The notes under the pieces were generated by a model that saw only the letters and a list, made by a program, of their open reading frames with translations, was not told the DNA's origin and made no database searches. From the IMG/VR virus record IMGVR_UViG_3300042527_000210, positions 1 to 32,969 of that record: a DNA stretch of 32,969 bases. One strand, written 5' to 3'. How positions within the stretch are numbered: the stretch's first letter is position 1; every line of letters begins with the position of its first letter. The stretch is from a virus (lineage: Duplodnaviria; Caudoviricetes). Made by a program: the position numbers and the translations under genes. Shown here one piece after another: positions 1 through 32,969 of the stretch.

Positions 1-161
1 GTTGTATGATATATCTTAATAAAGGGCAAACGAATACTATTATATTCACACTCAAGGAAAAGCAGACATTAGCTTCTCCTAATTATTTATTTGTATTTAC
101 GCATAGGGGTAGCAATATCGTGCGTAGCTTTGTTTTATTACAAGCGGCAAATATCTCGGCT
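1..161. repeat. Terminal direct repeat, left copy (circular closure of the contig)
   Basis: 1-161 matches 32809-32969 except C128 vs T32936 (AGC/AGT, synonymous Ser in the first ORF). Confidence 0.97.
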
Positions 162-383
162 CACAAAGAGCGATACGATGAATTTTCCGTAACTACGAAT
201 ACTTATTTCCAAGGCTATGATTCTGGGGAATGGGAGTATGCTATTTATGAGCAAACCTCTACAACGAATACAAACCCAGCCAATGCGACTACGTTATTGG
301 AGACGGGCATAATGAGATTAAATGAGGCTACTTCCTTTAACTACACTACGTATCAACCAAATAACACATTTATAGTACGATGA
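6..383 (+). CDS. Hypothetical virion/morphogenesis protein (125 aa)
   Basis: Clean ORF between tail tube and portal across the join; ATGA overlap with portal; preceded by CTATTTA-N5-ATG at 32802. Confidence 0.7.
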   Translation: MIYLNKGQTNTIIFTLKEKQTLASPNYLFVFTHRGSNIVRSFVLLQAANISAHKERYDEFSVTTNTYFQGYDSGEWEYAIYEQTSTTNTNPANATTLLETGIMRLNEATSFNYTTYQPNNTFIVR

Positions 384-2362
384 TGGATAATATTATCATA
401 TTGAACTTTGCAGAGGCAAAGCAGCCTGAGTATAGAGAAAAGAAAGGGCAAGGGTATATCGAATTTGGCGAAAAGAACGATTACCCTAATTACCTTTTGG
501 ATTTATACAATAAAAGTGCGAAGCACAATGCTATTGTACGCGGTAAGGTAAACTACATTACTGGCAATGGTTGGGCATCTAAAGAAGATGATGCTACGGC
601 TGAAACCTTTATTAACAGACCTAATCCGTATGAGAATCTAAACGATTTAACTCGTAAGGTATCTATTGATATTGAGGTTTTCGGTGGTGCGTACTTAGAG
701 ATTATCTGGTCACAAATTGGCGGTAAGATTGCAAGTATTTCTCATATAGATTATACCAAACTGCGTTCTACAAAAGACAATACGCAATTTTTCTATAAAA
801 GTAATTGGCAAGATAGAAAAGAGGAAATCGAAGTAATTCCTGCTTACAATACAGGGAATAAAGTAGGCAAGCAGATTCTTTATGTTAAGGAATATCGCCC
901 CGGATTAGATACATATGCTTTGCCTTCTTACATTGGTGCGTTGAATTATATTGAAAGTGATGTAGAGGTTTCTCGCCACGTTTTAGGTAATGCACAAACA
1001 GGGTTTTCTGCAAGTAAACTTATTACCCTTCCAAATGGCGAGCCTTCGCCCGATGAGAAAAGAAATATCGAAAGAAGATTTACCGATAGGTTTTCGGGTA
1101 GTGATGGAAAGAAGTTTATACTTTCTTTTGTTAGTGATATAGCTAAAAAGCCAGCCGTTGAGGATTTAGGTGCTTCAGATTTGACTAAAGAAGATTTCAA
1201 TCAAGTGGATGGTATGATTCAGCAAAACATTTTTGCGGGTCATCAGATTACCACTCCTTCTTTGTTTGGTATTTTGGTTGAAGGTTCTTTGGGTACTCGT
1301 AGTGAGATTCGTGATGGCTACGAAGTGTTCAAGAATACATATGTAAACGACAAGCAACAATTCTTAGAAAGTTTGTTTAACAAGTTAGCTAAGATTAATG
1401 GTGTTAGTTCGGATTTGTATATCAAGCCTGTTGAACCAATAGGATTCGAGTTTAGCGAGGCGGTGATTGCTGCTAACGCACCGAAAGAGTGGATTCTTGA
1501 AAAGATTGGCATTGACCCTACGCAATATACAAATGTTACTACACCAGAGCCTACGCAAGCAATGGTAAACGAGCATCTGAAAGGTATGAAGGGTAGGGAA
1601 TGGCAGAACTTTCAAAGGATTATTCGCGAGTTTAATAAAGGAAAAATCACAAGAGAGCAAGCTATATCAATGTTAAAGCAAGGGTATGGATTGGATGATG
1701 ATGCCGTTAATACTTGGCTTGGCGATGATTCTTATGAGCAACGATTCGATGATATAGATAGTACGTTGAATGTGTTTGCTCAATTTGGCGAAGATTCCGA
1801 TAGCTATAAGGTAGTGTCGCGTAGAAAGGTGTTTGTAGGCGATTTAGAGGCGCAAGAATTGGCTTTTAGAGATGAAGTGGTGGATGATACCTTAGATAAG
1901 AAAATCCTTGATACAATCGCTAAAAACAAACGTATTCCACCAGCCGATATTGCCAAGGCTTTAGAGGTTGAAGAAGCCGATGTTTTGAATAGAATAAATA
2001 AATTGGTTGCGCTTGATATTTTGAGTTACGATGCGGAAACAAAGGTCAGCAAGTTATTGAAGCCTTTGAATAAAGTTATTGATGAGCCTGTAAAGACAAC
2101 CTTTTTAGTTCGGTATGAATATTCGTGGGATTATTTGAGAACCGATGCTGAAGATAGAAACATTAAGACATCACGACCTTTTTGCCAAAAGCTAATGGGT
2201 ATGAATAAGGTTTATACTCGTGGCGAGATTGAGCAAATCTCTGCAAGATTAGGGTATGATGTTTTTGCTCGTGCTGGCGGTTGGTGGACAATCCCCGATA
2301 CTGGAATACACTCCCCTAAATGCAGGCACACTTGGAACGCAGTAGTAGTTATTAAAAAATAA
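380..2362 (+). CDS. Portal protein with C-terminal extension (HTH-like segment and MuF/minor-head-like Cys/His domain)
   Basis: First ~350 aa resemble portals (FGEKNDYP, DIEVFGGAYLEI, IFAGHQITTPSLFGI). C-terminus has RPFC...GG...CRHTW. Followed by head-tail joining genes. Confidence 0.85.
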   Translation: MMDNIIILNFAEAKQPEYREKKGQGYIEFGEKNDYPNYLLDLYNKSAKHNAIVRGKVNYITGNGWASKEDDATAETFINRPNPYENLNDLTRKVSIDIEVFGGAYLEIIWSQIGGKIASISHIDYTKLRSTKDNTQFFYKSNWQDRKEEIEVIPAYNTGNKVGKQILYVKEYRPGLDTYALPSYIGALNYIESDVEVSRHVLGNAQTGFSASKLITLPNGEPSPDEKRNIERRFTDRFSGSDGKKFILSFVSDIAKKPAVEDLGASDLTKEDFNQVDGMIQQNIFAGHQITTPSLFGILVEGSLGTRSEIRDGYEVFKNTYVNDKQQFLESLFNKLAKINGVSSDLYIKPVEPIGFEFSEAVIAANAPKEWILEKIGIDPTQYTNVTTPEPTQAMVNEHLKGMKGREWQNFQRIIREFNKGKITREQAISMLKQGYGLDDDAVNTWLGDDSYEQRFDDIDSTLNVFAQFGEDSDSYKVVSRRKVFVGDLEAQELAFRDEVVDDTLDKKILDTIAKNKRIPPADIAKALEVEEADVLNRINKLVALDILSYDAETKVSKLLKPLNKVIDEPVKTTFLVRYEYSWDYLRTDAEDRNIKTSRPFCQKLMGMNKVYTRGEIEQISARLGYDVFARAGGWWTIPDTGIHSPKCRHTWNAVVVIKK

Positions 2363-2365
2363 ACG

Positions 2366-2956
2366 ATGAGTAGAAATATATTATTTATCTCGGTTGATAC
2401 AATAAAAGATAGAACAGGATTGCACTTTAACACCGATGAAAAGTTAGTGAATCCAGAGATTTTAACGGCTCAAGATATGTATATCCTTCCCGCTTTGGGA
2501 ACGGCTTTATATGAAAGGTTGCAAGATGGGATTCAAAACAATAATCTAACGCAAACAGAAAGCAACCTATTAGATACATACATTACCCCTACGTTGGTTT
2601 ATTATGTGATGAGTGAACTTCCAATGGGGTTGAGTTATCAGTTTTACAACAAAGGATTGATTAGGAAATCAGGCGAAGGGCAAGAAAATCCAAGTGCTGC
2701 GGAATTGATTGATGTAGCCGATAGATATAAGACAAGAGCCGAGTTCTACAAACAAAGATTAGTAAAATATCTTTTAGATAGAAGTGGTTTTAATACGTTC
2801 CCAGAATACAATAATCCCGGTTCTACGTACGATACAATCGTTCCCGAAAGACAAGCCTATACTACTTCAATTTGGTTGGGCGATGATGATAATTGCAAGG
2901 GAATGTCTTTTGAAGAAAAATATCAAGGTAACATAAATCGTTGCTGTGGCGAATAA
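2366..2956 (+). CDS. Putative head-tail adaptor/connector
   Basis: 196 aa helical protein directly after portal (ILTAQDMYILPALGTALY); mostly positional inference. Confidence 0.6.
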   Translation: MSRNILFISVDTIKDRTGLHFNTDEKLVNPEILTAQDMYILPALGTALYERLQDGIQNNNLTQTESNLLDTYITPTLVYYVMSELPMGLSYQFYNKGLIRKSGEGQENPSAAELIDVADRYKTRAEFYKQRLVKYLLDRSGFNTFPEYNNPGSTYDTIVPERQAYTTSIWLGDDDNCKGMSFEEKYQGNINRCCGE

Positions 2957-3101
2957 GACCTATTCATTAAAAAATCAAAAGAAGCTAAAAATCTTCTTAC
3001 AAAAACAAGAGAATGACCTTAAACCAAATAGTAACCACGATAACAAATGTGGCGAACGCACACGAGCAGATAAAAAGTGTGTACTTCGGAGACCTAAGTG
3101 A
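2946..3101 (+). CDS. Possible small basic protein (51 aa, GTG start; not in ORF track)
   Basis: Translates MANKTYSLKNQKKLKIFLQKQEND...RRPK; fills the 56-nt gap but overlaps the next gene by about 90 nt. Confidence 0.3.
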   Translation: MANKTYSLKNQKKLKIFLQKQENDLKPNSNHDNKCGERTRADKKCVLRRPK

Positions 3102-3459
3102 TTACCTATCGAGAGGTACGGAAAATATCTATCCTTCGTTGTTTTTTGATTTAACAGGTGGAAACATACAAGAGAAAAGTGTTGTCTTGAATTTTTCGTT
3201 GTATTTCTTTGATAGAATGTTACCAGAAGATACCAACGAGACCGAGGTATTGAGCGACCAATTAGAAATCTGCCAAGACATTATTGCGCAGTTAAGGTAT
3301 AATAACTTTGAGTTTGATGAAGGCTTGAGTGCTACCTTGAATTTCTTTACCGAAGATACTCCCGATTTATTGGCAGGTGTTCGAGCCGATATTACAATAG
3401 ATTTACCCTATACGGCAAATAGATGTGTTGTGCCGACAACATTCCAATATCCCGCTTAA
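3013..3459 (+). CDS. Putative tail terminator / tail completion protein
   Basis: 148 aa acidic protein with YPSLFFD motif; size and position typical of tail terminators. Confidence 0.6.
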   Translation: MTLNQIVTTITNVANAHEQIKSVYFGDLSDYLSRGTENIYPSLFFDLTGGNIQEKSVVLNFSLYFFDRMLPEDTNETEVLSDQLEICQDIIAQLRYNNFEFDEGLSATLNFFTEDTPDLLAGVRADITIDLPYTANRCVVPTTFQYPA

Positions 3460-3461
3460 TT

Positions 3462-3468
3462 CTATATA
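3462..3468 (+). promoter_or_regulatory. Putative late promoter -10 element (CTATATA)
   Basis: In the short intergenic gap 13 nt before the fibre ATG; upstream GGTAAA-like element is poor here. Confidence 0.45.
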
Positions 3469-3481
3469 TTAAAAAGTTACA

Positions 3482-6400
3482 ATGGCTAATAAAAAGATAT
3501 CCGAACTTTCAACGCGAACCCCAAGTTTAAGTGATTTAATGTTAGTGGGAGACCCTTCATCGGGTTATTCCTATAAGTGTACTATTACTTCGTTAGCGAC
3601 TATCATTGAAACCGACATCGCGGATGGGTACGTAACTTTATCTACTACACAAACCATTAGCGGTGCAAAGACCTTTTCAAATAATCTTACCTTAACGAGT
3701 GTCTCAAATGCGGGTGTAGATACCGATAAATTCCTTGTTCTTAACGGAAGCAATGTTGTAAACTTTAGAACAGGAAGCGAAGTATTGAGCGATATTGGTG
3801 GGCAGGGTGCTTTAACTTTAACTACGACAGGCACAAGCGGTGCTGCAACTTTGGTCGGGAATACGTTAAATATTCCGCAATATCAAGCGGTTTTAACCAA
3901 TCCGGTGACGGGAACGGGTACTACGAATTATATACCAAAATTTACTGGAACAAGTGCAATAGGAAATTCCATAATGTATGAAGGTACATTTGCTATTGGT
4001 ATTGGAACTATTACACCTTTTGGTGGTTCGAGTAACTATACTGCTCTTGATTTAAGGGGTACGGTAGGTTCGATTATTGCACTTGGTAATACATCAAATA
4101 GCATTACGGGTAGGTTTTTAGAACTTTCCGCTACGAGTTCAAATGCGCAGATATTTTCATTGAATAGTGCGCCATTATCATTTGGAACGGAATCGCTTTC
4201 GAGGTTAAGTATAGATACTTCTGGTAACGTAACAATTTCTGTAATAGCAAATGCCACTACTGATACCGACAAGTTTTTAGTTTCTGATAGTGGAGTAATT
4301 AAATACAGAACGGGAGCAGAGGTTTTATCCGACATTGGTGGTCAAGCCGCTTTAACTAATCCTATAACAGGTACGGGAGTAAACAACCAAGCAGCTTTCT
4401 TTACTGGAACAAATACAATAGCGGGTTCAAGTGTATTGGTTCTTGATGGCTCAAACATAGCGATAGGTCAGGCTGCTGCGGCTCAAAAGTTGAGTGTAAA
4501 TGGTGATGTTAGCATAACAACAATTAATAATGCTACTACGGATACAGATAAGTTTTTAGTTTCCGATGGTGGGGTGATTAAGTACAGAACTGGCTCTGAG
4601 GTTTTATCCGACATTGGTGCGGCTGCTTCTACCTCTATCTCAGGCACTACCAACTATATACCTAAGTTTACAAGTTCATCTGCAATAGGGAACTCACAAA
4701 TCTTTGATAATGGTACAAATGTGGGAATTGGTACTACAATTCCGGGGAATAAATTAACTGTAAGTAATGGTTCAGATGTTGGATATTTAGACTTTAACAA
4801 CCAAAGTTTTATATTAGGTACATCTACTGGTTCGGGTATTAGTTTATTTTCAAGTAGTGCTACTGGTGTAATGACTTTTTCTACCAATTCTACTTTAAGA
4901 ATGACCCTTGACGCCTCTGGTAACTTGGGATTAGGAGTAACACCAAGTGCGTGGGAGAGTTCAACTGCATTACAATTGGGTAATCAATATGCCTTTACAA
5001 AATATGGAATGACGAGAAATGCGGTATATAATGCAGGTTATAAATATATAGCAAATGGGTTTGCTAATAGTTTTGAAATGAACGGAGGTGCTTATGAATG
5101 GTACACCGCACCATCTGGAACGGCAACAAATAATATTACTTTTACAAAAACAATGACCCTTGACGCATCAGGCAATCTTGGTTTAGGAGTAACTCCAAGT
5201 GCGTGGGGGGCATCTGAAGCTATGCAGTTTGGTTTTAATTACGCTTATGGCAGAAGAGGAATTACAAGAAACGCATATTTTGACGGTGCAGATTATAGGT
5301 ATATAACAACTGCTGCTGCTACATTATTTCAACAAGACGGTGGAGGTCAGTATATTTGGTATCAAGCCCCATCCGGCACTGCAGGTAATGCTATCTCCTT
5401 TACACAAGCTATGACCTTGGATGCTGACGGATTATTGAATGTTGGGGGAACTGGCGGCACAAAAAGATTAAATGTTTTTGGGGATAGTAGAATATTAAAT
5501 GTTGCACCGACATTAGATTTTACTTTATCAACCAATACCGCATTTTCCCATAGCATAGTCGCATCAAACTATTCATCAAGTCCTATAAGTTCAAATACAT
5601 TAGAATTTAGAGTTGCAAGTGGAGCAAGCACTCAAGCAACAGTAATGACCTTAAATGGGGCTGGCAATGTAGGTATAGGTACGACAAGTCCTGCTTATAA
5701 AATAACTACAAGTGGTGGTTCATCAGAAGGTGCTATTGGTATAGAAAGAACAACAGTTGGAACTAATACTGTTATTGGAGCATTAAACTTTACTAACAAT
5801 AATGCTGGAACTGTTTATGGTAGAGTTAGAGGGGGAAGAAATGCAGCGGGTGATGGTTATGTAAGTTTAGGAACAGGAGTTGGAGATAACTTATATGCAA
5901 TAGAAGGTGGCAATGTAGGTATAGGTACGACTTCCCCCAACGCACCACTTTCTTTATCAGGTTCTGCTGATGTAGGAATGAGAATAAAAGCAGGGGCAAG
6001 TGCATTAAGTTATATTGATTTTGATGAAGCAGATAGCGGAACACCAAATGGTTCAATAGCATACAATCATGGAACAAATGCTATGACATTTGCTACGGGT
6101 GGTAGTAATGACGAAAAGATGAGAATAACAAGTGGGGGCAATGTAGGTATAGGTACGACTTCCCCCGACGCACAATTAGTAACCAATGGTTCTACTTCAT
6201 CTCGTATAAATATGAGAGGTGGAGATGTTAGATATGGTACATTATATGCTGATAATGGTTTATTTGCGGTATCCTCTATTACTTCTATTCCTTTGGTATT
6301 TGCTACTAATGATATCGAAAAGATGAGAATAACAAGTGGGGGGAATGTATGGGTAGGTAATGATTCTAATCCAATGTTAGAAATAGCAAATAGTGGGAGT

Positions 6401-7066
6401 ACAGATGTATTAAGTGGCATTAAATGGTCTGTTGGCAGTACAAGGGTTGATTATGGAGGTATTTATAGTGCAACATCTTCAGCTAATAATAATTATATTT
6501 CTTTTTATACTAAAAACTCTGCATCAGCACCAAGCGAGCGAATAAGAATAACAAGTGGGGGAGAGCTATTAATTGATGCCACAACTAATTCAGCAACTTC
6601 TGATGTAGGTTCAAAATTTGTATCTAATGGAAGATTATATACAGTTTCTTCTTATGATGACAATACGCAAGAAAGTCTTTCTATGTATTCAACTACTGCA
6701 TCTGCCTATCGTTTTTATGTAGGTTGGGGTGGTACGGTTTATGCAACAAATACAACTATTAGTGCAATATCCGATGCAAGATTTAAGGAAAATGTAAGAG
6801 ATTTAGATAGTGCCTTGAATAAATTAATGTTATTAAAACCAAGAGTATTTGATTGGAAAGAAGGCAAAGGGAAGAACATTAAAAACGATAAAGGGTTTAT
6901 TGCACAAGAGTTTGAGCAGATTTTCCCCGAACTTGTTGATAAATGGAAAGAGCAAGCTCCACAAGGGGAAGAAGCCTATAAATCAATTAGACAAGATTTA
7001 ATACCTTATTTAGTTAAGGCAATACAAGAGTTAAAAGCAGAAATTGAAATACTTAAAAACAAATAA
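3482..7066 (+). CDS. Long tail fibre / receptor-binding protein with C-terminal intramolecular chaperone (peptidase S74-like)
   Basis: 1194 aa G/S/T/N-rich; repeated GNVGIGTTSP and DTDKFLV units; SDARFKENV autocleavage motif, GFIAQE and terminal coiled coil. Confidence 0.9.
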   Translation: MANKKISELSTRTPSLSDLMLVGDPSSGYSYKCTITSLATIIETDIADGYVTLSTTQTISGAKTFSNNLTLTSVSNAGVDTDKFLVLNGSNVVNFRTGSEVLSDIGGQGALTLTTTGTSGAATLVGNTLNIPQYQAVLTNPVTGTGTTNYIPKFTGTSAIGNSIMYEGTFAIGIGTITPFGGSSNYTALDLRGTVGSIIALGNTSNSITGRFLELSATSSNAQIFSLNSAPLSFGTESLSRLSIDTSGNVTISVIANATTDTDKFLVSDSGVIKYRTGAEVLSDIGGQAALTNPITGTGVNNQAAFFTGTNTIAGSSVLVLDGSNIAIGQAAAAQKLSVNGDVSITTINNATTDTDKFLVSDGGVIKYRTGSEVLSDIGAAASTSISGTTNYIPKFTSSSAIGNSQIFDNGTNVGIGTTIPGNKLTVSNGSDVGYLDFNNQSFILGTSTGSGISLFSSSATGVMTFSTNSTLRMTLDASGNLGLGVTPSAWESSTALQLGNQYAFTKYGMTRNAVYNAGYKYIANGFANSFEMNGGAYEWYTAPSGTATNNITFTKTMTLDASGNLGLGVTPSAWGASEAMQFGFNYAYGRRGITRNAYFDGADYRYITTAAATLFQQDGGGQYIWYQAPSGTAGNAISFTQAMTLDADGLLNVGGTGGTKRLNVFGDSRILNVAPTLDFTLSTNTAFSHSIVASNYSSSPISSNTLEFRVASGASTQATVMTLNGAGNVGIGTTSPAYKITTSGGSSEGAIGIERTTVGTNTVIGALNFTNNNAGTVYGRVRGGRNAAGDGYVSLGTGVGDNLYAIEGGNVGIGTTSPNAPLSLSGSADVGMRIKAGASALSYIDFDEADSGTPNGSIAYNHGTNAMTFATGGSNDEKMRITSGGNVGIGTTSPDAQLVTNGSTSSRINMRGGDVRYGTLYADNGLFAVSSITSIPLVFATNDIEKMRITSGGNVWVGNDSNPMLEIANSGSTDVLSGIKWSVGSTRVDYGGIYSATSSANNNYISFYTKNSASAPSERIRITSGGELLIDATTNSATSDVGSKFVSNGRLYTVSSYDDNTQESLSMYSTTASAYRFYVGWGGTVYATNTTISAISDARFKENVRDLDSALNKLMLLKPRVFDWKEGKGKNIKNDKGFIAQEFEQIFPELVDKWKEQAPQGEEAYKSIRQDLIPYLVKAIQELKAEIEILKNK

Positions 7067-7068
7067 CA

Positions 7069-7407
7069 ATGACTAATTACAACTGGGTTATCCCCCAATT
7101 AGACACCGCCCCTCAAGATGGGGAATTGCACGATGTAGTAAAGACAATCCATTGGAGGTATCAGGGAACCGAGGTGGTAGGAGATAAGACCTACTTTGCC
7201 GATGTGTATTCTTCCTTTGCTTGCGCTCAACCTTCGGAGACCGACTTTACCGCCTACCGCGATTTGACCGAGGAACAAGTTATTTCTTGGCTCGAAGATG
7301 GCTTGGATGTAACTTCGTTAAAAGCAAACATCGATTCGCAAATCGAAAACCAAAAGAATCCACCGATTGTGAATCTTGGCTTGCCTTGGGTAAATAATCA
7401 ACAATAA
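7069..7407 (+). CDS. Tail-fibre-associated protein (possible assembly chaperone)
   Basis: 112 aa acidic ORF directly after the fibre, ending LPW; positional inference. Confidence 0.55.
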   Translation: MTNYNWVIPQLDTAPQDGELHDVVKTIHWRYQGTEVVGDKTYFADVYSSFACAQPSETDFTAYRDLTEEQVISWLEDGLDVTSLKANIDSQIENQKNPPIVNLGLPWVNNQQ

Positions 7408-7415
7408 TCTATATA
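7389..7415 (+). promoter_or_regulatory. Putative late promoter (GGTAAA-N14-CTATATA)
   Basis: Matches the recurring bipartite motif; 13 nt before ATG 7429, ahead of the lysis genes. Confidence 0.6.
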
Positions 7416-7428
7416 AAATAAAAAACCT

Positions 7429-7839
7429 ATGAATCTGAAACTACACGAAGTAATCGCACTCTATTACGAACTGAACGGAGTAACAAGACAAGGGGAAAGC
7501 ACCGAGGTTCTTTCTCAAGGTATGTTAAAACAGAAAATGTCTTTGAAAACCAAGGTTTACTTGCAACGACTGAACAAAGTAGTAAGTGAAGAACTGAAAC
7601 TTTACGAAGAAGCCAAGAGTGAACTTTTCAAAAAGCATGGCGAAGAAAAGGAAGGCATGATTGAGATTCCTTCCGAAAAGGTTGCCGACTTCAACAAAGA
7701 ACATTTAGATTTGCTAACGGCTGAAAAAGAAATCAACGTAAGCGAACTTTGGGGTGCAGACCTCAAATTGGAACACCTTGAGAGTGTAGAAACGGATGAA
7801 TACTACCCTGCATTATTCAGTTTGATAGATTCGAAATGA
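7429..7839 (+). CDS. Hypothetical protein (136 aa)
   Basis: Clean ORF with A-rich leader; ATGA overlap with next gene. Confidence 0.75.
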   Translation: MNLKLHEVIALYYELNGVTRQGESTEVLSQGMLKQKMSLKTKVYLQRLNKVVSEELKLYEEAKSELFKKHGEEKEGMIEIPSEKVADFNKEHLDLLTAEKEINVSELWGADLKLEHLESVETDEYYPALFSLIDSK

Positions 7840-8054
7840 CGCAAGTAATGTTATTTATCGCTGGTCAAGCCATCATCATTATTGGTGGCTTGATTGGCAT
7901 TTATGTTAAGGTTTCTTTGAAACTTAAAGAATTAGAAATTAGAGTGAACGTAGTAGAAAAGCAAGATGACCAAATCTCAAGAAAATTGGATTTAATTACA
8001 CAACAATTAAACCAGCTTTCTATTCAATTGCAAAACAAACAAGACAGAGAATGA
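7836..8054 (+). CDS. Single-TM coiled-coil protein (holin/antiholin-like)
   Basis: N-terminal hydrophobic helix followed by heptad pattern; in lysis cluster. Confidence 0.55.
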   Translation: MTQVMLFIAGQAIIIIGGLIGIYVKVSLKLKELEIRVNVVEKQDDQISRKLDLITQQLNQLSIQLQNKQDRE

Positions 8055-8254
8055 AAATAGGATTAAAAGAATATTTTAAGCCTACTCCCAAAAGAATAAG
8101 AATCTTCGGGGATAGTTTAGCGGCTTCGGGTACGTTTGGTGCATCAGTAGTTATTTTGAATGGTCATCCGTTAGCGGGTACGATTATTATGGTTGTTGCG
8201 GTCGTGGGTAAGTTTATCTCAAACTTTTTCAGCGATGCGGATACTACTGCTTAG
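8051..8254 (+). CDS. Putative holin
   Basis: 67 aa, basic N-terminus and two hydrophobic segments, upstream of spanin and endolysin. Confidence 0.6.
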   Translation: MKIGLKEYFKPTPKRIRIFGDSLAASGTFGASVVILNGHPLAGTIIMVVAVVGKFISNFFSDADTTA

Positions 8255-8702
8255 TTTATTGTTTTTGTCTTGTAACCCTGTAAAGCAGGTTTTACGCGAT
8301 AAGCAAAAATTGGATGCCGTTGCCAAGGTTGTTATTTCTTCGGGGTATTGCGCCAACGATACCATCATCCAAACCCAAAGCGATACCCTAATCACTTACG
8401 ATACCTTTTATCAAAGGGGTGCGGATATTATCCGCGATGTTTTCCATACCGATACACTTAGGCTACCACTTACCAAAAAGATAGTAAAAACCATTAGGAT
8501 AAGAGATACTATCAATCAAGTAGTGGTTGATAATGCCCGTATAAAGCTATTAGAGGCGAAATTAGCCGTTCAAACCGAAAAGACAGAGGAATATAAGGCT
8601 AAAGCTAAAAGCCGCTTAAATTGGCTTATTTTGCTTTTACTGGTTATTTCTATTCGGCTACTCTATAAACCTATACTAAAAATAATAGCATGGCACTCTT
8701 AA
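8235..8702 (+). CDS. Putative unimolecular spanin (lipoprotein with C-terminal TM helix)
   Basis: From ATG 8235: signal MRILLLSLLFLS-C (lipobox) and C-terminal WLILLLLVISI helix. Start re-called from the track's 8193. Confidence 0.65.
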   Translation: MRILLLSLLFLSCNPVKQVLRDKQKLDAVAKVVISSGYCANDTIIQTQSDTLITYDTFYQRGADIIRDVFHTDTLRLPLTKKIVKTIRIRDTINQVVVDNARIKLLEAKLAVQTEKTEEYKAKAKSRLNWLILLLLVISIRLLYKPILKIIAWHS

Positions 8703-9160
8703 CCGATGCTCAAATAGTTAGCAAATACGGAACGGCTGGCAATCCCGATAACTTTACGATAATCGCTTTACCCTACCCGATGCGGATAGCTTGGGATGTA
8801 AAGGTTATGGTACAAAAGATGCAATGCCACGAACTGGCTGCCGATAATTTCACGAACGTATTTAATCAACTTTTGGCTCATTATGGGTTAACCGAACTGC
8901 AACGATTAGGCATTGACTTATTTGGTGGGTGTGTGAATGTAAGAACGATGCGAGGCTCTAAAACAAAATGGAGTAGACATGCTTTTGGTATAGCTATTGA
9001 TTTAGACCCAGCACGTAATGGGTTGAAGGTAAAAAAGCCTATTGCTCAATTTAGCAAGCCTGAGTACAAAGCGATGATTGATATTTTTTACGCGAATGAT
9101 TTTATTTCTTATGGAGTAGAAAAAGATTACGACTGGATGCACTTTGAGTTAGCAAAATAG
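8690..9160 (+). CDS. Endolysin, M15-family zinc peptidase
   Basis: SRHAFGIAIDL (SxHxxGxAxD) and DWMHFE zinc-binding motifs. Confidence 0.9.
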   Translation: MALLTDAQIVSKYGTAGNPDNFTIIALPYPMRIAWDVKVMVQKMQCHELAADNFTNVFNQLLAHYGLTELQRLGIDLFGGCVNVRTMRGSKTKWSRHAFGIAIDLDPARNGLKVKKPIAQFSKPEYKAMIDIFYANDFISYGVEKDYDWMHFELAK

Positions 9161-9182
9161 TCAACAATACCTACTTACATAT

Positions 9183-9899
9183 ATGAAACGAAAGCGGCTC
9201 TACTTTGATTTGGAATCATCTCCAAATATTGGTTTGTTTTGGTCATCGGGATATAAACAAAACATAGATTATCAAAACATCATTAAAGAACGTTCTATCA
9301 TTTGTATTTGCTACAAGTGGGAAGATGAAAAACAAGTACATTCTTTAAGTTGGGATAAAAACCAATCCGACAAAAAACTTTTACAAGAGTTTATCAAAGT
9401 AGCTAACCAAGCCGATGAACTCGTAGGTCATAACGGAGACAAGTTCGACCTTCCTTGGGTGCGTACTCGGTGCTTGTATCATAGAATAGAATTATTCCCT
9501 AAATACGTAACGATAGACACCTTAAAGCTATCGCGTAGGCAGTTTCGTTTCAACTCTAATAGATTAGATTATATTGCTTCTTTCTTAGGAATAGGAAAGA
9601 AGATTAAGACCGATTTTAACCTTTGGAAAGATATCGTACTAAATAAGTGCGAGAAGTCAATGGCTAAGATGATTGACTATTGTAAGCAAGATGTTAAGCT
9701 ATTAGAACAGGTTCATAAAGAACTAAGGTTGCACGATACCCCTAAAACGCATTATGGGATTGTTTTAAGCAACGATAAGCGGCTTTGCCCTGAGTGTGCT
9801 TCTAATAATGTAATCATAAGTAAAACGAGAATAACCGCTGGGGGAACCAAGCAGATACAATACAAGTGTAACGATTGCGGTAAATACCATTCACGATGA
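9183..9899 (+). CDS. DnaQ/RNase H-like 3'-5' exonuclease with C-terminal zinc ribbon
   Basis: FDLE (ExoI), GHNGDKFD (ExoII), YCKQDV (ExoIII); CPEC...CNDC. Confidence 0.85.
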   Translation: MKRKRLYFDLESSPNIGLFWSSGYKQNIDYQNIIKERSIICICYKWEDEKQVHSLSWDKNQSDKKLLQEFIKVANQADELVGHNGDKFDLPWVRTRCLYHRIELFPKYVTIDTLKLSRRQFRFNSNRLDYIASFLGIGKKIKTDFNLWKDIVLNKCEKSMAKMIDYCKQDVKLLEQVHKELRLHDTPKTHYGIVLSNDKRLCPECASNNVIISKTRITAGGTKQIQYKCNDCGKYHSR

Positions 9900-10171
9900 G
9901 TAAGATATTAGCTAAAGTATTTGCAGAGTTTATTGAACGCGAGGAACGTGGTGTTAAGAAATACGGAACAACTATGGATAGGAAAGACCTATCTTTGGAT
10001 GAGTGGATTCAGCATTTGAAAGAAGAATTATTAGATGCAATTTTATATCTCGAAAAAATACAAACTATTTATGACGCACAAAGACCTTCCGATTATCAAA
10101 AAGCAAATTCAAGAAATGATGAAAGTGTTAACACCGATAGAGAAGTTGACTATCCTCGAGCCTCTTTGTGA
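9896..10171 (+). CDS. Small helical phage protein (possibly MazG/NTP-pyrophosphohydrolase-like)
   Basis: RGVKKYGTTMDR...HLKEELLDAILYL contains an EExxD pattern; function inferred. Confidence 0.5.
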   Translation: MSKILAKVFAEFIEREERGVKKYGTTMDRKDLSLDEWIQHLKEELLDAILYLEKIQTIYDAQRPSDYQKANSRNDESVNTDREVDYPRASL

Positions 10172-10265
10172 TAAATATCGAAAGCAATCGAGAGCCGAGG
10201 TGGAGAAGGATGTAATTGAATTTTCAAGAAGGAAGGGCATACCACGAATAAAAACTGATTACTAA
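10071..10265 (+). CDS. Hypothetical protein (64 aa from ATG 10071)
   Basis: TAATG coupling to the next gene; start uncertain (10035 or 10071). Confidence 0.55.
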   Translation: MTHKDLPIIKKQIQEMMKVLTPIEKLTILEPLCDKYRKQSRAEVEKDVIEFSRRKGIPRIKTDY

Positions 10266-10495
10266 TGGAAGAAGTTATTGAGCCGTTGAATATAACACCG
10301 CACGAAGATATCGCTGCGTGTACGAATGCTCTTAATGCTATTGGCGAGTATGATTATGCGATGTTAGATGAAGAAGAAAAGGAGTTAGTGATGATGATAC
10401 GTAAGATGGCTCTTTACATTATTCATATAGGAATCCAAGAAATTTATACTTCAAACTTTTATGGCGAAGAAGATACACCAAGTAGTTCATCGTAA
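10265..10495 (+). CDS. Hypothetical acidic protein
   Basis: Clean 76 aa ORF in operon. Confidence 0.7.
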   Translation: MEEVIEPLNITPHEDIAACTNALNAIGEYDYAMLDEEEKELVMMIRKMALYIIHIGIQEIYTSNFYGEEDTPSSSS

Positions 10496-10712
10496 GTTAG
10501 GCAAAGAACGTGCCTACGGCATCGCCTATACTGAAGATAATAAATTAGAGATTGATAGCCGCTTGCATGGTTATCGTTATATGCTTTATCTTTTGCACGA
10601 GCATTTTCATTTGAAGCATCCCGATTGGTCAGAAACTAAGGTCAGCAAAGAATCTTCTAAGACCGCACGATTCTTATGGCAGATGGGATTTAGGTTTGTT
10701 GAGTTGAAGTAG
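10461..10712 (+). CDS. Small HExxH (minimal zincin-like) protein
   Basis: LLHEHFH motif after a beta-strand IEIDSRL-like segment (LEIDSRL). Confidence 0.6.
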   Translation: MAKKIHQVVHRKLGKERAYGIAYTEDNKLEIDSRLHGYRYMLYLLHEHFHLKHPDWSETKVSKESSKTARFLWQMGFRFVELK

Positions 10713-10916
10713 TTATTTATTTCTACTTGTAATTGTTTTTTCAAAGTACATATGCCGCCATTCTTCCTTACCTACGAATAGGTTGTAGAAACTTTCTGGG
10801 TGTAAGAAAAACGTACTTGAACCTTTGGCGCAGGCTCTACATTCTTTATTGCGATAGCCTTTGAATACGGCATATTCCTCAATAGCTTTAATTTGCTTGC
10901 ATTTTTTACATTTCAT
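10713..10916 (-). CDS. Small zinc-finger protein
   Basis: CKKC...CRAC; last gene of the minus-strand operon. Confidence 0.65.
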   Translation of the reverse strand: MKCKKCKQIKAIEEYAVFKGYRNKECRACAKGSSTFFLHPESFYNLFVGKEEWRHMYFEKTITSRNK

Positions 10917-11224
10917 TTCCTAAGTATTGAATAAATGATTAGCATAAACTCAGCTAAATTCTTCTTGAACTTTTCATCTACTTGTTGCCTATTTGCCCAC
11001 TCGGTAAAATCCTTTCCAAGAGTTTTACATTCATCAAACGCACCGATGTATTTGTAAGTAAAGACAATCCAGTTACAAACCAACCTAATAGATAGATTCT
11101 TTTTATAGGTGCTAATAAATGCCTTAGGGTTACGTTCATAGGCTCTTGCATAAGTCAAACTTAATTCAACAAAAGAGTTGTTAGTAATCTCTTTGAATAC
11201 TTCGTATCGTTGACCTGCGTTCAT
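10913..11224 (-). CDS. Hypothetical protein
   Basis: ATGA-coupled on both sides. Confidence 0.7.
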   Translation of the reverse strand: MNAGQRYEVFKEITNNSFVELSLTYARAYERNPKAFISTYKKNLSIRLVCNWIVFTYKYIGAFDECKTLGKDFTEWANRQQVDEKFKKNLAEFMLIIYSILRK

Positions 11225-11757
11225 TGCTTAATAAAATAAATGTAAGTAAATCCTTTTGCTTTGCAACCTGTAAAGTATTCCTGTAATACTTTTTGTTTTG
11301 CGATAGTAATATCTGATGTGTAGTGATTCATATATGCGTTAAGTGGAATCTTGTTATCTACCATTAGCCTATCGTAAATATGCGGATGCATTTGGTTTGT
11401 GCTTACTCCATTCAAAAAAGCAGTATAGGCTTTGTTAACCTCTTTGTTCCAATCTTCGTGCTTTTCGGGATATCGGTTATCATAGATAGAAACATCAGCC
11501 GTTAGCAAGGGCGATTCGTAGTAGCTTCTTTCTGTTCCTTTTTTTGTGATGTGTTTCCTAATCCAATCTAATATTGTTTCGGGGTCGGCAGAATATACTT
11601 TACCATACTCTCCGGCGATGCCGTTTTCAAATATCTGCACGAGTTCGTTCAAGCCAATTTCGGGATATTTCTTTTTAATAAACTTGGTTACGAGTTGCTC
11701 GGTATCATCGCTAATCTTTTTGAATTGTCTTAGGTATTCAAAGGCTGGGTTATTCAT
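11221..11757 (-). CDS. Replication-associated protein (possible helicase loader/recruiter)
   Basis: Follows the initiator (lambda P position); FENGIAGEYGKVY motif; function inferred from position. Confidence 0.5.
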   Translation of the reverse strand: MNNPAFEYLRQFKKISDDTEQLVTKFIKKKYPEIGLNELVQIFENGIAGEYGKVYSADPETILDWIRKHITKKGTERSYYESPLLTADVSIYDNRYPEKHEDWNKEVNKAYTAFLNGVSTNQMHPHIYDRLMVDNKIPLNAYMNHYTSDITIAKQKVLQEYFTGCKAKGFTYIYFIKQ

Positions 11758-12374
11758 AGTTCACTAAATTTTTTATTTCCTAATATAGCTAATTTTTCGG
11801 CAATGCTTTCTTTTGGTGGTTCTATTTTTGTTCGTGCCATCCATCCCGATACTGCGTGCCGCCAAGATTTCATTCTGTTTTTACCAACGAACCATCCGTT
11901 GCTTTCGTAGTAATCATAGAATCTATTTGCTTGGTAGGTGGCATTCTTTTCATCCCACTTATTCATCATTTCAAGTTTGATATCTTCGATAGTGGGTTTA
12001 TTGAATCCTTTGGCTTGTACTTCTTTGGTGTCGTGTTCTATTTCATAGCGAGATAATAATTCTATAACCTTCTTATGAATAGGACTGGTAGGGTTTAATT
12101 GGTTTCCGTATTGAAATCGTACAAAGTCAATACAGAGAATCTTACCATCGGGTAAACATTGAAATTGTTTTCCGTTGTCTATATTGATAAGCATTTCTTC
12201 GCTTACTTTTTCTCCAATCACATAAGAGGCTAAGATAAAGTTCGGCTTCCAGATACCAGCTAAATCGCATTTATCGCGTACATATTTTACAAGGCATTTC
12301 TCGGTAGGTGTTAAACTCATGAACCATTCTTTCTCCCAAATATCGGTGTCAGTAAATCGTTTAGGCATTTTCAT
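11754..12374 (-). CDS. Replication initiator (replisome-organiser type)
   Basis: N-terminal KRFTDTDIWEKEWFMSL domain and C-terminal FNKPT...FYDYYESNGW...MKSWRHAVSGW domain. Confidence 0.75.
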   Translation of the reverse strand: MKMPKRFTDTDIWEKEWFMSLTPTEKCLVKYVRDKCDLAGIWKPNFILASYVIGEKVSEEMLINIDNGKQFQCLPDGKILCIDFVRFQYGNQLNPTSPIHKKVIELLSRYEIEHDTKEVQAKGFNKPTIEDIKLEMMNKWDEKNATYQANRFYDYYESNGWFVGKNRMKSWRHAVSGWMARTKIEPPKESIAEKLAILGNKKFSEL

Positions 12375-12801
12375 AGTATTTTATATTTTCTAAAAAAGAG
12401 GTTTCGGATTCGTAGCGCATAAAAGGAATGGCTTGCGTGCAGGCTCGCTTATATTCCGTTGATACACCAAGTTCCGTAGCCAAGTTATACAATCGCGAAT
12501 AGTAAGGCATAAAGTAACTATCGTTATTTTGTATGTACGAAGTTATTTGTTTTCGTTGCGAACTAAGTGTTGAGTGGTCGGCATACCCGACTAACGTAGC
12601 TACTTCTTTAATCCGTAAAGGGAAATGCATAAACAAAAAATATCCTAATGCCATTCGCATTGAAGCGATGTTAATATAATTGCCGTTCTTAATTAAAACC
12701 TTAAAAGGGTAGGCTGATTTTCGTTTTAAGTTCTTCGGTTGTATTCCGTAAAGGTCACAATACTTTTCTACTAACTCTTTTGCTTGATTTGGTGTGTTCA
12801 T
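12361..12801 (-). CDS. DnaA domain IV-like HTH DNA-binding protein
   Basis: RMALGYFL...IKEVATLVGYADHSTL resembles the DnaA C-terminal signature (GxxDHTTV). Confidence 0.65.
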   Translation of the reverse strand: MNTPNQAKELVEKYCDLYGIQPKNLKRKSAYPFKVLIKNGNYINIASMRMALGYFLFMHFPLRIKEVATLVGYADHSTLSSQRKQITSYIQNNDSYFMPYYSRLYNLATELGVSTEYKRACTQAIPFMRYESETSFLENIKYYENA

Positions 12802-13154
12802 TGTGTTATTAAATTTATTGGTATTAAAATTCCTTGCGAGGTATCTTCATCCCCACCTTTGGTCAATCCGTTTATTTGATGCATAACTCTGCAAATATCC
12901 CTCAACTTTTCCACATTAACAATTAAAGCATAATCTTTTTCTTCGATTTTGAATACCCAATAATTTGCTTTAGTGGTTGAGATGCCAGATGCCTTGCCTC
13001 GTGAATAAACCTCTACATATACGTTCCCTGTTATGTGCGCCATTCGGTCGGTCTTAACTTCTATCTTTTTACCATCCTTAAATAATTCGTTAAGCCAATC
13101 TTCGGTACGTTCGCCAAAGTCAAGGTCGTAATGAAAGCTATTAGAATGTTTCAT
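12798..13154 (-). CDS. PD-(D/E)xK nuclease-like protein
   Basis: IEVKTD...TGNVYVE...SGISTTKANYW pattern. Confidence 0.65.
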   Translation of the reverse strand: MKHSNSFHYDLDFGERTEDWLNELFKDGKKIEVKTDRMAHITGNVYVEVYSRGKASGISTTKANYWVFKIEEKDYALIVNVEKLRDICRVMHQINGLTKGGDEDTSQGILIPINLITQ

Positions 13155-13531
13155 TTGTAAGTTTGAATTATTAGTTCGAGTTCATCCCTGCTCCATTTTT
13201 TTAGCCTGTTATTATCTGCTTCGGCTTCTAATTCTTTTACAAAATCTTCGCCATAGCGATTGACTAAGCCTTGTCGATATTTGATTAGATTACCATGCAG
13301 GTACATATTGCACCGAATGCATTGCCCATTCGTATTGTGATACGCGAGTGTGTGAGGTAATCCGAATCTAAGTGAAGAATGATTGCCTTGCGAAAAATAA
13401 TGCCCTGCTTGCTCTACTTCTGCGCCACAAGAAATACAACCTAACTTTTTATCTCGTTCGCGAATATGAGCATTGTATATCGTTTGCGCTTTCTTAAGTA
13501 GTTTTGGGAGTGGGGTAAGTTTCTTTGCCAT
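13151..13531 (-). CDS. ninG: NinG/Rap-like recombination endonuclease
   Basis: IRERD...CISCG...AGHY...NGQCIRCN...GNLIKYRQGL signature. Confidence 0.85.
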   Translation of the reverse strand: MAKKLTPLPKLLKKAQTIYNAHIRERDKKLGCISCGAEVEQAGHYFSQGNHSSLRFGLPHTLAYHNTNGQCIRCNMYLHGNLIKYRQGLVNRYGEDFVKELEAEADNNRLKKWSRDELELIIQTYK

Positions 13532-13785
13532 TAGAACGGAAGGTCGTTAGCTGGTGTATTGTCGTGTGTGAAATTGCTTTTTGGTTCGGGTTTCCAAGTA
13601 TCAATCGTTATAGCGACATCCTTTCCGTATTGGTCAGGCTCAGGCTTTACGTTGATGTTTACTTTAATAAACTTGCTTCCGTTGTACTCTTGGATGTGTT
13701 CTTTAATCTTGTCGAGATTGATAGAGGCACTAATCCAGTTGTCGCTTCGCTTTTTTCCGCTTCCGCAGAAGATTTTCTTTTCCAT
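13531..13785 (-). CDS. SSB-like single-stranded DNA-binding protein
   Basis: Short beta-rich core, PDQYGKD motif, acidic DLPF tail, in recombination block. Confidence 0.6.
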   Translation of the reverse strand: MEKKIFCGSGKKRSDNWISASINLDKIKEHIQEYNGSKFIKVNINVKPEPDQYGKDVAITIDTWKPEPKSNFTHDNTPANDLPF

Positions 13786-13812
13786 TTGATTTTTGTTTTA
13801 AGTTAAAGAAAG

Positions 13813-13878
13813 AACTCGGTACAGGGTTCGAACCTGTGCGTTTTCAAAGAAAGGTGCTACCAATTACACCAACCGAGT
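13813..13878 (-). tRNA. tRNA-like element with shortened anticodon arm (possibly derived from tRNA-Gln TTG)
   Basis: Minus strand: ACTCGGT TG GTGT AATTGGTA GCAC C TTTCTTTGAAAACGC ACAGG TTCGAAC CCTGT ACCGAGT T. Perfect 7-bp acceptor, D arm and T arm; only 15 nt where 21-22 are expected; no encoded CCA. Confidence 0.75.
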
Positions 13879-13886
13879 TACCATTA

Positions 13887-14015
13887 CTAAACACCGAGTT
13901 TCTTACGGAACTCCAATGCTTTCTTACGGCTCGTGAAAGATTTGCTTACACGTTTGCCGTTTTTCTGAACTCGTACTCTGTACGAATTGCCGACTTTCTG
14001 AATGTTCGCTAACAT
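13887..14015 (-). CDS. Small basic AP2/integrase-DBD-like protein (42 aa; not in ORF track)
   Basis: MLANIQKVGNSYRVRVQKNGKRVSKSFTSRKKALEFRKKLGV; beta-beta-beta-alpha pattern; fills the gap exactly. Confidence 0.7.
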   Translation of the reverse strand: MLANIQKVGNSYRVRVQKNGKRVSKSFTSRKKALEFRKKLGV

Positions 14016-14031
14016 GGCTTTTATTTTGAGG

Positions 14032-14262
14032 TTAACAATCCATTATATCAAATATACTTATTTTATCAATCTCAAGCATGATTTCTTCTTCCGCTATTTC
14101 TTCGGGTGCATCGTGCCAAATGATTTCATAAGTAAAGTCGTAAGGCTCGCCATAAGGGTTTTCGGGTGTCGGCTTAATCTCTGGAAAGTAATACCATTTA
14201 AGGAAAACCATTATCGTATAGCCTTCGATTAAAATTGGGATATTGCTTTTGCCTTGTTTCAT
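14032..14262 (-). CDS. Hypothetical acidic protein
   Basis: ATGA-coupled ORF. Confidence 0.65.
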   Translation of the reverse strand: MKQGKSNIPILIEGYTIMVFLKWYYFPEIKPTPENPYGEPYDFTYEIIWHDAPEEIAEEEIMLEIDKISIFDIMDC

Positions 14263-14732
14263 TTTAAGTTAACACTTATTGTTGTTGTAGATGATTTGGC
14301 TGGTGGGTACAATGTAATTACTTCATCTTCGATTAAGGTTTCCAAGCCTTTACTGGGAATCCCTTTTAAGAACTTTTGCCGTTCTTTAATGCGTTCTTCG
14401 AGTTCGGCTTGCTGACCTAATAGGTCGTTCATTATTGGGTCATTACAAGCACCATAATCGTATTTAACACCCATCTCTTTAATCTCGAACTTGGCATTGT
14501 ATTGCTCAAAGGTTTTGCCGTGCTTATAGGCTTCATCTAAGGTTAGTTCCTTGTAATCCGGATTGCTGGTTATTTGCTTTATCAAATCTTCCAAGCATTT
14601 AACCTGTAAATGTAGTTTTAAGGGGTTTATTAAGCCTTCCTTTGCGTTATTTACGACAACTTGAGCAAACTCTTGCCTTTCTCCTTTTGAGGTCAATAAT
14701 AGGGTTAAATCGGTGTAGGTAGTAATGTTCAT
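14259..14732 (-). CDS. Hypothetical protein adjacent to ERF
   Basis: 157 aa coupled ORF with coiled-coil segment. Confidence 0.75.
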   Translation of the reverse strand: MNITTYTDLTLLLTSKGERQEFAQVVVNNAKEGLINPLKLHLQVKCLEDLIKQITSNPDYKELTLDEAYKHGKTFEQYNAKFEIKEMGVKYDYGACNDPIMNDLLGQQAELEERIKERQKFLKGIPSKGLETLIEDEVITLYPPAKSSTTTISVNLK

Positions 14733-15328
14733 TTTACTGCTTTTTTGAGGTGGTTAGTAATATCCTTTTGCGAAGGATTAACGATTTGGTCGAGTGGAGT
14801 TTTCCTATCTTCTAAGCGATTGGAAATTGCTTGGTAGGTTCGATAATCATTACAATCATCTATTGCCTTACTTGCCTTTTGTTTTTCTTCAACTGATAAA
14901 TCGGTGTTCCGTAGCATTGTGAATAAAAGCAACTTTTCCTCTTTGGTCGGTGTATCGTGGTTATTAGTAGCATCAGCATCCTTCGTATCATCGATTGCGA
15001 ACAATCCGTTAAGCGCATACTTACGAGCATAGGAACTTGCTGCGCCTGTTACTTGTGCCGCATCCATTCCTTTCTTGGTTTCTTCTTCTCTTGCGTAGGC
15101 GGTAGCTGAATACGTTTGCTCGCCATTTGAAAGAGTGGCGGTTGCCTTTACATAAACCCTTGTACCTATTAAAACGATTTCATCCATCAAGGTAAGGTAA
15201 TAGCCAAGCGGATTGATTACGAGTTTAACGGCTTCTACAATATCCTCGCAAGAACGATACTTATAGTTGCCAAATTTGTTTACTTGCCCTTTGGGTGCTT
15301 TTACAAGCGATTGAATCTTTGCTAACAT
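14729..15328 (-). CDS. erf: ERF-family single-strand annealing protein
   Basis: NKFGNYKYRSCEDI and GAASSYARKYALNGLFAIDD signatures. Confidence 0.92.
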   Translation of the reverse strand: MLAKIQSLVKAPKGQVNKFGNYKYRSCEDIVEAVKLVINPLGYYLTLMDEIVLIGTRVYVKATATLSNGEQTYSATAYAREEETKKGMDAAQVTGAASSYARKYALNGLFAIDDTKDADATNNHDTPTKEEKLLLFTMLRNTDLSVEEKQKASKAIDDCNDYRTYQAISNRLEDRKTPLDQIVNPSQKDITNHLKKAVK

Positions 15329-15354
15329 AGTTTTTATTTGTGGTGTTTAGAATT

Positions 15355-15394
15355 GGGGAGTGGCGACCATAACCCATTGAACCACTCCCCTTTT
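15355..15394 (+). terminator. Hairpin with T-tract on the antisense (+) strand of the early operon
   Basis: GGGGAGTGG-N18-CCACTCCCC followed by TTTT on +. Confidence 0.45.
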
Positions 15395-15419
15395 GCTAAT
15401 CCGTTGCATATTTAACTCC

Positions 15420-15509
15420 TTAACGGCATGGAGTATTCAGTAGCGAGTAAATGTATTTCATCCACTCGTTGAAATCTTTTGGGGGGTTAGGCGGGTATAC
15501 GGTTTTCAT
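15420..15509 (-). CDS. Small early peptide (29 aa; not in track)
   Basis: MKTVYPPNPPKDFNEWMKYIYSLLNTPCR; overlaps the end of the upstream gene. Confidence 0.55.
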   Translation of the reverse strand: MKTVYPPNPPKDFNEWMKYIYSLLNTPCR

Positions 15510-15717
15510 TGAATAAGGTTTTAACTTGTTTCATAGTGTAAGATTGACCTGCGAGAAATAATCCCATCGCTAACCATTCGGCTTTGATGGCATCGAACTC
15601 TAAAGTGATTTCGCCTGTTGTTGCATTTGCGCCTACGAACTCAACTTTGTAAAGTGAGGTCGGATTGTCTAATAAGTAATTGGCGGTTTCGGCTGAGAAG
15701 TTTAATTGGATTTTCAT
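15487..15717 (-). CDS. Hypothetical protein
   Basis: 76 aa ORF, ATGA-coupled to the upstream peptide. Confidence 0.7.
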   Translation of the reverse strand: MKIQLNFSAETANYLLDNPTSLYKVEFVGANATTGEITLEFDAIKAEWLAMGLFLAGQSYTMKQVKTLFNENRIPA

Positions 15718-15827
15718 TTTTCGGTGTTTTTATAGAATATACAAATAGTGGTGTAGATAACTAAAAATATCGGAATGCATACAAAAATGAAGTATGCTAC
15801 TTCGAATATAAACTTTAATACTTTCAT
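15714..15827 (-). CDS. Small membrane peptide (37 aa; not in track)
   Basis: MKVLKFIFEVAYFIFVCIPIFLVIYTTICIFYKNTEK; ATGA overlaps at both ends. Confidence 0.65.
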   Translation of the reverse strand: MKVLKFIFEVAYFIFVCIPIFLVIYTTICIFYKNTEK

Positions 15828-15907
15828 AAGCAAAATTTATCTTGAAGTAATCCGATGAGGTAAGCTACCAGAAAGAGGGCGATTAAGAGTTTGACTTGTG
15901 GTTTCAT
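15824..15907 (-). CDS. Small membrane peptide (27 aa; not in track)
   Basis: MKPQVKLLIALFLVAYLIGLLQDKFCL; A-rich leader; ATGA overlap downstream. Confidence 0.65.
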   Translation of the reverse strand: MKPQVKLLIALFLVAYLIGLLQDKFCL

Positions 15908-15952
15908 AGTGTTTAATTAAATGTGCGTTACCGAGCCGCACCCCTCGTTTTA

Positions 15953-16231
15953 TTATTTAGAAAAAACATATCCCTCAGGAAATCTTTTGCGGCATTCCGA
16001 CCCTACACCCATTACCCAAGCATCATTGTATTGTGTTTGGTCATTTGATGGGTATGCACAACCACCCCAAATTGAATTGATAAAATATTTTGGGTTTGTG
16101 ATGGATTTGCCACAACATGGGCAATGGTTTAGGCCTTTTTGATATGCCTTTTCCATATTTGATTCAAACAAATCGACATTTGAAATTTGTGGAATATCAA
16201 TAATGTTTGCTGGGGTTTGATTGTTGCTCAT
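15953..16231 (-). CDS. Hypothetical Cys-containing early protein
   Basis: First ORF of the early operon; CPCCGK...GSEC; strong A-rich leader. Confidence 0.7.
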   Translation of the reverse strand: MSNNQTPANIIDIPQISNVDLFESNMEKAYQKGLNHCPCCGKSITNPKYFINSIWGGCAYPSNDQTQYNDAWVMGVGSECRKRFPEGYVFSK

Positions 16232-16290
16232 TTTGTTTGTTTTTAGTGTTTAGTAATTGCGGTTTTGTTGCCGCTTTCGATATCAAATAT

Positions 16291-16298
16291 CAAACCTA
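16291..16298 (-). promoter_or_regulatory. Bacteroidota sigma-A-type -7 element (TAGGTTTG) for the early operon
   Basis: Exact TAnnTTTG on the minus strand about 60 nt before ATG 16231; no well-spaced -33 element found. Confidence 0.55.
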
Positions 16299-16392
16299 TT
16301 ATGCACATAAACAAATAATTTATTGACTTTTTTTTGCCAAATTCCTAACTTATTGATAATCAAATAGATAGTATATTGTAAATCAGCCATTT

Positions 16393-16486
16393 ATACCCTA
16401 TTAGATAGCTATTTGATAGGTATGGCATACCCTATTGGGTAGGCTATAAGAAGAAGAATAAGAAGAAGAATAAGTAAAATAAGAGG
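16393..16486. repeat. Iteron-like repeats plus purine-skewed tract (candidate replication origin)
   Basis: ATACCCTATT at 16393 and 16427; imperfect 24-bp palindrome 16397-16420; ATAAGAAGAAGA x2 plus ATAAG at 16446-16474. Confidence 0.5.
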
Positions 16487-16515
16487 TATAATATGTTAAT
16501 TTAGAATGCGTTTTT

Positions 16516-17013
16516 ATGAATAAACGTGAATCAATAATACAGGAAATGTACCTATCTACCGATATCAACGATGCTATCGGAAAGATGAATCCTATTGATT
16601 TGCAAGATGACTTACGGCAAGAAGTATTCTTAGTGCTTTGTGAAATGGATGAAGCCAAGTTATTTGAAATGTATGAACAAGGCTATCTCAAGTATTTTAT
16701 AGTTCGTACTATTCTCAATATGGCTAAGAGTGACCGAAGCAACTTTTACAAAAAGTTCAGACAAGTGTACCAAGAAATCCCTGTACACTACGAGATTCAA
16801 AAAGAAGAATACAACGAAGATTTAATTAACAAACTTGAAAAAGGATTAGGTGTTCTTCATTGGTACGAGCGAGAAATTTTTCGACTATATGCTAAAGATA
16901 AAAATCTTTTACAAGTATCACGTGAAACAAAAATACCTTATCGCTCGCTAATTAAAACTGTTAGAAAAACAAAGATATTATTGAAATACAAAATTAGAAA
17001 TTCTGAAATATAA
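16516..17013 (+). CDS. ECF-like RNA polymerase sigma factor (putative late transcription factor)
   Basis: Region 2-like QDDLRQEVFLVL and region 4-like LHWYEREIFRLY...QVSRETKIPYRSL HTH; 165 aa. Confidence 0.8.
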   Translation: MNKRESIIQEMYLSTDINDAIGKMNPIDLQDDLRQEVFLVLCEMDEAKLFEMYEQGYLKYFIVRTILNMAKSDRSNFYKKFRQVYQEIPVHYEIQKEEYNEDLINKLEKGLGVLHWYEREIFRLYAKDKNLLQVSRETKIPYRSLIKTVRKTKILLKYKIRNSEI

Positions 17014-17570
17014 TGGCATACGTTTATAGACATATTCGAGTAGATAAAAATGAACCTTTCTATATTGGTATAGGTAATGATAAACACTTTAGAAGAGCAA
17101 GACAAAAAATTAGAAGGAATAAAATATGGTATGATATAGTAAATAAAACTGAATTTGAAACTGAAATTTTAATTGATAATATTTCTTGGGAAGATGCTTG
17201 TAAAAAAGAAAAAGAATTTATTTTACTTTATGGAAGAATAGACAAAAAAAATGGAATTTTGGCTAATATGACTGATGGCGGCAATGGTACTTCTGGAAGG
17301 ATTATGTCAGAAGAATGGAGAAAAAATAAATCCGAGATGATGAAAGGTAATAAATTAGCTAAAGGGTATAAACATACAGAAGAAAATTTATTGTTATTTA
17401 GCAAATTATCAAAAGGAAATAAACATGCAGTAGGAGTAAAACACACAGATGAAGTAAAAAAGAAGATATCATTTGCTAATAAAGGTAAAATTATTATGAA
17501 GGAAACAATAGAAAAACGAAATGAAACAAGAAAGAAAAATAAATTAAAAAAAGAAAATGAACTTAATTGA
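17013..17570 (+). mobile_element. Free-standing GIY-YIG-like homing endonuclease with NUMOD3-like repeats
   Basis: AYVYRH...FYIGIG...R...E...NMTDGG catalytic layout; KHTEE/KHTDEVKKKIS repeats; visibly more AT-rich than neighbours. Confidence 0.8.
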
Positions 17571-17802
17571 AATCATATTAGCGGCTAACTTCTTTAGCTT
17601 TTATTTTATCGTACAAAATGAGTTCCCTCGCAAATGGAAGATAAACTTTAAGCCGTTTAATTGTACGTTATGCTTAACTGCTTGGGTGGGGTTAGCTTTG
17701 TACTTATTGCCAATACAAGTAACCGATGGAGTAATTTGTATGTTCGGTGCTGGTGTGATAGCACCTTTCTTTAGAAACTTCTTAAATAATTTATACCGAT
17801 GA
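17557..17802 (+). CDS. Small membrane protein with CxxC
   Basis: Hydrophobic segments flanking KPFNCTLCLTAW. Confidence 0.7.
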   Translation: MNLIEIILAANFFSFYFIVQNEFPRKWKINFKPFNCTLCLTAWVGLALYLLPIQVTDGVICMFGAGVIAPFFRNFLNNLYR

Positions 17803-18092
17803 AACCTCAAGACATTGCATTTTGCCAGCAACACATTATCAATTTTGAATCCGTTAAGTTAGGGTTCACTCGTAACATTTCCTTTGAAGTATTAGGGGAG
17901 TATGAAAGAATGTACCGCGAATACTTAGACCCGCAATTTATTTTAACCTATTGGTGTGGGGAGTGTGTATTCGATATGCTCAAAAGATTGATTACCTTTT
18001 ATGAAATCAATTTAGCGGCACAACAATCTGTACAAGAATCTGTACAACCTGATGTACAAGAAAAGAAAAAGAGAGGCAGACCAAAGAAATGA
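17799..18092 (+). CDS. Hypothetical protein with CxxC and AT-hook-like tail
   Basis: WCGEC; C-terminal KKKRGRPKK. Confidence 0.7.
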   Translation: MKPQDIAFCQQHIINFESVKLGFTRNISFEVLGEYERMYREYLDPQFILTYWCGECVFDMLKRLITFYEINLAAQQSVQESVQPDVQEKKKRGRPKK

Positions 18093-19090
18093 GAATACTT
18101 GTAATAACACAACAGAACTCTGGTGTCGGCTATCATAGGCTTATGCTACCTGTTTATTATTTGGAAAAAACGTATGCATATTTTACTGATGTATTAACAG
18201 AAGAAGTATTAGAAGAAAAGTTCGATATTCTTTTAATCAATCGTTTTATCCCGAATACGCACATCGATAAACTATTAGAGTATAAAAGTAAATACGACTT
18301 TAAGTTAATTGTTGATATCGATGATTATTGGTATTTAGATACTTCTCATATTTTATATTCGGTATATCCAAGCCAAGTGATTATTGACCACATTAAGATA
18401 GCCGATTTAGTTACTTGTACAAATGAGTTACTTTGGAATGAGATACGACCCATCAATTCAAACGTAGCCATCTTACCGAATGCCTTACCTTTCAACGAAG
18501 ACCAATTTATTGATGTTAGAACCGAAAGCGATAAGATAAGATTCATTTATACAGGCTCCATCACACACGAAGAAGATATAAAGATTATTCAGTTCCCTTT
18601 TAAGAAAGTCGCTTCGGATGTGCAATTAAGAAACAAAGTGCATTTTCAGTTGTGCGGATTCAATGATGAAGGTGCTGGCTCTGCCGCCATTTGGCATAGG
18701 ATGATATCTAATTTCACTTGTGGGTTAAAGTTAGGGGGGACGAGAAGATACTTGCCTGTAACTGAGTATATGAACTTTTACAACGATGCCGATGTCTCGG
18801 TTGTTCCTTTGCGTGCGACTAAGTTTAACGCAATGAAATCCAATCTAAAAATCTTAGAAGCGGCTTGTAAAAAGATACCCGTAATATGTTCAAACACTCC
18901 ACCTTATGATACTGCGCCCTATGTCTATAAGGTAAATAAGCAAACCGATTGGTATCAAGGAATTAAAAAACTTGCCACCGATGCTATTTATAGACAAGAG
19001 ATTGGGTTAGCAAATTACGAATGGTGTAACGAGAACTTCAATCTTCATAAGGTTAATAAATTAAGAAAAGAGTTATATGCCAGTCATTAA
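18089..19090 (+). CDS. GT-B fold glycosyltransferase
   Basis: SGVGYHRL, DIDDYW, ADLVTCT, ILPNAL, FNAMKSNLKILEA...PVICS. Confidence 0.85.
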   Translation: MRILVITQQNSGVGYHRLMLPVYYLEKTYAYFTDVLTEEVLEEKFDILLINRFIPNTHIDKLLEYKSKYDFKLIVDIDDYWYLDTSHILYSVYPSQVIIDHIKIADLVTCTNELLWNEIRPINSNVAILPNALPFNEDQFIDVRTESDKIRFIYTGSITHEEDIKIIQFPFKKVASDVQLRNKVHFQLCGFNDEGAGSAAIWHRMISNFTCGLKLGGTRRYLPVTEYMNFYNDADVSVVPLRATKFNAMKSNLKILEAACKKIPVICSNTPPYDTAPYVYKVNKQTDWYQGIKKLATDAIYRQEIGLANYEWCNENFNLHKVNKLRKELYASH

Positions 19091-19214
19091 ATGTTCGAAC
19101 GGAAAATATCGCATCGGTAATGGTGCATGTGTGTTTGAGACAAAAGAGAAAGCCGAGAAAGCATACAAGGCTATACTCGCACAAGGTAAATTCAAAAAGA
19201 AAAATGGTCGTTGA
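19077..19214 (+). CDS. Small basic protein (45 aa; not in track)
   Basis: MPVIKCSNGKYRIGNGACVFETKEKAEKAYKAILAQGKFKKKNGR; tiles the gap between neighbours. Confidence 0.7.
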   Translation: MPVIKCSNGKYRIGNGACVFETKEKAEKAYKAILAQGKFKKKNGR

Positions 19215-19368
19215 GTTATGGCTAAATCTGGAACTATTGGAAAGTTATCATTTGGAAAGCGAAGAAAAGGAAAGGCTCATAAGAAGCATAATAAACACAA
19301 TCGAAAGGAAAGAAATTATAGAGGGCAGGGCAGATGAGGAAATCGACTACCTTAAACTAATGAACTAA
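19204..19368 (+). CDS. Hypothetical acidic protein (54 aa from ATG 19204)
   Basis: Start re-called from 19120 because the upstream part overlaps the 45-aa ORF; TAATG coupling downstream. Confidence 0.55.
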   Translation: MVVELWLNLELLESYHLESEEKERLIRSIINTIERKEIIEGRADEEIDYLKLMN

Positions 19369-19844
19369 TGTATATCCATCCTACCGCAATAATCTACCCG
19401 AATGTAATTATCGAACCCGATGTTTACATAGGTGCTTATTGTATTATTGGTGCGCCTGCAGAATGGAAAGGATACGAGCATTGCGAAGGGTTGGTAACGA
19501 TTATGAGTGGTTCAAGATTAACAGGAATGGTTACGGTAGATAGCGGAACGGATAAGAGAACGATTATTGGTAGTAAGTGTTATCTTATGAAGCACTCGCA
19601 CGTAGGTCACGATGCTATCTTGGCTGAGAATGTTACTCTTAGTTGTGGCGCAAAGGTCGGAGGGCATACGATAATAGAAAAGAATTGTAACATAGGATTA
19701 AACGCAGTCTTACATCAAAAGATAAGAATACCCGAAGGGTGTATGATTGGCGCATCTGCGTTTGTAGGAAAGAAATCTATTTTAAGACCTTACTATAAAT
19801 ATGCCGGAGTACCTGTAAAAGAAATCGGAAGCAATGCTCGTTAA
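19368..19844 (+). CDS. LpxA-like hexapeptide-repeat acyl/acetyltransferase
   Basis: IHPTAII start, left-handed beta-helix repeats, HSHVGHD matching LpxA HVAHD, GVP near the end; lacks the LpxA C-terminal helical domain. Confidence 0.85.
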   Translation: MYIHPTAIIYPNVIIEPDVYIGAYCIIGAPAEWKGYEHCEGLVTIMSGSRLTGMVTVDSGTDKRTIIGSKCYLMKHSHVGHDAILAENVTLSCGAKVGGHTIIEKNCNIGLNAVLHQKIRIPEGCMIGASAFVGKKSILRPYYKYAGVPVKEIGSNAR

Positions 19845-20457
19845 TGTAATCTTATTAAACTACGAAAGAAAAGAACACACCCAAAGGGTAAAGAATGTAA
19901 ACTTTTCCAATGCGGGGTTTCATTTTGACTTTATAGAGGTTGAAATGAAAGGCATATCTAAAGCAATAAACTACGGCATAAGTAGAAGCTATCAATACGA
20001 TGCAATAGTAACGATGGCAAATGATATTTTAATGCCAGAGAATTGGCTACAAAGAATGGTAGAAGCCGCACTAACAATTCCTAATACAGGTATGTGCGGT
20101 ATTCATTGTGTAGAGGGTTTAGGAGAAAGAACTTATATAGATGGAATACCGATTCATAAAGCCGATGCGGTGTTTGGCAATGTTTTAATACCGATGAAAG
20201 CGATTGAAACCATAGGCAAGTTTAACGAAGTGTACGACCCGTATGGAATGCAAGACAGAGATTATTCATTTAGGCTTCAGCAAACAGGGCATTTGAATTA
20301 TTACTTAGGTGGCTTAACGGCTGAACACATAGGTCACGATGTAGGGCAAGACACTCCTTATAGAAGGATGAAAGATGAGGGATTAATGAAGTGCGATAAA
20401 CTATGGGCGCAAGAAACCGCCAAATATCAATCTACAAATAATTACGTTATCTTATGA
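19834..20457 (+). CDS. GT-A fold (family 2-like) glycosyltransferase
   Basis: VILLNYER, GISKAINYG, MANDI (DxD variant), GKFNEVYDPYGMQDRDYSFR. Confidence 0.8.
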   Translation: MLVNVILLNYERKEHTQRVKNVNFSNAGFHFDFIEVEMKGISKAINYGISRSYQYDAIVTMANDILMPENWLQRMVEAALTIPNTGMCGIHCVEGLGERTYIDGIPIHKADAVFGNVLIPMKAIETIGKFNEVYDPYGMQDRDYSFRLQQTGHLNYYLGGLTAEHIGHDVGQDTPYRRMKDEGLMKCDKLWAQETAKYQSTNNYVIL

Positions 20458-20900
20458 AAGCAGAGTTAGTAAACATAAACAAGGTACGAACGAACCCTAA
20501 CAATCCGAGGATAATCAAGGATGATAAGTTCCAAAAGTTGGTAAAGTCAATTCAAGAGTTTCCGCAGATGCTTGAGATTAGACCGATTGTCGTAAATGAT
20601 GATATGATTGTCTTAGGTGGGAATATGAGATTACGAGCCTGCCAAGAAGCGGGGTTAAAAGAGATTCCCATCATCAAAGCATCTAACCTAACCGAAGAAC
20701 AACAAAAGGAATTTATTATCAAGGATAATGTCGGCTTCGGGGAATGGGATTGGAACGACTTAGCGAATAATTGGTTTCCATCCGACCTATCAGATTGGGG
20801 GTTAGATATACCTGATTTAGATGAAGATATTAAACAAAAAGATAATACAAAAACCGAAGTTAACTTGTGTCCGAATTGTGGCACAGAAATAGTGAAGTAA
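20454..20900 (+). CDS. ParB/Srx N-terminal domain protein with C-terminal CPNCG
   Basis: NPNNPR, LVKSIQEF, RPIVV, VLGGNMRLRA, IIKDN. Confidence 0.85.
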   Translation: MKAELVNINKVRTNPNNPRIIKDDKFQKLVKSIQEFPQMLEIRPIVVNDDMIVLGGNMRLRACQEAGLKEIPIIKASNLTEEQQKEFIIKDNVGFGEWDWNDLANNWFPSDLSDWGLDIPDLDEDIKQKDNTKTEVNLCPNCGTEIVK

Positions 20901-20909
20901 TAGAGAGAA

Positions 20910-21272
20910 ATGGCAAACGAACAAAACTTAAAACCTTTTAAGAAAGGGGAGGTGGCTAATCCAAATGGCAGACCTAAGAAGTATGTAACCCTACTTAGAG
21001 AGCAAGGCTACAAGCTATCCGAGATTAACGATACTATCCAAGTAATGCTTCAAATGGGTGTAGATGAATTAAAAGAGGTTTGGGATAATCCTAAAGCAAC
21101 TATCTTGGAAAAGACAATCGCAAATGCGATGCGTAAGAGTTTAGAGAAAGGGTCTTTATATTCAGTAGAGACCTTGCTTACAAGGGTGTATGGCAAGCCA
21201 AAAGAAAGCCAGCAAATTCAAACCGATAGCCGGATTGAGGTAGTGTTTGTAAATGGTAAAACTATATTATGA
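20910..21272 (+). CDS. terS: Terminase small subunit (putative)
   Basis: NLKPFKKG...NPNGRPK motif and RVYGKP; upstream of TerL. Confidence 0.7.
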   Translation: MANEQNLKPFKKGEVANPNGRPKKYVTLLREQGYKLSEINDTIQVMLQMGVDELKEVWDNPKATILEKTIANAMRKSLEKGSLYSVETLLTRVYGKPKESQQIQTDSRIEVVFVNGKTIL

Positions 21273-21274
21273 TG

Positions 21275-21348
21275 CTTGTTCGGAGTGGTACTCGCCTCTG
21301 CTGACCTTGACCAGCGAACAAAGGATAGCCGTAATCCTAAAAAGAGGC
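21275..21348 (+). ncRNA. HDV-ribozyme-like nested double-pseudoknot RNA (variant)
   Basis: P1 TTGTTCG/CGAACAA, J1/2 hairpin GAGT/ACTC, P2 GCCTCT/AGAGGC, P3 CTG/CAG, 8-nt L3 ACCTTGAC whose CC can pair with GG 21323-4, CTAA before the P2 3-prime strand. Lacks the usual G+1 and L3 U. Confidence 0.5.
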
Positions 21349-21364
21349 AAACCAATTTTTATAT

Positions 21365-21392
21365 GGTACATAGATTGATTAACTGCTATTTA
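21365..21392 (+). promoter_or_regulatory. Putative late promoter (GGTACA-N15-CTATTTA)
   Basis: Same bipartite motif as before structural genes, but 305 nt before the terL start. Confidence 0.6.
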
Positions 21393-21397
21393 TGTGC

Positions 21398-21690
21398 ATA
21401 GGTTTTTCCCAAGGTGTTACCCTATTTTCTTACAAGGAGAAAAGAATAATAACCTTTCAGTTCATTCAATACGGCAGCAAAAGTGAGAGCAATGTTTTCC
21501 CCCTAACAACTCTTGACGTACAAGTTCCAAAAAAAGCTGTGACAACCTGCGAACGGATGCAGAGGAAAGGATGGGTTCTGAGTGATAGAGATGCCTTGAG
21601 CAAAATAAAACACATCTCTATACTTCGATATAAGTTTGGTAAAATCAAATTACCCTACTTGTACGGATATAGAGGGGGTGTATCTAAAGC
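21398..21690 (+). ncRNA. Candidate structured RNA / long terL leader
   Basis: Multiple local hairpins and nested long-range helices (CGTACAAGT/ACTTGTACG; CCCCCT/AGGGGG) in the largest gene-free gap of the genome. Confidence 0.45.
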
Positions 21691-21697
21691 ATAAGAA

Positions 21698-22849
21698 ATG
21701 AGAATAGAATTGCCTCAACCACATAGCAACCAACAAGCAATCCTTGATAGTTCAGCAAGGTTTAGAGTTGTTATGGCAGGGCGAAGGTTTGGCAAGAGTG
21801 AACTCTCACAAATAGAAATAATAGTCAATGCCTTACAAGGCAAGCAAGTATTCTACGTTACACCTACCTATAATTTGGCAAGGGTATTCTTTGACCAATT
21901 AAGCAAAGCCGTACCTTTTGAGGCTAATAAGTCGGAACTATCTATTAAGTTCCCGAATGGCGGAGCGGTTTATTTCTTTACAGGAGAACGATTAGACAAC
22001 CTACGAGGTCGCAAATTTCACTTCGGGGTTATTGATGAAGCCTCATTTATTCCTGATTTAGAAAACGGATGGTTAAATTCAATCCGACCTACCTTAACCG
22101 ATTACAAAGGGCGAGCCTTGTTTATCTCAACCCCTAAGGGCAAGAACTTCTTTTACTCCCTATTCCTAAAGGGTGGCGAACAAGATTGGCAATCCTTTAA
22201 GTTTACAACCTACGATAATCCCCACATAGACAAGACCGAGATTGACGATGCAAGGCTTCAGCTACCCGAAGTCGTATTCGAACAGGAATACATGGCAAAT
22301 CCTGCCGAAAATGCCTCTAATCCTTTCGGGAGTGCCTACATCAAGCAATGTACATTTGAAGCCAGCCATGAGGCTCCTATTGCGTTTGGTATCGATTTAG
22401 CGAAGTCGGTTGACTATACCGTAATCGTAGGATTAGATAGAAATGGCTCGGTATGTTATTTCGATAGATTCCAAAAGGATTGGCGGCAAACCAAGCAAGT
22501 AATCAGCAACCTACCCAAAGTGCCTACCTTGATAGATTCAACGGGTGCGGGAGACCCTATCTTCGAAGATTTACAACGTGAAGGCTTACCTGTAAGCGGG
22601 TTTAAGTTTACCTCTACCTCTAAGCAGCAACTTATGGAAGGTCTTGCCTCGGCTATCCAACAAAGAAAGATAACTTTTCCCGAAGGGCATATCACGCAAG
22701 AACTTGAGATATTCGAATATCAATATACCGCTACTGGGGTTAAGTATTCTGCACCACAAGGCTTTCACGATGACTGCGTAATGGCTTTGGCTTTGGCTTG
22801 GCATCACTACACCCGAAACACAGGGCAGGGAAAATATTCCTTCGCCTAA
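21698..22849 (+). CDS. terL: Terminase large subunit
   Basis: Walker A AGRRFGKS, Walker B GVIDEAS, ISTPKG coupling motif, nuclease GIDLA and HDDCVMALA. Confidence 0.96.
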   Translation: MRIELPQPHSNQQAILDSSARFRVVMAGRRFGKSELSQIEIIVNALQGKQVFYVTPTYNLARVFFDQLSKAVPFEANKSELSIKFPNGGAVYFFTGERLDNLRGRKFHFGVIDEASFIPDLENGWLNSIRPTLTDYKGRALFISTPKGKNFFYSLFLKGGEQDWQSFKFTTYDNPHIDKTEIDDARLQLPEVVFEQEYMANPAENASNPFGSAYIKQCTFEASHEAPIAFGIDLAKSVDYTVIVGLDRNGSVCYFDRFQKDWRQTKQVISNLPKVPTLIDSTGAGDPIFEDLQREGLPVSGFKFTSTSKQQLMEGLASAIQQRKITFPEGHITQELEIFEYQYTATGVKYSAPQGFHDDCVMALALAWHHYTRNTGQGKYSFA

Positions 22850-22886
22850 GTAGTCAAGCAATCCTTTACAACTGATAGGCTTTTCT

Positions 22887-22893
22887 CTATTTA
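22887..22893 (+). promoter_or_regulatory. Putative late promoter -10 element (CTATTTA, 5 nt before ATG)
   Basis: CTATTTA-AGGGT-ATG. Confidence 0.6.
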
Positions 22894-22898
22894 AGGGT

Positions 22899-23633
22899 AT
22901 GAACTGGAAAGACATATCCGTATTCCAATGGCAGCAACTCAATGACTTGTTCCTAAAATCTAAGGAGTTGAACGAATTAGATTTAGCGATTCAGTCGGCT
23001 GCTATTTGCAGTAAAATGACCGAGAACGAGATTGACTCCCTACCTATCGGGGAGTTGAACCCTTTGTTAAAGTCGATTAGCTTTATACACGAAGAACTAA
23101 AGCCGAACCCAGAAAAGTATATTAAGGTTAACGGCAAAAGGTATAAGTGTATTTATGATGTGAGAAAGATACCAGCCGCGAGGTATATTGAAACAAAACA
23201 CTTCGGGCAAGATGTAAACGCGAACCTGCATAGGATTGCCGCTTGTATGGTTATGCCGATGAAGAAAACATTATTCGGTTGGAAGGTAGATAAATACGAT
23301 GCAAGCCGACACGAGGAGTATTCGCAAGATATGCTTGAAGCACCGATAACGGCAGTTCTCGGAAGTGTGGTTTTTTTTTATCAAGTATACAAAAATTGGA
23401 TAAAGAGTTCGAAGGATTATTTGATTCACGAGATGATGAAGAAGATGAGCAGGTATCAAGCCGAAGTGGTGTATCAAACTTTATGCGATACTATGGATGG
23501 ATTTTCCAGACCGAGCTTGTCGCTACCTTCGAAAAAATCACTTTGGAACAGGCATATGAAATCCCTTTATTACAATACCTTAACGACCTTGCTTATCTCA
23601 AGGCGAAAGGGGAATACGAAGCCGAGCAACTAA
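22899..23633 (+). CDS. Putative tail assembly chaperone (0-frame product, 244 aa)
   Basis: WKDISVFQW start; contains slippery T9 run at 23371-23379 read as GTT TTT TTT. Confidence 0.65.
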   Translation: MNWKDISVFQWQQLNDLFLKSKELNELDLAIQSAAICSKMTENEIDSLPIGELNPLLKSISFIHEELKPNPEKYIKVNGKRYKCIYDVRKIPAARYIETKHFGQDVNANLHRIAACMVMPMKKTLFGWKVDKYDASRHEEYSQDMLEAPITAVLGSVVFFYQVYKNWIKSSKDYLIHEMMKKMSRYQAEVVYQTLCDTMDGFSRPSLSLPSKKSLWNRHMKSLYYNTLTTLLISRRKGNTKPSN

Positions 23634-23659
23634 AAAAAGCCTATGGCAAAAAGTATTAG
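23372..23659 (+). CDS. -1 frameshift extension of the tail assembly chaperone (fusion about 253 aa)
   Basis: T TTT TTT heptamer; -1 frame open to 23659 encoding LSSIQKLDKEFEGLF...FMRYYGW...YLNDLAYLK. Confidence 0.7.
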   Translation, partial: FFLSSIQKLDKEFEGLFDSRDDEEDEQVSSRSGVSNFMRYYGWIFQTELVATFEKITLEQAYEIPLLQYLNDLAYLKAKGEYEAEQLKKAYGKKY

Positions 23660-24329
23660 CCAATTACAAAATGAGATATTAGCTTTCCTTGATACATTAG
23701 GGGAAAGCAAAGAATTATTTACACGAGTACAAGACCTAAAGGGATTAGAAAAGGCAATAGGAGAAGTTGTAGGCGAATTTATTAAGCAAGTACAAGAGAA
23801 TCTTGAGAAAGCGGGTAAGATTGATACGGGTGCGTTAGCTACTGATATCACACAATCCGAATGGGATGGCTCAAGCATAAGTATTGGTTATCCAGCGGAA
23901 AGTGCAGCCGCTAAATATTACGACTTCGTAAATAAAGGTGTAAAGGGATATGATGAAAAAAAATCAATAAATAGAGATTCTCCTTATAGGTTTCAAAACG
24001 ATAGACCGAGTTTTGCAATGCAACTCGCTATTGCTAAATGGTATAGAAGAAACGCAGGCTTCGGAAGAAGGGAAACACAAAAAAAGAATCTATCGGCATT
24101 ACAACGAAAGAGAAAAAAGCTACTTAAAGTAACCAACGAGGCTGATAGGCTTAAATCATTAGCATACGCAACCTCAATAAATATTAAACGTAGAGGATTG
24201 AAAAAAACAGGTTACTTTGATAACGCAGTACAAAAATACTTCGGTAGCAACTTTAATAAGTTGATAGCAAAGGTTTTAGGAAAAGAAATACAAGTAAACA
24301 TAAGACAAGATGGCAATAACAATAAATAG
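23643..24329 (+). CDS. Putative neck/tail-completion protein (HK97 gp10-like)
   Basis: DTGALA and YYDFVNKGV motifs, basic C-terminal half. Confidence 0.55.
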   Translation: MAKSISQLQNEILAFLDTLGESKELFTRVQDLKGLEKAIGEVVGEFIKQVQENLEKAGKIDTGALATDITQSEWDGSSISIGYPAESAAAKYYDFVNKGVKGYDEKKSINRDSPYRFQNDRPSFAMQLAIAKWYRRNAGFGRRETQKKNLSALQRKRKKLLKVTNEADRLKSLAYATSINIKRRGLKKTGYFDNAVQKYFGSNFNKLIAKVLGKEIQVNIRQDGNNNK

Positions 24330-25518
24330 TACACCAGCAAATTATAGTTCCCTTCATGCTGGGTTATGGTTTGTGGTAGGTTCAACAAACACCGCACAAA
24401 CAAACTTCAAATATGTGTGTGATGTGTATATAAACAACAACCTCGTGGCAAGGCTCAAATCCTTTCCTCAACCCGTATCAGCAAAGGGAATATTCAACGT
24501 AGCACCAATAGTAAGAAACTATTGGGCATCTTATTTCAAGCCTAACATTTCTTCTTATAGTGCGTTTCCCTATACAGGAACGGATGTCTATATCGAATAC
24601 GAATTAAAGTTTGGAGAAGAATACGGCGGTGTTACATATACTAACTTAGAAGAACAAAGTGCCTTTGGTTACAACTATGTATTGGATTTTTTATACAATC
24701 CTACCTCAGATGCCTATTTATCGCCATCGCGATACGATAGTTCTTATACAGGTTTCTACTTAACCAATAGAGATAAAACGCAAGTGCAGTTCCCGCAAAG
24801 TTTATTAACTACGGGTACTCTTTATACTTCTTTTCTTAGCGATGCCGAGAATACAACTAAAAACTTATCAATAGATGTAGCGGTATTCAACGGCTCAACA
24901 ACAACCGTATCTGCTGGCTCATCTACCTCATGGAAGGATTTTGCCTTGGTAGATATTTCGCCTCGTGCTTTGAACAATTACATAGGCTCAACGATTATCA
25001 ATTCAACTACCAAGTATTACGATGCTCGCATTAAGATAAATGGTGTTCAAACCGATACGATGCGTGTTAATATATCTTGCACGCAACACGATACCATCCC
25101 ATTGCACTTCTTGAACGCAGTCGGTGGATATGAGACATTTCATTTTACCTTAGTCAATCGCCAAACACGAAACATAGAAAGAACCGCTTTTGAAAGATTT
25201 AACTACGAGTACGAATCAGCCACAACCGCTATGGATATGGTAGATTCTTATGGTCGTTTATATGGCGGTAGCATTCCATTTGCGACAAAGCAAAAGATAA
25301 CATATAGGCTCATTAGTGATTGGGTAAACTTCACCGATTACAATTGGCTGAAAGAGATGATTGCCTCGCCCGAAGTTTATTTAGAGCGCAATGGTCAATT
25401 CGTGCCAATAAATATCTCTACTTCTACATGGACAGAGAAGAAGCGATATGCGGATAAAACTTTTAACTTGGAAATAGATGTTGATTTGGCTTACCAAATA
25501 AACTCACAATTTAGATGA
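24310..25518 (+). CDS. Putative tail tip / distal tail-type structural protein
   Basis: 402 aa beta-rich; FLNAVGGYETFHF...SPEVYL; position in tail module. Confidence 0.65.
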   Translation: MAITINSTPANYSSLHAGLWFVVGSTNTAQTNFKYVCDVYINNNLVARLKSFPQPVSAKGIFNVAPIVRNYWASYFKPNISSYSAFPYTGTDVYIEYELKFGEEYGGVTYTNLEEQSAFGYNYVLDFLYNPTSDAYLSPSRYDSSYTGFYLTNRDKTQVQFPQSLLTTGTLYTSFLSDAENTTKNLSIDVAVFNGSTTTVSAGSSTSWKDFALVDISPRALNNYIGSTIINSTTKYYDARIKINGVQTDTMRVNISCTQHDTIPLHFLNAVGGYETFHFTLVNRQTRNIERTAFERFNYEYESATTAMDMVDSYGRLYGGSIPFATKQKITYRLISDWVNFTDYNWLKEMIASPEVYLERNGQFVPINISTSTWTEKKRYADKTFNLEIDVDLAYQINSQFR

Positions 25519-27668
25519 TAACTGAAATATACATAGAAGATAATAGGTTAGATTTAAGTAAGGATTTATCCAACGAGTACACATATGCTATTGATGATAT
25601 TACCGATTTTGCTTCTCGTAATACGAACTTTTCTAAAACCATAATCCTTCCTGGCAATGCAGTTAACAACAAATTATTCGGTCATATATTCGAATTCAAT
25701 AGTTCCAACTTCTACAACGCACTTGAAAATAACGTGGGTTACAACTTCAACGCAAGCAAGTCGGCAAGTTGTGTTATTTATATAGATAAGATACAAATCT
25801 TCAAAGGCATTATTCGCTTATTAGAGATTACCATTGATAGGGGAACGATAGAATATGAGTGCGTAGTATTTGGCGAGTTGGGTGGTTTTGTTAATGCCAT
25901 TGGGAATAAGAAACTCGAAGAATTAGATTTCTCGGCTTACGACCACGTTTGGAACTATGAGAATATCGCAAACTCTTGGGAGCAAGCAAGTGGCAATACG
26001 GCTTCTGGTTACGGGTATTATTATCCTTTAATTGATTACGGGCAAGTATCTCATGGCGGTAATGCTAACTTCCCAAAAAGGGATTGGAATTTCAAAGCCT
26101 TTAGACCCGCTATGTTTGTAAGGGAATATCTTGAAAAGATTATCTCTGGTGCTGGCTATACCTATGAAAGTAATTTCTTTTCTACCGATTTCTTTAAGCG
26201 ATTGATAATTCCTAACAACCAAAAAGATGTTAAGAAATTTACATCATTAGGATTGTCTGCGGCTGCAAATGTTGACCAATATAATTCTTCTGCTTATGTT
26301 GTTTGGACACCATTAACTTTAGGAAACTTTTCTATCAACGCACCAGATACAATCTTTACTTATAGTTCGGCAACGAGCTTTACAGGTACATTGTCGTTGA
26401 CTTTATTTGGAGAGATATTAACAACGGGAACCATATTTTCTATTGAACTCATAAAAGACGGAGTAGCGATATACAATTATATCGGAGACCCTGTTGGCGG
26501 TAGTTATTTTGATGTAAACGTACAAATAACTAATCAGACATTCTCTCAAAACCAAACACTATACGTTAACATAAACACCGATGTAGAACAATATACAATT
26601 GACGATGGCAGTTTAACTTTTGAATCTACAACACCACAATTTGTAAACATAGGTTACAACGATACTATTGCTATCAATGATACATTACCGAAGGGTATCT
26701 TTCAACGCGACTTTGTAGCTTCGGTTATTAAGTTATTTAACTTATACATTGTTGAAGATAGCATAAACGAAAAGCATCTAAAGATTGAGCCTTTTGTAGA
26801 TTTCTATACAGGCACGTTTAACTTCTTACAGATTGATGACCTTGAAAACAACTACTTAATAGACAATGTTGACCTTTTATTATTAGATGATGAATTTGCT
26901 CAACACTTGGATTGGTCGTATAAGGTTGACCGAAGTAAAGCTATCAAGATTACACCGATGGGCGAATTGAACGGAAGGTATTTTGAATACAAGTACAAAT
27001 CCGACAACGATTATTACAACGAAGATTACAACAAAAGATATAATCAAACATACGGAGATTACATAGAAGATACAGGCTTTGAGTTTTCGGTAGAAAAGCA
27101 AACCGCTGAAATTATCTTTAGCCCTACTGTAATAGTTGGTTACGAAGGAGAGGATAAGCATTTTTCTACTATTTTCAAATTGACCAATACGCAGAATACA
27201 AAGTCAGAGGATATAATGGAATCTAATATCCGTATTTTGCAAGCAAGGAAAATAACAGGTGTACATCCTTGGCATATCCGCAATGGTAACTCAAATGTTA
27301 CTCCCGGTGGTGGCATAACTTATTACGGCTATGCTGGTCACTTAGACAACCCTGATATTCCGACATCGGATTTGAACTTTGGTGTGCCTAAAGAACTTTA
27401 CTTTACGTTGACCAATCAATATCCGAGTGCAAATATGTACAATGCATTTTGGAGTTCCTACGTTGCAGAGATTACCGACAAGGATAGTAAGCTATTAACC
27501 TGTTATATTTATTTGAAGCTATCGGATATATTCTCATTAGATTTTTCTAAGTTGATTTACATTGATGGTTCTCTTTGGCGATTGAATAAGGTTGTTGACT
27601 ATAACCCTACCTCTCCCGCTTCTACGAAATGCGAATTTCTTAAAGTAATTGAATTAACATACGCATAA
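25515..27668 (+). CDS. Putative tail tip / baseplate hub protein
   Basis: 717 aa; FSKTIILPG, YYPLIDYG, WRLNKVVDY; adjacent to tape measure. Confidence 0.65.
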   Translation: MITEIYIEDNRLDLSKDLSNEYTYAIDDITDFASRNTNFSKTIILPGNAVNNKLFGHIFEFNSSNFYNALENNVGYNFNASKSASCVIYIDKIQIFKGIIRLLEITIDRGTIEYECVVFGELGGFVNAIGNKKLEELDFSAYDHVWNYENIANSWEQASGNTASGYGYYYPLIDYGQVSHGGNANFPKRDWNFKAFRPAMFVREYLEKIISGAGYTYESNFFSTDFFKRLIIPNNQKDVKKFTSLGLSAAANVDQYNSSAYVVWTPLTLGNFSINAPDTIFTYSSATSFTGTLSLTLFGEILTTGTIFSIELIKDGVAIYNYIGDPVGGSYFDVNVQITNQTFSQNQTLYVNINTDVEQYTIDDGSLTFESTTPQFVNIGYNDTIAINDTLPKGIFQRDFVASVIKLFNLYIVEDSINEKHLKIEPFVDFYTGTFNFLQIDDLENNYLIDNVDLLLLDDEFAQHLDWSYKVDRSKAIKITPMGELNGRYFEYKYKSDNDYYNEDYNKRYNQTYGDYIEDTGFEFSVEKQTAEIIFSPTVIVGYEGEDKHFSTIFKLTNTQNTKSEDIMESNIRILQARKITGVHPWHIRNGNSNVTPGGGITYYGYAGHLDNPDIPTSDLNFGVPKELYFTLTNQYPSANMYNAFWSSYVAEITDKDSKLLTCYIYLKLSDIFSLDFSKLIYIDGSLWRLNKVVDYNPTSPASTKCEFLKVIELTYA

Positions 27669-29614
27669 TGGCACAAGAAATAGTAGGCTTAAAAATACAA
27701 GTAGATGGTGGCGATGCCGCAAAATCGGTAGGCTCACTTAAACAACAATTAAGAGAAGCACAGAGCGAGGTAACTGCATTATCAGAAAAGTTTGGTGCCA
27801 CATCGGAACAAGCCGTATCCGCAGCAAAGAGAGCCGCAGAGTTGAAAGATGCCATTGGGGATGCTAAGTCATTAACCGATGCCTTTAACCCCGATGCTAA
27901 GTTCCGAGCATTTAGTTCTTCATTGTCTGCCGTTGCTGGTGGCTTCTCTGCCGTACAAGGTGCTTTAGGATTGGTAGGTGTTGAAAGCGAGAACGTACAA
28001 AAAACCTTATTAAAGGTTCAATCCGCTATGGCTCTCTCGCAAGGATTGCAAGCCATCGGAGAAGGTATAGATTCTTTTAAGCAAATGAAAGCCGTAGCCA
28101 TTGATGCTTTCAAGGGCATTAAGGCGGCAATTGGTTCTACTGGTATTGGATTGCTTGTTGTGGCTTTGGGTACTATTGTTGCCTATTGGGATGAAATCAA
28201 AGGTGCGGTAAGTGGTGTAAGTGCAGAACAAGAAGAACTCAATAAAAAGACAGAGGATAATCTAAAAGCAGAAAAAGAGAAATTATCTGCAATAGGCGGT
28301 CAAGAAAATATCTTAAAGCTACAAGGTAAAAGTGAGAAAGAGATATTAAACATTAAGATTAAGCAGACCGACCAAGTAATAAAGGCTACTGAGGAAAACA
28401 TTAAACAACAAAAGATAACTCTTAAAGCGCAGATTGAGGCATCTAAGCGCAATAAAGAAATCTTAGAGGGGATACTTAAATTTATTTCTGTTCCTATTAC
28501 TGCCGTATTGAAAGGGGTTGATTTATTGGGAAAAGCATTAGGAAAAGATTTTGGATTAGAAGAAAAGTTCTTTGGTGGTATAGCTACTTTAGTGTTTGAC
28601 CCCGAAGAAGTTCAACAGGAAGGAGAGAAAACATTACAAGAGTTAGATAAGCAATTAGGAGACCTCAAGAATCAAAGGGCAGGCTTTCAGTTAAGTATTC
28701 AAAATATAGACAAGCAAGCAGCCGATAAGGCATCCGAGGAAAGAAGAAAAGAAGCCGAAAAAGAATTAGAAGAAGAAAAGAAACGCAAAGAAAGGCTAAG
28801 AGAACTTAATCAAATAACCGATGAAGCAAATCGGGAAAGGATTAAGAAAAGAAACGAGATTGATAAAGAGATTGATAAAACTTTCCTTAAAGAAAAAGAC
28901 AAACTTGCTACCGACCAATTAACTTCATTCCAAAAGAAGGTTGACGAGTTAAGGGTAATCAATTTACAAAACCTTCAAAACGATGTAACGCAAGAATTAG
29001 AGATTAGAAGATTAGCCATTAGCGAGCAACAAAGAATAAACGAAGAAAACTACAACAAAGGCATTAGCGATAGAAACCAATACCTCGCAAGAAAGAAGGA
29101 ATTGGATAATGCTGAAATGGCATTAGATGAAGAAGTATATCAAAATAAAATTGCACTTGCTCAAAGTGTAAGCGGTGTTGTTTCTGGATTGACTGATTTA
29201 GTTGGTAGAGATACTGCCGCTGGTAAGGCTTTGGCTATTGCTCAGGCAACCATTGATACCTTTACTTCGGCTTCAACTATCTTTAGACAAGCCGCAAAGA
29301 GTCCGATAACGATTGCTAACCCTGCATATCCTTACTTGATGGCTGCACCTGCGGTTCTATCGGGTATTGCGAGGGTAAAGCAAATCGCTTCGGTTAAAGT
29401 ACCCGGAGGTGGCGGTGCTACACAAGCTATCGGGCAACAAGCCGCTGCGCCTATCGCACCTTCTGCGCCATTAGTAAATACAAGAACGCAATTAGATTCA
29501 ACCACTATTCAAGAAATGGGTAACGCAACAAATAGAGCCTATGTAATTGAAAGTGATGTGACTAATTCACAAGAAAGAATCCGCAGAATCAACAGGGCGG
29601 CAAGATTAGGATAA
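27668..29614 (+). CDS. Tape measure protein
   Basis: 648 aa helical/coiled-coil, Ala/Gly-rich hydrophobic patches (TGIGLLVVALG, KALAIAQATIDT), C-terminal RAYVIESDVT. Confidence 0.85.
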   Translation: MAQEIVGLKIQVDGGDAAKSVGSLKQQLREAQSEVTALSEKFGATSEQAVSAAKRAAELKDAIGDAKSLTDAFNPDAKFRAFSSSLSAVAGGFSAVQGALGLVGVESENVQKTLLKVQSAMALSQGLQAIGEGIDSFKQMKAVAIDAFKGIKAAIGSTGIGLLVVALGTIVAYWDEIKGAVSGVSAEQEELNKKTEDNLKAEKEKLSAIGGQENILKLQGKSEKEILNIKIKQTDQVIKATEENIKQQKITLKAQIEASKRNKEILEGILKFISVPITAVLKGVDLLGKALGKDFGLEEKFFGGIATLVFDPEEVQQEGEKTLQELDKQLGDLKNQRAGFQLSIQNIDKQAADKASEERRKEAEKELEEEKKRKERLRELNQITDEANRERIKKRNEIDKEIDKTFLKEKDKLATDQLTSFQKKVDELRVINLQNLQNDVTQELEIRRLAISEQQRINEENYNKGISDRNQYLARKKELDNAEMALDEEVYQNKIALAQSVSGVVSGLTDLVGRDTAAGKALAIAQATIDTFTSASTIFRQAAKSPITIANPAYPYLMAAPAVLSGIARVKQIASVKVPGGGGATQAIGQQAAAPIAPSAPLVNTRTQLDSTTIQEMGNATNRAYVIESDVTNSQERIRRINRAARLG

Positions 29615-29625
29615 AAAGCTATTTA
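29599..29625 (+). promoter_or_regulatory. Putative late promoter (GGCAAG-N14-CTATTTA, 5 nt before ATG)
   Basis: CTATTTA-GTATT-ATG 29631. Confidence 0.6.
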
Positions 29626-29630
29626 GTATT

Positions 29631-30518
29631 ATGGAAAAAGAATTACCAATATATCGTTTGGATATTGTCGAAGATTTAGAAAGCAACGTAGAAGTAGATT
29701 TCGTTGCCTTAGTAGATAGACCTGCAATTGATAAAGCCTTCTTAGCTTTTCAAGATTCATACTCGGATTATCCTGATGCAGTGAAGAATAACGCACAAAA
29801 TGCCTTAGATTGGGCAGAAGAAAACGGATGGGGTTCGTGCGGTACACCCGTAGGCAAGCAAAGGGCAAATCAATTAGCCAACGGAGAGCCTATAAGTGTA
29901 GAAACAATTAAAAGAATGTATTCGTTCCTTTCAAGACACAAAGAGAATGCCGAAAGTTCGAAAGGCTATGGCGATGGTTGCGGGCAACTGATGTACGATG
30001 CTTGGGGTGGTGCAAGTGCTTTGAGTTGGGCAGAATCTAAGTTAAAGCAAATAGAAAGGCAGAGTTTTGCTATCCAAGATGAAGAAGAAAGAATCATTAC
30101 GGGTGCTTTGATGTTAGCCGACACCCCTATTTACAGAAACGATGGAAACGGAGAATATTATGTGGTATTTACTAAAGACACTATCAAAAAGATTGCTCAA
30201 AAGTATTTTAAGAAAGGCTACCAAAACAACGTAAATTTGATGCACGATAGCGGGCAAGTGATGGATGGAGTTACGATGTTTGAGAGTTGGATAGTAGATG
30301 AGAAAAGGGGAATCAAGCCAATGAAAGGCTTTGAAGATGTTAAAGAAGGTTCTTGGTTTGGTTCTTTTAAGGTTGAGAATGAAGAAGTTTGGAACATGAT
30401 TAAAGACGGCAAGGTTAAAGGATTTTCGGTCGAAGGTATCTTTAATTACTCCAAGCCGCAATCAATAGAGGAAAAGATGATGAGTGATATCATAGAAATC
30501 TTAAATCAAATAGATTAG
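29631..30518 (+). CDS. Prohead protease (XkdF/S78-like) with an inserted domain
   Basis: VALVDRPAI N-terminus; NLMH, FESW, GSWF, VKGFSVEG motifs; upstream of scaffold and capsid. Confidence 0.8.
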   Translation: MEKELPIYRLDIVEDLESNVEVDFVALVDRPAIDKAFLAFQDSYSDYPDAVKNNAQNALDWAEENGWGSCGTPVGKQRANQLANGEPISVETIKRMYSFLSRHKENAESSKGYGDGCGQLMYDAWGGASALSWAESKLKQIERQSFAIQDEEERIITGALMLADTPIYRNDGNGEYYVVFTKDTIKKIAQKYFKKGYQNNVNLMHDSGQVMDGVTMFESWIVDEKRGIKPMKGFEDVKEGSWFGSFKVENEEVWNMIKDGKVKGFSVEGIFNYSKPQSIEEKMMSDIIEILNQID

Positions 30519-30543
30519 GTTTTTCATAGTTTGTTTAGGTTTG

Positions 30544-30572
30544 AAGGGGGGTGTTTCTACACTCCCCTTTTT
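30544..30572 (+). terminator. Intrinsic terminator
   Basis: AAGGGGGGTGT-TTCT-ACACTCCCCTT followed by T run. Confidence 0.8.
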
Positions 30573-30578
30573 CTATGT

Positions 30579-30606
30579 GGTAACTTACAATCTTTTATAC
30601 TATTTA
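30579..30606 (+). promoter_or_regulatory. Putative late promoter (GGTAAC-N15-CTATTTA) for scaffold/capsid
   Basis: Directly after the terminator; 14 nt before ATG 30621. Confidence 0.65.
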
Positions 30607-30620
30607 TGGTTAAATTTTTT

Positions 30621-31172
30621 ATGACTGCACAAGAAGCACTTTTGAAAATCAAAGCAATGTTTGCCGAGGCTCAACCCGAGGTAGTTGCCGCTTCCTTTGC
30701 CGAGTATGTTCTCGCAAGCGGAGCCAAAGTAATGATTGACAAACTCGAACTTGGCGGTAAGGTTTCTATCGTAGATGAGGCTGGCAATGAAGTTCCCGCA
30801 CCTGCTGGAGAGCATACGTTGGCTGATGGCATCGTTATCACTCTTGATGAAAATGCCACTATCGTAGAGATTGAAACTCCCGAAGTTCCTGTTGAAGAAC
30901 CCGTAAGTGAAGTTGAACTCCTGAAGAAAAAAGTTTCTGAAATGGAAGCACAACTTGCCGATTACGGAAAGAAAAAAGATGAAGCACAAGTAAAGATGGC
31001 TGAACAAGCAGACAAGTTCTCTAAAGCAATTCAAGAACTGACTGATGTTGTTATCGAACTTACTAAAACTCCATCTGTACAACCCACCGAACCTAAAGAG
31101 GTTTTTAACAAGCACTTTGAAAGCAAGAACGACAAGATTTCACGTTTTCTCAATTTGTACACTAAGAAATAA
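30621..31172 (+). CDS. Capsid scaffolding protein (183 aa from ATG 30621)
   Basis: PAPAGEHTLADG motif, acidic coiled coil, directly before the capsid gene; the track's 30531 start would run through a terminator. Confidence 0.75.
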   Translation: MTAQEALLKIKAMFAEAQPEVVAASFAEYVLASGAKVMIDKLELGGKVSIVDEAGNEVPAPAGEHTLADGIVITLDENATIVEIETPEVPVEEPVSEVELLKKKVSEMEAQLADYGKKKDEAQVKMAEQADKFSKAIQELTDVVIELTKTPSVQPTEPKEVFNKHFESKNDKISRFLNLYTKK

Positions 31173-31200
31173 TTTTTCAAACAATTAAAATTTAATAACA

Positions 31201-32142
31201 ATGGCTTTTGATGTTTCAGCATTAGCAAATTATACCAAAGAGAACGAAGCTCTATTGGTAACTTCTTCCGTTCTCGGAAGCAAAACCGCTTCTTTGATTA
31301 AATCTCAAGGAAACGTAATGGTAGGTGTAAAATCTGCCGAGACCATCAACATTATGGATACTGACGCGATTTTCCAAAGCGGTGGTACTTGCGGTTTCAA
31401 TGCCTCAGGTTCTACTACTTTCACTCAACGTACTGTAACTGTTGGTAAGATTAAAGTTAACGAATCTCTTTGCCCTAAAGACCTTGAAGCTAAATATCTT
31501 CAGAAGGCTCTGCCCGAAGGAAGTCGTTACGACACAATCGCTTTCGCTGCCGATTATACCGACAAGAAAGCTACTCGTATCGCTTCTCAATTGGAAACTG
31601 CTCTGTGGCAAGGTGCTACTGGTTCAGCTAACGTAAACCTTAACAAATTCCAAGGTTTGGTTACCCTGATTGGTACTTCTGCCGTAGAAGCAAACAATGC
31701 TACCTATTATGGTGGTACTGCCACTTCTATCACTACTGCCAACGTAGTTGCTATCTTCGATGCTCTTTACAAGGCTATCCCTGCTCAAGTAGTAAGCAAA
31801 GATGATATGACTATCTGGTGCGGTCAGGATGTGTTCCGTACTTACACTATCGCATTGAAGAATGCTAACATGTTTAACTATGCCTTCGATGGTAAAGCCG
31901 ATAGCGAGTTCTTCTTGCCCGGAACACCTATCAAGGTTGTAGCTACTCCCGGATTGAATGGTGTAAACAAGATTTATGCTATCCGTTTGAGCAATATGTT
32001 CCTCGGAACCGACCTGCTCAACGAAGAAGAAAGATTCGAACTTTTCTATGCCAAAGAGGCTGACCAAGTTCGTTTCGTAAGCGAGTTCAAGATGGGTGTT
32101 AACGTAGCCTTCTTGGATGAGATTGCTTCTTTCATTATCTAA
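31201..32142 (+). CDS. Major capsid protein
   Basis: 313 aa after protease and scaffold; strongly biased codon usage, A-rich leader, followed by a terminator. Confidence 0.88.
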   Translation: MAFDVSALANYTKENEALLVTSSVLGSKTASLIKSQGNVMVGVKSAETINIMDTDAIFQSGGTCGFNASGSTTFTQRTVTVGKIKVNESLCPKDLEAKYLQKALPEGSRYDTIAFAADYTDKKATRIASQLETALWQGATGSANVNLNKFQGLVTLIGTSAVEANNATYYGGTATSITTANVVAIFDALYKAIPAQVVSKDDMTIWCGQDVFRTYTIALKNANMFNYAFDGKADSEFFLPGTPIKVVATPGLNGVNKIYAIRLSNMFLGTDLLNEEERFELFYAKEADQVRFVSEFKMGVNVAFLDEIASFII

Positions 32143-32149
32143 TTCAAAG

Positions 32150-32180
32150 GTGGGTAATCTTTCGGGGTTACCCACTCTTT
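32150..32180 (+). terminator. Intrinsic terminator / stabilising hairpin after capsid gene
   Basis: GTGGGTAATCT-TTCG-GGGTTACCCAC then TCTTT. Confidence 0.8.
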
Positions 32181-32203
32181 AATAACTCTTAAAAATAATT
32201 AAA

Positions 32204-32716
32204 ATGGCTTGTGCTTTAACACAAGGATACACACTCGATTGTCGCGAAAGTTTAGGCGGTATCAAAGCGGTATGGTTGATTGCTCACGCAAACGTGAGTT
32301 CAGTAACCGAGGCTTCTGGTATCGTTTCTGCTATCACGAAGTCAGCGGGTAAGGTATTCTACAAATATGAGTTGGTTAAGAATACAGGTGCTTTGACTGA
32401 AACCATTACTTCCTCTGTTGAGAATGGTACTGTGTTTTATGCTCAAGAACTTTCAATCGTTCTTAACAAACTGCAAGCTAACACAAGAAACGAAATCTTG
32501 TTGTTGGCAAAAAATACATTGATGGCAGTAGTGCAAGATGCTAACGATAAATATTGGTTGTTAGGTCGCTTTACTGGCTTAGATGTAACAGGCGGTACTG
32601 CCGCTACTGGAACGGCTCAAGGCGATAGAAGCGGTTACACTCTTACTTTCTCAGGTGGAGAAAAAGAACTTGCGCCCGAAGTAAATAGCGGGATTATTGC
32701 AGGCTTAACCTCATAA
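32204..32716 (+). CDS. Major tail (tube) protein, putative
   Basis: 170 aa beta-rich, GGIKAV start and GYTLTFSG end; biased codon usage; followed by a terminator. Confidence 0.7.
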   Translation: MACALTQGYTLDCRESLGGIKAVWLIAHANVSSVTEASGIVSAITKSAGKVFYKYELVKNTGALTETITSSVENGTVFYAQELSIVLNKLQANTRNEILLLAKNTLMAVVQDANDKYWLLGRFTGLDVTGGTAATGTAQGDRSGYTLTFSGGEKELAPEVNSGIIAGLTS

Positions 32717-32748
32717 GGCTTTCGTAGTTCGTTATAGGTAGGTAGATT

Positions 32749-32781
32749 AGAGCCATCCCTTTCGGGGTGGCTTTTTCTTTT
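32749..32781 (+). terminator. Intrinsic terminator
   Basis: GC-rich hairpin AGCCATCCC-TTTC-GGGGTGGCT followed by TTTTCTTTT. Confidence 0.85.
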
Positions 32782-32808
32782 GGTAAAATGCGAGTGAATT
32801 TCTATTTA
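32782..32808 (+). promoter_or_regulatory. Putative late promoter (GGTAAA-N14-CTATTTA, 5 nt before ATG)
   Basis: CTATTTA-GTTGT-ATG (32814 = position 6). Confidence 0.65.
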
Positions 32809-32969
32809 GTTGTATGATATATCTTAATAAAGGGCAAACGAATACTATTATATTCACACTCAAGGAAAAGCAGACATTAGCTTCTCCTAATTATTTATTT
32901 GTATTTACGCATAGGGGTAGCAATATCGTGCGTAGTTTTGTTTTATTACAAGCGGCAAATATCTCGGCT
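32809..32969. repeat. Terminal direct repeat, right copy
   Basis: 161-nt copy of 1-161 with one mismatch. Confidence 0.97.

Follow-up and report, generated by a model that had tools for sequence, protein, structure and literature searches.

Results

The terS-terL junction and its accessory insert

The DNA under study is a freshwater phage record of 33 kb that is 99% complete, and we refer to the whole analysed stretch of 32,969 nt as the window. Two structured RNAs, here called RNA1 and RNA2, lie between its terminase genes on the plus strand:

20910..21272, + strand: gene in the terS position (DUF5681, 120 aa), with its stop 3 nt before RNA1
21275..21348, + strand: RNA1, a 74-nt pseudoknot
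about 21398..21690, + strand: RNA2, a structured multi-pseudoknot RNA of ~300 nt
21698..22849, + strand: terminase large subunit (terL)

The preliminary description of the site had placed the structure between terS and terL, and this is borne out, the terS name being based on the position of the gene and on DUF5681. The DUF5681 gene and terL are 425 nt apart. Among 80 viral terS relatives, the terS stop overlaps the terL start in 67, two records end too soon and 11 have a gap; the 425-nt insert with RNA1 and RNA2 is present in only 4 of the 80, all of which are among the 11 with a gap. The core of RNA2 is absent from all 18 empty-site records searched by pattern and from all 16 searched by covariance model (R1), and neither RNA was found in 10 complete relatives at E <0.1. 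The RNA1-RNA2 insert is an accessory element, and because the RNA2 core is missing from empty-site relatives, RNA2 is not an essential packaging RNA. The prohead RNA of phi29 likewise combines complementary loops with a packaging context. Unlike an RNA of that kind, which would be present in all members of its group, the insert is missing in most close relatives, and other phages carry RNA2 far away from their packaging genes. As a weak hint at the phage host, Chitinophagaceae bins account for four of the five terS relatives that are closest among cell genomes.

The junction between terS and terL is a hot spot of accessory insertion. In two loci (L008 and L056) a common small ORF with its own promoter-like site is inserted there, and the 84-aa product of the L008 copy has no Pfam or PHROG match. 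Another conserved element of ~75 nt, a hairpin plus U-run, directly follows the terS stop at L022 2837-2925 and L010 2864-2945, with RNA1 behind it in L022 and no RNA1 in L010. In L112, a tRNA-Trp (1771-1842, minus strand) lies between terS and RNA1, and ~270 nt of non-coding DNA separates RNA2 from terL. In L110, RNA2 is cut off behind the G loop, and next to it the terS end appears a second time, here overlapping terL; this reflects either a deletion or an assembly artefact. Elsewhere in the window, a tRNA-like gene at 13813-13878 (minus strand; Rfam tRNA, 44 bits), which was not called by ARAGORN, has its anticodon arm collapsed to a 3-nt loop.

A conserved pseudoknot directly after the terS stop

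All sequence strings that had been listed for RNA1 were found where they had been placed, and its elements are as follows:

21276-81/21316-21, + strand: P1
21283-86/21290-93, + strand: J1/2 hairpin
21294-99/21343-48, + strand: P2
21300-03/21312-15, + strand: P3
21304..21311, + strand: L3 loop (ACCTTGAC), complementary to the H5 loop of RNA2 and containing CCTTGA, as does the G loop of RNA2
21322-26/21334-38, + strand: P4
21327..21333, + strand: L4 loop (AGCCGTA), which complements RNA2 21470-21475 and co-varies with it in the window clade, its counterparts in the remaining clades co-varying with different sites of RNA2
21339-42, + strand: A-rich joiner

The segment 21294-21348 has a better fold than any of 200 shuffles (z -3.45); folding of the whole 86-nt stretch is not unusual (z -0.89). 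Pattern and profile searches yielded a homologue set of 20 parsed loci with 15 distinct RNA1 sequences and five loop types, from which 3 of 17 RNA1 pattern matches (L260, L261, L263) had been left out as chance matches without RNA2. Since MAFFT mis-registered the RNA1 helices between clades, all counts for RNA1 were taken from script-parsed helices. Among the 15 distinct homologues, P2 is paired in 89 of 90 cells and its pair types differ across clades at 5 of 6 positions; the inner five pairs of P1 are paired in 15/15, with two-sided changes at two of them, and the two outer pairs of P3 are likewise kept in 15/15. The J1/2 and P4 hairpins are confirmed in the homologues as well. Thus the covariation that the preliminary description had proposed to look for is present, as P1, P2 and P3 all keep pairing through two-sided changes, and a single pseudoknot at 21275-21348 is real. 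The two helices P1 and P3 stand much as they had been drawn, except that C21315 pairs with G21300 rather than with the variable G21282, which makes P3 4 bp long instead of 3; its outer pair is G-C in 14 homologues and A-U in one. A minus-strand reading also yields the HDV helix order, and one-sided G-U/G-C and A-U/G-U changes favour the plus strand.

RNA1 has the outer shape of an HDV-like ribozyme

RNA1 had originally been described as an HDV-like double pseudoknot, either a variant self-cleaving RNA or, as a fallback, a non-cleaving RNA of the same fold. The HDV descriptor of PMC6326823 comprises G1-Y, a CC/GG P1.1, an L3 with U and CG, and CRRA in J4/2. Theta ribozymes, according to PMC10879173, are defined by the HDV core and mostly lie by the 3' end of a tRNA, with their cleavage site within 5 nt of that end. 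RNA1 has the outer pseudoknot of P1 and P2 together with P3 and P4, and the outer order P1-P2-P3-P1'-P4-P2' both holds and covaries in the homologues, consistent with the fallback. The catalytic core is another matter. G is found at +1 in one of the 15 homologues, and the window has C-A in place of G1-Y. CC occupies L3 positions 2-3 in 5/15, all from one clade, and 7/15 have no CC anywhere in L3, so that the P1.1 half of the double pseudoknot is not conserved. The P1/P2 half is confirmed. The U-G reverse wobble fares no better, as the first base of L3 is U in 3/15 and CG stands at L3 positions 5-6 in 0/15. A catalytic C in CRRA directly before P2' occurs in none of the 15. In the window, the GG at 21323-24 pairs with the CC at 21336-37 inside the 5-bp P4, which places the C of the 'CTAA' in a stem; the GG proposed for P1.1 and the proposed catalytic C are each other's pairing partners. 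The variant self-cleaving RNA therefore fails every feature of the catalytic core that was tested in the 15 distinct homologues.

A relaxed HDV-order descriptor, which was written after the site had been seen, matches 21275-21348 alone in the window and has one match in 12 shuffled 33-kb windows, whereas the strict descriptor has no match in the window; across the 20 homologous loci, the relaxed form matches 9 and the strict form 0. The proposed Rfam comparison returned no HDV-type match in 21240-21720 at E up to 10. No tRNA adjoins RNA1 in the window, and in L112 alone does P1 start ~15 nt behind the tRNA-Trp.

A variant HDV-like ribozyme cutting immediately downstream of the terS stop would account for the helix order, the GG that follows the 7-nt P1' region in 12/15 homologues, the 8-nt L3 and the A-rich joiner, and theta ribozymes away from tRNAs do occur in phage intergenic regions (PMC10879173). 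However, given the loss of G+1, of P1.1, of both L3 signatures and of CRRA, the uptake of the GG and the C by P4, and the descriptor and Rfam results, we regard cleavage by RNA1 as extremely improbable. The comparison with HDV-like and theta ribozymes (PMC6326823, PMC10879173) is one of shared outline: RNA1 has the P1-P4 order, the crossing of P1 and P2, the 8-nt L3, the A-rich last joiner and a purine-G after the 7-nt P1' region, and resides in a phage of likely Bacteroidota host. Unlike those ribozymes, it is without a conserved G+1, P1.1, L3 U-G wobble or free catalytic C, its P3 is longer, the sequences of its L3 and L4 are free to vary and follow those of a partner RNA, and, in contrast to theta ribozymes, it does not sit at a tRNA 3' end, apart from the one homologue located ~15 nt behind one. 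As some of the outer measures recall HDV, RNA1 may descend from an HDV-like ribozyme.

RNA2 is a large structured RNA with strong covariation

The elements of RNA2 are:

21412-15/21452-55, + strand: P5, which closes hairpin H5
21431..21437, + strand: H5 loop (TACAAGG), to which both the G loop and L3 are complementary
21457-65/21571-81, + strand: helix A
21485-21514, + strand: core hairpin
21517-25/21657-65, + strand: helix D, long-range
21500-04/21673-77, + strand: helix E, long-range
21547-62, + strand: F
21585-93/21613-21, + strand: G
21594..21599, + strand: G loop (CCTTGA), RNA2's own partner for H5, also in families without RNA1
21666-72, + strand: invariant joiner GATATAG

This region aligns across 25 sequences, 7 of which are without RNA1. 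A structure of 47 pairs, which includes two long-range pseudoknot helices, was drawn from the same sequences that were used to score it. It is paired in 99.3% of 1172 cells, compared with 85.8% for shuffles and at most 48.5% for slid partners, and two-sided changes occur in 23 of the 47 pairs. Taken by itself, RNA2 has an unremarkable stability (z -1.29). The core words of RNA2 hardly vary, with 17 invariant columns in 31 core sequences. Helix D is present in 32 of 96 distinct core-pattern matches, and the 64 without it were left out. The neighbours of RNA2 include terminase, methylase, exonuclease, DnaB-like, HNH and integrase genes, some in early/replication or integrase regions, and its end does not adjoin terL in L008, L104 and L112. 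The RNA1 profile matches 73 of 286 records, many of them overlapping, and RNA2 is present in all 73; RNA2 without RNA1 occurs in 34 records. In cellular genomes, the core patterns gave 18 and 2 matches, and none of those inspected carried a full RNA2.

The RNA2 core hairpin was also seen in small RNAs of L270 (a Bacteroidaceae bin), L236 and L247. The L270 copy lies ahead of a terminator and can pair with the 5' arm of that terminator, which suggests that the core hairpin may be a stand-alone sensing module. RNA2 families without RNA1 (L089, L095, L113, L219, L229, L237, L238, L249; L193, L241, L227, L132) were seen to have a promoter-like site and a terminator-like hairpin, the loop of which complements an upstream stretch with co-variation; an upstream complement consistent across these families was not found.

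Several other readings of the RNA2 region were considered. The ORF at 21392-21694 (plus strand, 100 aa) has no Pfam or PHROG match, starts inside the predicted -10 box and differs in its C-terminal frame within the clade; 8 of 15 homologues have no open stretch >46 aa, and a long frame across RNA2 persists in the other 7/15, not as one conserved protein. This ORF was therefore not accepted as a gene. A self-splicing intron that restores the terS-terL overlap was considered, the joined form 21268-21698 being present in contigs of two runs; it was rejected, as the joined form is also the DNA state of 67/80 relatives and the insert carries a tRNA or an extra gene in other phages. When a group I core is mapped onto RNA2, the GAUAUAG word alone fits the consensus.

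The invariant junction bases, among them GGATATAG, recur across different phages and contexts, as might be expected if RNA2 were a new ribozyme or a toxic or mimic RNA that RNA1 inhibits, whether as an RNA-only toxin-antitoxin pair or as a guard of the read-through terS-terL message. An accessory insert with its own promoter, in which RNA1 is never seen without RNA2, would suit such a pair. Yet RNA2 has no match to any ribozyme family, it does occur without RNA1, and its core hairpin, found as it is in small RNAs and ahead of a terminator in L270, has the look of a regulatory module. We therefore view a catalytic or toxic RNA2 as fairly improbable.

Predicted transcript ends and predicted late promoter

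Two elements lie in the linker region between the pseudoknot and RNA2:

21356..21360, + strand: U-run after P2' (5 to 8 T among the 18 homologues listed), at which RNA1 is predicted to end
21366..21392, + strand: predicted phage late promoter GTACA-N16-TATTTA, with predicted start at A21398

The linker between the U-run and RNA2 measures 51-59 nt. G.ACA-spacer-TATWTA occurs in this linker at 18 of 20 loci, and at 16/20 the spacer is 16 nt long and of free sequence. CTATTTA is followed by ATG at +6 at 15 of 92 and 17 of 114 sites, versus 5 and 4 at all other offsets, many of these sites being orthologous. Within the window, CTATTTA with ATG at +6 was seen before late genes at 22887, 29619 and 32802 (plus strand). 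It is likely that CTATTTA is a late promoter that gives leaderless messages in this phage group, and the spacing to ATG before late genes is the basis for predicting the start of RNA2 at A21398. A sigma-70 scan made no call at the 21366-21392 promoter, and TATTTATA is not enriched in the window. Among the 16 RNA runs listed, 13 contain parts of the sequence, each at a share <0.5; contigs from four runs are shallow and give no ends, strand or level.

RNA1 loops co-vary with RNA2

One aspect of the locus that the preliminary interpretation had overlooked, although its non-cleaving HDV-like outer fold held up, is the co-variation of L3 and L4 with the 300-nt RNA downstream. The H5 loop has two complements, the G loop of RNA2 and L3 of RNA1, and these two have 3-8 letters in common at each locus. 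L3:H5 amounts to 5-8 Watson-Crick bp in every one of the 11 distinct combinations, and the true matching of the five loop types, which are few and related, is the best of 120 permutations. G:H5 amounts to 4-7 bp in 24 of 25 RNA2 rows, including 7 without RNA1; with seven types, 2/5040 permutations reach the true total for Watson-Crick pairs and 8/5040 with G-U, whereas a first, wider test that included two mis-cut rows was weak (70/40320 for Watson-Crick pairs, 8347/40320 with G-U). The exception is L004, which has kept L3:H5 and lost G:H5 (3 bp). In L004 and L100, RNA1 and H5 of the window clade are joined to the remaining RNA2 of another clade, an apparent recombinant or chimeric contig.

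The second loop behaves similarly. L4 has at least 6 Watson-Crick bp to RNA2 in 20/20 loci, and 3/720 permutations reach the true matching; in 6 of the 12 loci tested, the L4:RNA2 complement, which extends up to 8-10 bp, is reached by 0-4 of 300 shuffles. The site varies by clade: it is a helix B strand in the window clade, where it co-varies, the predicted 5' end in three clades and a helix D strand in the fifth. The complement begins at +6 in L011, L105 and L232, and at +7 in L112. In the window itself, the matches are short: L3:H5 is 5 bp, which 11/89 control windows reach, and L4:RNA2 is 6 bp, which 69/300 shuffles reach. Since neither is better than chance on its own, the case rests on the family, which demonstrates, by comparison of homologues, two conserved RNA structures with co-varying complementarity.

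The energies of the loop duplexes are similar for L3:H5 and G:H5 or favour L3:H5, and the five L3 sequences often match H5 better than G does. These matches bear upon whether RNA1 might merely be a stabilising 3'-end structure of the terS message, with the likeness of L3 to the G loop due to copying or chance. A pseudoknot and a U-run directly after the stop would suit that role, as would the different hairpin-plus-U-run element at the same place in L010 and L022. However, it would leave unexplained why five different L3 sequences each match their own H5, as well as the 8-10-bp L4 complements, and we judge it quite improbable.

Discussion

The current study indicates that 21275-21348 is a real feature and not an HDV ribozyme, and a strong comparative case can be made that it is one half of a two-RNA module. 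As to function, we hold it to be marginally probable that RNA1 is a two-loop antisense decoy, not a self-cleaving ribozyme, which switches the fold of RNA2, with the state of RNA2 governing expression into terL. RNA1 would form the 3' end of the upstream late transcript, which would either end at the U-run or read through, and RNA2 would start from its own late promoter at A21398. Left alone, RNA2 would close the H5-G kissing loop. L3, as a copy of the G loop, would take H5 and thereby displace the H5-G kiss, and L4 would grip a second site in RNA2, presumably the helix B strand in this phage, and elsewhere, depending on the clade, the 5' end or the helix D strand. Such two-point binding, in cis or in trans, would hold RNA2 in another state. 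Presumably, the most likely output is that of a leader switch, in which RNA2 would decide if, or at what time, expression proceeds into terL, with RNA1 setting the state of RNA2.

This decoy mode can be likened to the phage C4/CI RNAs because the CI RNA of P4 pairs with upstream and downstream sites (PMC4825925) and c4 RNA pairs through complements that sit in loops (PMC12197685). Like the c4 RNAs of P1/P7 and the CI RNA of P4, RNA1 is a small structured RNA with two single-stranded complements, presented in loops and co-varying with targets in the same region; an H5-type loop is complemented both up- and downstream, and the sequences differ between phages while the pairing is kept. Unlike them, RNA1 has a different fold and is located in the late packaging region between terS and terL instead of an immunity region, its target is a 300-nt multi-pseudoknot RNA instead of a ribosome-binding site or simple leader, and neither RNA1 nor RNA2 matches the Rfam c4 family. 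By this analogy, the RNA1-RNA2 pair would work like the CI and c4 RNAs, while being a member of neither group.

A different comparison is offered by ROOL and GOLLD, which resemble RNA2 in being phage-borne, with many helices and pseudoknots and co-varying kissing loops, and in which such kisses are intermolecular (bioRxiv 10.1101/2024.12.08.627333). RNA1 and RNA2 could thus be subunits of an RNA-only assembly, a chain, ring or cage built on intermolecular H5-G kisses that RNA1 caps or seeds, with no role in gene control. The predicted promoter, the size and the many long-range helices of RNA2, the position between terminase genes and the one homologue behind a tRNA (L112) are all compatible with this. 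On the other hand, RNA2 has ~300 nt, gives no match to the Rfam ROOL and GOLLD models, is in most cases not a neighbour of tRNAs and comes with a dedicated small RNA as its partner. Furthermore, its absence from empty-site relatives argues against an essential packaging RNA, it also occurs beside replication, methylase and integrase genes, and the binding of L4 to helix strands would unfold RNA2 rather than extend it. An assembly is consequently unlikely in our estimation. In a bolder version, RNA2 would found a new class of phage RNAs of 300 nt, either ribozymes or assembly RNAs, and RNA1 would be an ex-HDV ribozyme without its active site, reused as a programmable two-loop inhibitor; the two would make up an RNA-only pair of enzyme and inhibitor lodged between the terminase genes. 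This version we consider rather unlikely.

The element was not found described in the literature. Searches of Rfam 15 with the window at E up to 5, with 21240-21720 at E up to 10 and with the 20 homologous loci at E up to 2 gave no relevant match; nor did GenBank phages yield a blastn match to the insert at E 1. Pieces of it may nonetheless be among the candidates of PMC10690425 or the motifs of PMC5737381. The former reports 8495 short candidate RNAs from IMG/VR, some of them upstream of large terminases; six motifs were absent from the portion of its supplement that was searched, and pieces of RNA1 or RNA2 may lie elsewhere in it.

The locus thus adds two structured phage RNA families without an Rfam match, along with a three-way loop code (L3, H5 and G) for which nature has provided five compensatory sets. 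The +6 late-promoter motif is a by-product of the analysis for this uncultured phage group. It also appears that matches to an HDV-order descriptor with relaxed cores can be real RNAs and yet not ribozymes. If the proposed decoy mechanism is true, an HDV-shaped scaffold would here serve recognition instead of cleavage, and loop-based antisense control would reach beyond immunity regions, acting on a large folded RNA of the packaging region.
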